A DNA stretch of 50,700 nt from a virus (lineage: Duplodnaviria > Caudoviricetes). The first letter of the stretch is position 1, and every line of letters starts with the position of its first letter. Both the position numbers and the translations under genes were made by a program. Under the pieces are notes generated by a model that was not told the DNA's origin, did not search any database, and saw only the letters and a list, made by a program, of their open reading frames with translations. The DNA is taken from the IMG/VR virus record IMGVR_UViG_3300028024_000181, positions 1-50,700 of that record. One strand, written 5' to 3'. Shown here one piece after another: positions 1 through 50,700 of the stretch.

Positions 1-1053
1 TCAACGCAGGGGCCGAACCCGCTCCGGTTTTCTCCGGTAAATCCGCTGCGTTACCTTGCCGTCGGCGTGCGCAAGAAGCGCCTGCGCGTGCTCGAGCGTC
101 TCGGCATCGCTGGCGCATTTCGCCCGCAAATCGTGCTCAGTAAAGTGCTCCGTGATCTTCGTTTCCTCGAGCACGCGGGTCAGGAAATTGCGCCACATCG
201 TGTCCCATCCGCCGGCGCGCCCGGTCTTCTCGTTGAAGTAGCATTCCCCCCGACGATTGCAGAACAACCACGACGCGATCTTCACCGGCCGAACTGACTT
301 GGCCATCTCCACTGCCTCGCGCAGCTGCTCGCTCCATTCGTAAATCAGCCGTTTGCCGGTCGACCCTTCGGTCTTTCCGGGCATCACGTGGATGCCGTCC
401 TCCTTGAGGTCCGACATCGTCAGTCGAAGCAGGTCGCCGCGGCGCATGCCGGTCAGCAGCTTCAGGCGCATATATGCCTGGATGGCCAGCACGCTGCCGG
501 CTTTGCGCTTCGATTCGATCGCAAGGCATTCGACGATCTCCCAATCCTCCACATACCGCGTGCGTGGCTTCTCGCCATCGAGGCGGACCTCGCCTTTAAA
601 TGGGTGCCGGTCGAGGTAGCCCCATTTGACTGCCATCGTGAAGGCGTGCGAAAGCACCTCGATCTCGCGGTGCGCCGAGGTCTTGGCGGCGCGCTTGTCG
701 ACGTATTGGTAAATGTGTCGCGGCTTCAGGGCATGGAGCGCGTGAGCGCCCATGACGGCGCGTAGACGTTTGATCGCGCTGGCGTTCTGGGCCTGCGTCG
801 TGACTTCCTTCTTCGGTACGACCTCGAGCGCATAGCGGTCGAGAAGATCGCCGATGGTCTTCGCATCGTCGAGCGTACTCAGCCGATCGGCCCATGTCTT
901 GTACGCCTCCGGCAGCGTCGAGCCAAGCCGGAATTGCTTCTTGCCGTCCCATGATGATTCGAACCCCGGCGGCACGCGGTAGTAATAGGCGTTGTGATAA
1001 TGCCGCCAACGTCTGGGGAGGCCGTTATTCTCGACCTTACGCTTCTTCGGCAT
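1..1053 (-). CDS. int: Tyrosine recombinase / phage integrase
   Basis: Catalytic residues: GMRRGDL (R), KT, HDLR, LLAH, RIY. Confidence 0.95.
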   Translation of the reverse strand: MPKKRKVENNGLPRRWRHYHNAYYYRVPPGFESSWDGKKQFRLGSTLPEAYKTWADRLSTLDDAKTIGDLLDRYALEVVPKKEVTTQAQNASAIKRLRAVMGAHALHALKPRHIYQYVDKRAAKTSAHREIEVLSHAFTMAVKWGYLDRHPFKGEVRLDGEKPRTRYVEDWEIVECLAIESKRKAGSVLAIQAYMRLKLLTGMRRGDLLRLTMSDLKEDGIHVMPGKTEGSTGKRLIYEWSEQLREAVEMAKSVRPVKIASWLFCNRRGECYFNEKTGRAGGWDTMWRNFLTRVLEETKITEHFTEHDLRAKCASDAETLEHAQALLAHADGKVTQRIYRRKPERVRPLR

Positions 1054-1275
1054 TTACGCGGCGCTCCAATCGAACGCGTCCACCGGCTCCGCCTGCTTGT
1101 CGGCACGCGCGCCAAATTGCTGTTTGACGTGCTCGCGAAGCACCATGACCCGTCCGTCCGGACGGATCTTGTGTTCGATGCCGAGCGCGCGCAGAACATG
1201 CGCCTGACTGGCGCGCTGACGCCGGTCGGTCAGTTCGATGAGATCTTCGTGGGTCAGAAACATCGAGTCGGACAT
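1054..1275 (-). CDS. Excisionase-like DUF4224-type protein
   Basis: MFLTHEDLIELTDRRQRASQAHVLRALGIEH..RPDGR motif; directly upstream of int; GGAG RBS before ATG 1275. Confidence 0.8.
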   Translation of the reverse strand: MSDSMFLTHEDLIELTDRRQRASQAHVLRALGIEHKIRPDGRVMVLREHVKQQFGARADKQAEPVDAFDWSAA

Positions 1276-1333
1276 GTCTATGCTCCAAGCCAAAATTTGC
1301 GCGTGATATCGATCATGCGTTGTGCTGCTTCGA

Positions 1334-1759
1334 TCACGCGATTGCTCCGAGGTCGTGCATCTGGCGCAATTGCTCTGCGACGTCGGTCGGCACGTTGAAA
1401 AAGCCGAGCGCGCCCTTGCATGCGACAAAAGGAATGGGTTTCGGGCACGCGAGCTCGAAGCCGTACTGACCGCCCATATGCCAGGGCGACGTACGCCGGT
1501 CCGGGTGCGCGCAGCCGACAATCGTCGCCGCTCCAACAATGCCGCCGCGATCGAGCTGCTCGCGAGGCGGGAAGAACCCTCGATATCCGACGTGCAGCGC
1601 GGTGGCAAGCGCATCGTCGTATTCGTCGCGCGTCATACCTTTGCCAGCATGGATCAGTACACGGCCGCGATAATTCGTCGACCAGGTCCGGTTCTCGACA
1701 TCCTTGTGGTCGTTGACGATGAGCCACGCCCACGGTTGGCGGATGGAAAGGGCTTTCAT
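1334..1759 (-). CDS. ASCH domain protein
   Basis: MKALSIRQPWAWLIV..KDVENRTW..YRGRVLIHA signature. Confidence 0.9.
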   Translation of the reverse strand: MKALSIRQPWAWLIVNDHKDVENRTWSTNYRGRVLIHAGKGMTRDEYDDALATALHVGYRGFFPPREQLDRGGIVGAATIVGCAHPDRRTSPWHMGGQYGFELACPKPIPFVACKGALGFFNVPTDVAEQLRQMHDLGAIA

Positions 1760-1974
1760 GCCGCGTGTACCTCGCAATAGTGTGGGCCGAGTTGGTTCGT
1801 CAGACAGGTGCAGACCGGGCCGACCGGCCGCGGCGCGGCGGCGAGTGCGATTCCGTACATGTCGATCGAACCGTCGGACATGAAGAGGTGCTGGTAGCCG
1901 GCTGCGCGCAGCTTGTCTGCGATTTCCCGGAACGTGCGTTCGGAAACAGCTAGCGTTGCGACCGCGCGTGTCAT
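1756..1974 (-). CDS. Hypothetical phage protein
   Basis: ATGA-coupled to both neighbours. Confidence 0.6.
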   Translation of the reverse strand: MTRAVATLAVSERTFREIADKLRAAGYQHLFMSDGSIDMYGIALAAAPRPVGPVCTCLTNQLGPHYCEVHAA

Positions 1975-2969
1975 CGAGTGCTCCACACGGATGGAAAGCC
2001 GTCATGGGTCTCGCCGTCGAGGGTGCGGCCGGCGGCGCGTTTGCCGACCCGGCGAACGGTGCTGCCATCTTCAAATTGGTGATGAGCGCCGGCGCCGGCC
2101 ACCTCACTGACCGATACCCACTCGCCATTCTGTTTGAACAGGAACGGCACTCGCGCTGCAGCGCACTGATCGCGCAGCGACCGCGCCCATTGCGGATGCA
2201 TCGGACGGGCTGCCGGGCCGCTTTCGCCACCGGCAATAACCCAGTCGATTCCGTCGTCATAGCCGGTCCAGCTCGCGACCTCGCCGCAATGTGGGCAGAG
2301 GGGAATATCCTCATCCGCGCAGTCGGCTCGCTCGATGCTGTCGACGTCGACATAGGACGAGTCTGGGCAAACGTCCATGCACTGGACGCCCGTTGGATCT
2401 AGCCACCGAGCGATGTCAATCGGGCCGAGCATGGGTTCGACGCTTAGGAAGCGAACTTGCGCTGGCGTCTTCAGTAATTTGGGGATATCCCGCTCTGCCT
2501 CTTCTTGATTGACCACCGTAATGCCGAGCCATACATTATCGCGACCGGCAATCCAGTCGTGCGATCGCACACGCGCAATCTCGCGGAAGGCGTTGCCGAT
2601 GCGCTTCGTCAGCAACAGCCAGTTGAGATTCGGAGTGAGTTCGATCAGGTCGCACAAGTCGCGGCGCCAAGTGACGTCGACGTCGGTGTCGAACACATCG
2701 GCAAGCGAAGCGCAGAAGACGCGCTGCCGGCGGCCGTGCTCGGCGAAGAACGATACATGGTTCGCGTTCCACTGAAGCGGCTTGCGCCAGTTGGCCGCCG
2801 ACGTGCGGCGGCGCGTTGCACCGGGCCCCCAGTTGATTGCTGTACCGCTGGCAAACCGCGCATTGCGAGCTTCGGCATAGCAGTGGTCGCAGCCGGGGCT
2901 AACCTTCTGGCATCCTTCCCACGGGTTAAACGTGTGATCGGTCCACTCGATTTTGCTGTTCTCGCTCAA
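1971..2969 (-). CDS. Phage Gp37/Gp68 (DUF5131) family protein
   Basis: SKIEWTDHTFNPWEGCQKVSPGCDHCYA, LLLTKR, FLSVEPMLG, WVIAGGESG motifs. Confidence 0.92.
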   Translation of the reverse strand: MSENSKIEWTDHTFNPWEGCQKVSPGCDHCYAEARNARFASGTAINWGPGATRRRTSAANWRKPLQWNANHVSFFAEHGRRQRVFCASLADVFDTDVDVTWRRDLCDLIELTPNLNWLLLTKRIGNAFREIARVRSHDWIAGRDNVWLGITVVNQEEAERDIPKLLKTPAQVRFLSVEPMLGPIDIARWLDPTGVQCMDVCPDSSYVDVDSIERADCADEDIPLCPHCGEVASWTGYDDGIDWVIAGGESGPAARPMHPQWARSLRDQCAAARVPFLFKQNGEWVSVSEVAGAGAHHQFEDGSTVRRVGKRAAGRTLDGETHDGFPSVWSTR

Positions 2970-3181
2970 TTTTGCATCTCCCGGAGTGTCTCGGCATGCC
3001 TCTCGGTGAGACGCGCGTGGAAAGCCGTCAATGCATGGGTGACCGCGTCAAACTCTTTCTCAATGCCGAGTTTGAAGGCGTCGGGAAGCATGTCGTTAAG
3101 AAGCTTCGCTATGGCCGTCGTCCTGTCATCAAGCCGGTGCGTCGCGTCGTGCAATTGCGCTGACGTATAGTTGCTCATCAC
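2966..3181 (-). CDS. Hypothetical protein
   Basis: Overlap-coupled ORF in early operon. Confidence 0.6.
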   Translation of the reverse strand: MMSNYTSAQLHDATHRLDDRTTAIAKLLNDMLPDAFKLGIEKEFDAVTHALTAFHARLTERHAETLREMQN

Positions 3182-3726
3182 TCACCACCGCTTGCTGGCT
3201 GCGCGGCGCGAAAAGCGTTGCGCATGCGACGGCTGAAGTCGTGTTCGAATCCTCGATCATCAAACCAGGCGACAATTGCTCTATCAATCTGCTCATCCGT
3301 CAGCGCCCGCGTCTGCTCCACTGGTTGCGCTGGCGCGGCAGTTTCGTCACGCTGCGCACGGTACAAATCGACTTCGAGGCGAAGCACCTGTGCGGCCTTC
3401 TTGACCCGTTCGATTGCATTGAGAGATTCATCCTCTTGCCGCTCGTCGTCGCCGATGATAGTGGCGTAGACCTCTGCCAACGTCTCAGTCATGCGCTGCG
3501 CAACGTACGCGTCCTCGCCCAATGCTGGCGCGGCAGGGGCTAACTCCAATAGCCTTCGGATCGCTGTAAGAACAAACTTGGCAGCACCGGCGTGCGCCCT
3601 TATCGGGAAATAGACGCGCGGCTGAACCCGGGCAATCTCTTCGATCTCGGGCGAGAGTGCCTCCGCGAATCCAATGCGACCGCCTTCGGCTATGAGCCAA
3701 CCTACCAGGGTTAGATCAGCAGTCAT
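3178..3726 (-). CDS. Hypothetical phage protein
   Basis: Coupled ORF with ALTDEQI motif common in mosaic early phage proteins. Confidence 0.65.
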   Translation of the reverse strand: MTADLTLVGWLIAEGGRIGFAEALSPEIEEIARVQPRVYFPIRAHAGAAKFVLTAIRRLLELAPAAPALGEDAYVAQRMTETLAEVYATIIGDDERQEDESLNAIERVKKAAQVLRLEVDLYRAQRDETAAPAQPVEQTRALTDEQIDRAIVAWFDDRGFEHDFSRRMRNAFRAAQPASGGE

Positions 3727-4133
3727 GCTTCGCCTCGCGCTTGCTTGATCGCATCGGAGATAGCCACCATGTCCGCCCAGTACGTGCTTTTGGATGGCCG
3801 AAAGTTCGGGTCGGCGATGATCAACTGCGCGAGAAGGCCATCGAGCGCGGCGTGCGCTTTTTCGAGCAGCTGCAAATGATCACTAGACGCCGCCGGCGGC
3901 TGAGGCACATACGGACCGTGCAGCGTGAGCGTGCTGAGGAAGCGGTCCGGTGCTAGCTCGTGATCGATCGCCAGGCAGAAGACGCGGCCGCCCTGCGAGA
4001 CGAGCGGCACCAACAGGTCTGGATTCTTCGTATCGCCGCCGATATAGATGCCTTCCTTGCCGAGCATCGCGCGGACCTGCGGCTGCAGGGGGTCGATCTC
4101 TTCGGCTTGGCCAATGAGGATTGGATTTTTCAC
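3723..4133 (-). CDS. Hypothetical phage protein
   Basis: Coupled ORF with GTGA/ATGA overlaps. Confidence 0.65.
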   Translation of the reverse strand: MKNPILIGQAEEIDPLQPQVRAMLGKEGIYIGGDTKNPDLLVPLVSQGGRVFCLAIDHELAPDRFLSTLTLHGPYVPQPPAASSDHLQLLEKAHAALDGLLAQLIIADPNFRPSKSTYWADMVAISDAIKQARGEA

Positions 4134-4741
4134 TTCGCTTGCTCCTGCAGGGCGGCGATTTTTTCACGCGCGGCGGCGACATCGGCATCGGCATGAGTCG
4201 CCCATTCGGCGCCGTGCGCGAGTACGTGTTTGATCAGCCAATGGAGGCAATAAGCCTGTTCATCTTCGGCGCGCGTCTTGATATCGGCGCCGACGGACCG
4301 GAACAGGTGCGCATAGCGCGCCAGCTGGAAGCACATCATGCCGAGCACGTGGTGCAGCTCGGGTGTCATCTCGGACGGATATGCGAGCGACAACAGATCC
4401 GCGGGCGGCCGAGCGAGGGCCTGGGCAATTCGTGGATGAAACGCGAGGTAGTCGAGATCCGGGTCGACCATGTCGTTGTTCATGATCATGCTGAAGCCCC
4501 AGATCACTCGAAACATGCCGCCCGGCGCCGAATCGAGACACCCCTTTACGCGGTCATAGAACGCACGCAGATGCTCGGAATCGTCGGCATCGAAGAACGT
4601 CGGCTCGTCGGGATCTTCTGCGTTGGGCGCCGACGGGTAATAACCCTTATCGATATCGCCGAGGACGCTCGCGAGTTCTATCGCCGCGTCGATGTCCTGC
4701 TTGGAAGCCTTCGCCATCTTCATCTGGGATTTGATTTTCAC
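4130..4741 (-). CDS. Hypothetical phage protein
   Basis: GTG start overlapping upstream stop (GTGA); protein-like composition. Confidence 0.7.
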   Translation of the reverse strand: MKIKSQMKMAKASKQDIDAAIELASVLGDIDKGYYPSAPNAEDPDEPTFFDADDSEHLRAFYDRVKGCLDSAPGGMFRVIWGFSMIMNNDMVDPDLDYLAFHPRIAQALARPPADLLSLAYPSEMTPELHHVLGMMCFQLARYAHLFRSVGADIKTRAEDEQAYCLHWLIKHVLAHGAEWATHADADVAAAREKIAALQEQAK

Positions 4742-4977
4742 TGTTTGCTCTCCGGTGCGTTGTGGACGCGGCCTTCGTTGTTCGCGATGAATTCCTTCAA
4801 GGCGACCAACATGTCTGCGCGTTCCGCATTGCTGATGTAGTTCATTCGGCCGCCGTTGCCGTCGAGTGGGAATATGAAGAGCGCGAAGCCGTATCCCTTG
4901 AAAATATTGGCCATGACGGCGGCGACATCGTTCATCGACTTCCGGTGCTGCGGCTCGATCTCTCGGTGGTTGCTCAT
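4738..4977 (-). CDS. Conserved hypothetical phage protein
   Basis: GFALFIFP..GRMNYISNAERADM motif; GAGGA RBS. Confidence 0.7.
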   Translation of the reverse strand: MSNHREIEPQHRKSMNDVAAVMANIFKGYGFALFIFPLDGNGGRMNYISNAERADMLVALKEFIANNEGRVHNAPESKQ

Positions 4978-5171
4978 TGGTGTTCCTCAAATAGGTCGGT
5001 CTGCGCCGCTGCATCGACGTGCTCCGGACAGCGGTGCAGATCGGCGCCGACCACCTGTGCGTGCTTCGCACACAGGTGCCTGTCGCACGTCCTGCCGGCC
5101 CTTGTCGGGTAGTCGCACTGGAAGCCGCTCGGTGCATTGCAACCGTCGACAGAGCAGCGGGGCGCACGCAT
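4974..5171 (-). CDS. Small Cys/His-rich putative Zn-binding protein
   Basis: C..C..CDYP..TCDRHLC..HA..C..H pattern; ATGA-coupled to next gene. Confidence 0.65.
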   Translation of the reverse strand: MRAPRCSVDGCNAPSGFQCDYPTRAGRTCDRHLCAKHAQVVGADLHRCPEHVDAAAQTDLFEEHQ

Positions 5172-5541
5172 GCGGCCGCGCGTGCAGACGATTCGGGCGG
5201 TTAGCGGCCCACTCCCTCCACTTAACAGCCTGTTTGCTGATGCTCTCCGTCAGACGGATCACGGACCAATACTGACGGTCCGTGATCTCATTCAAGTCCC
5301 ACGCAAGACGGAAAAGCGACTCGACGATCTTTACGCGCTCGATCAGCTGGGACAGGTGCGGTACCTTGTCCTCGGCGACATTGGCGCGATAGACGAGAAT
5401 CAGCAGTCGCTTCATCTCTTCGACGATATCCTCGCCGATCAATCGCCTGAACGAGCGTTCCATGTTTTTGACGATGCCTGTGACCTTCTTGAAAAGGTCA
5501 AATCCCGTCTTGTACACGTCGAGTTCGGTGTGGAGGGCCAT
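4987..5541 (-). CDS. avd: DGR accessory variability determinant (Avd-like four-helix bundle), with read-through C-terminal extension
   Basis: MALHTELDVYK..F+..IGE..LVYRAN..K..L..LI..LFRL..DL..I..QY..SISKQA.KW pattern; directly downstream of two VR-bearing genes; last ~65 codons look non-coding and overlap the next gene. Confidence 0.85.
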   Translation of the reverse strand: MALHTELDVYKTGFDLFKKVTGIVKNMERSFRRLIGEDIVEEMKRLLILVYRANVAEDKVPHLSQLIERVKIVESLFRLAWDLNEITDRQYWSVIRLTESISKQAVKWREWAANRPNRLHARPHACAPLLCRRLQCTERLPVRLPDKGRQDVRQAPVCEARTGGRRRSAPLSGARRCSGADRPI

Positions 5542-5554
5542 AGTGGCTAAATGA

Positions 5555-6022
5555 TTAAATTACTGAAGGAATAAATCTGCTGACGGCGACCCCGCGGAGC
5601 TCAGCGCTCTTGAGGAGGCTGATCTGGAGGCCGTAGAAGAAGTTCTGACACCAGGCGGAAGCTGGATTGCCCTCATAGTCCTCTTCGAGCCACATGCTCC
5701 CCTCGGCGCAGAACTCCGGGAATGTGGCCTGCAAGAGACGTCCTTCGCGGCGATTGGGGAGCTTGAGGTCGCGATCGCCAACATATGCCTTCGCGGCGTC
5801 GTGATTGACATCGGTAGCTTCGCCCGTGTGCAGGATCAGGTAATAGTCGAGCGAACCGTCTTCCTTGAAGATCGGTCCGGCGACGCGTGCGCCGCTTGGG
5901 AGCGGGATCACCGTCCGCTCGATGACATACTCGGTGGCGATGGCTTGCTGCTTGAACTGCTCGATTAGCGCGCCGATGCGTGCATGTTCGGACTCGATGT
6001 GATCCAGTGTGACGTGGGACAT
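5555..6022 (-). CDS. DGR target protein 2 (DUF1566/CLec-like) with C-terminal variable region
   Basis: LPNRRE..LL..F..W..AWCQNFFYGLQ....KSAELRGVAVSRF; GGAGAG RBS before ATG 6022. Confidence 0.85.
   Translation of the reverse strand: MSHVTLDHIESEHARIGALIEQFKQQAIATEYVIERTVIPLPSGARVAGPIFKEDGSLDYYLILHTGEATDVNHDAAKAYVGDRDLKLPNRREGRLLQATFPEFCAEGSMWLEEDYEGNPASAWCQNFFYGLQISLLKSAELRGVAVSRFIPSVI
5574..5667 (-). repeat. DGR variable repeat, copy A
   Basis: 94 bp, 81/94 identical to 6071-6164; 37-bp invariant 3' part. Confidence 0.9.
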
Positions 6023-6060
6023 TGAATCTCTCCGGATGGAAGTTCGAATGAGTGAATGAA

Positions 6061-6420
6061 TCAAATAGTGAATCTGCTGACGGCGACCCCGCGGAGCTCA
6101 GCGCTCTCGTGGTTGCCGTACTGGCCGCCGTAGTAGCAGTTCTGATACCAGGCGTAAGCTGGATCCCAGTCGACATCGTCGTCGGTCCAGTAGGCCTCGG
6201 GCTTTACGAGATCGCGGTGCTCGTTGTAGATCACGAGAGCGTCGATGCGGTTGTACAGAACGCCGCCGACGCTCTTTGCCCAGTCACGCTGCAGATCGCG
6301 CGGCAGGCGCTTGTCGTTCACGGCGATCAGCACGGTGTGCTCGACATCGCCGTGTTTATTGATGCGGCCGTGCAGATAGATTTGGCCCTCTGCAACGGGC
6401 GGAAGTTGGAGTTGTTGCAT
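6061..6420 (-). CDS. DGR target protein 1 (DUF1566/CLec-like) with C-terminal variable region
   Basis: WAKSVGG.L..R....YWT..AYAWYQNCYYGGQYGNHESAELRGVAVSRF; AAGGAG RBS. Confidence 0.85.
   Translation of the reverse strand: MQQLQLPPVAEGQIYLHGRINKHGDVEHTVLIAVNDKRLPRDLQRDWAKSVGGVLYNRIDALVIYNEHRDLVKPEAYWTDDDVDWDPAYAWYQNCYYGGQYGNHESAELRGVAVSRFTI
6071..6164 (-). repeat. DGR variable repeat, copy B
   Basis: 13 mismatches versus copy A, all at codon positions 1-2. Confidence 0.9.
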
Positions 6421-6435
6421 TACTTCTCCTTAAGA

Positions 6436-6462
6436 GAAAAAGGACCGGGCCGAAGCCCGGCC
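6436..6462 (-). terminator. Intrinsic terminator upstream of DGR target genes
   Basis: Minus strand GGCCGGGC-TTCG-GCCCGGTC followed by CTTTTT. Confidence 0.7.
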
Positions 6463-6488
6463 AAACACACGCCGCGCCGATGAGAGGG

Positions 6489-6704
6489 TCAGCGCGCCGG
6501 ACTACTTTGTTTGACGTTCGAGGCGCCGCGTGCGATCACGACCGGACCGACGTGCAGCACGACTCGCTCGCCGCGATCGCGCGCGAGCATCTCGACGAAT
6601 TCGGCGCAGAGCACCTGCGTCGCGCTGTCCGTCGGTACCCGCGAAGTGGCGTACACGCGCGCAGCGTCCAGGAACGCTCCGCGGCGGCGCGGTTCGCCGT
6701 ACAT
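6489..6704 (-). CDS. Hypothetical protein
   Basis: TGATG-coupled to upstream gene. Confidence 0.5.
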   Translation of the reverse strand: MYGEPRRRGAFLDAARVYATSRVPTDSATQVLCAEFVEMLARDRGERVVLHVGPVVIARGASNVKQSSPAR

Positions 6705-7228
6705 CAGTTGCCCGCCACTCGATAGTTGGCCGGCTGCGTATCGGTGCGCGATTGCAGCTCGGCGGGTTTGAGGGAGCAGTCGAAGCCGGCGGCGCGGTAG
6801 GCGTCATAGACCTCTTTGCTCACCTGGCAGCGGATGAGGACAGCCGCTTTCTGCAGGTTCGTTTTCGTCGTCGCGTCGTCGGTGACGGTGGACTGACGAA
6901 CGGTCTCGGCTGCGGCGACCTCAAGCTTGCAGTCGAGCAGGCTATGGGATGCGCCGCCGACCAGCGACACGCCAGCGATCGCACCACCGAACTGGACGGT
7001 CTGGCCACAGTTCATCTGAGAGAAAGAAGACGCGTAAGCCCCCAGGACCGGAGCCGAAACATTCCGAACGGTCTCCGTTGTATGTTCCGGTGTCTGCGAA
7101 AATTGGATCGTGCCCTGCGCAGTGGACTGGGACGCGCTCGATTGCGTCGCTACGGACGACGATTGAGCTTGTGCGTGGCCGATAGCCCCCAGTGCTAGAA
7201 TCAACGCGACGGCGAATTTGGTGTTCAT
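6704..7228 (-). CDS. Secreted four-cysteine protein
   Basis: Signal peptide MNTKFAVALILALGAIGHAQA; Ser/Thr/Gln-rich N-terminus; four Cys. Confidence 0.8.
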   Translation of the reverse strand: MNTKFAVALILALGAIGHAQAQSSSVATQSSASQSTAQGTIQFSQTPEHTTETVRNVSAPVLGAYASSFSQMNCGQTVQFGGAIAGVSLVGGASHSLLDCKLEVAAAETVRQSTVTDDATTKTNLQKAAVLIRCQVSKEVYDAYRAAGFDCSLKPAELQSRTDTQPANYRVAGN

Positions 7229-7290
7229 CGTTACACCCCCAAGGTGTGTGGTCGGGCCTTCGATATTTCCGGTATCGAAGGCCTTCTTCC

Positions 7291-7725
7291 TTATTGGCTG
7301 AAGGAATAGCTGCCGGCGAGGTTCGTGTAGCCGTAGCCGCTGACGTCGGTGCCCACGCCCGACTTGCTCGAGCCATAGCCCGAACCACTCGTATAGCCGC
7401 CAGCATTCGCGTTCGAGACGCTGCCGGTGTAGCTGCCGGACGCCGATGCACCGCCGCCGATGCCTGCGAAACCGTACGAGCCGATGCCGGCGCCGATGAC
7501 GGTCCCGCCGATTGCATAGCCGCCGCCGGCGGAATTGCTCCACTGCGACGAAGAGCCATTGCCGTTCTGACCGGCCTCGGCCTGCGAGCCGCCCGACGTG
7601 CTGGACGACGAACCAAAGCCACCGCTGAACGACAGCGAACTGTTGCTCGAATAACCGCCTGCGAATGCCGCCGGTGCCGCGGCGAGGGAAAGTGTTGCGA
7701 GGACTGCGAGAGTGATGCGCTTCAT
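7291..7725 (-). CDS. Secreted Gly/Ser-rich low-complexity protein
   Basis: Signal peptide MKRITLAVLATLSLAAAPAAFA; mature part dominated by G/S/A/N/Y; GAGG RBS. Confidence 0.85.
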   Translation of the reverse strand: MKRITLAVLATLSLAAAPAAFAGGYSSNSSLSFSGGFGSSSSTSGGSQAEAGQNGNGSSSQWSNSAGGGYAIGGTVIGAGIGSYGFAGIGGGASASGSYTGSVSNANAGGYTSGSGYGSSKSGVGTDVSGYGYTNLAGSYSFSQ

Positions 7726-7782
7726 GGTCTACCTCAGGTTGGTTGGTCGCGCGGTAGTCCGGCCGCGCCCGGTACTGCGGAG

Positions 7783-7959
7783 TCAGTCGTGTTTCGCGTC
7801 TTCCGGCGGCCGCTCGATGGCGGCGCGGTAATAGGCTTCGGCAAAGCGGTATAGCGCGCTGACCGGGCCCGACACGCTTTGATATTCCTGGCGTCCGATC
7901 CGACCGTCGAGAACGACGGTTAGGCCAGCAGCGCGCGCGAGTTCAATGATGTCGGGCAT
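7783..7959 (-). CDS. Small conserved hypothetical protein
   Basis: IIELARAAGLTVVLDGRIGRQEYQSVSG..AL.RFA motif. Confidence 0.7.
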   Translation of the reverse strand: MPDIIELARAAGLTVVLDGRIGRQEYQSVSGPVSALYRFAEAYYRAAIERPPEDAKHD

Positions 7960-7961
7960 CG

Positions 7962-10169
7962 TCAATCCGTCGGGAATGGCCAAGCAGCGGCCGGATTGAG
8001 CGGGCGCCTGATCGTCGGTTTGGCGCCGTCGACGAGCGGCATTTCGGTCGCCGCCGTGCTGTTCGCGGGAGCAGATTTTTTCACTGCAATCTTCTCCGCG
8101 CTCGCCGGTGGCGGAGCCGTTTTTGTCGCTGCCGGCTTTTTAACTGGCGAAACTTTCTTCGCGACCTTGCGTGCGGGCGCAGCTACGGCGGCCGCCGCCG
8201 GTGACGGCGCATCGTCCACACGCGTGGGCTCGGCGATCTTCTTCGCGCCGCGCTTCGGCGGGGCCTTCTGCTTGGCAGCCTTTACCACCGGCGGCGTTTG
8301 GGGACGAAGCAGGGCAGGCAGCCAGCCGGTATCGGAGAGCAACTCCTCGGCTTTCTCAGCGAGCTCGGCCTTTTTGAGCTTGTCGACGTGCTTGATGCCG
8401 AGCTCGCCGGTGCCGACCTCTTCGAGTGCTTCGATGATTACCGGCTTGGCCACCTGGCCGAGAAAGGACTTGCGCGTCGGTTGCCACCAGTCGGCCATGT
8501 TCAGCCCGATAGCCTCCTCGACGTGCTCGAGTGGCCGCGAGTGATCATTGCTGGTGGTGGTATTGATGCAGGCCGCCGTGCAGAACGCCAGCAGCTCGAC
8601 AACTTCCACCACCTCGCGCTCGGCCACCCATGCAAAAAGCTTCGCCGGATCCTCGGGCAATTCGGTCTGCAATTGCGAGCGGCGTTCGGTGAGCGCTGCC
8701 CACGCCTTGCTTTGCTCCATGTCGTCCGCGCTGGACGCGAGGTTCGTGAGCTGCTCGGTCGGCACGATGGAGAGACCGCCTGATCCGTAATAACCGTTGT
8801 AGATCACCTTCGCGAGCAGCGTGGAGCACAGCAGATCGAGCGCCACGCGCGGTGCTTCGAGCAGATGAGCAGACATGGCGGCCGAGCGGTTCGCCGTGAG
8901 TTTGCGCAGCAGAACTTCGCTGTAGGTGACCTTTTCCGGTTCGACGGCTTCGCCAGCAGCAACGCGCTTCTCACGCTCGGCTTTTGCCTTGGCCTTCTCT
9001 TTTTCGGCCGCCACCTTCGGGTCGATCATGCCGCGATGAATCTCGAGACTGCCATGATGGTTGATGCCGATCACGGCGCCGGCCGACTTCTTCTGGCGAT
9101 CAGTGAAGGTTTCAAGCGAGCTTTTGATCAGCTTGATGCGGTAGAACGCCTTCTCCGCGCGATGATTAAGTTCCTCGACCTCTCCGGTCGTAAGCTCATC
9201 GTCTTCGTCATCGTTGACGGCATCGGTGGCCGCGCGCGCAGTTTCTTCCAGCGTGGTGATCTCTGTCTTTTCTTCGTCCGTAAGTCCGCGCACCTTCGGC
9301 TTGCTGCGGCCATAGGCATTCGTTTCGTTCCAGCCGAGTTCCGGGTAGATCTTCACAAACGACCAGCCCTCTGCACGCAGTTCGGTAGCCGCAGCTTCCA
9401 GCTTCTCCGCGGCGAGCCGTTGCATCAGCGCCATGTCGGCGACGTAGCCGCTGTCCGGACCGCCGAAGAGATCGCGCAGCACGGTCCCGCCAGCGGCTTC
9501 GTATGCGTCAAGGCCGACGAACTTCGCCGCGCGGACGCTCGACGCATCCGTTTTGCCCTTGGTCAGTGCCTGCCGCAGAGAGTCCGCATGTTTATAGAAC
9601 TGCGATGCGCCGTACCAAACCTTGCATTGCAATGCCTGATCATCGGTGAGCGTGAAGGCCTGCAACTGCTCGAGGTTCATCCCGCCCTTGCGATAGATCT
9701 CGACCAGTTCCGGCGCCACCTTGGCCAGCAGCAGGCGGCGTTGCACGACAAGCGGCGTGCAGCCGAATTGCGCGGCGATATCCTCGACCGGCGAGCCTTC
9801 CTCGAAAAGCACCTTGAACGCGTAGAACTCGTCGGCCGGGTGCATCGGCGCGCGCCCGGTGTTTTCCGCCACGCTCGCGGCGAGCGCACGATCTGGAGTG
9901 GTGAGCAGGCAAAACACGGGGTGGTCCGCCGGCACCTTGCCCTGTTGCTCGAGCAGCTTGAACGCGCGATATCGTCGGCCGCCGCCGACCACGCCGTAAT
10001 TGCCGTCTTCCGGGATGGTGATCAGATTCTGCAACTGGCTCTGTGACTCCAGCAAAGCGGCGAGCTCAGATACATCGCTCGTATCGTTCGGGCGTGCATT
10101 CAGCGGCGAGATATGCAGCTTGTTGAGCGGCACCGTAATGAGTTGGCCGTCGACGGTCTGTTTTTTCAT
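7962..10169 (-). CDS. Large ParB/RepB/Spo0J-family protein (plasmid-type)
   Basis: ParB_N: LQNL..GGGRRYRA..EN..R..MHPADE; HTH IAAQFG....VQRRL.LA; K/A/P-rich tail ending AAAWPFPT. Confidence 0.9.
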   Translation of the reverse strand: MKKQTVDGQLITVPLNKLHISPLNARPNDTSDVSELAALLESQSQLQNLITIPEDGNYGVVGGGRRYRAFKLLEQQGKVPADHPVFCLLTTPDRALAASVAENTGRAPMHPADEFYAFKVLFEEGSPVEDIAAQFGCTPLVVQRRLLLAKVAPELVEIYRKGGMNLEQLQAFTLTDDQALQCKVWYGASQFYKHADSLRQALTKGKTDASSVRAAKFVGLDAYEAAGGTVLRDLFGGPDSGYVADMALMQRLAAEKLEAAATELRAEGWSFVKIYPELGWNETNAYGRSKPKVRGLTDEEKTEITTLEETARAATDAVNDDEDDELTTGEVEELNHRAEKAFYRIKLIKSSLETFTDRQKKSAGAVIGINHHGSLEIHRGMIDPKVAAEKEKAKAKAEREKRVAAGEAVEPEKVTYSEVLLRKLTANRSAAMSAHLLEAPRVALDLLCSTLLAKVIYNGYYGSGGLSIVPTEQLTNLASSADDMEQSKAWAALTERRSQLQTELPEDPAKLFAWVAEREVVEVVELLAFCTAACINTTTSNDHSRPLEHVEEAIGLNMADWWQPTRKSFLGQVAKPVIIEALEEVGTGELGIKHVDKLKKAELAEKAEELLSDTGWLPALLRPQTPPVVKAAKQKAPPKRGAKKIAEPTRVDDAPSPAAAAVAAPARKVAKKVSPVKKPAATKTAPPPASAEKIAVKKSAPANSTAATEMPLVDGAKPTIRRPLNPAAAWPFPTD

Positions 10170-10186
10170 GGCAGTTGCGTGGCCTG

Positions 10187-10615
10187 TTAGTGGGTGGTGC
10201 GCGGTGCGGCGGCAGGCGAATTGAAGATGGCGCGGAGGATCCCGGACAGAGCGAGATCGCCGAACGCGGGCGTGAGCTGCGTCGCGTAGGCCTGGCGCTC
10301 GCGCATGATCTGCAGCGCACGCCGGAACGATGCATTGCTCTGCGGCGCGTCGAGCCACATGGGGAGCCAGTTGCCGACGCCGTATAGGGCGTCATAGCGG
10401 CGCAGCATCGCCGCGCGGGTCATCCGGACAGGGGCCGCGATAGCGACGTCGTCCTCGTTCATCACATGCTCAGCGCCCATCGCGAACCGGGAATGGGGAA
10501 GCGTCCAGGTGTCGAACCTGATGCAGTCAATACGCTGCCCGTCTTCGCCGAGCGCCACGATCGACTGCAGGTGATCGGTCGGCCGTGAGTCGTTGAAAAT
10601 GAAGATCGTTTTCAT
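10187..10615 (-). CDS. Hypothetical protein
   Basis: AAGGGA RBS, coupled start. Confidence 0.7.
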   Translation of the reverse strand: MKTIFIFNDSRPTDHLQSIVALGEDGQRIDCIRFDTWTLPHSRFAMGAEHVMNEDDVAIAAPVRMTRAAMLRRYDALYGVGNWLPMWLDAPQSNASFRRALQIMRERQAYATQLTPAFGDLALSGILRAIFNSPAAAPRTTH

Positions 10616-10770
10616 GGCTTGAGTCCCTTCGTGTGGTGCGTCGCACGCCGACGCCCGGCGGCGCGCAGAAGCGCGCGAACAGTTCGATGTGTTTCCCGCA
10701 GCGACGCGTTACGTGCGTCGAGATCGGCGAGCAGCTGCCAGAGAGTTGGTGTGGGCTTGCGTCGCTGCAT
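10612..10770 (-). CDS. Small hypothetical protein
   Basis: AGGA RBS before ATG 10770. Confidence 0.45.
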   Translation of the reverse strand: MQRRKPTPTLWQLLADLDARNASLRETHRTVRALLRAAGRRRATHHTKGLKP

Positions 10771-10781
10771 TACGGATCCTG

Positions 10782-10808
10782 AAAAAACGGGCGCTGTGAG
10801 AGCCGCCC
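10782..10808 (-). terminator. Probable intrinsic terminator in early-left operon
   Basis: Minus strand GGGCG-GCTCTCACAG-CGCCC followed by GTTTTTT. Confidence 0.5.
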
Positions 10809-10856
10809 CCAAGCTCGCCGACCGGGGGTCACAACCGACGAGAGACCACTGAAAAA

Positions 10857-11531
10857 TCATTTGCGCAGCTCGACCAGCGCGATGAGTGCGCGGAAGTGCT
10901 CCGGACGCAGATCGACGGCGCCGCTTCCGGTCCGGATGCTGATATCGCCATTCGGCCAGGACACGAGCGAAACGTCGTCGATGGAAATCGTGAAGTCGGG
11001 CTCACGTGCGAGCTCCGGCGACGGCTTTGGTGGATCTGCTGGTGATGGCGAGGCCTCCGCAGCCTTGGCGGCAGGCTTCTTTCGCATCGCGACGATTGCG
11101 GAAGCTGCCTCGAAATGGCTGACCGCGACCGGCGCAGTCTTTGCTTCAGCCTTTGGCTTCGGCGCGACCTGGCTTCCGATGCAATATTTCCCGCCGTCAC
11201 GAACGATCCGGCCGTCGTGGAGCGCGCCCTGAATGAATGGGGAAATGCCGCCTTTATTGGAAATGCCGAGCGCCTGGCAGATAACTGCGCCAGCCGCTGG
11301 GCCATGCTCCTTCAGATATGCGATTACCTCATCAGCTCGCGTGAGCCGTTTCGTCTCGGGCAGGTTAGCGATCGTTGCTTTCTGAAGGCCGTTGAGCGGA
11401 TTGGCCCACGGATTCGTTGGTGCGGGGGCGCGCTCGATCCCGCCGACGTCGGCGTCCGTGACCGCGTCCCCTGCAGCAGCTTCGGGCTCCGCGGCGCGCG
11501 GAAACATGTTGGGGTGGCCGACGTTCTTCAT
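10857..11531 (-). CDS. Hypothetical protein with central winged-HTH-like segment
   Basis: VIAYLKEHGPA....ICQALGI..I..AL..GRIVRDG. Confidence 0.65.
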   Translation of the reverse strand: MKNVGHPNMFPRAAEPEAAAGDAVTDADVGGIERAPAPTNPWANPLNGLQKATIANLPETKRLTRADEVIAYLKEHGPAAGAVICQALGISNKGGISPFIQGALHDGRIVRDGGKYCIGSQVAPKPKAEAKTAPVAVSHFEAASAIVAMRKKPAAKAAEASPSPADPPKPSPELAREPDFTISIDDVSLVSWPNGDISIRTGSGAVDLRPEHFRALIALVELRK

Positions 11532-12259
11532 GACAGCTGCCCCACGTTGACGGCAGCGCTGTGGCGCGGGAAGAAACGCGAGGCCCGTGCGACCATCGTG
11601 TCGAGCTCGAGCACGGCCTGCTCGCCCGATGCGTGTGCCTGCTCGTACAGAGCCGGTAATTCACTTTCGAAGCTCTCGCGCACTTCGTCACGCGTTGCGC
11701 AGCGATTGTCGAAATACCAGAAGACCTGTTCGGCCTCGCCGATGTGCAACTGGATGGTGTCGGCACCCGGCACGACTTCGTAGCTGCGCGTTACCCAGAC
11801 CATCAACACGCCGACGTCGGAATTTCCCATCAGGCACGCTGCCTTGAATTTGGCGCAGTCCTGATGCGCCGGCGGCACGACGCAGATGCGACTGACTGCA
11901 GCGGTCGGTCGAAGAACGAATGCCTTGTACTGGCCGAGCGGCTCGCCGCACACCGCGCACCGCTTGTAGTAATGGCAGGCGGCGAGATCCGGCGACGGCA
12001 GCTCGGTGGCCGGCGGCTGCGCGCGCAGTCGGACTGGCACGGCCGGCACTCCGTTACGAAGAAGCATGCTCATGGCGCTTCCTAAACCGGAGGCACGCCG
12101 CGACCGCGCCTCCGGAAGAGCCCGATCATCGTTCGCGGGGGCGGGCGGGTTGAGATTGGAGTCGAAAGCGTGGTCGAAGCGACCGGCGACAGTGGTGAGC
12201 GTCCAGGCGACGGATCCGAGAGCGACGATGGCCGAGCCGATATAGCCGAGCGTGTTCAT
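11528..12259 (-). CDS. Hypothetical phage protein, N-terminal TM segment and Cys/His motif
   Basis: GGAGG RBS; CAVCGEPLG..AF..PPAH.DCA. Confidence 0.65.
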   Translation of the reverse strand: MNTLGYIGSAIVALGSVAWTLTTVAGRFDHAFDSNLNPPAPANDDRALPEARSRRASGLGSAMSMLLRNGVPAVPVRLRAQPPATELPSPDLAACHYYKRCAVCGEPLGQYKAFVLRPTAAVSRICVVPPAHQDCAKFKAACLMGNSDVGVLMVWVTRSYEVVPGADTIQLHIGEAEQVFWYFDNRCATRDEVRESFESELPALYEQAHASGEQAVLELDTMVARASRFFPRHSAAVNVGQLS

Positions 12260-12263
12260 GGAG

Positions 12264-12509
12264 TCATTCCTCCGAGACAAGACGGATGCCGCGCATGGCA
12301 GCGGTCGCGGCGACGAAGTCCTGCATCGTCCGCACGTCGTTCAGCATCGTCCGGAGCATTTCCAGCGTGGCGCCCAGTTCGATCGCCGTTTCGAGCGCGT
12401 GTGCGGCGCCGCGTTGGACGAGGTGCTGCGCGATTAGCCCGGGACCGTCGAGCTCGAGCACGAGCTCGCGCGATTTATCGAAGTCGGGAATGTTGTCGAT
12501 CTTGGCCAT
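12264..12509 (-). CDS. Hypothetical protein
   Basis: GAGGA RBS; in operon. Confidence 0.6.
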   Translation of the reverse strand: MAKIDNIPDFDKSRELVLELDGPGLIAQHLVQRGAAHALETAIELGATLEMLRTMLNDVRTMQDFVAATAAMRGIRLVSEE

Positions 12510-12510
12510 G

Positions 12511-12780
12511 TCATTCCTCATCGATGTCGTTGGCGGCGCGCCGTTTGATATCGACGCATTGGTCGTCGAACCCGAGCGACGTCTGGTCGCCGATCTGGCG
12601 GCGCGGCTGTGAGCTACGGCGTGCCTTCGGGTTCGGATGGAGTTGGGCGCGGACCGCGGCCTGAACGGCGGCGCGCACTGCCGGCGAGAGCAGGGCCTCG
12701 TCGGGCTCGCCCTCGACGCCGAGCGTGCGGCAAGCCGGCGCCAGCATTTCGTCCGGGAGGCGGGTAGGAGTCGGTCGCAT
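12511..12780 (-). CDS. Hypothetical phage protein
   Basis: C-terminal DIKRRAAND motif; GAGAA RBS. Confidence 0.65.
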   Translation of the reverse strand: MRPTPTRLPDEMLAPACRTLGVEGEPDEALLSPAVRAAVQAAVRAQLHPNPKARRSSQPRRQIGDQTSLGFDDQCVDIKRRAANDIDEE

Positions 12781-12788
12781 GGCCGTTC

Positions 12789-12989
12789 TCACAGGCACCG
12801 GGTGAACGAGCACGACGAATCCCCAGCGGCCGCACGGTCCTGGTACTGCATATAGCCGAGCGTGAGCAGGTAGACGAACAGCACGCCGAGGATGGCGAGG
12901 ATGTTCCGGACGATCCGGAAAGCCGACTTCACAGCGCGAGCGCCGCGCCGGGTGTTGCCGGTGGGTGTTGCTGACTGTTGGTTGGCCAT
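12789..12989 (-). CDS. Small single-pass membrane protein, first gene after PL
   Basis: Hydrophobic ILAILGVLFVYLLTLGY; GGAG RBS. Confidence 0.7.
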   Translation of the reverse strand: MANQQSATPTGNTRRGARAVKSAFRIVRNILAILGVLFVYLLTLGYMQYQDRAAAGDSSCSFTRCL

Positions 12990-13022
12990 CGCTCGCTCCG
13001 TGGTTGCGGTGTGTTGGAGCGA

Positions 13023-13066
13023 ATAATAGAACTATCGGTTACCTTCTGTAAAGTACCGAAAGTTAC
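13023..13066 (-). promoter_or_regulatory. PL promoter with two operators
   Basis: TTTACA-18-TATTAT on minus strand; operators 13028-13042 and 13052-13066 match the OR motif. Confidence 0.75.
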
Positions 13067-13095
13067 CTAATTTGTAACAGCAAGGACATCAGGCG

Positions 13096-13120
13096 AAAAA
13101 AAGCCCGCTAGAAGCGGGCT
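13096..13120 (-). terminator. Intrinsic terminator of the repressor operon
   Basis: AGCCCGCT-TCT-AGCGGGCT followed by T-run on minus strand. Confidence 0.85.
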
Positions 13121-13140
13121 GGCCTGCAAATTCCGAATGT

Positions 13141-13389
13141 TCAGTGGGCCGTGATGAGATAGGTATCCAGCATGTTCGACGACACATCCAGACACCACGC
13201 GAGGACGGCTAGGACGTGCAGATCGGCAACGCGAGTCCGGCTGGGCACGATGGTGCCACCGCGTGTCACCGAAAAATGCACATCGGTCACTATCTCCTGG
13301 TCATGCTTGCGTTTTTTGCTATTCCTCGCGGCCCGGTAGGCTGCGAAGTCGACGATCTCAGGTCCCGTTCTTTCCCGTGTCATGTTCAT
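13141..13389 (-). CDS. Small protein co-transcribed with repressor
   Basis: EIVDFAAYR motif; lies between cI and terminator; start uncertain. Confidence 0.6.
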   Translation of the reverse strand: MNMTRERTGPEIVDFAAYRAARNSKKRKHDQEIVTDVHFSVTRGGTIVPSRTRVADLHVLAVLAWCLDVSSNMLDTYLITAH

Positions 13390-14038
13390 GGTCACTCTCA
13401 GGTTGCGCGGCCGATCGGGTGCCGGCTCTAGCGTGTCTGGCAAAGGTAGCCGGGCTTTCAGCAACCTTGTCAGAGGAGGAGTGTGCTTCTGTGGCGCGTG
13501 CTTTAAACGGCGGATTAGAGGTGTTTTTACCCTCTTCTCGAGAGTTTTGCGCGCCAAGCATTAATAGGATCGCCGCCCGAATTGTGGGCGACATGTCAGC
13601 TTGCACGGCATGCAATGCCGCACGCAATAAAGTTGCGTCATCGTCTGTAATTGCCATGAGACGGTGCTGCCCGTCTATTTCGTGCAGGATTTTGGCAAGG
13701 GCGCGTGTGAGCTGCGGTCCCGCCTGCGACGTTCCTCGGGCGGCGTCTTCCGCACGCAATGCTGTGTCTGGCACCGTGGGCACGCTAGCGCCCCGTTTCT
13801 CGCCGCGTTCCGTTGCGAGCCATTCGAAGTTGACGCCGAGCCAATGAGCAAGGTCCATCAGGCGCGACGTCTCCGGGATTGCTTCTCCCTCCAGCCACTT
13901 TCTGGCCCCTTTCTGCGAGACGCCCATCTTCTCGCCCAGCGCCCTTTGGCGGCCAGCGCCCTTCGCGGGGAAGCGGATATCGTCCAATGCCTCGTTCAGC
14001 CGGGCCGCGAAAGCGCGTTTTTGATCGTCAGTAACCAT
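13358..14038 (-). CDS. cI: CI-like XRE HTH repressor without S24 peptidase domain
   Basis: FAARLNEAL..GRQRALGEKMGVSQKGARKWLEGEAIP..LA..LGVNFEWL; divergent from cro. Confidence 0.88.
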   Translation of the reverse strand: MVTDDQKRAFAARLNEALDDIRFPAKGAGRQRALGEKMGVSQKGARKWLEGEAIPETSRLMDLAHWLGVNFEWLATERGEKRGASVPTVPDTALRAEDAARGTSQAGPQLTRALAKILHEIDGQHRLMAITDDDATLLRAALHAVQADMSPTIRAAILLMLGAQNSREEGKNTSNPPFKARATEAHSSSDKVAESPATFARHARAGTRSAAQPESDHEHDTGKNGT

Positions 14039-14107
14039 GAGTTCTATTGTCCTCGCATCGCAAGGAACAATCAGTTCTTGCCGACTGGTAACTTACGGTT
14101 CTAGAAT
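14031..14107 (+). promoter_or_regulatory. OR region: three operators and PR
   Basis: GTAACCATGAGTTCT (14031), GGAACAATCAGTTCT (14064), GTAACTTACGGTTCT (14088); TTGCCG-18-TAGAAT. Confidence 0.8.
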
Positions 14108-14114
14108 GCTGGCC

Positions 14115-14381
14115 ATGAACCTCATCGAACAAGCCATCAAGCACGCCGGCGGCGTCACTGCCTTCACGAAGGCTTTGAACGCGCTGATCGATCGCCCTGT
14201 GACCTATCAAGCCGTGAAAAAGTGGGCGGTGAAAGGCCGCTTGCCACGGACCGAATGGACCGGCGAGTCGAACTATGCTGCGGCGATCGAGCGTTTGACC
14301 GGTGGTCAAGTGCCGCGCGAGAAGCTTCTGCACACGCTGCCAGCATCGGCGACCGCGTCGCTTCAAGAGGAGGGCGTCTAA
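14115..14381 (+). CDS. cro: Cro-like HTH regulator
   Basis: IEQAIKHAGG....VTYQAVKKW..GRLPRTEWTGESNYA..IE. Confidence 0.88.
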   Translation: MNLIEQAIKHAGGVTAFTKALNALIDRPVTYQAVKKWAVKGRLPRTEWTGESNYAAAIERLTGGQVPREKLLHTLPASATASLQEEGV

Positions 14382-14689
14382 GTATGCGAGTTCTGATCCA
14401 GTTTTTTCGCGTACTCGTAGGCGACGGTGTTCGCGAACTCCAGTCGAGCGCGGGAATCGATCTCCAGGCCGCGGGCATTGCACCAGGCAATGAACTCGTC
14501 GAGTTTGATGTGTGCTTTGACGACCACAAGACCCTCCGCGAGACAACGCTTGCGCATCTGCTCGGCGCTGCGCTCCCACTTCAGGAAGCTCTCCGGCAGC
14601 CCGGAGCCGTCGTTGAACACCGATCGCGCGCGATCGTATTCCGACTTCATGAACCAGCTGATCGCAATGACTTTGGGGATGTCGCTCAT
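14378..14689 (-). CDS. Cassette 1 gene, hypothetical protein
   Basis: WF..EY.RAR..F.DG..LP.SF..W...AE..F..WC...G..DS.AR pattern; own TAGAAT box. Confidence 0.8.
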   Translation of the reverse strand: MSDIPKVIAISWFMKSEYDRARSVFNDGSGLPESFLKWERSAEQMRKRCLAEGLVVVKAHIKLDEFIAWCNARGLEIDSRARLEFANTVAYEYAKKLDQNSHT

Positions 14690-14863
14690 GTGTGAATGTT
14701 CCGTAGTGGTGACGCGTGTAGGAGCCGTCAATTCTACGGCGAGCGAGCATCCCCACCTCTTTTCCGAATTGGCACAAGCCGCGCCGCTCCAAGAGGAGGG
14801 CGTATGACGCATCACACGTTAAGACTGACTGCGGATGCATCGGGCCTGGGAGCGTCGGTGCAG

Positions 14864-15085
14864 TTACTTTCCGAGCTTGCCAAACGCTTTCCGGAGGTCG
14901 TTGAGCGATTTGTTGACGGACTGCTCGACCTTTCTGAACTCGTTCGCGTCGACGTGCGTAACTGCACCGCAGGAACTGCAGGTGAGGTTCGGATCTGTCT
15001 TGAGCCTTCGGATTGTTTCCGTGAGTTTCTTGCGGCAGTTGCCGCAGGGAATGTCGACGGTTTGGTTGTCGAAGTTGATGGTCAT
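14864..15085 (-). CDS. Cassette 2 gene, small zinc-ribbon protein
   Basis: CGNC...CSSC; GAGGGG RBS; own TAGAAT box. Confidence 0.8.
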   Translation of the reverse strand: MTINFDNQTVDIPCGNCRKKLTETIRRLKTDPNLTCSSCGAVTHVDANEFRKVEQSVNKSLNDLRKAFGKLGK

Positions 15086-15211
15086 GGGTGTTCCCCTCGC
15101 AAAGGAGATTGACGTGTGGAAACGCAATTCTAGCGCGGGGTGGAACACCCTCAATTTCGTGATCGGCGGCGCGGGCAACGCGGTTGCGCAGCAAGAGGAG
15201 GGCGTCTGATG

Positions 15212-15727
15212 TCATCGCGCCATCAACGCAATGAGCTTCGAATAGTCCGGCGGAGGGAGGAAACCGGCGAAATATTCGAATTCGCAGTCCGCACAGACAA
15301 GGTATTGGGCGCTCTTCACTCGAACCGGTTGCAGGTAGCCCGTCTTATCCGCGTTCACGCATTTCGGACATCTGTAGTGAATTGGCTCTTTGTCGGCGTA
15401 CGCCGACTTCAGGCGATAAACAACGGGTCCCTCGGTTATCGGAGTGAGTTCGTATCGAGAAAGCTCTCGCTTCTTAGCCTTCAGCTTTGCAATTTCCTCA
15501 TTAGCCGCCTTCAGATCGTGCTCAAGCGTTGCCACGCTCTTGATGAGACGTACGTTGTCCTCCGACGTTTGCAGCGTTGCGACGTTCAACTCGCGGATCT
15601 CGTCAACGAGGGTTTGCGTTGCTTTTTCGATCACAGACTCGTCGTGGGTCGCGACTCCTTTTGTGATCAAGCCCAGCGCACCGTTGACGGCAGCGAGGAT
15701 GCCAGAGACGGTAGTTGCAACAGCCAT
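15212..15727 (-). CDS. Cassette 3 gene, coiled-coil plus C-terminal zinc-ribbon protein
   Basis: Amphipathic N-terminus, coiled coil, CPKC...CADC; GAGGGG RBS; own TAGAAT box. Confidence 0.8.
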   Translation of the reverse strand: MAVATTVSGILAAVNGALGLITKGVATHDESVIEKATQTLVDEIRELNVATLQTSEDNVRLIKSVATLEHDLKAANEEIAKLKAKKRELSRYELTPITEGPVVYRLKSAYADKEPIHYRCPKCVNADKTGYLQPVRVKSAQYLVCADCEFEYFAGFLPPPDYSKLIALMAR

Positions 15728-15904
15728 GGGGGTTCCCCTCGTTCTGAAAAGGTAGGTGTAGGAACCACCGATTCTAAACGGGGAGCGAACCCCCGCCATT
15801 TTTGGCGCGGGCCGCGTGGCGGCGCGTGAATTCACGAGGATTTGCATGGTGTCCATGCAAAAAATTTTCGACGCCGGCCGACCGGTGTAGCAAGAGGTGT
15901 AACG

Positions 15905-16315
15905 ATGGAATTTGACTATTGGGGTGCCGCCGCGCACCCGCGTGGAAAGGCGATCCACCCTCCCGAACCGACCGCGCCGCTCACCCCGGCGCGTTTGCGT
16001 TTCCTGCCGCGCGGCGAGATCGAGGCCTGCGCAACATTTCGCGATGCGTGCGTGCTCGCCTGGAAGAACCGGCAACACCCGGGGATGACCACGACCTACC
16101 TCGCGTCTGTTTGCGATCTGACGCAGCAGCACGTGTCCGAGTACTTCCACGCCGACGAGCGCGACGAGAAGGGTCGTAAGCGACGGCAATTGCCGGCTGA
16201 CAAGGTCGGCGTGGTGCAGGAGCAGCTCGGCAATTGCGCGATCGGGCAATGGCTGGCGCGCGACATGGCCGTGCGCCTCGTCGAGGAGTTCTTCGCGGCG
16301 GAGAACGTGCGGTGA
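15905..16315 (+). CDS. CII-like transcriptional regulator
   Basis: Position after cro; HTH-like MT.TYLA..CDL..QHVSEYF; GN.AI.QWL; GAGGTG RBS. Confidence 0.65.
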   Translation: MEFDYWGAAAHPRGKAIHPPEPTAPLTPARLRFLPRGEIEACATFRDACVLAWKNRQHPGMTTTYLASVCDLTQQHVSEYFHADERDEKGRKRRQLPADKVGVVQEQLGNCAIGQWLARDMAVRLVEEFFAAENVR

Positions 16316-16503
16316 CGAAAAGCGAAGCCATGCGGCTGGCAAAAGAGGCGCTCCACGCGTTGCGCGCCCAGTCAGGAGACGAAGAGACGGTGAAGGAAAT
16401 GTTCATCTGGAAGATGCAGGCGGACCGGCGGCTTCACGAGGCGCTCACGGTGCTGGGCACCGCCCGCTTATGGGAATCGCAGTTGCAGCACCTTCGTCAC
16501 TAA
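16312..16503 (+). CDS. Hypothetical protein
   Basis: GTGA-coupled. Confidence 0.6.
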   Translation: MTKSEAMRLAKEALHALRAQSGDEETVKEMFIWKMQADRRLHEALTVLGTARLWESQLQHLRH

Positions 16504-16513
16504 CAGGGCAGTC

Positions 16514-16669
16514 ATGAACGCGGATCTGGTTGGCACGGTTGTGTTGCGCACGTTCGCGGTGATGGGCGTCGCTGTGGCGTTCATGCCGGCGATTGCGCGC
16601 TCGCGTGTGCGGTTTGGTTTCACGAGCTGTCTCGCGCTCGCTGCCGTGCTGATCTGGTTCAGGCCGTAG
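16514..16669 (+). CDS. Small membrane protein (51 aa, below ORF-track cutoff)
   Basis: MNADLVGTVVLRTFAVMGVAVAFMPAIARSRVRFGFTSCLALAAVLIWFRP; fills the gap in the operon. Confidence 0.55.
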   Translation: MNADLVGTVVLRTFAVMGVAVAFMPAIARSRVRFGFTSCLALAAVLIWFRP

Positions 16670-16676
16670 GAGTCAC

Positions 16677-16940
16677 ATGTCGTTTCACTTATCGAATCTC
16701 GCCTGGAGCGTCGAGCTCCGCCACGCACAGAAGATAGTCCTGCTGTGCCTTTCACATCTAGCGCTGCAGAGCACATGTGAATGTTCTGTCACGGTGCGCA
16801 GGCTCGCGTTCATGTGTGGCATGTCGGACAGTGGCGTGCGCGACCAGCTCGCGGCCCTGACAGCGGTTGGCCTGGTCGACGAGATCCCGGGCAATGGCGA
16901 GACCTTCTATCGCGTCAACGTGGTGGCGCGCGATGCCTGA
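16677..16940 (+). CDS. Winged HTH (HTH_36-like) protein
   Basis: AW....KIVLLCL....C..TV.RLA..CGMS...VR..L..L...GLV; AGGAG RBS. Confidence 0.75.
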   Translation: MSFHLSNLAWSVELRHAQKIVLLCLSHLALQSTCECSVTVRRLAFMCGMSDSGVRDQLAALTAVGLVDEIPGNGETFYRVNVVARDA

Positions 16941-17508
16941 GACGAGCAAGAAGGGCACGGCGGCCCGCCCACAGATCAACGCAGGCCTCGTCGAGGCCGC
17001 TATACGCCGTCACGTCGACCCGCGCGGCGCCCACACGCTCATTCCCGAAGCTGAAATTCGCTGGGGCGTCGGCTCGCAGCGCGGCGTTTATCGCGCGGAC
17101 TTCGTCATGATCACGCGCTCCAGTTACGCGACGGAGCTCGAGGTGAAAGTATCGCTCGCGGACTGGCGCAAGGATCTGTCGAAGCCGAAGTGGGTTGGCA
17201 TGCCCGCCTGGATCACGCGCTTCATCTACGTGGTGCCCGAGCAGCTCGGCATTCCTGAGTGGGTGCCCCCGCATGCCGGCGTGTGGCATGTGCGCCCGCG
17301 GCCGTCGCAATACGAAGCGTGGGAAGGGCCGCGGCGCCCCGACGGCTATCAGATCGTGGTCGCCCGCGCGCCGCACGTGCTCGGCCGCGAAAAGCTACCA
17401 GCTGCCGTGCTCGGCACGTGGCTGCGCAATCTCTATTACCGCTACTGGGAACAGCGGGTTCATCTTGAGGGCCGCATTGCGCGGCACGTGCGGGAGAGCG
17501 TTGCATGA
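16933..17508 (+). CDS. MmcB-like PD-(D/E)xK nuclease
   Basis: YRADFV....ELEVKVSLADWRKD..K....F.YVVP. Confidence 0.75.
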   Translation: MPETSKKGTAARPQINAGLVEAAIRRHVDPRGAHTLIPEAEIRWGVGSQRGVYRADFVMITRSSYATELEVKVSLADWRKDLSKPKWVGMPAWITRFIYVVPEQLGIPEWVPPHAGVWHVRPRPSQYEAWEGPRRPDGYQIVVARAPHVLGREKLPAAVLGTWLRNLYYRYWEQRVHLEGRIARHVRESVA

Positions 17509-18611
17509 GAGTCGCAGACGTATTGCGCGAACTCGGTCGCCCGATCGCCTACTACCCGTTCCTCGCTCGATACCTCGGCGGCGTGAATGCTGCCGTGTTC
17601 TTCTGCCAGATCTTTTACTGGCAGGACAAGGCTACCAGCGAATTCGGCGTGCATAAGACCGTCGATGAGCTCGAGCACGAGACCGGCCTGTCCTACGAGG
17701 AACAGCGCGCCGCCCGCACGAAGTTGCGTGCCGCCGGTGTGCTGATCGAGACCGCCAAGCGCATCGAGCATCGCACGTACTTCCGCGTCGACGAGGATGC
17801 GCTCGAATTGCTGTTGTCTTCCGAGCTACCCGCACGTAAGGCGAAAAAGTCATCGGTGGGCACATCGGGAAAGTCCACTTCCCGAAATGGGAAAAGTCCA
17901 TCTCGGGAAGTGGACAAAGTCCATTCCGCGAACTTGGAAAAACCCATGCCGCCGGATGGGGAAAACCGCGCCCGCGGGAAGGGAGATCCCCATTCCGTTA
18001 ACGGTACAGAGATTACAGCAGAGACTACAGCAGCAACGCGCGCGGCCGAGGCTGTGGACAACTCTGCTGTTGCTGCTGCTGAAGATGAAAAAGCCCAACC
18101 GACCCCCGAGCGCGAATTGACGGACTTGCTGGTGTCGCTCGAGGCCGCTCGGGGCAAATCGCTGAGCGTCGACCGGAATCGCGACCGTGTGCACGTGCTG
18201 ACGTGGGTCGGCAAGGGCGTGACGGCGGCGCGACTGCGGGAAGCCCACGCGTTGGCCGTGGCGGCGCGATCGCGAGTGGGCGACGAACGGCCGACGTACG
18301 CGGGGTTCGTCTCGACGTTCATCGACGCAGAGGCCGCGGCGCCGGTGACGGCTGAGTCACAAGCACAGGTCGACTGGTGGCTGGCAGGCGAGGAAGTGCT
18401 GGTGGCGGCCGGCGAACGTTTCGGCGCCCGGCCGAAGCGGCGCGACGAGCCTTTGCCGCTGTACCGCGCGGTGGTGGCTAGAGCGGCGGGTAAGGGGCCG
18501 TGGATCGACGCGATCCTGCGCGACGCTCAGCGCGGCGGTGGACAGTTCCAGCAGATGATCGTGGCGACGCTCGGTGAAGCGCTGCTGCCTGTCGATTGGT
18601 ACGCATCATGA
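17505..18611 (+). CDS. Phage replication initiator protein
   Basis: RPIAYYP.LA...GVNAAVF..QI.YW..KT..E.E.ETGLS..EQ..AR.KL N-terminal domain; low-complexity linker. Confidence 0.8.
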   Translation: MRVADVLRELGRPIAYYPFLARYLGGVNAAVFFCQIFYWQDKATSEFGVHKTVDELEHETGLSYEEQRAARTKLRAAGVLIETAKRIEHRTYFRVDEDALELLLSSELPARKAKKSSVGTSGKSTSRNGKSPSREVDKVHSANLEKPMPPDGENRARGKGDPHSVNGTEITAETTAATRAAEAVDNSAVAAAEDEKAQPTPERELTDLLVSLEAARGKSLSVDRNRDRVHVLTWVGKGVTAARLREAHALAVAARSRVGDERPTYAGFVSTFIDAEAAAPVTAESQAQVDWWLAGEEVLVAAGERFGARPKRRDEPLPLYRAVVARAAGKGPWIDAILRDAQRGGGQFQQMIVATLGEALLPVDWYAS

Positions 18612-18832
18612 GCACCCAAACCGAAAACGCATTCTGGCTCGTGTGGTCGCCGACCGGCAGGGCGCCGCCGCGGTACCGCCACGCGAGCAAGCAGAGCGCC
18701 ATCACCGAGGCAGAGCGGCTCGCGCGCGCTCACCCGGGGCAACTGTTCGTCGTGCTCGAGCCGATCGCCGGGCGGCGCGTGGACAACATGGTGCGCACGA
18801 CCTACGTTGACGACAAGGAGATTCCGTTTTGA
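18608..18832 (+). CDS. Conserved hypothetical phage protein
   Basis: FWLVW.P....P..RH....SA..EAERLA...PG..F.VL. Confidence 0.75.
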   Translation: MSTQTENAFWLVWSPTGRAPPRYRHASKQSAITEAERLARAHPGQLFVVLEPIAGRRVDNMVRTTYVDDKEIPF

Positions 18833-19074
18833 TCGCTAACGACATCACGGACTGGCTGTCGGCCGCGGCGCTAATCGCACTGATATCCGGCGACGGGCCG
18901 CGGAGCTTACTACGCCACGCGGCCAGCGCTTTATACCTCGGTCACGTCGCTGCGCCGGCGACGCCTGACCCGTTCGTCCAGCTGCTGCTCACTGGCGAGT
19001 GCTTCAGGCCGCTCTATGAATACGAACGCGCACTCATCCAGTTCAAGCTGGCTTATCCGGCGGTCTTCAAATGA
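18829..19074 (+). CDS. Hypothetical protein
   Basis: Coupled ORF, TTG start. Confidence 0.45.
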   Translation: MIANDITDWLSAAALIALISGDGPRSLLRHAASALYLGHVAAPATPDPFVQLLLTGECFRPLYEYERALIQFKLAYPAVFK

Positions 19075-19487
19075 GCAACGTCATCGATATCGAGGATCTG
19101 CGTTTCACGCGCGACAAGCGGATCGTGCGGCCGCGCGAGGAGTGCGAGCACAAGCACATGACGATGGACGACCAAGGCCAGTTTGTCAGATGCGACGACT
19201 GCAGGGTGCAGCTATCGCCGTTCTGGGTGCTCAGCCGAATGCTCGATCAGTACGAACGCGCGCTATCGAAGATTGCCGGCCGCGAGCAGCGTCAGGCCGA
19301 ATCAGAGTTGCGCGGTGTGCAGTTGCGCGCCGCCCAGGTCGTCGAGCGGGCATGGCGCAGTCACACGATGGTGCCGACGTGCCCGCACTGCGGCGAGGGG
19401 ATTCGCGCGACGGATGGCTTCGGCCATAGCGCGATCAACAGATCGATCGATGAACGGCGGCGCGCCGCCAAGAAGGGAGGTGTATGA
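19071..19487 (+). CDS. Hypothetical Zn-binding phage protein
   Basis: CEH..CDDC..CPHC. Confidence 0.75.
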   Translation: MSNVIDIEDLRFTRDKRIVRPREECEHKHMTMDDQGQFVRCDDCRVQLSPFWVLSRMLDQYERALSKIAGREQRQAESELRGVQLRAAQVVERAWRSHTMVPTCPHCGEGIRATDGFGHSAINRSIDERRRAAKKGGV

Positions 19488-19759
19488 ACTGCAAACCGGG
19501 AGATCTCGCAGTCACAACTGGCATGTTCGTATCAGCGAACAATGACGTAATTGTCGAAGTTGAAAGTATCGCTTTCGTCAATTCACAGGGCATCACGGTG
19601 TGGAACATCAAACACCGCAAGCCGATGCTTGTAGACGTTGGTCGACAAGCAGGGATGTGGGTCAGTAACGGGATTATCTGCGATACAAATCTGCGCCCGA
19701 TCAGCGGCGTGCCTGTGCACGACGAGCAGTTCGACAAGGTGTCGGTCTCATGCAACTGA
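19484..19759 (+). CDS. Hypothetical phage protein
   Basis: MNCKPGDLA...D..LRPISG; GGAGG RBS. Confidence 0.75.
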   Translation: MNCKPGDLAVTTGMFVSANNDVIVEVESIAFVNSQGITVWNIKHRKPMLVDVGRQAGMWVSNGIICDTNLRPISGVPVHDEQFDKVSVSCN

Positions 19760-20211
19760 CGCAAGCCGTTCTCAAAGAGCTGCTCTCATACGATCCTGTG
19801 ACGGGGATATTCGTTTGGATCGTCGACACGCCGTGGGCGATACGAGGACAGCGCGCTGGCACCCGGCAGCATGATGGATATCGCCGCATCGGCATTCGAG
19901 GCGTCGGGTATGCCGAGCACCGCCTCGCATGGGTCTACATGACAGGATCGTTTCCGCGTTTGAAGATCGATCACAGGAACCGCATCCGCGATCAGAACCA
20001 CTGGACGAATCTGCGGCTTGCAACTCACCCGCAGAACTGCCAGAACAAAAAATGCAGCGGAGCCACGCTGCATCGTTCCGGCAAATGGCAGGCACAAATC
20101 AAAGTCAACGGAAAGTCGAAATACCTCGGTCTGTTCGATGATCGTGCAGCCGCTGAGCGCGCTTATTTGGCCGCGAAGGCCGCGATGCATCCATTTTGGA
20201 ATCCATCGTGA
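19750..20211 (+). CDS. HNH homing endonuclease with AP2 domain
   Basis: L.YDP.TG.F..HRLAW.YMTG..IDH.NR.R..N...NLR; KWQAQI..YLGLF. Confidence 0.92.
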   Translation: MQLTQAVLKELLSYDPVTGIFVWIVDTPWAIRGQRAGTRQHDGYRRIGIRGVGYAEHRLAWVYMTGSFPRLKIDHRNRIRDQNHWTNLRLATHPQNCQNKKCSGATLHRSGKWQAQIKVNGKSKYLGLFDDRAAAERAYLAAKAAMHPFWNPS

Positions 20212-20921
20212 GCAAGGGCACCGTCCGGTTCCCTGAGAGCGCGATCGTCGACGGCCGCATTGGTACGTCACGCATTGCAGCGACGATCGCGGGTGCGGCG
20301 ACGATCGCGGGTGCGGCGGCGCGCTTGGCATCGGCAGATCTCGAACCACTGCAGGGCGCCGTGCAGACACTCGCGCGCGGCATCGCGGCACAGACCGGAC
20401 AGACACCCGAGCAGGTCGCCGCGGCCTGGGGCACTGTCGACTATTCGAATTCTAGCGGGGTGCAGTTGGTAGCCCCGCACGTGGCGGCCGGCGCAAAGCA
20501 TCGCGCGAACGCGGCACTCGGGGAAAAGCCTGCGTCTGGCAAGCGCGAAACCCCGCGGGGGGAACTCGCCCCTTTGCAACGTACGCAGCAGCTCGGACGC
20601 CTCGGCACCGGACGCATGAACAAAACTGAGGCCGCGTACGAGCAGCTGCTGGCGGCGCGTCTCCACCTTGGCGAGATCCTCTTCTATCGCTTCGAAGCGC
20701 ACAAGCTGCGTCTCGGCGATAACACGTTCTATACGCCCGACTTCACGGTGATCGTTGCCGACGGCAGCACGGAATATCACGAGGTGAAGGGCTACTGGAC
20801 AGACAAGGCGCGCGCCAAGACGAAAGCGGCCGCCGCTCAACACCCGTATCGATTCATCGCGATCAAGCGCGCCGGCCGTCACGGCTGGAGCTTTGAAGAC
20901 CTCACCAGCCGCAGCTGGTAA
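20208..20921 (+). CDS. DUF1064-like PD-(D/E)xK nuclease (possible resolvase)
   Basis: MNKTEAAY..FE..KL.L..YTPDF..HEVKG.W. Confidence 0.8.
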   Translation: MSKGTVRFPESAIVDGRIGTSRIAATIAGAATIAGAAARLASADLEPLQGAVQTLARGIAAQTGQTPEQVAAAWGTVDYSNSSGVQLVAPHVAAGAKHRANAALGEKPASGKRETPRGELAPLQRTQQLGRLGTGRMNKTEAAYEQLLAARLHLGEILFYRFEAHKLRLGDNTFYTPDFTVIVADGSTEYHEVKGYWTDKARAKTKAAAAQHPYRFIAIKRAGRHGWSFEDLTSRSW

Positions 20922-20938
20922 CAACCATTGGAGAACCC

Positions 20939-21244
20939 ATGAGCTACTCGTTTGATTTCGCCGCTCCCTCGAAAGATGAAGCCAAGGCGCGCGTCGCCTC
21001 GGAACTCGACAGCATCGTCGCGCAGCAACCCGCACACGCCAAAGATCGCGCCGCCGCGCAGGCGGCCGCCAACGCCGTTATCGATCTGATCGCTGACGAC
21101 GACGCGATGGACATCCGCGTGAGCATGCACGGCTCGGTGGGCTGGCGCACCAGCTTGTCCGACGGCGATCAGTACCCGCTGACGCAGGCCTCGGTGGGCG
21201 TGAATGCGTGGCACATCCCGAAACAGGTGCCGGCAAACGAGTAA
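20939..21244 (+). CDS. Hypothetical protein
   Basis: GGAG RBS. Confidence 0.75.
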   Translation: MSYSFDFAAPSKDEAKARVASELDSIVAQQPAHAKDRAAAQAAANAVIDLIADDDAMDIRVSMHGSVGWRTSLSDGDQYPLTQASVGVNAWHIPKQVPANE

Positions 21245-21265
21245 CAGCGCGCCGCCGGCAAAGCG

Positions 21266-21481
21266 ATGAAAGCCGCCTGGGACATCGTGAAGTTTCGCGT
21301 CAACCGTATCGATCCGGATGCACCGATGCCGGAACCGGGCGACGAGATGCGAACACGCACCGGGCGGCGTTACCAGATCCTGAAGATCTCGCCGAAGTCT
21401 GTTACGTGCCTCGTGCTGCCGCGTGACGCTGAAGAGCAGGGGAAGGTTTGGATCTGGGAATGGAGCAAACGCGGTCGGTAA
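21266..21481 (+). CDS. Hypothetical protein
   Basis: Operon position, protein-like composition. Confidence 0.65.
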   Translation: MKAAWDIVKFRVNRIDPDAPMPEPGDEMRTRTGRRYQILKISPKSVTCLVLPRDAEEQGKVWIWEWSKRGR

Positions 21482-21505
21482 CGCCCCTCAAATTACATCG
21501 GAAAA

Positions 21506-21802
21506 ATGGACATGGCTTCAATTTCAATCCCGTCCGAAACCGCAGTTGGCCTTATCGCGACCGCGCTGCGAGACCAACTTGCGGCTGAGATATCGCGCTC
21601 GTTGCACAACCTCATCGATCAGAAGATTACTGCAATGGCCATCCAGAAAGCGACGGAGCTGTTGCTGAACTGCGAGGTGACGTGCATCGACGATAAAGCC
21701 AACAGACGCCTGAATTTACATCTGTCGGTAAATGGCGAGCATTTTGACGTGGCCGAATTGCACACCGCGCTCTCGGTCACCGAGGCTTTGGGGAAGTCAT
21801 GA
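21506..21802 (+). CDS. Hypothetical protein
   Basis: Operon position. Confidence 0.6.
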   Translation: MDMASISIPSETAVGLIATALRDQLAAEISRSLHNLIDQKITAMAIQKATELLLNCEVTCIDDKANRRLNLHLSVNGEHFDVAELHTALSVTEALGKS

Positions 21803-22116
21803 GCCAACTCGACATGTTCGGCAGCGCGAAGCCGATCACCATCACCGCGCCGCCGGCGTCCAACGAAGCCGCAGGCATCCGCGACCGGCACGCCGAGTTG
21901 ATTGGTCTGCTGCCCGAGAAACTTCGGCCGCAGTGCACGCCCGCGCTGCCGGTGCCGAGCGGCAGGGCCGAGCTCGACGCGTGGACGCGCACCACGCAGC
22001 GCATCTATCTGCTGTACCTCATCGGCGCGATCGAGCGCGGCGTCTATCGCGATGCGAGTGAAGCCAATGCACCGTACGCGCTGATGAAGCTGAACGGCCT
22101 CGGAGGTCAATGGTGA
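21799..22116 (+). CDS. Hypothetical protein
   Basis: ATGA-coupled. Confidence 0.6.
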   Translation: MSQLDMFGSAKPITITAPPASNEAAGIRDRHAELIGLLPEKLRPQCTPALPVPSGRAELDAWTRTTQRIYLLYLIGAIERGVYRDASEANAPYALMKLNGLGGQW

Positions 22117-22502
22117 GCCCCGTCGACATGTTTGCCGATCGGCGCCGCGAAGAGGAGGCCGCCGCTCGACGCGATGCTGGGCGCGCTGTCACCGAGCTGC
22201 GTTCGTATGCGGCACTTGCGTCCATTGACTGGGACGCGTGCGCAGGTGAGGTGATGAGAGTCGCGGCCGCGATGATCGAAGGGCATGTCGAATCCTTTGC
22301 GGTTGTTGTGCGCGACAACGCGGGATTGCGTGATGAGGTGGCGGCCGCGCGCCGCAACCATGACGGCGCGCTCGAAATCATTGCTCGCTGGCGCGAGCTG
22401 CTCGTCGCGCTGCGTGCCGAGCATCCCGAGGACATTCGCCTGAAGCGTGCACTGATGGGCGAGCACCCGATGCGGCCGGCAGTGTGGGAGAGACAGCCGT
22501 GA
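22110..22502 (+). CDS. Hypothetical protein
   Basis: GGAGG RBS. Confidence 0.65.
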   Translation: MVSPVDMFADRRREEEAAARRDAGRAVTELRSYAALASIDWDACAGEVMRVAAAMIEGHVESFAVVVRDNAGLRDEVAAARRNHDGALEIIARWRELLVALRAEHPEDIRLKRALMGEHPMRPAVWERQP

Positions 22503-22852
22503 ATATGACCTTCATCGTGCCGCCGGAATTCACGGTGTACGGCGTGCCGCAGCGCGAACGGCCACCATGCCTCGCGCAGTGCGAGGTAGTGGAGCTTGTC
22601 CGCTCATTTGCGCATTCGCCGTGGAAGTTCCGGAACACGCTACGGCGCGGCCTGCGCGTTAGTTACTCGGCATACGTCCGGCTGCCGGCGTGGATCACGC
22701 CGCCGGAGAACTGGGCGCGCCTTGAGACTGGCGAGGTCGAGCTGCGCGTGCCGATGCACCTGAATCAGCGGGTTCCGCTCCCGGAATTCCCTCCCGACCG
22801 CAACCGCGTGCGCATTGACGATGTGCTGAAGCTTCGAGGCGATCCATGCTGA
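22499..22852 (+). CDS. Hypothetical protein
   Basis: GTGA-coupled. Confidence 0.55.
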   Translation: MNMTFIVPPEFTVYGVPQRERPPCLAQCEVVELVRSFAHSPWKFRNTLRRGLRVSYSAYVRLPAWITPPENWARLETGEVELRVPMHLNQRVPLPEFPPDRNRVRIDDVLKLRGDPC

Positions 22853-23316
22853 CGCGCAAGAAGCCGCTCGTGAGCAGGACGCCGCTGAAGCGCTCCGCGC
22901 CGATCGGCGTGCGGCCGTCGCCGGGCAGCTCGCTCACGCGCACGAAGGTCCGCGTGAAGTCACCGGTCGCAGCACATCCAAAACATTGGGCCGCCAAACG
23001 TCGCCCGAGTCCTACCGCGACAGAACGTCGATACATGGGCTACGTCGCCGCACTTTGTTGCGCGGTGTGCCGCCGTCTAGGTATTGAAGGAACACCAGCA
23101 ATTGTCCATCACCAACGGACGGGCACCGGGAAAATGCGCGCCAGTCATTACCGCACTTGTCCGTTGTGCCCGCTGCACCATCAGGGCAGCGGCTTCGGAG
23201 TGCATGACATGGGCCGGTCACAATTCGCTGACTTATACGGTTTCAGCGAGGTCGACCTCGTTGAGGAAACTCGCGGCCTGTTGGTTGAATATCTTCCTGC
23301 CGAGGAACGCACATGA
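22846..23316 (+). CDS. Ref/DUF968-like Zn-HNH nuclease
   Basis: CAVC..PAIVHH.RTG..RASH..CPLC..HH. Confidence 0.8.
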   Translation: MLTRKKPLVSRTPLKRSAPIGVRPSPGSSLTRTKVRVKSPVAAHPKHWAAKRRPSPTATERRYMGYVAALCCAVCRRLGIEGTPAIVHHQRTGTGKMRASHYRTCPLCPLHHQGSGFGVHDMGRSQFADLYGFSEVDLVEETRGLLVEYLPAEERT

Positions 23317-23942
23317 AACAGGACATGTCAGGCGAGATTTTCCACCGTCTCACTGTCGTCGCAGATGGTGGCGGCGCGCGCGTGTTGTGCGCGTGCCAAT
23401 GCGGTGGCCGCGTTGACGTCTTGCGCAGCAATCTTCGGAGAGGGAACACGCGTTCTTGCGGGTGCCTTCATAGGGAACGGGCCGCTGAGCGTGCAGCCGT
23501 ACGTAATCTCCGCCACGGAATGACAAACACCCGGATTTGGGGGATTTGGGACGGGGTCGTCGATCGCACGAGCCGACCGGGGACGTGCCATTACGCCGAC
23601 TATGGGGCGCGAGGCATTCGCCTGCATCCCGAATGGCTGATCTTCGAGAATTTTTACCGCGATGTCGGCGCTCCACCGAGCGATCTGCATTCCATCGACC
23701 GTATAGACAACAACCGCGGCTACGAGCCTGGAAATGTGCGATGGGCGACTGCCGCCGAGCAGGCGAGAAATCGCCGCAGCAACAGGTTCGTGATGATCGC
23801 CGGCAAGCGCATGTGCCTCGCCGAGGCAGCTCGAGTGGTGGGTATCAGCAAATCGACAGCGTCACGCTTGCTTCAGCGTGGGGAATGGGCCGAGGTGTTC
23901 GGTGGCGTGCCTGACGAATCTGTGGGAGAGATCGATGGTTGA
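23313..23942 (+). CDS. HNH-type homing endonuclease
   Basis: C.CQCG..L..GNTRSCGC..HG..YG.RGI..W..FENF..SIDRIDNNRGYEPGNVRWAT. Confidence 0.88.
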   Translation: MKQDMSGEIFHRLTVVADGGGARVLCACQCGGRVDVLRSNLRRGNTRSCGCLHRERAAERAAVRNLRHGMTNTRIWGIWDGVVDRTSRPGTCHYADYGARGIRLHPEWLIFENFYRDVGAPPSDLHSIDRIDNNRGYEPGNVRWATAAEQARNRRSNRFVMIAGKRMCLAEAARVVGISKSTASRLLQRGEWAEVFGGVPDESVGEIDG

Positions 23943-24537
23943 TACGACCCGACGGGGCGGCTCGGCGATGCGATGGTCAGAGGAAGAGGACGAAATCCTG
24001 CGCGAGATCTGGAAGTTGCGTACGCCACTCAAGGTTTCTGCCGCACGCTTGCCGGGCCGATCCGTGCGCGGGATACAGATGCGCGCAGACATCCTCAAGT
24101 TTCCACGCCGCCGGCAGGCACGCGGAACGTCCGACACACGCCCGGCCTTCGTTGCACTGTGGAAGGCCCTGAAGAAGCCCGGCACCCGCATTCAGTTGGC
24201 GGCGCGAGCTGGAGTATCGAATCAGACCGCTGGCGATTTCATCAAGCATTTCCGCAGCCAGATGCACATCGTCGGCTGGTATCACCCCGCCGATGGCAGA
24301 GCCGCACCGATCTACAAAGCAGGTGCGGGCGAGGACAAGCCGAAACCGCCGAACAAGCCTCGCGCTGAGGTCTATAGCGATTACTGGAAGCGTATGAAGC
24401 GTGAACGGCCCGATCTCGCGGCGGCGCGTATCGCGCGTGCCACGTTCAAACGCCTCGAACGCGAAGGCAAGTTGATGAAACGAGATCCGGCCGCTATCGC
24501 GTTGTTCGGCGTGTGTGGCGGCGCGCGGCCGGAATGA
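23935..24537 (+). CDS. Hypothetical DNA-binding protein
   Basis: WSEEED.IL..LPGRS..I..RA plus HTH LAARAGVS. Confidence 0.7.
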   Translation: MVDTTRRGGSAMRWSEEEDEILREIWKLRTPLKVSAARLPGRSVRGIQMRADILKFPRRRQARGTSDTRPAFVALWKALKKPGTRIQLAARAGVSNQTAGDFIKHFRSQMHIVGWYHPADGRAAPIYKAGAGEDKPKPPNKPRAEVYSDYWKRMKRERPDLAAARIARATFKRLEREGKLMKRDPAAIALFGVCGGARPE

Positions 24538-24725
24538 GCGAGCCGCTTGAGTGGTGGGAATACGGTGACCCGCTGGACGTGCTTGAACGCCGCCAGTCTG
24601 AGAGATGCGTCGGATGCCAGCACGCGGCGGCGCGCGAGGATCCGTTCGGCGGTGTGCGAATGGTGTGTAGGAAGGGCCGGAAATACGGGAAGCGCTGTGC
24701 GCAATACAAGGAAACCATCGAATGA
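24534..24725 (+). CDS. Small Cys-rich protein preceding Q-like gene
   Basis: DPL.VLE....C.GC....C.KG..YG.RC. Confidence 0.7.
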   Translation: MSEPLEWWEYGDPLDVLERRQSERCVGCQHAAAREDPFGGVRMVCRKGRKYGKRCAQYKETIE

Positions 24726-25408
24726 CAGAAACGACAGAAATGCTCTTCCGTACGCCGCAGGACGCGATGCGGTATGCGTTCAGCTATGCGATGCAGCAGC
24801 GAGACAGGCCGCTTGCCGATCGCTTGGCCGCGCCGGCGGCGCGCACCGGCAAGGGGCTGCACGGGAACGATGGCGCCGGGCAGGCTGGCATGATCCGGCG
24901 CGAACTGGATCAACTCAGCGATATTGACTGGGCTGTTCTCGTCGCATTGTTTGCGCCGCACTCATATCCTTGTTCGTGCGGGGCCGCGTGCTGCTCACGC
25001 CACACTCCCAACCCTGAGTATGCAGCTGCTATTACCTTCCTCGCGGAGAAGGCACTCTCCCAGCTTTCCGGTCATCTGTCCAATTACCAACTGCGGCGCG
25101 GCCTTGTGGAGAAAGCCCTTGGGACGAAGATTACGATCAAGGATCTGGCTGCGAAGTGCGAGGTAACCGAGAAAACTGCAGATGCACATTGGCGAATCGT
25201 CAGGGACTGGATTGGCGGTACGCCAAAGAAGAAGTCGAAAAAGGCAGCGAAACGGGAGCGCGTCAACGCCGGCGACGGTGTAGCCGACGTCGCGCGCGTC
25301 GACGAAGAAGAGGATTCGAAAACGCTCACGGCCGTCGACGGGATAGCATCCAAAGCGCGAAAGAATGCCGACGAATTGCTGTCCGCGCTGTCGTTCATCA
25401 GGGCCTAG
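24722..25408 (+). CDS. Putative late-gene regulator (Q-like antiterminator)
   Basis: Last early gene before promoter-terminator pair; CSCG..CC and HTH (LAAKCEVTEKT). Confidence 0.65.
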   Translation: MTETTEMLFRTPQDAMRYAFSYAMQQRDRPLADRLAAPAARTGKGLHGNDGAGQAGMIRRELDQLSDIDWAVLVALFAPHSYPCSCGAACCSRHTPNPEYAAAITFLAEKALSQLSGHLSNYQLRRGLVEKALGTKITIKDLAAKCEVTEKTADAHWRIVRDWIGGTPKKKSKKAAKRERVNAGDGVADVARVDEEEDSKTLTAVDGIASKARKNADELLSALSFIRA

Positions 25409-25420
25409 CGCACTGGTTTG

Positions 25421-25448
25421 TTGACTTTTACTATTTCGACCGTAAAAT
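25421..25448 (+). promoter_or_regulatory. Late promoter (pR'-like)
   Basis: TTGACT-16-TAAAAT. Confidence 0.7.
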
Positions 25449-25482
25449 ACGCCTCAATCTGACACTGTGAATAAGTGTCTCC

Positions 25483-25520
25483 AAAGCCCCGCCAAAAAAT
25501 TGCGCGGGGCTTTTTCGTTT
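25483..25520 (+). terminator. tR'-like terminator after late promoter
   Basis: AAAGCCCCGC...GCGGGGCTTTTTCGTTT. Confidence 0.8.
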
Positions 25521-25537
25521 GTGTTGGAGGTCTCGCG

Positions 25538-25789
25538 ATGAGCAAACCGGCTTCGAAGGCAGCAGTGCCAAAGGGTGCTCGCCCGAAGCTCGGCCGGAGC
25601 GTAATTGTCCGATATCGCTTCGTGAAACCGATGACGGTCGGCATCATCATCGGAGTGTATGAGGCCGATACCGACGACGTCATCGTGCAGGCCTTTCCTG
25701 TCGACCGGGAGTCGATTCAGATTCCTGCGATCCCTTACTACAGCGCCGAGCCGGACGATGACGTCCAGTCCGCGGTGTGGCCAGCCTGA
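25538..25789 (+). CDS. Hypothetical protein
   Basis: GGAGG RBS. Confidence 0.75.
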   Translation: MSKPASKAAVPKGARPKLGRSVIVRYRFVKPMTVGIIIGVYEADTDDVIVQAFPVDRESIQIPAIPYYSAEPDDDVQSAVWPA

Positions 25790-25825
25790 TCCCGAACATT
25801 CTCACCTTTCGCGCAGGTCGCCATC

Positions 25826-26509
25826 GTGTTGCGGATATCGGTGCGCGCTGATATGCAGGCGGCGGCTCGCAGCCTCAGTGCACTCGAGCAGAAACAGGTG
25901 CCGTTTGCTACCGCGCTCGCGTTGACCTCGCTGGTGAAGATCGCCCAGCAGGCAGAGAAGAAGGCGCTGCCTCAGATCTTTGACAGGCCGACGCCGTTCA
26001 CGGTCAATTCGATCGGCGTCAAGGGCGCTCGCAAGTCCAATCTCGAGGCGACGGTGTTCGTGAAGGACATCGCTGCCGCTTACCTCGCACCGTTTGAGTT
26101 TGGCGGTCCACACAAGCTCATCGGTTCGGGCAAGACCTGGCTGAACCCGAAGGACCGTGCTCTCCTGAACCAGTACGGCAACTTCTCCAAGTCCGCGCTG
26201 GACCGGCTCAAGGCGCGCCCCGACATATTCGTGGGCACGATCCATACGAGGACCGGCGAACAGATCGGTGGTGTGTGGCAGCGACCAGCGCCGACCAAGG
26301 TCATCCAGACCCCTGGCAAGCGGGCTACGAAGGTGCGCGGCGCCAACAAGACAGGTCACCTGAAGCTGCTCATACGGTTCGGTGATGCTGAGCCGGTCAA
26401 GCAGCATCTCGACTTCGGATCACGCGCAGAGGCGATCGTGAAGGCGAATGCAGCGGCCGAGTTTGCAAAGGCGTTGGCCAAGGCGCTCGCAACAGCCAAA
26501 CGTCGGTGA
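25826..26509 (+). CDS. Phage morphogenesis protein (tail-completion / gpZ-like)
   Basis: KQVPFATALALT..FDRPTPFT.NS motif. Confidence 0.7.
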   Translation: MLRISVRADMQAAARSLSALEQKQVPFATALALTSLVKIAQQAEKKALPQIFDRPTPFTVNSIGVKGARKSNLEATVFVKDIAAAYLAPFEFGGPHKLIGSGKTWLNPKDRALLNQYGNFSKSALDRLKARPDIFVGTIHTRTGEQIGGVWQRPAPTKVIQTPGKRATKVRGANKTGHLKLLIRFGDAEPVKQHLDFGSRAEAIVKANAAAEFAKALAKALATAKRR

Positions 26510-26607
26510 AGCGTGCAGGCCGGCGTGCCCGCAGAGCCCCGCCCAGCAAGGCTTTGCTGGCAGTGCTCAAAAAATAGGCAAATCCGGTCGTCGCACCACG
26601 TTGGTGC

Positions 26608-26800
26608 GGGTCCTTCCCACCGCCCTTCCGGAACGCGGGCACTGCGCGCGCCCGTTCTTCCCGTTCTTCTGAGTAAAAAAAACGCGTTACACGTTACACG
26701 GCGGTGACGCGGCGCACGGCGCAAACCCTTATGGCAACTGGCGAGACTGGTGTAACGCGGAAAAATCGCGGCGTTACACAGAGCGCTGGCGCCGTTACAC
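26608..26800 (+). other. Putative cos packaging site
   Basis: GGGTCCT (lambda cosQ sequence) at 26608, dyad CGGGC-N9-GCCCG at 26636-26654, five GTTACAC copies. Confidence 0.6.
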
Positions 26801-27378
26801 CGGCGACGATCGGGAAGGCCGCGCTCTGTGAAGCGCTAGGGTGGACGCGGCCGCGGCTCGATCGACGCCTCGACGGCGATGGAAATTTCCCGGTCGCGAA
26901 ACGTGGCACGCGCGCCGGCGGCTGGGAATTCGATCTCGCCGCGGTCCGGACATACCTCGGCGTCGCGCCGAAGGAAGCGGGCGAGCCGACGCCGGCGCCG
27001 GCATCGAAGACGCAGGGCCGCGCGCCGATCGACTCGCGCACGCCGTTCGCTGAACCGAAGTACACGGTCGTGCCGCCCGCCGGCGTCGAGCCAGTTGTGC
27101 ATGCGGGCGAGCAGACGGCGCGTCAGCGACGCGATGCGGTGCAGGCGGAGATCCTTGAGGACAAGCTGCGGCGCGATCGCGGTGAGCTCGTGCAGGTCGA
27201 GGTTATGCGCCAGGTGTTGAACACGATGCTTGCGCATCTCGGCAAAGGGCTCGACCGGCTGTCCGACCAGGTCGTCGAGCGCTGTGGTTTGCCGGAGGAA
27301 TACGCGGACCAGATTCGCGCGGTGACCGACGATCTGCGTCGCGCAATGGCGGACGAATTACGCGTGCTGCTGGAGTAG
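26704..27378 (+). CDS. Terminase small subunit (Nu1-like)
   Basis: wHTH (LCEALGWTRPRLDRR..FPV..GWEFDL..V), coiled coil ending RGELV; start uncertain. Confidence 0.8.
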   Translation: MTRRTAQTLMATGETGVTRKNRGVTQSAGAVTPATIGKAALCEALGWTRPRLDRRLDGDGNFPVAKRGTRAGGWEFDLAAVRTYLGVAPKEAGEPTPAPASKTQGRAPIDSRTPFAEPKYTVVPPAGVEPVVHAGEQTARQRRDAVQAEILEDKLRRDRGELVQVEVMRQVLNTMLAHLGKGLDRLSDQVVERCGLPEEYADQIRAVTDDLRRAMADELRVLLE

Positions 27379-27382
27379 CACG

Positions 27383-30300
27383 ATGCTCGAACTCGAATAT
27401 GCCGACCCGTACCAGGTCGCGCGCGAGTCACTCAGCTCGCTTGTGCCGCCCGAGCGGCAGACCGTCGCAGAGTACGCGGTGCTGCACCGGCACCTGTCGA
27501 ACCAGGGCGGCGGTTATGTCGGTCGCTGGCACCACGAAAAAGCGCCGTACCTCGTCGGCCCGATGGAGACGCTTACGCGTCTCGACTATCTGACGACGGT
27601 GGTGGTCGGGCCCGGCCAGTCCGGCAAGGCTCTCGCGCTTGACACGCCGATCCCGACGCCGACCGGATGGTCGACTATGGGTGCGCTGCGCGTCGGCGAT
27701 AGGGTGTTCGATGAGCGCGGCCGCGTCTGCTCCGTCACGTTCGTGACCGACGTGATGCTTAACCATCTCTGCTACCGGGTTTCGTTTTCCGATGGCACCT
27801 CGATCGTGGCTGATGCGGACCACATCTGGGCGGTGGAAACGCACGCACGCCTGCGCTTGCCTGATGGATCACGACCGCACGTGTGGGATGCGAAGAAGCT
27901 GATCACCACCGAACGCATGTCGCGGGACGCGGTCAACGAGCGTGCTGATACGACAAATCGATACGCGATCCGAGTCGCGGGTGCTCTCGAACTGCCGGAG
28001 GTCGAGTTACTGATTGATCCATACGTGCTTGGTGTCTGGCTCGGTGACGGGAACTCGCATTCGGCCCAGTTCACGATTCACGAGAACGACCGGCGGATTG
28101 CCGATGAGATCGAGCGCGCGGGATACCCGGTGGAGACTGTTGCGCGAACGCCTACTGGCGTACTGACATTGCAGTTGCGCGTCCCCGGCTGGGATCTAAA
28201 CTTCTGCTCGCGAGGACATGATCGTAGGATCAAGCCAGACTACGCGCGCGGCGACTGCCGTGAATGCGTGCAGCAGGATGCGATGTTTCGCAAATACGGA
28301 ACCCCACGCGACGAACCTCGTGCGCGCGATACATTCTCGGCGCGGCTCCAGTGCCTCGGGGTATTGAAGGACAAGCACATCCCGGCCGCGTATCTGCGAG
28401 CGAGCCGCGCGCAGAGACTTGCGCTGCTTCAGGGGCTGATGGACACAGATGGCACGATCGGTAAAACGGGGAGCCGTGCGCAGTTCTCCAGTTGCAGTGA
28501 ACGGCTGTCGAGAGACACTCTGGAGCTTGTGCGATCGCTTGGTCTGAAGCCGACGATCCGTTCGCGTATCGCGCATGCGGTTGTGAATGGCATGCCGAGT
28601 GGCGGATCCAACGCATATAGCGTTGATTTCACGGCGTACGCCGAGATACACGTGTTCAGGTTGCCGCGCAAGGCCGCGCGGCAGATCTCGAGCATCGGGC
28701 GCCGCGTGACGGAAACCAGGCGTCGACGGGTCGTCGGCGTTTCACGCGTTGAATCCGTTCCCGTTCGATGCATTCAGGTCGACAGCGAGTCGCATCTTTA
28801 TCTCGCTGGCGAAGCGATGGTTCCGACGCACAATACAGAGATTGCGCAGAACTGGCTGCTCAAGTCGGTGGCCAACGACCCGGCCGACGTGCTGTGGTAC
28901 ATGCAGACCGACCCGGGTCTCGAGTCGTATGTGAAGAGCCGGATCAACCCGATGATCGACTCGCATCCCGAGATGGCGATGCGCCTCGGGTCGAAGCCGA
29001 TCGACGACTCGCTGCACTTCAAGCGGTTCGATGGGATGCGCGTCGAGTTTCTCTCGGCCGCGCCGAACAACGTCATCAACAAGTCGGCGCCGCGGATCGT
29101 TGCCGACGAGGTGGACGCCTACGACAAGGCGCTTGGCGACGTCAAGACTCTGCTCGATGTGCGCCGGCAGACCTTTCAGCGTCAATCGATGCTGTTGGCC
29201 ATGAGCCACCCGGACCGCGCGCGCGGCCTCGTCCCGGATCGCGACTGGTCGGAAGGGATCATGGCCATGTACGGCGACAGCGATCGTCGCATCTGGTATT
29301 GGCCATGCCCACACTGTGGCGCATGGTCTAGTCCTGTTCCGATCGCGGCGCGCTATATGGCGCTGCACTACGACGAGAAACAGACGCTCGATGAGATCGA
29401 GCGGAATACGCGACTCATATGTCCAGTGAATGGATGCCTCATTGAGGACCGCGAGCGGCGCGCGATGAATGTCGCCGCGTTCCGGTCCCCGTTCGGTGGA
29501 TGGATCGGCGACGGTCAGGAGATATCGCAGGACGGGATTGTCACTGGCGAACTGGTTGCCCGTAAAAGTGCGGGCTTCTGGATCGTCGGTGCGATGTCGC
29601 CGTTCATCCTGGGCGGCATCGGCGGTCTCGCGCGGGCGAAGGTCAAGGCAGAGCGTGAGCTGGAGGTCAGCGGCGAAGACATGGCGCTCCGCCAGGTCAC
29701 GGTCAAGCAGCTCGGCTTTCCCTATGCAGCAACGCGCGGTGTCGGTTCGATCGACGCGAATGTACTTGCCGAGCGCGCGGATTCGGAACTGAAACTCGGC
29801 ATCGTGCCCGAAGGCGTGCGCTTCCTCGTTACCGCCATCGACTGTCAGCTCGCGCACTTCGAGTGGCTTACACGCGGATTCGGTATCGACGGAGAAAGCT
29901 GGGTCATCGACAAGGGTCGCATACCCGGCGATCCCGCGACATCCGCGGAAGACTGGGATCAGATCATCAACCTGATCAAGCGGACATATCCGCTTGCCGA
30001 CGGATCTGGTCGCGCAATGCCCGTCCGCGCGCTGGGTTTTGACAGCTACGGGCAGCCGGGCGTGACGCAGCAGGCCTATGCCGCGTGGCGACGCTGGAAG
30101 AAGGCCGGTCTCACGCGGTTGATCGGGAAGATCTCCGGGCGGGATGCGTGGACGGTCATTCCGACGAAGGGTGCCGACAAGCTCGCCGCGCCGCGCCTGA
30201 TGGTCGTGTATCCGGATACGTCGCGCAAGGCAAACCGGGCGGCCTCGAGTGGTGACGTTCCGGTCGCGCGTTTCAACCCGAATCTGTTCAAGGATGACCT

Positions 30301-30691
30301 CGCCGGACAGCTGCAGCTCGCCGAGCCGGGAAAGCTGTATGTGCATTTTCCGCACGCGTTGCGCTCGCAGGAGCAGCCACACGTGTGGTTCGAGCAGCTC
30401 ACGTCCGAAACGCGCACGAAGAACGGCGGTTGGGAAAAGAGCGCCGCGGGTCGCCGTAACGAAGCACTCGACCTGATGGTGCTGACGCACATGCTCGCGC
30501 AATTGCATGGTCTGAACCGCATTTCGTGGGACAAGCCGCCCTCCTGGGCAAAGCCGTGGGACACCAACTCGTCCCTCGTCGCGGTGAGCACGGCTTCGAC
30601 AAGCCCCGGCTCAACCGGATCCACGTCGTCGACGGCGCCGCAAAGCGCGCCGCGCGAGAAGAAAAAGTCAGCAGTTCACCGGTACCGATAA
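27383..30691 (+). CDS. Terminase large subunit (lambda GpA family) with intein
   Basis: Walker A GPGQSGK/T split by intein; Walker B IVADEVD; CPHC; RNEALD. Confidence 0.95.
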   Translation: MLELEYADPYQVARESLSSLVPPERQTVAEYAVLHRHLSNQGGGYVGRWHHEKAPYLVGPMETLTRLDYLTTVVVGPGQSGKALALDTPIPTPTGWSTMGALRVGDRVFDERGRVCSVTFVTDVMLNHLCYRVSFSDGTSIVADADHIWAVETHARLRLPDGSRPHVWDAKKLITTERMSRDAVNERADTTNRYAIRVAGALELPEVELLIDPYVLGVWLGDGNSHSAQFTIHENDRRIADEIERAGYPVETVARTPTGVLTLQLRVPGWDLNFCSRGHDRRIKPDYARGDCRECVQQDAMFRKYGTPRDEPRARDTFSARLQCLGVLKDKHIPAAYLRASRAQRLALLQGLMDTDGTIGKTGSRAQFSSCSERLSRDTLELVRSLGLKPTIRSRIAHAVVNGMPSGGSNAYSVDFTAYAEIHVFRLPRKAARQISSIGRRVTETRRRRVVGVSRVESVPVRCIQVDSESHLYLAGEAMVPTHNTEIAQNWLLKSVANDPADVLWYMQTDPGLESYVKSRINPMIDSHPEMAMRLGSKPIDDSLHFKRFDGMRVEFLSAAPNNVINKSAPRIVADEVDAYDKALGDVKTLLDVRRQTFQRQSMLLAMSHPDRARGLVPDRDWSEGIMAMYGDSDRRIWYWPCPHCGAWSSPVPIAARYMALHYDEKQTLDEIERNTRLICPVNGCLIEDRERRAMNVAAFRSPFGGWIGDGQEISQDGIVTGELVARKSAGFWIVGAMSPFILGGIGGLARAKVKAERELEVSGEDMALRQVTVKQLGFPYAATRGVGSIDANVLAERADSELKLGIVPEGVRFLVTAIDCQLAHFEWLTRGFGIDGESWVIDKGRIPGDPATSAEDWDQIINLIKRTYPLADGSGRAMPVRALGFDSYGQPGVTQQAYAAWRRWKKAGLTRLIGKISGRDAWTVIPTKGADKLAAPRLMVVYPDTSRKANRAASSGDVPVARFNPNLFKDDLAGQLQLAEPGKLYVHFPHALRSQEQPHVWFEQLTSETRTKNGGWEKSAAGRRNEALDLMVLTHMLAQLHGLNRISWDKPPSWAKPWDTNSSLVAVSTASTSPGSTGSTSSTAPQSAPREKKKSAVHRYR
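27629..28834 (+). mobile_element. Class 3 intein with LAGLIDADG endonuclease (402 aa)
   Basis: Begins ALALDTPIPTP, ends VPTHN/T; W (DHIW), C (VRCIQV), T (PTHN) triad; LGVWLGDG and LQGLMDTDG. Confidence 0.93.
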
Positions 30692-30693
30692 AC

Positions 30694-30963
30694 ATGGCCA
30701 CAAACGATCTCTGTTCGCCGCTGTACGGCATGACCGATGCGCAGCTGCAGGCCGCGCTCGCGGCCGCGCAGCAGGCGTATATCGATCTGCGCACGGGAGA
30801 CAAGGCCGTGACGGTGGCATACGCGCAGGGTGATGGGTCGCGGAGCGTCACATTCCAGACCACGAACCTTGCCGCGGTCCGGATGTTTATAAGTGACCTG
30901 CAGGCAGCTCTCAACCCGGGCGTGAAGATGTGCAAGCGCCGTCGCATGGTTCCGTTGTTCTGA
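30694..30963 (+). CDS. gpW-like head-tail joining protein
   Basis: L..AQQAY.DL.TG.K.V.V...DG.RSV.F; lies between terminase and portal. Confidence 0.85.
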   Translation: MATNDLCSPLYGMTDAQLQAALAAAQQAYIDLRTGDKAVTVAYAQGDGSRSVTFQTTNLAAVRMFISDLQAALNPGVKMCKRRRMVPLF

Positions 30964-32618
30964 TGAGCAGCGCAACCACACTGGTCGACGCGAGCGGCCG
31001 GCCGCTGCGCGCGCGCGCGAATACCGGCGCCGGTCCTGGTAACCTGGCGAACAACGTGGGCCGTGCGTTCTTCCCGTATCAGGCCGCGGACTGGCAGACG
31101 CAGGAGATGGGCGCGTGGCTGCCGTGGATCCGCTCACCCGATGCCGAGATCAACCAGTTCCGCGACCGCATGGTCGCGCGCTCGCGCGACCAGGTTCGCA
31201 ACGACGGTCGCTCGAGCGGCGGTATCACGCGGATCCTCGACAACGCCGTCGGCGCCTCGCTGCGTTTGTCGGCGGCGCCGGACTATCGCGCGCTCGCCGA
31301 GATCAGCGGAGCAGCTTTCGATATCAAGTGGGCGAATGAATTCAGGCGTGCAGTAGAGGCACGGTGGCGCCTCTTTTCGAACGATTTTGGTCGCTACAAC
31401 GACGTGTCCCGTCAGCTCACCGTCTCGCAGCAACTGCGCCTAGCGTTGCGCCACAAGCTGATTGATGGCGAGGACCTGGTCATCAATTACTGGATGCCGG
31501 AACGGGTGGGGCGCGGCGGCGCGCGATATGCGACGGCCTATCTCGTTGTGGATCCTGACCGCCTGTCGAATCCCAACCAGATGGTCGACACGCGCCATAT
31601 GCGCAATGGCGTGGAAGTGGATGAAAACGGCGTGCCGCTGGCGTACCACATCCGCAAAGCGCACCAGAACGACTGGTACAACTCCGTCGAAAGCATGATC
31701 TGGGAGCGCGTCGAACGCGAGGATGACGACGGCTGGCTGCGCGTGATCCACGACTTCGAGCGTGATCGCGCCGGCCAGAACCGTGGTGTGGGCGTCTTTA
31801 TTCCAGTGCTCGCACACGCAAAGATGCTTGCGCGCTACTACGGTATCGAGCTGCAGGCGGCAGCGCTCGCCGCGTCGATCGGTACATACGTCACCAGCCC
31901 ATACGACCCGTCGGAAGTTCAGGACGCGGTCGGCGGCGAGGATCACGAGCTCGGTTATTACCAGGGTCTGCGGGCGGAATGGAACGAAGAGCGCCCGGCG
32001 ATGTTCAACGGTGTGCGCGTGCCGGCGCTTGCGCCCGGCGAAGACATCAAGGCGCTCACGTCCGACCATCCGCACAACGGCTTTACCGAGTTCGTGCACG
32101 AGATGCAGGGCTGTGTTGCATCGGCCCTCGGGATTTCGCTCGAGCAGGTTACGCAGGACTGGTCGAGGAGCAACTACTCGAATATGCGTGGCTCTTTGCT
32201 GGAGAGCTGGAAGACGCTGATTCGACGTCGGCTCGAATTTTCCGCAGGTACGGCGACTCCCATGTACGCCGTTTGGCTTCGCGAATCGATGGAGAACGGC
32301 GAGCTGCCGCTTCCGAACGGCGCGCCCGACTTCCTGGATGGGGTGACGGCATACGCGGGCTGCAGCTGGCTCGGGCCTGCACGCGGCTGGGTAGATCCGG
32401 TGAAAGAGCCGCAGGGTTCGATCCTGAAGATGGATGCGGCGCTGACCACGCTCAAGCAGGAAGCCGCCGAGCAGGGCTCCGACTGGGAGGAACTGCTCGA
32501 TCAGCGTCAGATCGAGATCGAGGCCTTCCGCGAACGCGGCATTCCATTGCCCGAATGGGGCGGAAGTGAAATGGCCACCCGCACCGATGAACCCCCTCAG
32601 CAACCGCAGGCAGCATGA
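30963..32618 (+). CDS. Portal protein, lambda family
   Basis: ARSRD.VRND, GQ.RG, D.SRSNYS..R, GWVDP.KE. Confidence 0.95.
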   Translation: MSSATTLVDASGRPLRARANTGAGPGNLANNVGRAFFPYQAADWQTQEMGAWLPWIRSPDAEINQFRDRMVARSRDQVRNDGRSSGGITRILDNAVGASLRLSAAPDYRALAEISGAAFDIKWANEFRRAVEARWRLFSNDFGRYNDVSRQLTVSQQLRLALRHKLIDGEDLVINYWMPERVGRGGARYATAYLVVDPDRLSNPNQMVDTRHMRNGVEVDENGVPLAYHIRKAHQNDWYNSVESMIWERVEREDDDGWLRVIHDFERDRAGQNRGVGVFIPVLAHAKMLARYYGIELQAAALAASIGTYVTSPYDPSEVQDAVGGEDHELGYYQGLRAEWNEERPAMFNGVRVPALAPGEDIKALTSDHPHNGFTEFVHEMQGCVASALGISLEQVTQDWSRSNYSNMRGSLLESWKTLIRRRLEFSAGTATPMYAVWLRESMENGELPLPNGAPDFLDGVTAYAGCSWLGPARGWVDPVKEPQGSILKMDAALTTLKQEAAEQGSDWEELLDQRQIEIEAFRERGIPLPEWGGSEMATRTDEPPQQPQAA

Positions 32619-33496
32619 GCAACTATCCGCATCTTGCAACGCGGCTTTTCAACGTGCCGATCGCTATCGCGCCGCAGAAGGCTGAAATCGTTATGGCAGC
32701 GCTCGCGGACCGCTTCGGAATCGCGAAGATGTTCCGCGGCAGCGGCGACATGGTGGTGCTGGCTGACGGCGGCGCGCAGGCATTCCTGCAAAGCGCCGAC
32801 ACATCGCGAGCCGACTATCGCCCGTATGAGGTCGTGGAGGGGGTTGCGATCGTTCCTATCGAGGGAACGCTTGTGCACAAGCTCGGCGAATTGCGGCCCT
32901 ATTCGGGCATGACCGGTTACGACGGCATCCGTGCCAATCTGAGCATGGCGATGGCCGACGAGGGCGTGCGAGCGATCGTGCTGGACATCGATTCGCCCGG
33001 CGGCGAGGTCGCCGGCTGCTTCGATCTCGTGGACTCGATCTATGCCGCGCGCGACGTCAAGCCGATTTGGGCCATTTGCACCGAGAGTGCCTATTCGGCC
33101 GCGTACGCGATCGCGACGGCGGCGAGCCGGATCATCGTCCCGCGCACCGGCGGCACCGGCAGCGTCGGCGTCATATGCATGCATGTCGATTTTTCGCAGG
33201 CGCTCACGAAAGCGGGAATCGAGGTCGAACTCATCTACTTCGGCGACAAGAAAGCGGACGGCAGCGACATGAAGCCGTTGTCGAAGGACGCGCGCGCGCG
33301 GTTTCAATCCGACGTCAACGCGATGGGCCAGTTATTTGTTGAGACCGTGGCGCGTAACCGCGGCCTCACTACCGCAAATGTGCGAGGCACACAGGCCGGC
33401 ACATTCCTCGGCGCCGCTGGCGTCGAAATCGGCTTCGCGGACGCAGTGATGTCGCCCGATGAAGCATTCGCATCCTTGCTCGACGAGCTGGGCTGA
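32615..33496 (+). CDS. S49 family capsid maturation protease
   Basis: LDIDSPGGEV, SAAYAIA, GSVGV. Confidence 0.95.
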   Translation: MSNYPHLATRLFNVPIAIAPQKAEIVMAALADRFGIAKMFRGSGDMVVLADGGAQAFLQSADTSRADYRPYEVVEGVAIVPIEGTLVHKLGELRPYSGMTGYDGIRANLSMAMADEGVRAIVLDIDSPGGEVAGCFDLVDSIYAARDVKPIWAICTESAYSAAYAIATAASRIIVPRTGGTGSVGVICMHVDFSQALTKAGIEVELIYFGDKKADGSDMKPLSKDARARFQSDVNAMGQLFVETVARNRGLTTANVRGTQAGTFLGAAGVEIGFADAVMSPDEAFASLLDELG

Positions 33497-33521
33497 CTTA
33501 TCCCACCAACAGGGTAATCAC

Positions 33522-34127
33522 ATGAGCAATTTGTTTCGTAACCTGGCTGCGCGAGGTGGTATCAGCTTCGCCCACCTCGGTAAAGGAGCGGCCCGTGCGG
33601 CCGACGATACGCCTCCCCCTGACGACAAAGGCGGCAAGAACGGCAAAGCCGAAGGCGAAGATACGGGCGATGGTGATCAGAACCGCGAAAACGGCGATGG
33701 CAAAGCCGAAGGCGAAGATCCACCGCCGGACGACAAGGGCGGAAAGAAGGGCAAAGCGAAGGGCGAAGACGGCAAAGACGATCCGAACGCCGAGGACGAT
33801 GACGACGACGAAGAGGAGATGCGCGGCAATAGCGCAGCGGCGAGTGCACGTCGACGTGAGCGGATGCGCTGCGCCCAGATCATGGGCTCGCCGGCCGCAG
33901 GCAGGAACCCTGTTCTGGCCGCGAATCTTGCGTTCAACACGTCGATGACTCGCAAAGAGGCGCTAGCGGTGTTGACCGGCACTCCGGCGCCCGCGGCGAC
34001 CGCGCCGGTGTCACGTCGTAATCCGTCGCTTGGCGCTGGCGGTGAACGCGGGGTGAGTTCGGAACAGGCGATCGCATCCAGCTGGGACACCGCCATGCAG
34101 AAAGCACGGCCGGCGCGCAAGCGCTGA
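33522..34127 (+). CDS. Putative capsid scaffolding protein
   Basis: Charged repeats then RRRER.RCA.I..A..LAF.T; between protease and decoration genes. Confidence 0.7.
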   Translation: MSNLFRNLAARGGISFAHLGKGAARAADDTPPPDDKGGKNGKAEGEDTGDGDQNRENGDGKAEGEDPPPDDKGGKKGKAKGEDGKDDPNAEDDDDDEEEMRGNSAAASARRRERMRCAQIMGSPAAGRNPVLAANLAFNTSMTRKEALAVLTGTPAPAATAPVSRRNPSLGAGGERGVSSEQAIASSWDTAMQKARPARKR

Positions 34128-34167
34128 TCCGTCCCACCCGTCAATCGAACCCTCGAGGTAACTCACC

Positions 34168-34824
34168 ATGACGCAAACCCCTCTCATCGAAGGCCGCCAC
34201 GACGGTGGTTTTCTGGTCAGTGAATCGCGTGGCCACCGTTCCCGCGATCGCGGCACGCTCAGCGGCGCCGCAAAGATTCAGGCGGGCCAGGTCCTCGGCC
34301 GCAAGGTCGGCGGCACCGCGGCGGCCGCTGCCAAGGCCGGCAACACCGGCAATGGCATTTTCACGCTCGACGCGACGACGCCGGTCGTCGGCAATGCCCA
34401 GCCTGGCGTCTACGTCGTGCGATGCGCCACCGCTGCGGCAAACGGAGGCACCTTCCGCGTATTCGATCCGACGGGCGACGTGATCGGCGATGTGGCAGTC
34501 GGCGCCACCTTCAATGACCAGATCAAGTTCGTGATCGCCGACGGCGCGACGGACTTCGTGGTCGGCGACGAATTCGACGTGACGGTTTCCGCCCTGTCGA
34601 AAGCCTACGTGCCGCTCAGCCTGACGGCGACGGACGGATCGCAGGTCGCCTCCGCCATTTCGTTCGCGAACGTCGACGCGACGCTGGCGGACCAGACCGG
34701 CACCGTCGTCACGCGTGACTGCGAGGTCAATGGCTTCGAGCTGTTCTGGCCGACGGGCGCATCCGCGAATCAGATCTCCGCCGGCACCGCGCAGCTCGCT
34801 GCCTTGGGAATCATCGTTCGCTGA
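34168..34824 (+). CDS. Head decoration protein (gpD-like)
   Basis: FLVSE..SRD..AGQVLG..DGSQ.A..L.WP..L.ALGIIVR. Confidence 0.85.
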   Translation: MTQTPLIEGRHDGGFLVSESRGHRSRDRGTLSGAAKIQAGQVLGRKVGGTAAAAAKAGNTGNGIFTLDATTPVVGNAQPGVYVVRCATAAANGGTFRVFDPTGDVIGDVAVGATFNDQIKFVIADGATDFVVGDEFDVTVSALSKAYVPLSLTATDGSQVASAISFANVDATLADQTGTVVTRDCEVNGFELFWPTGASANQISAGTAQLAALGIIVR

Positions 34825-34900
34825 TCGCCCGTAGCTCTTCCACGTTTTTCCGATAACAGTCGGCCGCGCAAGCGGCCATTATTATTTCTGGAGCCAAATA

Positions 34901-35938
34901 ATGGCCAGTTTGGACGTGTTTCACCAGGATGCGTTTACGACCATCCAACTGACGACCGCGGTCGACAAATACCCGTTTCAGCCGACGGGCCTCGGCGATC
35001 TGAACATCTTCGAGCCGGACCCGATCCGCACGACGGCGCTTGCAGTCGAGCAGCGGCAGGGCAAGCTCGTCGTCGTCCCGTTCAGCGAGCGTGGTCAGGA
35101 GGGCACGCAACGTACGACGGAACAGCGTGAAGCGCGTTACTTCAAGGTGCCGCGCATCATGCATGCCGACACGCTGTACGCAAACGAAATCCAGGACATC
35201 CGCGCTTTCGGTACCGAGTCCGAGCTCATGCAGGTGCAGGCTGAAGTCGCGCGCCGTCTCAATGGACCAACGGGCCTCACGAGCAACATCGAGTACACGT
35301 GGGAATATCACCGTCTTGCCGCAGTGCAGGGCATGCTGCTCGACGCTGACGGCACGGTGAAATACAACTGGTTCGATGAATTCGGTATCACGCCACCGAG
35401 CCTGGTTCCGTTCAATCTGTCCGCACAGACTCCCAACAGCCTACGGCCCATCGTCAATGGCATTCGCCGGACGATGGCGCGCAAAGCGCAGGGCGCATTT
35501 CTGCCGACGACGAAGATCTTTGCGTTGTGCGGCGACCTGTTCTACGACGAATTGACCAATCACACGGACGTGATTCGGACCTACCTGAACTGGAGTGCGG
35601 CATCGGAGCTGCGCGACGACAGCCAGGGCGCTGCGTTCGAAGCGTTCCCATTCGCCGGGGTGACCTGGTCGAACTACCGCGGCTCGGACGACAACACGAC
35701 GCTCAAGATTCCGGACGACGAAGTTCACTTTTTCCCGGTCGGTGCGCCGGGTGTCTTCCGGGTGGCGTACGCGCCTGGCGAATCGTTTGAATGGGTCAAC
35801 ACCCCGGGCAAGCCGATCTATGTGATCCCGATCTACGATCGCGACCGCAACTCGTTCTGGAAGATGGAAGCGTATTCGTACCCGCTTCACATCTGCACGC
35901 GGCCGGAGGTTCTGCAAAAGGGCCACGCAGGCGCCTAA
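34901..35938 (+). CDS. Major capsid protein (gpE family)
   Basis: 345 aa; F....LT.AV..IE.T.EY.RL.A..G..LDADG..S.PL.ICTRP. Confidence 0.92.
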   Translation: MASLDVFHQDAFTTIQLTTAVDKYPFQPTGLGDLNIFEPDPIRTTALAVEQRQGKLVVVPFSERGQEGTQRTTEQREARYFKVPRIMHADTLYANEIQDIRAFGTESELMQVQAEVARRLNGPTGLTSNIEYTWEYHRLAAVQGMLLDADGTVKYNWFDEFGITPPSLVPFNLSAQTPNSLRPIVNGIRRTMARKAQGAFLPTTKIFALCGDLFYDELTNHTDVIRTYLNWSAASELRDDSQGAAFEAFPFAGVTWSNYRGSDDNTTLKIPDDEVHFFPVGAPGVFRVAYAPGESFEWVNTPGKPIYVIPIYDRDRNSFWKMEAYSYPLHICTRPEVLQKGHAGA

Positions 35939-35941
35939 GCC

Positions 35942-36292
35942 GTGCCGTTCAACTGGCGCGCCGTCACCGACAAGATGAACGGCGTGGTGATGCAGACGTT
36001 CGGCGAGAACGTGCGTGTGCTCTATATGCCTGCGTCGGGGGCGACACCCTACGAAGTTGACGGGGTGTTCGACGAGGCGTTCCTGGATCTCGCTGTTGTC
36101 GACGGCGTGCAGGTTGCGACCGTCCAGCCCCGACTCGGCATTCAGGTGTCGCAGTTCGAGGCAGCGCCTGTACAGGACGATCAGTTGCAGATCAAACGCA
36201 CTGGCCTGATCTACGTCGTGCGCGAGGCCCGGCTCGATGGATGGGGCGGGGGCGGTTTGATGCTCAATCTCATAGGTGGCGATGGTGGCTGA
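35942..36292 (+). CDS. Head-tail joining protein
   Basis: Position; GVFD..P.L..V.E..DG.G pattern. Confidence 0.7.
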   Translation: MPFNWRAVTDKMNGVVMQTFGENVRVLYMPASGATPYEVDGVFDEAFLDLAVVDGVQVATVQPRLGIQVSQFEAAPVQDDQLQIKRTGLIYVVREARLDGWGGGGLMLNLIGGDGG

Positions 36293-36893
36293 CCCAACTG
36301 GCCGGTCGGCCATGCGAAAGATGGTGGTGGCTGCATTTCAGGCGGCTGCAGCCGCGCCGACGATCCAGTCACCGGGAGACTGGAGCACGCCTCCGGCGAA
36401 GTTGCCGGCGATTCTGGTGCGTTGTGGTGATGACCAGAAGGCGTCGATCGGGAACATCGGCGAGACGCAGTTCAACACCGATTTCGTTATCGAGATCCGC
36501 GGCATCGTTTCTGGCCCAACCGGCGAGGCCGCACAGGATGCGCTCGAAGATCTCGGCGCAACGATCGAAGACATCCTGCTTCGCAACATTGCCATTCGTG
36601 CGCAGACGCAGGACTTTCCGATGATCGCGACGGTAACGGAGATCAAATCGGATGGTCGTCTGCATTTCGGCGCCGTGAGCATGGCAGTGCACTTCCAGAT
36701 CTATGAGGCGTTCGATCCTGACGTGGAGACCACGCTCGAGCGAATGACCGTGACGGCTGATCTGAGAAATGTCTTCGACGCCAGCGGCACTTATCCCAAC
36801 CCGCCTTTTCCCGACGCAGTTCAGCCAGCTCCGCGCACTTCGGGCCCCGACGGGCGCGCCGAGGGTGGCTTCGATGTCGAACTTCCCCAATAG
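36282..36893 (+). CDS. Tail completion/terminator protein
   Basis: Position before DUF2635 and sheath; ends GPDGR.E. Confidence 0.6.
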   Translation: MVADPTGRSAMRKMVVAAFQAAAAAPTIQSPGDWSTPPAKLPAILVRCGDDQKASIGNIGETQFNTDFVIEIRGIVSGPTGEAAQDALEDLGATIEDILLRNIAIRAQTQDFPMIATVTEIKSDGRLHFGAVSMAVHFQIYEAFDPDVETTLERMTVTADLRNVFDASGTYPNPPFPDAVQPAPRTSGPDGRAEGGFDVELPQ

Positions 36894-36902
36894 GAGCAAC
36901 GC

Positions 36903-37097
36903 ATGTTCGTCAAACCCGCACCGGGTCTGAAGATTCGCGACCCTGAACTGAAAGACCTGATCCCGGACGAAGGCCGGAATGTGTCGGCCGACGATCTGTA
37001 CTGGCATCGCCGCTTGCGCGACGGTGACGTCGTCCTTGTTGAATCGACTGGCGTGCCGCCCGCTGCAGAGGCCGCCCGCATCACTGGGAGCGAATAA
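36903..37097 (+). CDS. DUF2635 family protein
   Basis: MFVKPAPG..IRDP..G..V..YW.RRL.DGDV. Confidence 0.9.
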   Translation: MFVKPAPGLKIRDPELKDLIPDEGRNVSADDLYWHRRLRDGDVVLVESTGVPPAAEAARITGSE

Positions 37098-37099
37098 TC

Positions 37100-38596
37100 G
37101 TGGCCGTTCCATTCAAGAATATTCCGTCTGGCGACCAGATCCGCGTCCCCCTGTTTTACGCGGAGGTCGACAACAGCCAGGCCAACACCGCGACGCAGTC
37201 CCAGCGCGCGCTCATCATTGGCCAGATCACCACCGCAGGCACCGGCACTCCCAACACGCCGACGATATGCCAGGGTAAGTCGGACGCGAAGACCGTCGGC
37301 GGCCCAGGCTCCATGCTCGCGCTGATGACGGCTGCCTATCGCGATAGCGACGACTTCGGCGAGCTCTGGTATTTGCCGCTGGCAGATGACGGCAGCGCGG
37401 TGGCCGCGAACGGTTCCATCAATTTCACGGCCGCCGCGACGGCCGTCGGCGTGCTTTTCCTGTATCTCGCCGGGCAGCTGGTCACGCAAAACGTGAATGC
37501 GTCGCTGACGCCCGCACAGCTCGCAACGGCGCTGGTGGCGACCGTCAATGCCGCGAGCGACCTGCCGGTAACCGCGGCCGTCGACGGCACGACCACGAGC
37601 AAGGTGAACTTTACGGCGAAGAACAAAGGCCTCGCCGGCAACGACATCGACATCAGCGTGAACTACCGCGGCACGGCGAATGGGGAAGTGACTCCGGCCG
37701 GCCTCACATTCGCTATCACTGCGATGAGCGGGGGCCTGGTGAATCCGTCGCTGACGGCCGGTCTCGCCAACCTCGCGGACATGCCGTTCGACTTCATCGT
37801 CATGCCCTATACGGACGCCACGTCGCTCGACGCGATCAAGGCTTTCCTCAATGACCAGAACGGTCGCTGGGCGTGGTCGAAGGGTATCTACGGGCACTTC
37901 TTCGCGATGTATCGCGGCACGGTAGGTGCCCTGACCACCTTCGGCGTGACACGCAATGACCAGCACGGCAGCGTGATGGGATTCAACGGTTCGCCGACGC
38001 CGGCGTGGGTGGGCGCCGCGGATCTGTGCGGCGCGGCCGCGGTCTCACTGCGTGCGGATCCGGGACTTCCTCTGCAGACGGTCGCTCTCTCGACGTTCCT
38101 TGCTCCCCCGGTCGCATCGCGCTTCGCGCTGACCGACCGCAATACGTTGCTGTTCGACGGTATTTCCACCTTCACCGTCGCTGACGATGGAACGGTCGCG
38201 ATCGAAAATCTGATCACCACGTACCAGAAGAACGGCTTCGGACAGCCCGACAACAGCTATTTGCAGGTCGAGACCTTATTCCTGCTGATGTATGTGATCC
38301 GACGGCTGAAAGGCGTCGTCACCAGCAAATACGGCCGCAAGAAGCTGGCAGCGAACGGCACGCGCTTCGCACCGGGCGCGAACATCGTCACGCCCAACAT
38401 CATCCGGGCCGATCAGATCGCTGAGTATCAGGCGATGGAATTCGAGGGATATGTCCAGAACAGCGATGCGTTTGCCGCGGGCCTGATCGTCGAGCAGGAC
38501 GCCCAGAATCCGAGCCGCATTAACGAGCTGTGGGACGGCGTTCTCATCGACGGACTGCGAATCTTCGCGCTGCTTGCCCAGTTCCGCCTGCAGTAA
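37100..38596 (+). CDS. Tail sheath protein (Mu gpL-like)
   Basis: RVPLFYAEVDNS.A, G.GSMLA.M, ITTYQKN..G.PDNSYL, QFRLQ. Confidence 0.95.
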   Translation: MAVPFKNIPSGDQIRVPLFYAEVDNSQANTATQSQRALIIGQITTAGTGTPNTPTICQGKSDAKTVGGPGSMLALMTAAYRDSDDFGELWYLPLADDGSAVAANGSINFTAAATAVGVLFLYLAGQLVTQNVNASLTPAQLATALVATVNAASDLPVTAAVDGTTTSKVNFTAKNKGLAGNDIDISVNYRGTANGEVTPAGLTFAITAMSGGLVNPSLTAGLANLADMPFDFIVMPYTDATSLDAIKAFLNDQNGRWAWSKGIYGHFFAMYRGTVGALTTFGVTRNDQHGSVMGFNGSPTPAWVGAADLCGAAAVSLRADPGLPLQTVALSTFLAPPVASRFALTDRNTLLFDGISTFTVADDGTVAIENLITTYQKNGFGQPDNSYLQVETLFLLMYVIRRLKGVVTSKYGRKKLAANGTRFAPGANIVTPNIIRADQIAEYQAMEFEGYVQNSDAFAAGLIVEQDAQNPSRINELWDGVLIDGLRIFALLAQFRLQ

Positions 38597-38616
38597 CAAG
38601 TCTCTCCACCAGCATT

Positions 38617-38641
38617 GGCCGCCTTCGGGCGGCTTTTTTTT
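38617..38641 (+). terminator. Terminator-like hairpin between sheath and tube genes
   Basis: GCCGCC-TTCG-GGCGGC followed by T8. Confidence 0.75.
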
Positions 38642-38653
38642 GTGAGTTCATAA

Positions 38654-39022
38654 ATGTCGAATACCACGAACCGCATTGCCGGGACGGCGTATCTGACGGT
38701 GGACGGGACGACCTACACCGTTGCCGGCGACTTCGAGTACGACCCCAGCTCCGTCACCCGCGAAACGTTATCCGGGCAGTCTGGCGTCGATGGTTTCAGC
38801 GAGAAGCCGAAGCCCGGCCAGATCAAGGCGACGCTGCGGGATATGAGGGGGCTGTCGCTCGCCGCAATCAATGCGATGGATGACGTGACTGTCGTCGCTG
38901 AGCTGGCGAATGGCAAAACGATCATCGGCCGCAATATGTGGACCGTCGATCCTCAAGGCTCGAAGGCCGAAGACGCAACGAATCCCGTCACGTGGGAAGG
39001 CCCGAGCGTAACGGAGAACTGA
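38654..39022 (+). CDS. Tail tube protein (Mu gpM-like)
   Basis: RIAGTAYL.VDG..RET..G..GV.G.SE..ELANGK. Confidence 0.92.
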   Translation: MSNTTNRIAGTAYLTVDGTTYTVAGDFEYDPSSVTRETLSGQSGVDGFSEKPKPGQIKATLRDMRGLSLAAINAMDDVTVVAELANGKTIIGRNMWTVDPQGSKAEDATNPVTWEGPSVTEN

Positions 39023-39025
39023 TCA

Positions 39026-39586
39026 ATGCAATCTACAAAAACCATTTCTTTTCGAGTGCCGATCGTAGTGGGTGATGGCGATGCTGCGAAGACCTATGAG
39101 GCAGTCACGCTGCGCGAGCCAACTGCAGGTGAGTATGAGGCGGCAGAGAAGGTGTCTGGCACATACGGCATGGCTGCCGCGCTGATCGCGACAGTGAGTG
39201 GAGTGCCTGTCGACGTCGTCGACCAGATGTTCGAGAGCCAGATCGATGAGGGTGAGGATTTTCTCGGTTCATTCGGCATGAATCTCATGAACCCAACTTC
39301 TCCATCGGACGACCAGTTCCAACTCGTTCTCGTAGCACCCGTAAAGCTGACGGATGACAACACGGCTCTGAATCAAGCGACTCTTTCGCTTTCTGAGCCG
39401 ACAAACCAGCAGCGCAGGAAAGCGGCGCAAATAGGCGGACCGATCGCACAGGCAATCGAACTTATTTCCATCAACGCCAAGGTCCCTAAAGCGTCGGTGC
39501 GTGCGATGTGCTCTCGCGACTTTCTTGCCGCAACCGGGTATTTCAACGGTTTTCAGCTGCGCCGGCGAGCAGGTTCGGGCGGCTAA
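39026..39586 (+). CDS. Tail assembly chaperone (two tandem TAC-like domains)
   Basis: LREPT..LIA..SGVP, repeated as LSEPT..LIS..KVP..RDF. Confidence 0.8.
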   Translation: MQSTKTISFRVPIVVGDGDAAKTYEAVTLREPTAGEYEAAEKVSGTYGMAAALIATVSGVPVDVVDQMFESQIDEGEDFLGSFGMNLMNPTSPSDDQFQLVLVAPVKLTDDNTALNQATLSLSEPTNQQRRKAAQIGGPIAQAIELISINAKVPKASVRAMCSRDFLAATGYFNGFQLRRRAGSGG

Positions 39587-39624
39587 TCGTCGGTCTAGGC
39601 GCTTCGCCCCCAAAGTGGGAACAG

Positions 39625-39762
39625 ATGGTTGTCGACGTCATGTTTTTTTTTGGCTTCACGCCTGACGTCGCATGGTCGATGTCGCTGTCTGAAACGGCGC
39701 GCTATTTGGACGACGCGTTACGCATTCGCAGTGGCATGGGTGAGAGGGGAGCACGTAAATGA
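39625..39762 (+). CDS. GpE'-like small tail chaperone extension
   Basis: DV..FFG..P...WSMSLSE...Y...A.RI; -1 frame relative to upstream gene. Confidence 0.6.
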   Translation: MVVDVMFFFGFTPDVAWSMSLSETARYLDDALRIRSGMGERGARK

Positions 39763-41183
39763 ATATTGGCGGCGGCGCAGGTGCCGTTCTCGGTACGGCA
39801 TCTGGCATCGAAAACCTCGCGGCGTCGCTCGCGGCACGTCTCGGTGGCTCGATCGGCACTTACATGCAGCAACTGCGGCCGGCCTCGTTTCGTGGCATGC
39901 CATTTGTTTCTTTAGGTGGCTCTGCATCATTCGGTCGCCGTAACGAGCTGCATGAATATGCGAAACGCGACGAGCCGTGGTCTGAGGATCTCGGCAGGGC
40001 GGCGCGGCGCTTTCAGGTTGTAGGTTACCTGGTCGGTGATGACGTCATCCAGAAGCGCGAGGTCATGATCCGGCAGATCGAGACTCAGGATTCTGGCGAG
40101 CTTATCCACGCGTCGTATGGCCGACGGACAGTCAACGTCAACAACTTCTCCGTAATTGAGCGCTGGGACAAGGCACGATATTTCGAACTTCGGTTCGATT
40201 TCATAGAAAGCGGCGCTAGCCTGTTTCCGTCATCCTCCAGCGCGGGAACAAGCCTGATCGCAGCCGCCGTATCGAAACTCGGATTGTCCGCGGCCGCAGA
40301 CTTCGCTTCCAAAGTCTTGTCGCAGTTGCAGTATGGAGCGGCGGTTGTCGGTATGGCGGTGAGCACCGCGCTGACCTGGTACACCACGGCAAAAAACCTC
40401 GTTGGCGATGCACGGAATCTCATTGGTCTCGTGTTCGACCTGCCCGGCTCTTTCGGACGGTTCGCGGGCAGCGCGACGGTGCCGACGTTTAGCAATTATC
40501 CGAGCGCACCGACGCCGGCCACAACCACCACCGCAGATCTGATCGCGCAGGCGACGCGGGCGCGCACGGCGGTTTCAGTCGCTTCGAGCACTCTGGCCGC
40601 GGCCGCATCGTCGTTGGATTCCACTTCAACAGATGCGTTCGCGACCGCCGCGCGGGGTGTCGCTTCTGCGTTGCTTGCTGCATCGCCTAACCCCGCAGAT
40701 GGTATACGCCTGCTCTCAGCTCTCGCCGTTTTTTCGCCGGCCGCGCCGACGACTAGCTCGACGATCGGCATGGCGATGGAGGTCATGCAGTCGGCATGTG
40801 GTGATCTCTTCCGAAGAGCTGCGATTGGCGCTGTGGCAACGGCGGCATCCACCTATAAGCCGACGTCGGCTGACGACGCAGCGACAGTGCGCGACACAGT
40901 GGTTGCCCTCATCGATTCGGAGATCGAGATTGCCGGCAACCAGGGCGACGACAGCACTTACGGCGCGCTGCGTTCCCTACGATCGGCAGTTATTCAGGAT
41001 CTGAACAGCCGCGGAGCTGGCCTTGCTGCCATCAAGACATTCGTGATCAAGGCGAATCTGCCCGCGTTGGTGCTGGCCCAGCGCCTGTATCGCGACCCCG
41101 CTCGCGCTGACGAGCTCGTTGCGCAGGCTAACCCTGTTCATCCGGCATTCATGCCGTCGAGCTTCAAGGCTCTGTCCAGTTGA
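39759..41183 (+). CDS. Mu-like DNA circularization / tail protein
   Basis: LRPASFRG.PF..GRR..HEY..RD..EDLGR; C-terminal LPALVLA.RLY.D..RA.EL..HP.F.P. Confidence 0.93.
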   Translation: MNIGGGAGAVLGTASGIENLAASLAARLGGSIGTYMQQLRPASFRGMPFVSLGGSASFGRRNELHEYAKRDEPWSEDLGRAARRFQVVGYLVGDDVIQKREVMIRQIETQDSGELIHASYGRRTVNVNNFSVIERWDKARYFELRFDFIESGASLFPSSSSAGTSLIAAAVSKLGLSAAADFASKVLSQLQYGAAVVGMAVSTALTWYTTAKNLVGDARNLIGLVFDLPGSFGRFAGSATVPTFSNYPSAPTPATTTTADLIAQATRARTAVSVASSTLAAAASSLDSTSTDAFATAARGVASALLAASPNPADGIRLLSALAVFSPAAPTTSSTIGMAMEVMQSACGDLFRRAAIGAVATAASTYKPTSADDAATVRDTVVALIDSEIEIAGNQGDDSTYGALRSLRSAVIQDLNSRGAGLAAIKTFVIKANLPALVLAQRLYRDPARADELVAQANPVHPAFMPSSFKALSS

Positions 41184-41199
41184 TCTCACCGAGGTTTAC

Positions 41200-42762
41200 A
41201 TGGCAGCACGAATCCAGTTTGTCATTACCGCGGAAGACCGGGCGAGCGGGCCGATCGGGAAGATTCAGGCGGCCTTTCGAAAGCTTGAAGTGCAGGCGAA
41301 ATCGGGAAGGCTGAACAAATTTTCAGATTCCATCACCGGTGGTTTGTCGTCAGGATCGGGGGCGATGTCAGCAATCACAAAATTTGTGAGTGGCAGCACG
41401 CTTGTTTCCGGCGCGATAGCCGGGCTCGTCATCAAGCTGGCAGACCTCGAATCCCAGTGGGCGAGTTCAGTGCGGAGCATGAATAATCTCGGGATCAGGA
41501 CCGGCCTGTCAGCGACGAGTGCTTACGCTGTGCAATACGCCGGCCGTCTGGCCGGACTATCGCCGGAGCAGGCGAATAGCGGAATAGAACAGGTCCGACA
41601 GACATACAGTGACGCACTGAACAATCGCAACCCCGAAGCGCTCAAGCGATTTCAGGCGGCCGGCATCTCGACGAATCCGGAACGGATGGAATCGATCGAA
41701 TCTGTCCTCGTGAAACTCGCTGCGTACGCGGAAATTTTGCGAAAGCAGGGGAAATATGGCGGCGCACAGAATTTTCTCGCCGCTTCCGGCGCCGCTTCTC
41801 TCGGTGACTTCCTGGGTCGCGGTCCAGCACAGGTGGCGTCGGACCTTCAGGCGGCGAAGTCATACATTCCGGACGACGACGATATCCGCCGGGCGCGCGA
41901 ATATGCAGACGAAACGGCACGGCTGGGCATTACCTATGACCGGTTGAAAACGACGTTGCTAAGCGGGCTCGAGCCCGCACTGGAAGGGTTGCTTAGCGGA
42001 ATTCAGTTCCTGCTTGATGCCGCCAGCGGTCGTAGCCGTCCCCAACCAGGACCAGGTGGCGAAAATAGCACACAGCAACGCATCTGGAATGGTTTTGAGC
42101 GGTTCGGCAACCGCCTTCGAGGTCGCGGCGACGAGACAATGGCAGAGGCCCAGCAGACCGGCCCCGTAGGCGACGGTGCGTCGCAGGAAAGGGCGCGGTC
42201 GATGGTCGAGTGGTACGTGAATCATGGCTTATCGAGAGAGCAGGCCATCGGAATGACGGCGAACGCATTTCGTGAGAGCAGCTTCGACTCGCGGGCCGAT
42301 TACGACGGAAAGGGTAGTTTTGTCGGCCTCTTTCAGTGGGGAAAAGATCGGCAGAAGCAATACGAGCAGATGTTCGGAAGGCCACTTTCCCTCGCGACGC
42401 CAGAAGAGCAGATGGGCTTTTCAGTCTGGGAACTGCAGAACACGGAGGCTAAGGCTGGTCGTGCGCTTCTCGATAGCAGCAATGCCGAAGATGCCGCAAG
42501 AAAGGTCTCGACACTCTATGAGCGTCCGGCCGACCCGAATGAGGCGGCGGTGAGAGCAGGGATTGCGAAGGATCTGGACGGTATTATCGGCGACGCGGCG
42601 GGCGAACCAGGAAAAATGCGCGTCGAGATCGTTCACAGGAACGCTCCGGAAGGAACGACTATGAACGTCTCGTCGTCGCCAGGCATCGAAACGACGATGC
42701 AATCCGACCGGCAGCCGGCCCCGCTTGGCGATCAATATTCCTATTCGCCTGGGGCGTTCTAA
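41200..42762 (+). CDS. Tape measure protein with phage tail lysozyme domain
   Basis: ITAEDRASGPI N-terminus, helical body; QA.G..AN..RES..GLFQW..R..EL..E..YERP. Confidence 0.8.
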   Translation: MAARIQFVITAEDRASGPIGKIQAAFRKLEVQAKSGRLNKFSDSITGGLSSGSGAMSAITKFVSGSTLVSGAIAGLVIKLADLESQWASSVRSMNNLGIRTGLSATSAYAVQYAGRLAGLSPEQANSGIEQVRQTYSDALNNRNPEALKRFQAAGISTNPERMESIESVLVKLAAYAEILRKQGKYGGAQNFLAASGAASLGDFLGRGPAQVASDLQAAKSYIPDDDDIRRAREYADETARLGITYDRLKTTLLSGLEPALEGLLSGIQFLLDAASGRSRPQPGPGGENSTQQRIWNGFERFGNRLRGRGDETMAEAQQTGPVGDGASQERARSMVEWYVNHGLSREQAIGMTANAFRESSFDSRADYDGKGSFVGLFQWGKDRQKQYEQMFGRPLSLATPEEQMGFSVWELQNTEAKAGRALLDSSNAEDAARKVSTLYERPADPNEAAVRAGIAKDLDGIIGDAAGEPGKMRVEIVHRNAPEGTTMNVSSSPGIETTMQSDRQPAPLGDQYSYSPGAF

Positions 42763-43913
42763 TGCCATCCGCTGACCGCATTGTCGATGCAAAAGGCGGG
42801 GGCGCGGCGAACGATGAAGTAAGGGTGTTGCTGACTCAGGACAGTCTTTTGTTGACGGGTTGGAAGGCAGTCCGCATAACGAGATCGATAGAGGTGGGGT
42901 CGTCATCCTTCGCGCTGACGTGTTCCGCCGATGCGAACACGCTGAAACTGCTCGGAAGAGAAGGATCGCCCGTGAAGATAACAATCGGCGATTCCACTGT
43001 GCTTACCGGGTTCCTTGAGACGATTGAAACGCTGTTGGCGCCCCGCAAACATCAGATCACCATCTCTGGGCGAGGAAAGCTTTGTGATCTCGTGGATAGT
43101 TCGTGTGGCATTGATCGCGTGAACGCGAACGCCACGCTTCAAACGTTGTGCGCGCGGATCACGAAGCCTTTCGAGATCAGTGTGTTCATCCCGCCAAACG
43201 GAACGCAAGCTGCCCTCGATGCATTGCCGACGCTTCCTCGTCAGCTCGTCAGCATCACCGAAACAGCTTGGGAAGTAATCGAACGATATGCGCGCTATTG
43301 CGGCGTGCTCGTGTTTGAAAGCGAGGAGGGTGAACTGACGATTTCGCTTGCCGGCACCGAGCTCGGAAGCTCCGGCGTTGCTCTCGGCAAAAACATTGAA
43401 GCCATCGTTTGCACCAAAAGCACGCTCGGAACCTTCAGCACATATAACGCGGTGTTGAGCGCCTATAGCGTCGGCGCCGACGACGAGGACATTCCGAATC
43501 TTGCCGTCGTGACGGTAGTTGCTGCAGGAGCAGCAGGAAACGCAGCGCGTTTTCGACCGACGTTTTTTGTTTCTGAACAGAGTGCCACGGATCGGCGGTT
43601 CATCGAGAAGCGGGTCAACTGGATGGCGTCGCGCGCGTATGGGAGATCTCGGCGTGTCAGGGTCCTCGTTGACAGCTGGCGCGATGCCAGTGGTTCTCCA
43701 TGGATTCCCAATGTGAATTATCCCGTCTCCGCGGATCTGGCCGGGGTGCCGGAAAACACGATTCTCCTATTGGCTGAGGTCACGTTTATCCGCAACGAAC
43801 AGGGTACTCGTGCGGAGCTGTTATTCGGTCCACGTCAAGGATTCCTGCCTGAGCCGATTGCGCTCGACGTGCTGCCAATGGATGAGTCAACCTCGACTGG
43901 AACGGAACAGTAA
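42762..43913 (+). CDS. Baseplate hub protein (Mu gpP-like)
   Basis: GW..VRITRSIE, I.GR.K..DLVDSS, ETAWE.I, WRD..G..W.PN. Confidence 0.88.
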   Translation: MPSADRIVDAKGGGAANDEVRVLLTQDSLLLTGWKAVRITRSIEVGSSSFALTCSADANTLKLLGREGSPVKITIGDSTVLTGFLETIETLLAPRKHQITISGRGKLCDLVDSSCGIDRVNANATLQTLCARITKPFEISVFIPPNGTQAALDALPTLPRQLVSITETAWEVIERYARYCGVLVFESEEGELTISLAGTELGSSGVALGKNIEAIVCTKSTLGTFSTYNAVLSAYSVGADDEDIPNLAVVTVVAAGAAGNAARFRPTFFVSEQSATDRRFIEKRVNWMASRAYGRSRRVRVLVDSWRDASGSPWIPNVNYPVSADLAGVPENTILLLAEVTFIRNEQGTRAELLFGPRQGFLPEPIALDVLPMDESTSTGTEQ

Positions 43914-44476
43914 TGCTTGAAAAAATAGGCCAGTTGGGGCGCCGGGTGCTGCTGATGCTCGCGCGCGGCACCATCACATTGGTCGACGACACCAAGCCCG
44001 TTCAGATGCTGCAGGTCCGCGTGAACGCGCTTGAGCTGATTCCCGATGTTCCTCGTTTCGCGGAATACGGATTTACGTCAAATCCGCCAACTGGCACGCA
44101 GGCGGTGATTGCATCGAAGAACGGCGATCGTAACGATGGAATCTGCATCGCGACGTCCAATGCGAAATACCGCATGACCCAGCTCGCGACTGGTGAAGTG
44201 GCGATCCACGACAACATCGGGCAGTCGGTATATCTGACGGCGGAAGGCATCGTGATCAATGGCGGGGGCAATCCAATGACCATCACGAATACGCCGGAAA
44301 TTACCGCCGATACGCCGATGCTTAAATGCACGGGCGACATCCTTGATAACTGCAACACGAACACACGAACAGTCGCTGGAATGAGGCAGGTCGCTAATGG
44401 CCATACGCACGACGTCCCGAACGTTCAAAGCGGCGGTACGACTCGCACGTCCAATCCGCCGAATCAGCCGGAATAA
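43913..44476 (+). CDS. Baseplate spike (Mu gp45-like)
   Basis: YGFTSNPP.G, GEVAI.D..G, terminal HTH iron-binding motif. Confidence 0.9.
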   Translation: MLEKIGQLGRRVLLMLARGTITLVDDTKPVQMLQVRVNALELIPDVPRFAEYGFTSNPPTGTQAVIASKNGDRNDGICIATSNAKYRMTQLATGEVAIHDNIGQSVYLTAEGIVINGGGNPMTITNTPEITADTPMLKCTGDILDNCNTNTRTVAGMRQVANGHTHDVPNVQSGGTTRTSNPPNQPE

Positions 44477-44479
44477 TCC

Positions 44480-44929
44480 ATGCCGGATATCTCTCTTGTA
44501 TGGGACGTCGACAACAGCCGCGGCGACTGGCAGCTTGTCGGGCCGGTCCTGCTTACCGGTAACGATCTGGCCAGCGCGGCGTTGATCAGCCTCTTCTCTG
44601 ACCGGATCGCAAACCCCGACGACGTTATTCCTGACGGCACGGACGATCCGCGAGGGTGGTGGGGTGACCTCGGCGAGGATCAGCCGATCGGCTCGCGCCT
44701 GTGGCTTCTCTCGCGTGCGAAACAGACCCAGGAGACCCTGAATAACGCGGTCGACTATTCGCGTGAGGCGTTGCAGTGGTTTATCGATGACGGAGTGGTG
44801 GCGCGCATCGATGTCTTTGCGCAGTGGGTGCGCACGTCGTTCCTCGGACTGCAGGCCATCTTCTATAACCAAGACGGCACCACCGCAGCTGCTCTCAGCT
44901 ACGCGTGGGCCTGGAACCAGATAGCCTGA
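44480..44929 (+). CDS. Mu gp46-like baseplate protein
   Basis: ISLFSDR, RGWWGD, IGSRLWLL.R.K. Confidence 0.93.
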   Translation: MPDISLVWDVDNSRGDWQLVGPVLLTGNDLASAALISLFSDRIANPDDVIPDGTDDPRGWWGDLGEDQPIGSRLWLLSRAKQTQETLNNAVDYSREALQWFIDDGVVARIDVFAQWVRTSFLGLQAIFYNQDGTTAAALSYAWAWNQIA

Positions 44930-44930
44930 C

Positions 44931-46091
44931 ATGCCATATGCACGGAAAACACTCGCGCAGATCCGGTCTGACGCGATGGCGGACATCGCGGCCGCGCTGC
45001 AGGGCTCGGATCCTCTCCTACGGTTCGCGGCGCTAAAAATCATCGGCGTCGTGCTCGCGGGCATGACCAACGAGGAATACGGTTACCTCGACTGGATCGC
45101 GAAACAGACGAACCCTTTCACCGCCGACGACGAGTATCTTGAGGCGTGGGGGGCACTGAAGAAGGTCTATCGCAAGGATGCGAGCGCCGCGAGCTTGTCG
45201 GCGACGTTCACGGGCGTCGCCGGCAAGCTGCTCGACGACGATACGCCGGTGGTGCGAAGCGATGGAGCAACCTACACCACGTCGGGCACGCAGACCGTCG
45301 TTGGAACGTCGGTCACAGTGACGATCGTGGCCGATGTCGCGGGGGCTGCCGGCAATGCGGATCCCGGTACCGTCGTCGCCCTCGACATCGCGGTCGACGG
45401 CATCCAGTCAACTGGCGCGGTCACTGGCACGGTTTCGTCGGGCGCCGATATCGAGGACCAGGAGGATTATCGCGCGCGCGTGCTGGCGAAGTATCAGCAG
45501 CCCCCGCAGGGCGGCGCGGCGCCGGATTATGTGGAATGGGCGACTGACGTCGCTGGCGTCACACGCGCATGGTGCGCGCCGAACGGCTTCGGCGCCGGCA
45601 CGGTAGTCGTGTACATCATGCTGGACGATGCGCAGGCAGCGCACGGCGGGTTTCCGCAAGGCACCGATGGGGTGTCTCAACACGATCAAGGGCCCGGTGG
45701 TCTGCCGCGCGGAACAGTGGCGACGGGGGATCAACTGATAGTCGCGGATGCGCTGGTCGCAGAGGAGCCTGTGACCGCGCTCGTGTATGTATGCGCACCC
45801 ATCCAGAACGTGCTCTCGTTCGTTCTGTCGGGATCTTCAGGATGGTCGACGGCAACTCGCAATGCGGTCGAAACACAGATTTCCGACGTCTTCTTTCGCA
45901 ACGGTGATCCGCGAGCCGGGACTGTCAACAGATCCGATATCAATTCGGCTATCGGCGCAGTCGCTGGAACGGCGGGATTCGTCATCGAATCGATCACGGG
46001 GGTGATCGGCGGCATACCGAGTAGCTACCCAGACAACATTACCGGAAGCTTTGGTTCCTTGCCGGTGCTCGGCACCGTAACGTATTCCTGA
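44931..46091 (+). CDS. Baseplate J / Mu gp47-like protein
   Basis: YLDWI, G.D.E..YRAR..PPQGG..DY..WA..V.GVTRAW. Confidence 0.94.
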   Translation: MPYARKTLAQIRSDAMADIAAALQGSDPLLRFAALKIIGVVLAGMTNEEYGYLDWIAKQTNPFTADDEYLEAWGALKKVYRKDASAASLSATFTGVAGKLLDDDTPVVRSDGATYTTSGTQTVVGTSVTVTIVADVAGAAGNADPGTVVALDIAVDGIQSTGAVTGTVSSGADIEDQEDYRARVLAKYQQPPQGGAAPDYVEWATDVAGVTRAWCAPNGFGAGTVVVYIMLDDAQAAHGGFPQGTDGVSQHDQGPGGLPRGTVATGDQLIVADALVAEEPVTALVYVCAPIQNVLSFVLSGSSGWSTATRNAVETQISDVFFRNGDPRAGTVNRSDINSAIGAVAGTAGFVIESITGVIGGIPSSYPDNITGSFGSLPVLGTVTYS

Positions 46092-46096
46092 TCGCC

Positions 46097-46687
46097 ATGC
46101 TCGCTCCTGAACTGACTGACGCCGATTTTTTAGCGGCGCTGCAGGCACTGATGCCACGCGGCCGTGTATGGCCTCGTGATGCTGATGCCATTCAAACGAA
46201 AACGCTCGCAGGCTGCGCGCCCACTTATACGCGACTTACGGCCCGAGCAAACAATGTCATCACCGATGGCTTTCCCGGGTCGACGTACGAACTTCTGCCG
46301 GAGTGGGAAGCGTCGCTCGGGCTACCAGATCCATGTGCTGGCCCCGCACCGACAACGCAGCAGCGCGTTGCGCAGGTTGTCGCGCGCCTGACTGCCACGG
46401 GTGGCCAGTCCATCGCGTACTACACCGCTGTTGCGGCCGCGCTTGGGTATGCGATCACGATCACGCAATTCGTCCCATCCCGGTTCGGCAAGAACTTCGG
46501 CACGCTATTTGGCGGAACGGCATGGGCGTTCGCCTGGCAGGTGAATGCACCGACGTTCACGATCACGAGTCTCCAATTCGGCGGTTCGTTCGGGACGCCC
46601 TTCGCGTCATGGGGCAACAACGTTCTGCAATGCGAGCTGCAGCGATTTGCGCCCGCCCATACAACCCTTCTGTTCAAATATTCTTAA
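46097..46687 (+). CDS. YmfQ/DUF2313 (Mu gp48-like) baseplate protein
   Basis: L.P.G..W, LLPEWE..LGLPD.C, GGQS..Y, C...PAHT. Confidence 0.92.
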   Translation: MLAPELTDADFLAALQALMPRGRVWPRDADAIQTKTLAGCAPTYTRLTARANNVITDGFPGSTYELLPEWEASLGLPDPCAGPAPTTQQRVAQVVARLTATGGQSIAYYTAVAAALGYAITITQFVPSRFGKNFGTLFGGTAWAFAWQVNAPTFTITSLQFGGSFGTPFASWGNNVLQCELQRFAPAHTTLLFKYS

Positions 46688-46693
46688 AGCCAA

Positions 46694-47992
46694 ATGGACC
46701 GTCTAATTGCGCCGAACTCAGTTCCACTAGCCCAAGCGGACACGGCGCCCGCTACGGGAACGCCGCAATATGCGACCGACGGTAACCCGGCGACGAATGT
46801 GCCGGCGACGCAGTGGCCGGCATATGCGTTTAATACCCTGCAGGACGAGATTTACAACGTCATCATCGCCGCAGGGCTAACGCCGAATCGCAATGCATGG
46901 AATCAGCTGCTCACTGCGATTCAATCGATGCTTCAGGGGAGCACGACGAATGTAGGTGTCGATACCGGCGCTGCGAATGCATATGTTGTTGCGTTCACGC
47001 CAGCACTCCCTAATCCGGTTCCATGGGTGCCGTTCTGGTTCGAGGTCGCACACACGAACACAGGAGCCTCGACGCTCAATGCAACGAGGACGGTCGAGCC
47101 ACTCGTCGGTGCTGCGCACGCGGCGTTGCAAGGCGGTGAGCTCGTCGCGAAGGGCAATGCACTCGTCTACTGGAACCCGACGCTCAATTCGAATGCGGGA
47201 GCCTATGTGCTCCTCTTCTGCTCTGGAGCAGCGGAGCAAGTTGCACCGGCTACGCAGTCGGGGCATGCCATGCAACTCGGGCAGGCGACCGGCCGCCTTC
47301 TACGTACAAGCGTGTATCGCCTCATTTCCGGCGTCCTTAGCGTCTCGGTGAATGGCGGATCGTTCACGGCAACGGGAGGTGCAAATTTCACTCCGTTGGC
47401 ACTAACGAATTCGATTGTTGCGGAGGTGATCGGTGGTGGTGGTGGATCCGGAAGTACTCTGAATCCATCTACCGGAAATACATCAATGACCGGCGGCGGA
47501 GGAGGCGCGAACGTTCAACGCGGGCTGTTCACCAGTGGCTTTAGTTCGCTTGCGCCCACCGTTGGAGTTGGTGGCACGGGCGGCGTAGGTAGCGCGGTCG
47601 CGGGAGGTACGGGCGGAACATCAAGCCTTGGAGCGCTCATATCCGCAGGAGGAGGCGGCGGCAGCGCTGGCGGTCTCTCGTTCGCAACAACTACCAATGC
47701 TGCGGCTTCTGGCGGTGGAGGCAGCGGGACTGGCGCAGGCGGCAACCTGGCTAGCTTGCAAGGTGCCACAGGTGCCAATGGCTTCTCACTAACTGGCGCA
47801 CTACTGAGTGGAGCGGGGGGATCGAACGGCCTGGGCTATCCCGGCGCGCAGGGCGTTGGCAGCGGGCAACAAGGCGTCGCCGGTCCGAACGTCGGCTCTG
47901 GTGCAAGCGGCGCTACATCAGCTTCTGGAGGCGGAGCGCAATCGGGCGCCGCAGGATCGCCCGGTCAAATCACCGTTTGGGAATACCAATAA
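46694..47992 (+). CDS. Tail fibre protein with glycine-rich C-terminal domain
   Basis: TDGNP...PAT..N.LQ.E..NV...G..P...QL N-terminus; DTG.ANAY; GGGG-rich distal half. Confidence 0.85.
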   Translation: MDRLIAPNSVPLAQADTAPATGTPQYATDGNPATNVPATQWPAYAFNTLQDEIYNVIIAAGLTPNRNAWNQLLTAIQSMLQGSTTNVGVDTGAANAYVVAFTPALPNPVPWVPFWFEVAHTNTGASTLNATRTVEPLVGAAHAALQGGELVAKGNALVYWNPTLNSNAGAYVLLFCSGAAEQVAPATQSGHAMQLGQATGRLLRTSVYRLISGVLSVSVNGGSFTATGGANFTPLALTNSIVAEVIGGGGGSGSTLNPSTGNTSMTGGGGGANVQRGLFTSGFSSLAPTVGVGGTGGVGSAVAGGTGGTSSLGALISAGGGGGSAGGLSFATTTNAAASGGGGSGTGAGGNLASLQGATGANGFSLTGALLSGAGGSNGLGYPGAQGVGSGQQGVAGPNVGSGASGATSASGGGAQSGAAGSPGQITVWEYQ

Positions 47993-48216
47993 TGCACACA
48001 TACGCGCGCATATACGATGGCATCGTCGTGGAAATCATTAACCCCGCTACAGACGAAAGCGGAAATGAGATCCCCATTTCAGAACGCTTTCACCCCGTAA
48101 TTGTCGCCATGTTAGTGGACGTCACAAATTCAGCCCCAGCACCTCAACAATACTGGACCTACCAGAACGGAATCTTTGAGGCACCAACATCGACGACGCA
48201 AAACCCTCCAGAATGA
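47992..48216 (+). CDS. Small tail-fibre-associated protein
   Basis: YARI.DG.V.EII....RFHP....VDVT...W.Y..G.F..P. Confidence 0.75.
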   Translation: MHTYARIYDGIVVEIINPATDESGNEIPISERFHPVIVAMLVDVTNSAPAPQQYWTYQNGIFEAPTSTTQNPPE

Positions 48217-48240
48217 AGGAGGCGTCGTGGGTGCGCACAT

Positions 48241-48447
48241 CTACCACAGTCGCAAGGATGCGTCACGAGCGTCGTTGAACCCAATGCACCAATATTCGTG
48301 AGCGACAGTTCCCGGCCGATATGGGGCGACTAGATCGCCAGATTCCTGAGCCTCATATCCGGCCTTATATGCGTAATGCTTCATTATCTCCGCAGGCGTT
48401 GTCTCGTCGTTGAATAACCAATGGAGCCACGCAAACAACATTTTCAT
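48241..48447 (-). CDS. Small protein with Rmf/CrpP-like motif
   Basis: AY.AGYEA......PY......W..GF.DA; GGAG RBS. Confidence 0.55.
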   Translation of the reverse strand: MKMLFAWLHWLFNDETTPAEIMKHYAYKAGYEAQESGDLVAPYRPGTVAHEYWCIGFNDARDASLRLW

Positions 48448-48510
48448 TCTTGTTCTCCACAATTAGAGCGGCAAATGAGCGGCCAACGCCGACGCGGATT
48501 ATAGCGTTTG

Positions 48511-49182
48511 TCAGAAAACATTGGCCCGATACTTCAGCAGCAAAACATGCGTGCCGTTCCACACGGGCGGCGTCGGATCGCTCGCTGGTGCCTGGTTGAG
48601 AAAGTACTGATAGGCCAGCGAGAAGTTTTTGTACGAGATCGATGCGCCGACGACTGCGCCCAATCGCCACTTCGGATCGTTGTTGACGGCGAAGTTGCGC
48701 GGCACCGATACCTGCGGGCTAGTCCATCCGATGACGGTTTCCGACCAAGTACTGCGGTGCAGGTAAGGGCCTCCCTCGATACCGAAACGCCAGCCGCCGT
48801 AATCCATGTGTGGCTCAAGTGTAAGCAGGAATCCCTGATCATGGCCGCTGCCGACATAGCGCGCTAATGGCATGCACTGGCCAACGCAACTGTTCGTCTG
48901 TCGGTTGTAGTTAGCATCGTCTGGAACCGCAAGAGCATTCGTGTGGATCGTGCCGAGCCACGCCCAATCTGCATGCCACGATATGCCCAAGTGTTCGGCC
49001 TGGTATAGGTCACCCGTGAATCCGGCTTCGATGGCCGGCGCAGTCAAATCCATCTGATGCGCAAAGCCGTCCTGATACCAGCGACCATTGGGGCCGTTCT
49101 GATAAGCGGAGCCGCCGATACCGGCCTCGATTTGAAAGAAATTTTCCGCTTGTGCGCTGATAGCGACACAGCCGAGTGACAT
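48511..49182 (-). CDS. Putative outer-membrane beta-barrel protein (true start uncertain; frame open to 49530)
   Basis: AQA cleavage site, alternating aromatic/Gly strands, C-terminal Phe. Confidence 0.75.
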   Translation of the reverse strand: MSLGCVAISAQAENFFQIEAGIGGSAYQNGPNGRWYQDGFAHQMDLTAPAIEAGFTGDLYQAEHLGISWHADWAWLGTIHTNALAVPDDANYNRQTNSCVGQCMPLARYVGSGHDQGFLLTLEPHMDYGGWRFGIEGGPYLHRSTWSETVIGWTSPQVSVPRNFAVNNDPKWRLGAVVGASISYKNFSLAYQYFLNQAPASDPTPPVWNGTHVLLLKYRANVF

Positions 49183-49184
49183 TG

Positions 49185-49484
49185 CTACGGCTGCTGCTCT
49201 CCATCGGGCGCCGGGGCGTCTGTATCCAGATCGATGAATGCGCCTATCTTTCGCATCTCGTTCAGAACACGCTCGATATCGGCCGCAGAAAGAACCGTCA
49301 TCGCCGCCCCCATAAAGAGGTTCGCCGGCGGTATGCGCGGGGCTGCGAGATTGCTTTCTTCCGCATATTCCCGCCAACGTCGACTGGTCTTGAGTCCCAA
49401 TATCCGCGCCATTTGTGTTCCGGAGAACTGAAGTCGCTCTTTCCAATTCTTCATCTGAGCGGCGGTCGGGGAGCGATAGAGCAT
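49185..49484 (-). CDS. XRE-like HTH regulator
   Basis: PT...MK.WK..L.FSG.QMARILGL...RRWREY. Confidence 0.8.
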   Translation of the reverse strand: MLYRSPTAAQMKNWKERLQFSGTQMARILGLKTSRRWREYAEESNLAAPRIPPANLFMGAAMTVLSAADIERVLNEMRKIGAFIDLDTDAPAPDGEQQP

Positions 49485-49581
49485 GGCGTATTGATCCGGA
49501 GCGCGCAGGCGCGCGAAAACAGGCTTTCATGATGAGTCCCTTTCGGATGGCGGCCGCGCGGATGCGCTTCCAATAGCAAAT

Positions 49582-49610
49582 AAGATAGGCGGATTCCGCC
49601 TAGTCGTCAA
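49582..49610 (-). promoter_or_regulatory. Moron promoter with palindromic operator
   Basis: TTGACG-17-TATCTT; perfect palindrome TAGGCGGA-N-TCCGCCTA at 49586-49602. Confidence 0.82.
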
Positions 49611-49631
49611 GCACGAAATAATACGACCACC

Positions 49632-49658
49632 AGCCCTCTCCGGAGGGCTTTTTCATTT
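49632..49658 (+). terminator. Terminator-like hairpin upstream of lysis genes
   Basis: AGCCCTC-TCCG-GAGGGCT followed by TTTTCATTT. Confidence 0.7.
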
Positions 49659-49668
49659 CCGGGGATTC

Positions 49669-50064
49669 ATGGAAGACAACGCGATGAGCCTGAGCGATGA
49701 CGAACTCTCCAGCCTGACTCACGAGGACCAGTGGAAGCGGAACGTCGACAAACAATTTCAAGCGTTAAATCTGCGACAGAGCAATACGGATGTCGAGATG
49801 GCGAACATCAAAAGCGATGTCGCCGAAAACACCGCGCTCACTAGGCAGATTGCGGATGACACGAAAGCGATGCGCGATGCCTGGGCCGACGGCGTCGCGA
49901 TGAAACGTTTTTTCTGCCGGCTCGCCGATGCATGGACCTTCCTGCTACGCAAGGTCTTTCTCCCCGGGCTAGTCACAGTGCTGGTGCTTGTGATCATGAA
50001 GGCCATTCTGTGGGGCGCGACGATCCCGGAGTGGGCGAGCGCGATCTTCAAGCTGATGGGCTGA
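49669..50064 (+). CDS. Putative holin / lysis-associated membrane protein
   Basis: Coiled coil plus C-terminal TM segment, directly upstream of endolysin. Confidence 0.55.
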   Translation: MEDNAMSLSDDELSSLTHEDQWKRNVDKQFQALNLRQSNTDVEMANIKSDVAENTALTRQIADDTKAMRDAWADGVAMKRFFCRLADAWTFLLRKVFLPGLVTVLVLVIMKAILWGATIPEWASAIFKLMG

Positions 50065-50130
50065 CGCCACGCGCCAGCCATTCGATTTCCCTCCTTTTGA
50101 TCCGCGCATATCGTCGCGCTGGAGATCTCC

Positions 50131-50700
50131 ATGTCACCCGAAACGCTCGCCGCGGCGCTGCAGATTCCGCTCGCCCGTGCTTCCCTATGGGCCGATCCAC
50201 TGTCGGCCGCGATGGCGCTGTATGAGATCGATACACCAGCTCGCCAGGCAGCCTTCCTCGCGCAATGCGGCCATGAATGCGGTCGATTCCAGTGGCTCCG
50301 TGAACTGTGGGGGCCGACATCGGAACAGAAGCTGTACGAGCCGTTCACACCGAAGTCTCGCGCGTTGGGCAATACGACCGATGGTGATGGTTTCAGATAT
50401 CGCGGCGGCGGCCTGCTCGGCATCACCGGTCGTTACAACTTCCGGGTGATGGGCCAGAAGATCGGCTTCGATCTCGAGGCGAACCCTGATCTCATCGTGC
50501 GTCCCGACGTCGCATCGCTCGCGTCAGCGCAATTCTGGGCCGACCGCAACTTCAACGCATACGCCGATGCAGGCCAGTTTCTGACGCTGAGCCGGGCCAT
50601 CAATCTCGGCAATCCAAACAGCACGGCGCCGCCGAACGGCATGGACGATCGCGAGCAGCTCTGGACGAGTTGCAAGGCTGCGCTCGGCGTCACCGACTGA
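50131..50700 (+). CDS. Glycoside hydrolase family 19 endolysin
   Basis: AAFLAQ.GHE, LGNT..GDG.RYRG.G...ITGR.N, INLG..NG..DR. Confidence 0.92.
   Translation: MSPETLAAALQIPLARASLWADPLSAAMALYEIDTPARQAAFLAQCGHECGRFQWLRELWGPTSEQKLYEPFTPKSRALGNTTDGDGFRYRGGGLLGITGRYNFRVMGQKIGFDLEANPDLIVRPDVASLASAQFWADRNFNAYADAGQFLTLSRAINLGNPNSTAPPNGMDDREQLWTSCKAALGVTD

Follow-up and report, generated by a model that had tools for sequence, protein, structure and literature searches.

The window analysed in this study is an entire IMG/VR provirus record of 50.7 kb, rated 100% complete, and is part of a contig of ~285 kb. A tyrosine integrase gene (4-1053, minus strand) lies at the prophage end. Since the provirus is complete and carries the integrase at this position, everything between avd and the prophage end is in view. 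An initial annotation of this DNA had described two tandem genes that share a 94-nt repeat, with an Avd gene next to them. This observation was confirmed, and all of these genes lie on the minus strand. The first target, T1, extends from 6420 to 6061 (119 aa) and the second, T2, from the ATG at 6022 to 5555 (155 aa). Directly upstream of T1 we found a terminator-like hairpin with a T-run (6443-6462, minus strand); a terminator is annotated at the equivalent place in phage Magia.

Each target gene ends in one copy of the repeat (6071-6164 in T1 and 5574-5667 in T2), and the two copies differ by 13 mismatches. Comparison of the copies delimits a variable part, VR1 at 6108-6164 and VR2 at 5611-5667. 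The 37 nt at the 3' end of the repeat (6071-6107 and 5574-5610, respectively) are G+C-rich, IMH-like and identical in both copies. Allowing up to 3 mismatches, the window contains no more than two occurrences of the 37-mer, and two matches were obtained in 0 of 100 shuffles.

Target proteins and the Avd-like gene

T1 is small, resembles DUF1566 and C-type-lectin proteins and carries its variable region at the C-terminus. Its orthologues in six relatives are 68-85% identical, with the variation concentrated in the VR. The C-terminal 64 residues of T1 are homologous to T2 (hhalign probability 99%), and upstream of the repeat the two proteins are only 38.75% identical. Relatives of T2 are named 'DUF1566 domain-containing protein' in their source records. 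With the Pfam model Lcl_C (DUF1566), T2 scored 14.5 bits, below the cut-off of 34.9, and T1 gave no match. Profile searches with T1 and T2 against PDB sequences gave no match at E <= 10.

A structure model of T2 (pLDDT 81.5) has a predicted C-type-lectin-like fold at residues ~37-153. VIA-align placed the C-terminal domains of Bd2740 (Z 7.6) and Legionella Lcl (Z 6.5) above the DGR variable proteins Mtd (Z 4.8), TvpA (4.6) and TaqVP (4.3). The list consists mostly of C-type-lectin-like domains, with Z values under 8 being middling. Foldseek with the same model returned weak rows only (E at least 0.1). With moderate confidence, the models thus suggest that a C-type-lectin-like fold carries the VR. 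T1 and T2 may bind ligands.

The Avd-like ORF (5541-4987, minus strand, 184 aa) had been described as Avd-like. This holds for residues 1 to ~116 (5541-5195), here called avd'; the remaining 69 aa (5194-4987) are a read-through tail in unrelated DNA and have no counterpart in Avd homologues. The avd' part matched PHROG 3206 'Avd protein of DGR' with an E-value of 5.1e-21. Its match to NF033474 (E 1.3e-8) reached 35 bits against a cut-off of 80, and that to Pfam bAvd 25-27 bits against a cut-off of 40; bAvd matched 7/7 orthologues, all of them below the cut-off as well. The avd' model is composed of four helices (pLDDT 89.5). In Foldseek it aligned to BPP-1 Avd (4dwl) with a TMq of 0.84 and an rmsd of 1.5, and also to the Avd chains of the DGR RNP (8ub7/8ub8), with E-values of just 1e-3 to 1e-1, to which the usual caveat for helix bundles applies. 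An Avd alignment profile searched against PDB sequences gave an unrelated best match at E 0.1. The model thus predicts a four-helix bundle resembling BPP-1 Avd.

Avd homologues measure 117-129 aa, as opposed to the 184 aa of the window ORF, in which the native last ~9 codons and the stop are missing. The Avd orthologue is located between T2 and TR-RT in 23/23 intact genome loci. The window avd has neither the native length nor the position before TR-RT. A 65-aa Cys/His-rich ORF (4974-5171), conserved in the DGR-less backbone and kept in the DGR-less sibling L052, overlaps the avd tail in a different frame.

Template repeat, reverse transcriptase and the adenine signature

The provirus contains neither a TR nor an RT, as the initial annotation had held. 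This was concluded from searches that covered the whole 50.7-kb record; a TR-RT elsewhere in the host may exist. A BLAST search of the whole record with the VR as query (E <= 10) returned the two known copies only. Likewise, the TRs of three relatives, searched against the window at word size 7, found only VR1 and VR2. The RT profile RVT_1 (PF00078) yielded no candidates in the whole record. A tblastn search of the window with the RTs of two relatives had a best E-value of 0.17, and this match was a TR-overlapping stretch falling on VR1. With both RT and TR missing, the cassette is not an autonomous DGR and cannot diversify by itself.

Related loci carry both components. The order T1-T2-avd-TR-RT was found in prophages of Paraburkholderia, Burkholderia and Pandoraea and in the Burkholderia phages Magia and vB_PL1. 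T1, T2, Avd and RT were present in 8/8 of the first relatives, and RVT_1 scored above its cut-off in 4/4 relatives' records searched. Phage Magia is annotated with an RT, an Avd and a 'potential DGR target'; a literature search for 'Burkholderia phage Magia' found no paper. From 307 Paraburkholderia and Burkholderia genomes, 30 two-target loci were drawn. Twenty-three of these have avd, an RT and a TR 530-543 nt past the T2 stop, and in these intact loci 256/259 VR2/TR mismatches are at TR adenines. The other seven have no TR and no full RT, owing to a different event, the replacement by an HNH gene, and their T1-T2 pairs keep intact reading frames. Thus, the cassette is not unique in being a TR-less member of this family, although the event differs.

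The initial annotation had read the mismatch pattern of the repeat as a DGR footprint, and the relatives' templates bear this out. In both frames, each of the 13 VR1/VR2 mismatches affects the first or second codon position and none the third; the chance of all 13 avoiding position 3 is (2/3)^13, or ~0.005, by our own arithmetic. At every other position of the 94 nt VR1 equals VR2, so that there are no non-A differences. As the window has no TR, its VRs were scored indirectly, against the TRs of relatives. All 13 mismatches fall into TR-A columns of L003 and L004 (27 A in 92 columns; hypergeometric P ~9e-9). The same was true for 6/7 relatives' TRs, with 12/13 in L018. The annotation had made its interpretation dependent on relatives' TRs carrying A at the variable positions, which they do. 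Its predicted TR was close overall, but it placed A at three first codon positions, which read T, T and C in both VRs and in the TRs of all seven relatives. At non-A positions the seven TRs show 3-9 differences from the window VRs, and none is identical. VR1 and VR2 have lineage-specific non-A letters in common, unlike the relatives' TRs, a sign that a TR of their own had homogenised them.

A degenerate pattern of the 37-nt end matched VR1, VR2 and the TR in 7/8 related stretches. The VRs thus share an invariant, G+C-rich, IMH-like 3' end with the relatives' TR. A hairpin or cruciform shortly downstream of the VR is described as a requirement of the BPP-1 system (PMC3240598). DNA folds of 61 nt after the two VRs had z values of -1.45 and +0.65, which are not significant, and no BPP-1-type structure was detected there. 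The hairpin is also missing in the relative tested that has an intact DGR (L003). Therefore, it is not a defining feature of this lineage.

Junction, VR2 alleles and origin of the cassette

Homology to every DGR-bearing relative stops at window positions 5188-5196, ~9 codons ahead of the native avd stop. At the left junction (5194/5195) homology to DGR-less siblings starts: the alignments of L052 and L050 run leftwards from 5194, and on the right those of L052 and L051 extend up to 6434-6437. The right boundary of the cassette slot (6434/6435) is the same in DGR-bearing and DGR-less relatives, as seen from the homology to L052 (8003-6434) and from a joint in the sequencing run X9. In a contig of X9, 354 other letters separate 5194 from 6435; this contig across the cassette is the sole evidence used from X9, and uncovered cassette parts were left aside. 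The DGR-less siblings have a short filler in the cassette position and no T1, T2, Avd or RT. The segment that replaces TR, RT and the following genes (2969-5194, minus strand) contains six small ORFs common to the DGR-less siblings L050-L052, with no assigned function. Searches of the six against PHROGs, NCBIfam and Pfam gave a single family match, that of a 79-aa ORF to phrog_35296 (unknown function), and none in NCBIfam. By eye, no convincing microhomology was seen in the alignment at the 5194 junction. DGR-bearing homology thus adjoins, on its left, a backbone of the DGR-less sibling type. This mosaic structure, as read from the sequence, suggests that TR and RT were removed by recombination, so that avd now reads into a foreign tail.

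Contigs from four of 20 listed sequencing runs (X1, X2, X5 and X9) were compared with the window. Contigs lose rare variants, and low-abundance helpers and VR heterogeneity within a sample are therefore invisible in these data. X2 and X5, two further soil-metagenome runs that stem from different studies than X1, contain this TR-less provirus too, and ~5.4 kb of its flanks show 0 differences. Their contigs over 2764-5603 (X2), 2500-5603 (X5), 6078-7508 (X2) and 6078-8000 (X5) have no other letters, and VR1, covered from 6078 onward, is identical in X1, X2 and X5. In contrast, both X2 and X5 have a 520-nt contig over 5581-6100 with 14 other letters, all in VR2 and at 100% of the depth; in X1 there are none. 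The variable sites are 5613, 5616, 5617, 5620, 5622, 5623, 5628, 5629, 5634, 5635, 5638, 5640, 5649 and 5658. All 14 are at codon positions 1-2 and correspond to TR-adenine columns in 6/7 relatives' TRs (P ~1e-9). X2 and X5 may represent one campaign or strain, so that there are effectively two alleles. Fourteen adenine-only differences on identical flanks indicate that adenine mutagenesis rewrote VR2 very recently.

The contig depths speak against a TR copy that is resident at present. The 37-nt unit, which VRs and TR share, is found at ~2x and not 3x the flank depth in X1 (~964; flanks ~420-490), X2 (~20; flanks ~9-12; both by our own arithmetic on depth bins) and X5, where it forms its own 37-nt unitig with a depth of 51.4 (flanks 26-28). 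No contig branching at 5194 was found in X1, X2 or X5. A scan of JGI metagenome contigs, among which the window's own record may be missing, returned 0 stretches with a lineage-specific 36-mer. X1 and X2 hold a second contig of lower depth (63.9 and 5.33), which matches ~50 nt of T1; a related cassette thus co-occurs, and a live helper is possible.

We consider it probable that the cassette is the target end of a Burkholderiaceae temperate-phage DGR whose TR-RT was lost by recombination, and that this loss is very young. This reading builds on the observed anatomy, orthology, junction, adenine-only pattern and polymorphism; the young age follows from otherwise identical TR-less proviruses having two VR2 alleles whose differences are confined to template-adenine positions. 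The full family module, T1-T2-avd-TR-RT, would have occupied the cargo slot between the terminator and the early-left genes leading to the integrase. Recombination with a DGR-less sibling backbone at 5194/5195 would then have removed the last ~9 avd codons, the TR and the RT. T1 and T2, both small and C-type-lectin-like (DUF1566-like), would have survived this event together with the IMH-like 37-nt ends of the two VRs and the foreign-tailed avd. The C-terminal, putatively ligand-binding loops of T1 and T2 would have been written by adenine-specific mutagenic retrohoming, and a near-identical parent or sibling that still bore the DGR would have supplied the TR-RT for the last homing into VR2. 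Either this TR-RT acted in trans on the TR-less genome after the loss, or the rewriting took place in the DGR-bearing parent and the allele or the junction was then moved by homologous recombination. We judge these two routes about equally likely. We tentatively put forward that the cassette represents a non-autonomous DGR target module occurring in nature, with VR2 rewritten in trans by the TR-RT of a sibling phage after the loss of its own. If true, DGR targets could persist and go on evolving as passengers, with machinery borrowed from co-resident or co-infecting relatives, and surveys anchored on the RT would overlook such modules altogether.

The initial annotation had offered two models, a frozen cassette or one served in trans, and neither is settled by these data, with a resident trans TR finding no support in the ~2x depth of the 37-nt unit in three runs. 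A module that is served in trans today, with RT, TR and Avd elsewhere in the host (in a family prophage or a chromosomal DGR) still rewriting VR1 and VR2, appears unlikely to us. It would agree with the restriction of the VR2 polymorphism to TR-adenine sites in otherwise identical TR-less proviruses, with the intact IMH-like ends of both VRs and with the second T1-like contig in X1 and X2. For BPP-1, supply of avd, TR and brt (the RT) in trans from a plasmid is reported to work (PMC5758913; PMC3240598), and in Pseudogulbenkiania sp. NH8B distal targets that lie next to a decayed RT are read, in the account of PMC3521204, as served by the RT that remains. Two family matches in one genome do occur, in 3/20 Paraburkholderia and 2/6 Burkholderia family-bearing genomes, the second in G264 being a lone L049 ORF. 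However, the 37-mer, present in VRs and TR alike in 7/8 related stretches, is at 2x and not 3x the flank depth in X1, X2 and X5, and the length of the X5 unitig, 37 nt, implies that no branch leads off from a TR end of the L019 type. VR1 did not change between the three runs. A helper TR would also have to equal the VRs at all non-A positions, which 0/7 relatives' TRs do, and 4/5 genomes with HNH-type TR-less cassettes hold no full-length related RT anywhere.

Far less probable is a long-frozen fossil, in which the loss of TR-RT dates far back and the two VRs, as selected variants that became fixed, evolve as ordinary genes do. The provirus has indeed no TR or RT, and the TR-less T1-T2 pairs with intact frames in 7/30 related loci imply that frozen targets can be kept. 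Yet the claim that two selected variants had been fixed is contradicted for VR2, since the X2 and X5 allele differs at 14 adenine positions in the same TR-less provirus, with 0 differences in the flanks. VR1 and VR2 also lack any non-A or third-position difference over 94 nt, a measure that, at third positions, did not separate TR-less from intact loci of relatives. Third-position VR1/VR2 mismatches were for this reason rejected as a clock for the time since TR loss; the segment bounds also overran the VR in some loci. Finally, an origin apart from DGRs, by duplication of a C-terminal module with diversifying selection alone giving the codon-position bias, would fit the paralogy of T1 and T2 over the last 64 residues but is refuted for practical purposes: all sites that vary, be it inside the window or from sample to sample, fall into TR-adenine columns of relatives, 256/259 mismatches in intact relatives are at A, an Avd gene adjoins, and the two proteins diverge strongly upstream of the repeat.

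DGR catalogues generally start from finding the reverse transcriptase, and RT-less cassettes therefore go uncounted. Targets more than 5 kb from the RT were missed by DiGReF, as described in PMC3521204. In one phage family, 7/30 two-target loci and the present provirus have no TR and no working RT; loss of the mutator with the diversified genes kept thus looks like a regular fate. Among these cases the present provirus is the useful one because of the young age of the loss: on an otherwise identical background, adenine sites alone distinguish the VR2 alleles. It raises the questions of whether DGRs act across genomes in nature and what becomes of a hypervariable binding protein once diversification stops, and it offers a ready-made recipient for trans-complementation tests, with E. 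coli or a non-pathogenic soil bacterium as host.

Comparison with known systems

In the literature consulted, no avd-retaining prophage cassette without TR and RT was found described; family members may be listed in the supplementary tables of DGR surveys. Among CLec2/DUF1566 targets, Legionella LdtA as described by Wu et al. 2018 (PMC5758913) is similarly short, with little beyond a DUF1566-like domain and a C-terminal VR. LdtA is a surface lipoprotein, whereas neither a signal peptide nor a lipobox is apparent by eye in T1 or T2. In Pseudogulbenkiania sp. NH8B, according to PMC3521204, a target cassette has likewise lost its own RT and its diversification is attributed to an RT elsewhere. 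There, however, the cassette shares one chromosome with a known intact DGR, and its RT is present in mutated form, whereas the window has a prophage cassette with a deleted RT and no known helper.

The BPP-1 DGR (mtd-avd-TR-brt) has the VR at the 3' end of a C-type-lectin-fold gene, as predicted for the window. Differences are confined to template adenines in AAC-type codons, the invariant G+C-rich end is shared with the TR, and a four-helix-bundle Avd is encoded. Unlike BPP-1, the window is devoid of TR and RT and has a replaced avd 3' end. It has two small tandem targets in place of one tail-fibre protein, these are located in the early-left/integrase arm and not among tail genes, and no hairpin follows the VR.

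The HNH-type cassettes (L022, L026, L027, L034, L035, L038 and L041, from six Paraburkholderia genomes) share with the window a T1-T2 pair with VRs and the lack of a TR and a functional RT. In these, an HNH_3 endonuclease gene (PF13392, above cut-off) stands in place of avd, TR and most of the RT. They keep a 40-115-aa C-terminal remnant of the RT, whereas the window keeps avd and nothing of the RT. In Magia (MT701587), vB_PL1 and the prophage relatives a TR and a 440-480-aa RT follow right after avd, where the window has unrelated genes from 5194 leftwards. T1, T2 and Avd are orthologous, at 44-47% identity in Magia and vB_PL1 and at 68-96% in the prophages of Paraburkholderia, Burkholderia and Pandoraea, and gene order, slot and VR/TR design are the same.

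Layout and identity of the cassette

The window record is a complete provirus of 50,700 bases (IMG/VR). The cassette lies on the minus strand, where T1 (6420-6061, 119 aa), preceded by a terminator-like hairpin (6462-6443), is followed by T2 (6022-5555, 155 aa counted from its ATG) and the avd-containing ORF (5541-4987, 184 aa). The arm is closed by a tyrosine integrase (4-1053; Pfam Phage_integrase), so that all sequence from the cassette down to the prophage end is in view. The two copies of the 94-nt repeat, 6071-6164 with VR1 and 5574-5667 with VR2, differ by 13 mismatches, all of them at the first or second codon position of both reading frames, as described in the initial annotation. Their terminal 37 nt are identical. 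This 37-mer had no further site in the window with up to three mismatches allowed, and two matches were reached in 0 of 100 shuffles. BLAST with the VR at E <= 10 led to the same two places, and three relatives' template repeats, used as queries at word size 7, found VR1 and VR2 only. The RVT_1 profile gave no RT candidate in the window, and tblastn with two relatives' RTs gave a best E of 0.17, a match in which the TR-overlapping part of the RT frame falls on VR1. The 37-mer, BLAST, RVT_1 and tblastn searches thus bear out that TR and RT are missing from the window.

The Avd part of the 184-aa ORF matched PHROG 3206 'Avd protein of DGR' (E 5.1e-21) and NCBIfam DivGenRetAVD (E 1.3e-8, 35 bits vs a cut-off of 80). 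Pfam bAvd matches stayed below cut-off in all seven Avd orthologues. An Avd model from 20 sequences folds as a four-helix bundle (pLDDT 89.5) and resembles BPP-1 Avd (4dwl, TMq 0.84) as well as the Avd chains of the DGR ribonucleoprotein, with weak Foldseek E-values. The T2 model was built from 23 sequences (pLDDT 81.5). Its residues 37-153 align with C-type-lectin-like domains at middling Z in a homogeneous list, which includes the C-terminal domains of Bd2740 (Z 7.6) and Legionella Lcl (Z 6.5) and the DGR variable proteins Mtd, TvpA and TaqVP (Z 4.3-4.8). T1 and T2 are homologous across their last 64 residues. Relatives are named DUF1566 proteins in their source records, and Pfam Lcl_C lay far under threshold. 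Short DUF1566-only DGR targets with CLec2 VRs are a class according to Wu et al. (PMC5758913).

Two ORFs upstream of the cassette, 7291-7725 and 6704-7543 (both minus strand), are conserved in the DGR-bearing provirus L003. The first, of 144 aa, is Gly/Ser-rich with an N-terminal hydrophobic leader and no Pfam match, and the second has a leader-like segment. Both may be moron-like secreted proteins.

Relatives and their template repeats

Distant DNA matches to the cassette region were found in the Burkholderia phages Magia, vB_PL1 and vB_E192a. In the Magia annotation a gene of lectin fold, labelled 'potential DGR target', comes first, followed by another small gene and then by genes for an Avd-like protein and an RT, and vB_PL1 has the same gene content and order. 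Closer relatives are IMG/VR proviruses (L003, L004, L011, L013) and loci L015-L018 in genomes of Paraburkholderia nodosa, Pandoraea bronchicola, Burkholderia sp. LMG 13014 and one Paraburkholderia MAG. By tblastn, T1, T2, Avd and an RT of ~450 aa stand in the same order in 8 of 8 loci examined, and RVT_1 was over cut-off in all four relatives' records searched. The RT domain is separated from avd by the TR, and in L003 and L004 together all 46 VR/TR mismatches fall at TR adenines. The family was also surveyed in one genome per species with T2 as query, which gave 23 loci in 20 of 213 Paraburkholderia genomes and 8 loci in 6 of 94 scored Burkholderia genomes, with one further genome unscored. 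Among the 30 loci having the T1-T2 pair, 23 carry avd, RT and TR 530-543 nt past the T2 stop. TR adenines account for 256 of the 259 VR2/TR mismatches in these intact loci, and all three exceptions belong to L019.

L019 (genome G101) is the closest intact relative, and 3 of its 10 VR2/TR mismatches lie off TR adenines, which could reflect either incipient decay or an artefact at the alignment edge. The 31st surveyed locus, L049 (G264:C1:2580340-2580690), consists of a single T-like ORF that stands alone, with an intact cassette ~6 kb away. Such a remote third T-like lectin-fold ORF, several kb off the cassette, occurs in some relatives, also as CPT_Magia_057 of Magia, for which its annotators noted an IMH-like region and a possible role as DGR target. 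No third T-like ORF was found in the window by tblastn.

The relatives supplied the predicted template with adenine at the variable positions. All 13 VR1/VR2 mismatches of the window fall in TR-A columns of 6 of 7 relatives' TRs (12 of 13 for L018), a coincidence with P about 9e-9 for the L004 TR. At every other position VR1 equals VR2, and compared with the TR of each relative the letters common to both deviate at 3-9 non-A positions. VR1, VR2 and TR of each genome likewise agree in private letters. Because of these shared private letters, the TR that homogenised the window VRs appears to have belonged to their own lineage, and it is now gone from the provirus.

Loss of the DGR core at a cargo slot

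Homology of the window to every DGR-bearing relative extends from ~6430 down to 5188-5196 and then ends, ~9 codons ahead of the relatives' avd stop and just ahead of the RT start. With L003 and L017 it picks up again only at 2968. Proteins of the intervening 2.2 kb led to three sibling proviruses (L050-L052), in which no T1, T2, Avd or RT was found. The L052 alignment covers window 8003-6434 and continues directly at 5194-4967, with a filler of ~246 nt in place of the window's 1,240-nt cassette. The filler holds a 78-aa ORF with no Pfam match. In a contig from X9, an independent metagenome, 5194 is joined to 6435 with 354 other letters between. L052 and X9 thus show that the phage family has a cargo slot, its boundaries fixed and one of them at 6434/6435. 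Across the family the slot holds a full DGR, a truncated DGR (the window) or short fillers.

The window thus unites the right-hand portion of a DGR module and a left arm that belongs to a DGR-less backbone, with the junction at 5194/5195. No convincing microhomology was found at the joint. As a consequence of the junction, avd has lost its own stop, and 69 codons read on into foreign DNA; Avd homologues have 117-129 aa. The Avd-like gene proposed to follow the targets therefore holds for the Avd part, and the remainder of the 184-aa ORF is foreign read-through. A 65-aa Cys/His-rich ORF (4974-5171, minus strand) overlaps the avd tail in another frame. It is conserved in L052 and has weak zinc-finger-type Pfam matches only (SBP, E 0.018).

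VR2 variation between samples and its origin

Part of the window was present in 20 public runs, four of which were compared in detail, all as contigs. One of these, X1, is probably the sample from which the window derives. X2 and X5, from two studies other than that of X1, carry the same TR-less provirus. The left contigs spanning the 5194 junction (2764-5603 in X2, 2500-5603 in X5) and the right contigs (6078-7508 and 7495-8000 in X2, 6078-8000 in X5) had no other letters. In both runs a 520-nt contig over 5581-6100 had 14 other letters, all within VR2 (5613-5658) and at 100% of the depth there, and VR1 was unchanged. Each of the 14 sites falls in a TR-adenine column of 6 of 7 relatives' TRs (P about 1e-9) and at codon position 1 or 2, and no stop arises among the ten changed codons. 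The new allele is unlikely to be an assembly chimera with VR1, because its longest stretch matching VR1 but not VR2 is ~16 nt, shorter than the 31-letter index words. With 14 differences at TR adenines and none in flanks of ~5.4 kb, VR2 was rewritten by adenine mutagenesis in a time too short for one substitution across these flanks. Both VR2 alleles sit on the TR-less architecture.

The 37-mer is the same in TR and VRs in 7 of 8 related stretches; in the TR of L018, and also of L019, only its last base is different. In X5 it formed its own unitig of exactly 37 nt, at depth 51.4 vs 26-28 in the flanks. Depths calculated from depth bins were ~964 vs ~420-490 in X1 and ~20 vs ~9-12 in X2. At twice the flank depth, the 37-mer is therefore present in two copies in all three runs, and no contig branch was seen at 5194 in any of them. 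These observations speak against a cognate TR being present at genome abundance in X1, X2 and X5; the depths are compatible with a helper that is rare or with a TR that ends differently. In X1 and X2 a lower-depth contig (63.9 and 5.33) matches ~50 nt of T1, and a related cassette therefore co-occurs there. The lower-depth contigs of X1 (~53-64 vs ~420-490) over 2766-2967 and ~6277-6330 represent a related phage, and one matches part of T1.

The robust part of our reading is that a recombination event involving a DGR-less sibling reduced the family DGR to this cassette, a remnant that is non-autonomous and very young. The VR2 polymorphism requires a TR-RT supplied by a parent or sibling that was DGR-bearing and near-identical. 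This TR-RT may have modified the TR-less genome in trans, or it may have acted in the parent, with alleles or junction later swapped by homologous recombination. We regard the two routes as about equal.

The initial annotation had offered a frozen cassette or one served in trans. A long-frozen fossil at this locus is disfavoured by two VR2 alleles on identical flanks, and a resident TR is argued against by depth. Elsewhere in the phage family the long-frozen TR-less state is real. Seven of the 23 Paraburkholderia loci (L022, L026, L027, L034, L035, L038 and L041, in genomes G133, G024, G013, G110, G010 and G176) keep T1-T2, and an HNH_3 endonuclease gene of ~150 aa replaces avd, TR and most of RT, leaving an RT C-terminal remnant of 40-115 aa. 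This looks like a recurrent or inherited swap of the DGR core for a homing-endonuclease-type gene. Five of these six genomes were searched, and a full-length related RT was absent from four. The fifth, G024, has at another site a related, split RT (G024:C3:2806466-2807420) whose two frames overlap (query 137-264 and 257-455) and which resembles a DGR RT with a frameshift. None of the 31 surveyed loci shares the window architecture, in which avd survives without TR and RT.

In the literature covered, we found no avd-retaining prophage cassette lacking TR and RT with A-site polymorphism between samples. There is precedent for the DGR family, for its target class and for action in trans. Supply in trans is reported to work experimentally for BPP-1 (PMC3240598, PMC5758913), and a natural case has been proposed for Pseudogulbenkiania (PMC3521204).

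Follow-up and report, generated by a model that had tools for sequence, protein, structure and literature searches.

A probable slot for exchangeable antisense accessory genes between cro and the next rightward gene of lambdoid prophages from Paraburkholderia and related hosts

Morons are extra genes that are found between genes adjacent in relatives. They bring their own promoter and terminator, deviate in base composition and are expressed in the prophage. Cassettes of integrons are promoterless and carry attC at their 3' end. The moron concept is said to go back to Juhala et al. and to Hendrix et al., both in 2000. Two moron examples, hkaP of HK620 and Rip1 of HK446, are antisense within the PL operon. 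According to section 5 of PMC13434031, Rip1 (ring interacting pore 1) is an anti-phage pore protein of a prophage; the same part of that paper has it protect against phages, with small-terminase or portal rings as trigger. The promoter-early stem-loop (PeSL) elements of T4-type phages consist of a sigma-70-like promoter and a stem-loop that are repeated between small non-essential ORFs whose function is unknown. In the passages of Arbiol et al. 2010 (PMC2839356) and Comeau et al. 2014 (PMC4122927) that deal with them, the breakpoints of indels and replacements between close relatives lie at these elements and homologous recombination is invoked. Phage lambda carries the leftward promoter PRE between cro and cII, which is described in the relevant part of PMC8630535 as weak and CII-dependent and as having no gene of its own. 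In Burkholderia phage Bcep176 (NC_007497) six leftward genes, gp15-gp20, stand between gp21 in the cro position and the CII-like gp14; no published description of this block was found in the literature.

Here we analysed a stretch of 50,700 nucleotides, in the following called the window, which is the record of a prophage of a soil Paraburkholderia. The phage is a temperate lambdoid with integrase, cI and cro (Pfam, PHROGs). The cI-like repressor (226 aa, 13358-14038, minus strand) matched Pfam HTH_3 above the cut-off (1.7e-05), Phage_CI_repr with 7.2e-03 and transcriptional repressor families of PHROGs. A promoter scan found a PR-like promoter, TTGCCG-18-TAGAAT, with 9/12 positions matched (14078-14107, plus strand). 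Eight bases past its -10 hexamer, at 14115, lies the ATG of a cro-like gene of 88 aa (14115-14381, plus strand) with weak Pfam scores slightly below the cut-off (YdaS_toxin 5.2e-07, P22_Cro 2.7e-04). The next rightward gene starts with the ATG at 15905 and encodes 136 aa (15905-16315, plus strand). A preliminary description of this DNA had called it cII, a label that reflects position only: the product belongs to no Pfam or NCBIfam family and is not similar to gp14, the CII-like protein of Bcep176. Searches for related loci with the cI protein gave no relative, a DNA search of a phage collection with 13300-16400 gave no match, and Rfam on 12500-17000 returned nothing beyond a sub-threshold Trp-leader match outside the region.

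Between cro and this gene, one minus-strand gene had been claimed to follow each of three repeats, and GC3, the codon model and PHROGs matches back all three. Gene A (103 aa, 14378-14689, minus strand) has a GC3 of 0.79 and matches phrog_4753 (8.7e-22). Gene B (14864-15085, minus strand) encodes a CxxC...CxxC zinc ribbon of 73 aa (GC3 0.76; phrog_6417, 6.1e-06), and gene C (15212-15727, minus strand) a 171 aa homologue of the Rip1-family anti-phage pore protein (GC3 0.64; phrog_1244, 6.9e-22). The codon model was positive for A, B and C and near zero or negative for the overlapping plus-strand frames. The cassette ORFs are under protein-level constraint, and their families are also present in other phages. 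The G+C content of A, B and C (0.58, 0.54 and 0.55) lies below that of the record (0.61) and of the neighbouring genes (0.60-0.66), which is the signature of acquired genes.

A homologue of A is gp17 of Bcep176. For A itself there was no PADLOC, Pfam or PDB match, its AF2 model was poor (pLDDT 57) and its Atlas neighbours are annotated as 'hypothetical protein' only. B gave weak matches to DUF7836 and YnfU, below the cut-off (Pfam, NCBIfam), no PDB sequence match and no PADLOC match; a relative, G001, carries a 99% identical copy of it. A word-indexed homologue search returned one close relative for A and, for C, nothing but C itself. When PADLOC was run on A, B, C and seven other cassette proteins it produced 0 matches, and Pfam and PHROGs gave nothing above noise for the cassette proteins other than A, B and C.

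A profile of the family of C (50 members) matched HK446 Rip1 (PDB 9oox_L) with an E-value of 1.4e-35 over 145 positions, and the single sequence matched 9oox with 9.5e-07. The AF2 model (pLDDT 92.7) has helices at 2-27 and 30-89, followed by a beta domain, and the residues H117, C120, C123, C145 and C148 are invariant. Foldseek with this model placed 9oox_M and 9oox_L first (probability 1.00, TM 0.41-0.56). By sequence and modelled fold C is a member of the Rip1 family, and protective activity is predicted for C. Rip1 homologues antisense to the flanking operon also occur in HK446, HK620 and a Pseudomonas Casadabanvirus. The suggestion that the array holds defence cargo is borne out for one of the three genes, C, where profile, single sequence, AF2 and Foldseek agree; A and B are without PADLOC, Pfam or PDB match.

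The cassettes are delimited by a 14-bp repeat, M (CAAGAGGAGGGCGT). An exact-match search found exactly three plus-strand copies, at 14364-14377, 14790-14803 and 15192-15205, as had been reported. There was no further copy at up to two mismatches in the window and none at up to one mismatch across the whole 50.7-kb record. Dinucleotide shuffles contained on average 0.46 matches at up to two mismatches and reached three in 1/100 cases, and the real copies are all exact. The first copy is indeed the 3' end of the cro ORF, where it encodes the QEEGV of the C-terminal ...LQEEGV. Copy 2 is preceded by a remnant resembling the cro end of G001 (..APLQEEGV) and copy 3 by GCGCAG, which also stands at the cro ends of L133, L136 and L138; remnants of three different cro ends thus stand before the three copies. 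Reading the sequence revealed a degenerate fourth copy, CAAGAGGTGTAACG (15891-15904, plus strand), which forms the RBS of the next rightward gene.

In relatives M consists of the cro end together with the Shine-Dalgarno sequence and the stop/start junction (GAGGAGGGCGTCTGAnATG) of a rightward gene, X, whose plus-strand ATG stands at a fixed distance past M. The differences in X between relatives fall mostly on third codon positions (7/10, 6/9 and 9/11); Pfam and PHROGs gave nothing above noise for it. We read M as the 3' end of cro plus the RBS of the next rightward gene and not as a dedicated recombination site. The preliminary description had treated the repeat as such a crossover site, a view that we abandon given that in relatives it belongs to a real gene. 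In IMG/VR M is present singly in at least 119 stretches, many of them in unrelated contigs. Among the matches listed, L048 is the only relative with two copies; they lie 402 bp apart, the same spacing as between copies 2 and 3 of the window. The cro proteins of the window and of G001 have only the last 8 residues, i.e. the M-encoded tail, in common and are otherwise unrelated.

The second recurring element, P, is a conserved stretch of about 100 bp that holds TAGAAT and is present once per unit (3 nhmmer matches in the record). It comprises a -35 like TTGGTG, a spacer of 16-17 bp, the -10 TAGAAT, a hairpin leader (loop TTCCNACAC), a Shine-Dalgarno sequence and the ATG. The copies of cassettes B (15068-15168, minus strand; E 6e-18) and C (15714-15813, minus strand; E 6.3e-26; TAGAAT 15776-15771) are accompanied by a degenerate one at cassette A (14674-14775, minus strand; E 2.7e-15; TAGAAT 14736-14731), in which only the inner helices are kept. 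TAGAAT, on the plus strand ATTCTA at 14731, 15127 and 15771, lies each time within the hairpin-forming element and is conserved across all 19 aligned P copies. The promoter scan was passed by one of the three window copies, that of B (TTGAGG-16-TAGAAT, 15154-15127, 9/12); the copies of A and C have poor -35 hexamers. Compared with shuffles the B and C copies folded far better (z -3.6 to -5.5). In PR sense their hairpins reach -40.5 kcal/mol (z -5.5) and -44.5 kcal/mol (z -5.2), respectively, while the A copy folded no better than shuffles (z -0.2 and +0.15). A TAGAAT stem-loop had been described after each gene: the TAGAAT element is there in 3/3 units, and the stem-loop could be substantiated for B and C but not for A. 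Among relatives the stem sequence varies with the pairing conserved, and the centre of the element is conserved. P is a predicted sigma-70-like promoter inside a conserved, covarying hairpin of 27 pairs.

On the plus strand the 3' part of the C copy resembles a terminator (15779-15795, tail CCATTTTTGG), with a weak U-tract after the PR-sense hairpin. Downstream of A, B and C no terminator-like site was found on the minus strand. This means that the units, unlike classical morons, are not closed for transcription, and leftward transcription of the cassettes may continue into cro and cI. Two ideas about P were discarded. Control by CI or Cro was rejected in view of the conservation of P among phages with unrelated cI and cro, and an invertible promoter segment of 52 bp between 9-bp arms was rejected as too short.

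Besides the window, P was found in 17 phages or prophages, namely 16 distinct IMG/VR or genome loci and the published phage Bcep176, where it lies upstream of gp15 (E 6.5e-09). Where a host is named, it is Paraburkholderia, Burkholderia sp. or Trinickia. The chromosome record L150 of the non-pathogenic Paraburkholderia xenovorans LB400 contains the two P elements of G001. Two further candidates were dropped: L146 matched a 19-mer P pattern, but by chance only, over 22 bases within a structural gene, and L154, a Desulfobacterales MAG, had no nhmmer P match. Thirteen relatives were fetched via a conserved downstream protein, 12 of which could be assessed (the interval of L131 is too short). Eight of them contain P. 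The other four (L132, L134, L137 and L141) have the next rightward gene directly after cro, so that the cassettes separate two genes which are neighbours in these relatives. Among the relatives found the number of units per slot is 0, 1, 2 or 3: three in the window, two in G001 and L136, and one at every other P locus with a complete interval. BLASTP grouped 19 P-driven ORFs into 11 families; a 20th, L136a, was left out of this count for lack of an ATG at the aligned column. Between the cassette stop codon and M there are 3, 9, 23, 63 and 78-342 bases. A homologue of the gene at 15905-16315 sits after P in L135, L149, L152, L161 and L088. With 0 to 3 units and different genes in relatives, the plug-in hotspot proposed for this interval is borne out.

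The breakpoints between relatives fall at the two shared elements. The window and G001 are 99% identical over exactly 14780-15209, i.e. from 23 bases before the end of the second M copy to 4 bases past the third, and they are homologous again from 3 bases ahead of the C start codon. L159 and L163 are near-identical (flanks 99% and 91%), and their sole differences lie between M+8 and the base 2 before the cassette ATG. Of 60 HSPs that cover P (55 locus pairs), 55 end between -16 and +14 from the cassette start codon; the remaining 5 come from pairs with a cassette in common. That the repeat and the hairpin/promoter element would be where variation breaks, as predicted, is thus supported by both pairs and by the HSPs.

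From this we consider it probable, with a chance of roughly three in four, that the interval from cro to the next gene is an accessory-gene slot, moron-like and PeSL-like, whose content changes through homologous recombination within the conserved flanks. A set of temperate lambdoid phages from Paraburkholderia, Burkholderia and Trinickia has this slot in common. Its anatomy, variability and breakpoints and the covarying hairpin were observed directly: each unit is a small leftward ORF antisense to PR, with P fused exactly at the start codon and the far end at M. The ORFs joined to P are short and unrelated to one another, and each unit ends at M, where the last cro codons (..EEGV*) overlap the RBS and stop/start junction of the next rightward gene. 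Otherwise different phages share P (about 100 bp) and M together with its flanks (11-25 bp), and in the proposed mechanism homologous recombination between co-resident relatives could therefore replace, add or delete units. The recombination would be general or phage-encoded; among 10 left-arm ORFs scanned no phage recombinase was identified. That M is short for homologous recombination speaks against this mechanism. A further point against the main reading is that the long covarying hairpin exceeds the needs of a plain promoter, which leaves part of the function of P unaccounted for. An M-like RBS after the last P would let units stack in tandem, as the three do here. In the prophage each cassette would be driven by a promoter of its own, and after induction this transcription would meet that from PR head-on. 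The cargo would benefit the lysogen, in the case of C as an abortive-infection pore protein. That P is an active promoter, that the genes are expressed in the lysogen and silenced upon induction, and that units are exchanged by homologous recombination is inferred.

The preliminary description knew of no named system with this architecture, yet analogues are known under the names of morons and, in T4-type phages, PeSL cassettes. Like morons, the cassettes lie between genes adjacent in relatives, have a lower G+C content and are presumably expressed in the prophage; a promoter of their own is predicted. In addition, C is of the same family as hkaP and Rip1 and likewise antisense to an early operon. 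They differ from morons in that no terminator was found, in that three stand in tandem, and in that the units of 18 phages share one promoter/leader of about 100 bp fused at the start codon, which classical morons are not known to do. With PeSLs, as portrayed in the corresponding sections of PMC2839356 and PMC4122927, the units share a composite of promoter and stem-loop repeated between variable ORFs, and breakpoints of relatives that also lie at the elements (55/60 HSPs). According to the same sections PeSLs are situated in hyperplastic regions of T4-like virulent phages, point the same way as their genes and have stem-loops that are shown terminators; here the phage is a temperate lambdoid, the units lie beside the switch in the early right operon and oppose its direction, and P has only a predicted weak U-tract, with the promoter inside the hairpin. 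Among published phages Bcep176 offers a parallel: P precedes gp15, and gp17, the homologue of A, has a partial P leader upstream. With only one full P ahead of them, its six genes are tightly packed and look like an operon rather than separately promoted units, and no M repeat was found in it.

An alternative starts from the position of P. The leftward promoters could primarily be part of the lysis-lysogeny circuit and act like lambda PRE, through antisense cro RNA, collision with PR and read-on into cI. The small ORFs would then be passengers, and the three stacked units would mainly tune the switch. We regard this explanation as possible but unlikely. P does have the position and direction that the PRE section of PMC8630535 gives for lambda, being leftward between cro and the next rightward gene, with a transcript that would be antisense to cro and toward cI. 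P is also conserved among heteroimmune phages, and no terminator-like minus-strand site lies between C and cI. RNA-library contigs of a G001-type relative (unstranded and without 5' ends) cover cassette B; in one run a single 2.5-kb contig spans it plus about 1.6 kb leftward, although a contig is no proof of one transcript. Against a PRE-like function, P has a near-consensus -10 and an ORF of its own, and by eye the aligned copies contain no CII-type repeats, i.e. no TTGC-N6-TTGC site around -35, in contrast to PRE, which CII activates at such a site. P is equally conserved where the downstream gene is of another family and the homologue of 'cII' (a positional label) is absent. It is missing from 4/12 assessable relatives and is therefore not essential to the switch, and the supposed passengers are ORFs under protein-level constraint from families found in other phages.

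The hairpin leaves room for a further reading, in which P is a portable 'socket' with two roles, combining expression and PR-sense gating with ORF capture, and would represent a phage-borne, integrase-independent counterpart of the integron platform within the lysis-lysogeny switch. Leftward, P would express any ORF joined at its ATG. Rightward, the 27-pair hairpin in the PR transcript would gate or process early transcription and turn the cargo off on induction, and this shut-off would spare the prophage's own terminase and portal from a Rip1-type abortive-infection protein. In its second role the folded hairpin would be the substrate that captures new ORFs at the start codon. We find this quite doubtful as a whole.

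Very improbable is an integron-like, site-specific system in which a recombinase would capture and excise cassettes by acting on the folded P hairpin, or on M, as on attC. The likeness to integrons that had been pointed out is formal: short, unrelated single-gene units stand in tandem with a recurring structured element, whose stem sequence varies with the pairing kept, and their number and content vary between relatives. Sharp junctions, at M+4 to M+8 and at the start codon, and the three different cro-end remnants before the three M copies would also fit such a system. However, the array has no intI, attI, Pc or attC core and is flanked by cI, cro and an early gene; apart from the phage integrase (1-1053, Phage_integrase match), 13 kb away, no tyrosine recombinase was found. 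Each unit has the structured element at its 5' end and nothing but the 14-bp M at its 3' end. With the predicted promoter that this element carries, the cassettes would not be promoterless. Conservation of the centre of P with a variable stem is the reverse of attC. The variable distance between stop codon and M counters a fixed crossover point, while homologous exchange, which the breakpoints fit, would within the ~100-bp P account for the sharp right-hand junction without a site-specific enzyme.

Hardly any weight can be given to the plus-strand ORFs 14384-14695, 14804-15112 and 15209-15829 as the real genes, with the repeat as their RBS and spurious minus-strand ORFs: each repeat does contain GAGGAGG with an ATG 0-8 bases on, and all three frames are open across the entire antisense gene (chance 0.32, 0.50 and 0.20, jointly about 0.03), but they are codon-aligned antisense frames, which are often open in GC-rich genes, their codon-model scores are about zero per codon (+0.15, -0.02 and -0.08), their translations resemble antisense frames, and it is the minus strand that has PHROGs matches of about 1e-21 and, in C, a match to a solved protein. 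The related idea that translation of the ORF after M shields PR transcripts from polarity was dropped; it faced the same joint chance for open frames, and in relatives X stops inside the cassette gene.

An accessory-gene slot of this kind tells where in Burkholderiaceae prophages to look for accessory and defence genes: anything fused to P is a candidate. Besides the Rip1-family C there are ten further cassette families, all of them small proteins that are directly testable against phages. Cassettes shuffled with a promoter and hairpin, described for virulent T4-type phages, would also occur in temperate lambdoid phages at the switch region, and the covarying hairpin that encloses the predicted promoter is a cis element conserved in 18 phages. 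Antisense Rip1-family genes in three unrelated phage lineages suggest a simple means by which an induced prophage might silence an abortive-infection gene of its own. Some of the cassette genes may be named in Supplementary Table 1 of PMC5968390, the part of that paper that lists moron candidates of Paraburkholderia prophages.

Two minor observations can be added. Reading the sequence to the right of the array showed a perfect 8-3-8 palindrome, TTGCATGG-TGT-CCATGCAA, followed by AAAAATTTT (15843-15861), which is kept in G001. RNA runs were found only for the G001-type relative, each with 0.10 of the words; in its contigs, which come from one study and are not counted as evidence for a transcription start, there is a gap at P to the right of the second cassette, with a depth of 71-180 on the left versus 10 on the right.

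The provirus record is complete (50.7 kb, G+C 61%) and opens with an integrase gene (1-1053). Its switch region contains a cI-like repressor gene on the minus strand (13358-14038), a PR-like rightward early promoter identified by promoter scan (TTGCCG-18-TAGAAT, ending at 14107) and a cro-like gene on the plus strand (14115-14381). These are followed by the minus-strand cassette genes A (14378-14689, 103 aa), B (14864-15085, 73 aa) and C (15212-15727, 171 aa) and by the next rightward gene (15905-16315, plus strand), whose label 'cII' in the preliminary description was not supported by any family match. The -10 hexamer ends at 14107 and the cro ATG lies at 14115 (region 14102-14117); given this short distance the cro mRNA may be leaderless. 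The 14-bp repeat CAAGAGGAGGGCGT (M) occurs exactly at 14364, 14790 and 15192 (M1, M2 and M3), with no other exact copy in the record, and each copy precedes one of the minus-strand genes (A, B and C in order). A degenerate fourth copy, CAAGAGGTGTAACG, lies at 15891 and serves as ribosome-binding site for the gene at 15905-16315.

The coding strand at A, B and C is assigned to the minus strand because of their GC3 values (0.79, 0.76 and 0.64), positive scores in a codon model whose training set was 12 long window genes, and PHROGs matches (A 8.7e-22, C 6.9e-22, B 6.1e-06). Plus-strand ORFs opening at the ATG after each M (14384-14695, 14804-15112 and 15209-15829) stay open across the entire antisense gene. 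They were treated as non-coding, given a codon-model score of about 0 per codon and their position in the codon-aligned antisense frame of the cassette genes; the joint chance of all three being open is about 0.03.

Upstream of each cassette gene lies an element of about 100 bp, termed P (P_A, P_B and P_C). In cassette sense it consists of an A-rich stretch, a -35 box (e.g. TTGGTG, TTGAGG), a 16-17 bp spacer and the -10 box TAGAAT, followed by a leader hairpin with the loop TTCCNACAC, a Shine-Dalgarno sequence and the ATG. Among the three copies of the window only P_B passed a simple promoter scan. Related loci were gathered via a conserved downstream protein (window 16867-17508; 13 loci), and further viral and genome loci via a DNA pattern from the promoter element; named hosts of the latter are Paraburkholderia species, Burkholderia sp. 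and Trinickia. An HMM of P gave 36 hits, corresponding to 20 distinct sequences at 16 distinct loci including the window. With one more locus (L088) and the published phage Bcep176 (upstream of gp15, E 6.5e-09), P is present in 18 phages in total. Both elements of G001 (locus L048), a relative with two units of P plus gene, are letter-identical to those in the P. xenovorans LB400 chromosome 1 record (L150). Of the protein-anchored relatives, 8 of 13 carry P, four (L132, L134, L137 and L141) have none, cro being directly followed by the next rightward gene, and one (L131) was too short to score. The window holds three units, G001 and L136 two each, and L088, L133, L135, L138, L139, L142, L151, L152, L155, L159 and L163 one each; these counts leave out L140, L149 and L161, whose intervals are incomplete. 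In Bcep176 (L166) a full P lies at 3375-3466 upstream of gp15, a partial P leader at 3919-3968 upstream of gp17, and the inner hairpin stem differs again while still being complementary (TGGC...GCCA).

The slot behind P varies strongly in content: 19 P-fused ORFs fall into 11 families (BLASTP), a set that excludes the first unit of L136, which lacks an ATG at the aligned column. This unit (approximately 7560-7790, minus strand) seems to hold a small ORF (MTPVVSRIFAEIGYDPATRQMKVRF...) whose start codon is lost at the aligned position and which presumably resembles a putative KTSC-type domain. Between the window and G001 the cI genes are unrelated and the cro proteins share their last 8 residues only; G001 lacks cassette A, carries B at 99% identity and has a different gene where C stands. 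Identity extends exactly over 14780-15209, starting 23 bases ahead of the M2 end and stopping 4 bases past M3, and restarts 3 bases ahead of the C start codon. L159 and L163 have slot flanks that are 99% and 91% identical and differ only from M+8 to cassette ATG-2, which we read as a clean swap of one ORF. Over all comparisons, 55 of 60 P-covering matches (55 locus pairs) end between -16 and +14 of the cassette start codon in both loci; the remaining five are from pairs with a common cassette family. The preliminary description had proposed a plug-in cassette hotspot and had named the location of breakpoints beforehand as its test. With these breakpoints at the cassette start codon the idea passed: the observation is real, and its central inference of a swappable cassette slot holds.

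Among the matches listed, the M 14-mer occurs as a single copy in many unrelated IMG/VR contigs, and G001 is the only relative with two copies (402 bp apart). In relatives, a core GAGGAGGGCGT is followed by CTGAnATG, and the preceding frame is the cro end ..(Q/H/K/T)EEGV*. The ATG after this core opens a plus-strand gene, X, of 62-186 aa that begins MRRIRSMLIPVRGQIRKR... in three phages. Third codon positions hold 7 of 10, 6 of 9 and 9 of 11 differences among three X genes, which indicates that X is a real gene, translationally coupled to cro via the Shine-Dalgarno sequence inside M. Members lie on the plus strand at L130 7921-8277, L135 7789-8130, L139 7916-8431, L138 7632-8123, L136 7899-8459 and L152 4000-4560 (the latter in the orientation used for analysis); X is absent from the window, and no Pfam family was found for it. 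The family is mosaic, lies 3' of cro and has an arginine-rich N-terminus. X uses the frame that corresponds to the rejected plus-strand ORFs of the window; it converges on the cassette gene and stops inside it after an overlap of about 90-190 bases.

The bases 5' of M2 resemble the cro end of G001 (..APLQEEGV), and those 5' of M3 carry GCGCAG, like the cro ends of L133, L136 and L138. These flanks suggest that every unit of the array came in together with part of a different cro end. The final P, too, is followed by an M-like ribosome-binding site (e.g. CAGGAGTGCGTAGATG in L133, CACGAGGTGCGCTGAGTG in L155 and CAAGAGGTGTAACGATG in the window), so that units have similar short sequences on both flanks, by which tandem stacking could come about. 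Between the cassette stop codon and M the spacing is variable (3, 9, 23, 63 and 78-342 bases), which agrees better with recombination near a shared junction than with crossover at a fixed site.

Within P, the promoter half and the leader half form an imperfect inverted repeat. A common 27-pair rod is formed by 18 of 19 copies, P_A retaining the inner helices only. In PR sense P_B folds with -40.5 kcal/mol (z -5.5) and P_C with -44.5 kcal/mol (z -5.2). The outer 9-pair stem contains compensatory changes (AU 9 versus GC 9; GC 11 versus AU 6 and one UA), and the observed covariation values were reached by none of 500 shuffles. The presence of three differing stem sequences inside this one phage speaks for base pairing and against a shared protein operator. 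Counted over the entire rod (509 cells), pairing amounts to 88.0% in PR sense and to 78.4% in cassette sense; the gap is due to two columns with U-G in PR sense (13 and 16 of 19 copies). PR sense is the more stable RNA form in 17 of 19 copies. For all these figures, the structure derives from one PR-sense fold, which favours this strand, and the copies are mutually related. An mRNA initiated at P carries only the 3' half of the rod, so the rod can form only when P is transcribed rightward from PR, when it is read through leftward from a unit upstream, or in single-stranded DNA. The hairpin may act on PR transcripts as a weak terminator or as an RNase III site (a short U-run lies 3' of it), or may occlude the ribosome-binding site on read-through transcripts.

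A search of 1.84 billion representatives with cassette C returned 534 proteins at E 0.001 or better; a family profile built from 50 of 150 listed proteins, chosen mainly among those with a match covering the greater part of the protein, hit PDB 9oox with E 1.4e-35 (single sequence of C 9.5e-07). This structure, determined together with the T6 small terminase, is that of 'ring interacting pore 1 (Rip1)' from phage HK446. The AF2 model of C (pLDDT 92.7) shows two long helices followed by a C-terminal domain with the invariant residues H117, C120, C123, C145 and C148; its only significant Foldseek matches are 9oox_M and 9oox_L. Rip1 is described in section 5 of the review PMC13434031 as a prophage-encoded single-protein defence that assembles around the small terminase or portal rings of the infecting phage and makes a pore in the membrane. 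Three lineages have Rip1 homologues that run antisense to the flanking operon, one of these homologues being C of the window. The family genes of HK446 (L170 2480-2974) and HK620 (L165 3492-3986), both within the PL operon, and of Pseudomonas phage PfII40a (Casadabanvirus; L171 2501-3004), between late genes, are opposite to every flanking gene. For A and B no function was found by domain-family, PADLOC or PDB searches. A is homologous to Bcep176 gp17, which belongs to a set of six antisense genes located there between the gene at the cro position and the CII-like gene. A 51% identical homologue of B (L169 2998-3282, reverse) heads a leftward gene run including a cI-like gene in an unrelated 50% G+C viral contig; neither P nor M was found there.

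The cassettes would be expressed in the lysogen and lose expression on induction. RNA-library contigs of 1.0-2.5 kb from a G001-type organism (3 runs of one study, word depth 71-180) cover cassette B and bridge both M copies; they are strandless, have no transcript ends and may include DNA carry-over. The best classification is a moron-type accessory slot with a mode of operation like that of the promoter-early stem-loop (PeSL) cassettes of T4-type phages, which likewise combine a promoter with a stem-loop. What is new is that the phages are temperate and lambdoid and the slot lies next to the switch, that the units form an antisense tandem array, that one and the same conserved promoter/leader element is joined to the start codon in 18 phages, and that a covarying hairpin encloses the promoter. 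Our literature search, with most subscription journals and supplements outside its coverage, found no description of this arrangement.

Elsewhere in the window, positions 4987-5541 (minus strand) give a weak bAvd-like Pfam match (E 2.7e-05, under the cut-off); bAvd-like proteins accompany diversity-generating retroelements. Between P_C and the next gene, positions 15843-15861 form a perfect palindrome, TTGCATGG-TGT-CCATGCAA, followed by AAAAATTTT, which may be a binding site or a terminator. Its letters are identical ahead of the homologous gene in G001, L135 and L088, with a one-base variant in L152, and the conservation is visible as ORFs starting LHGVHAKNF or LHGFHAKNF.
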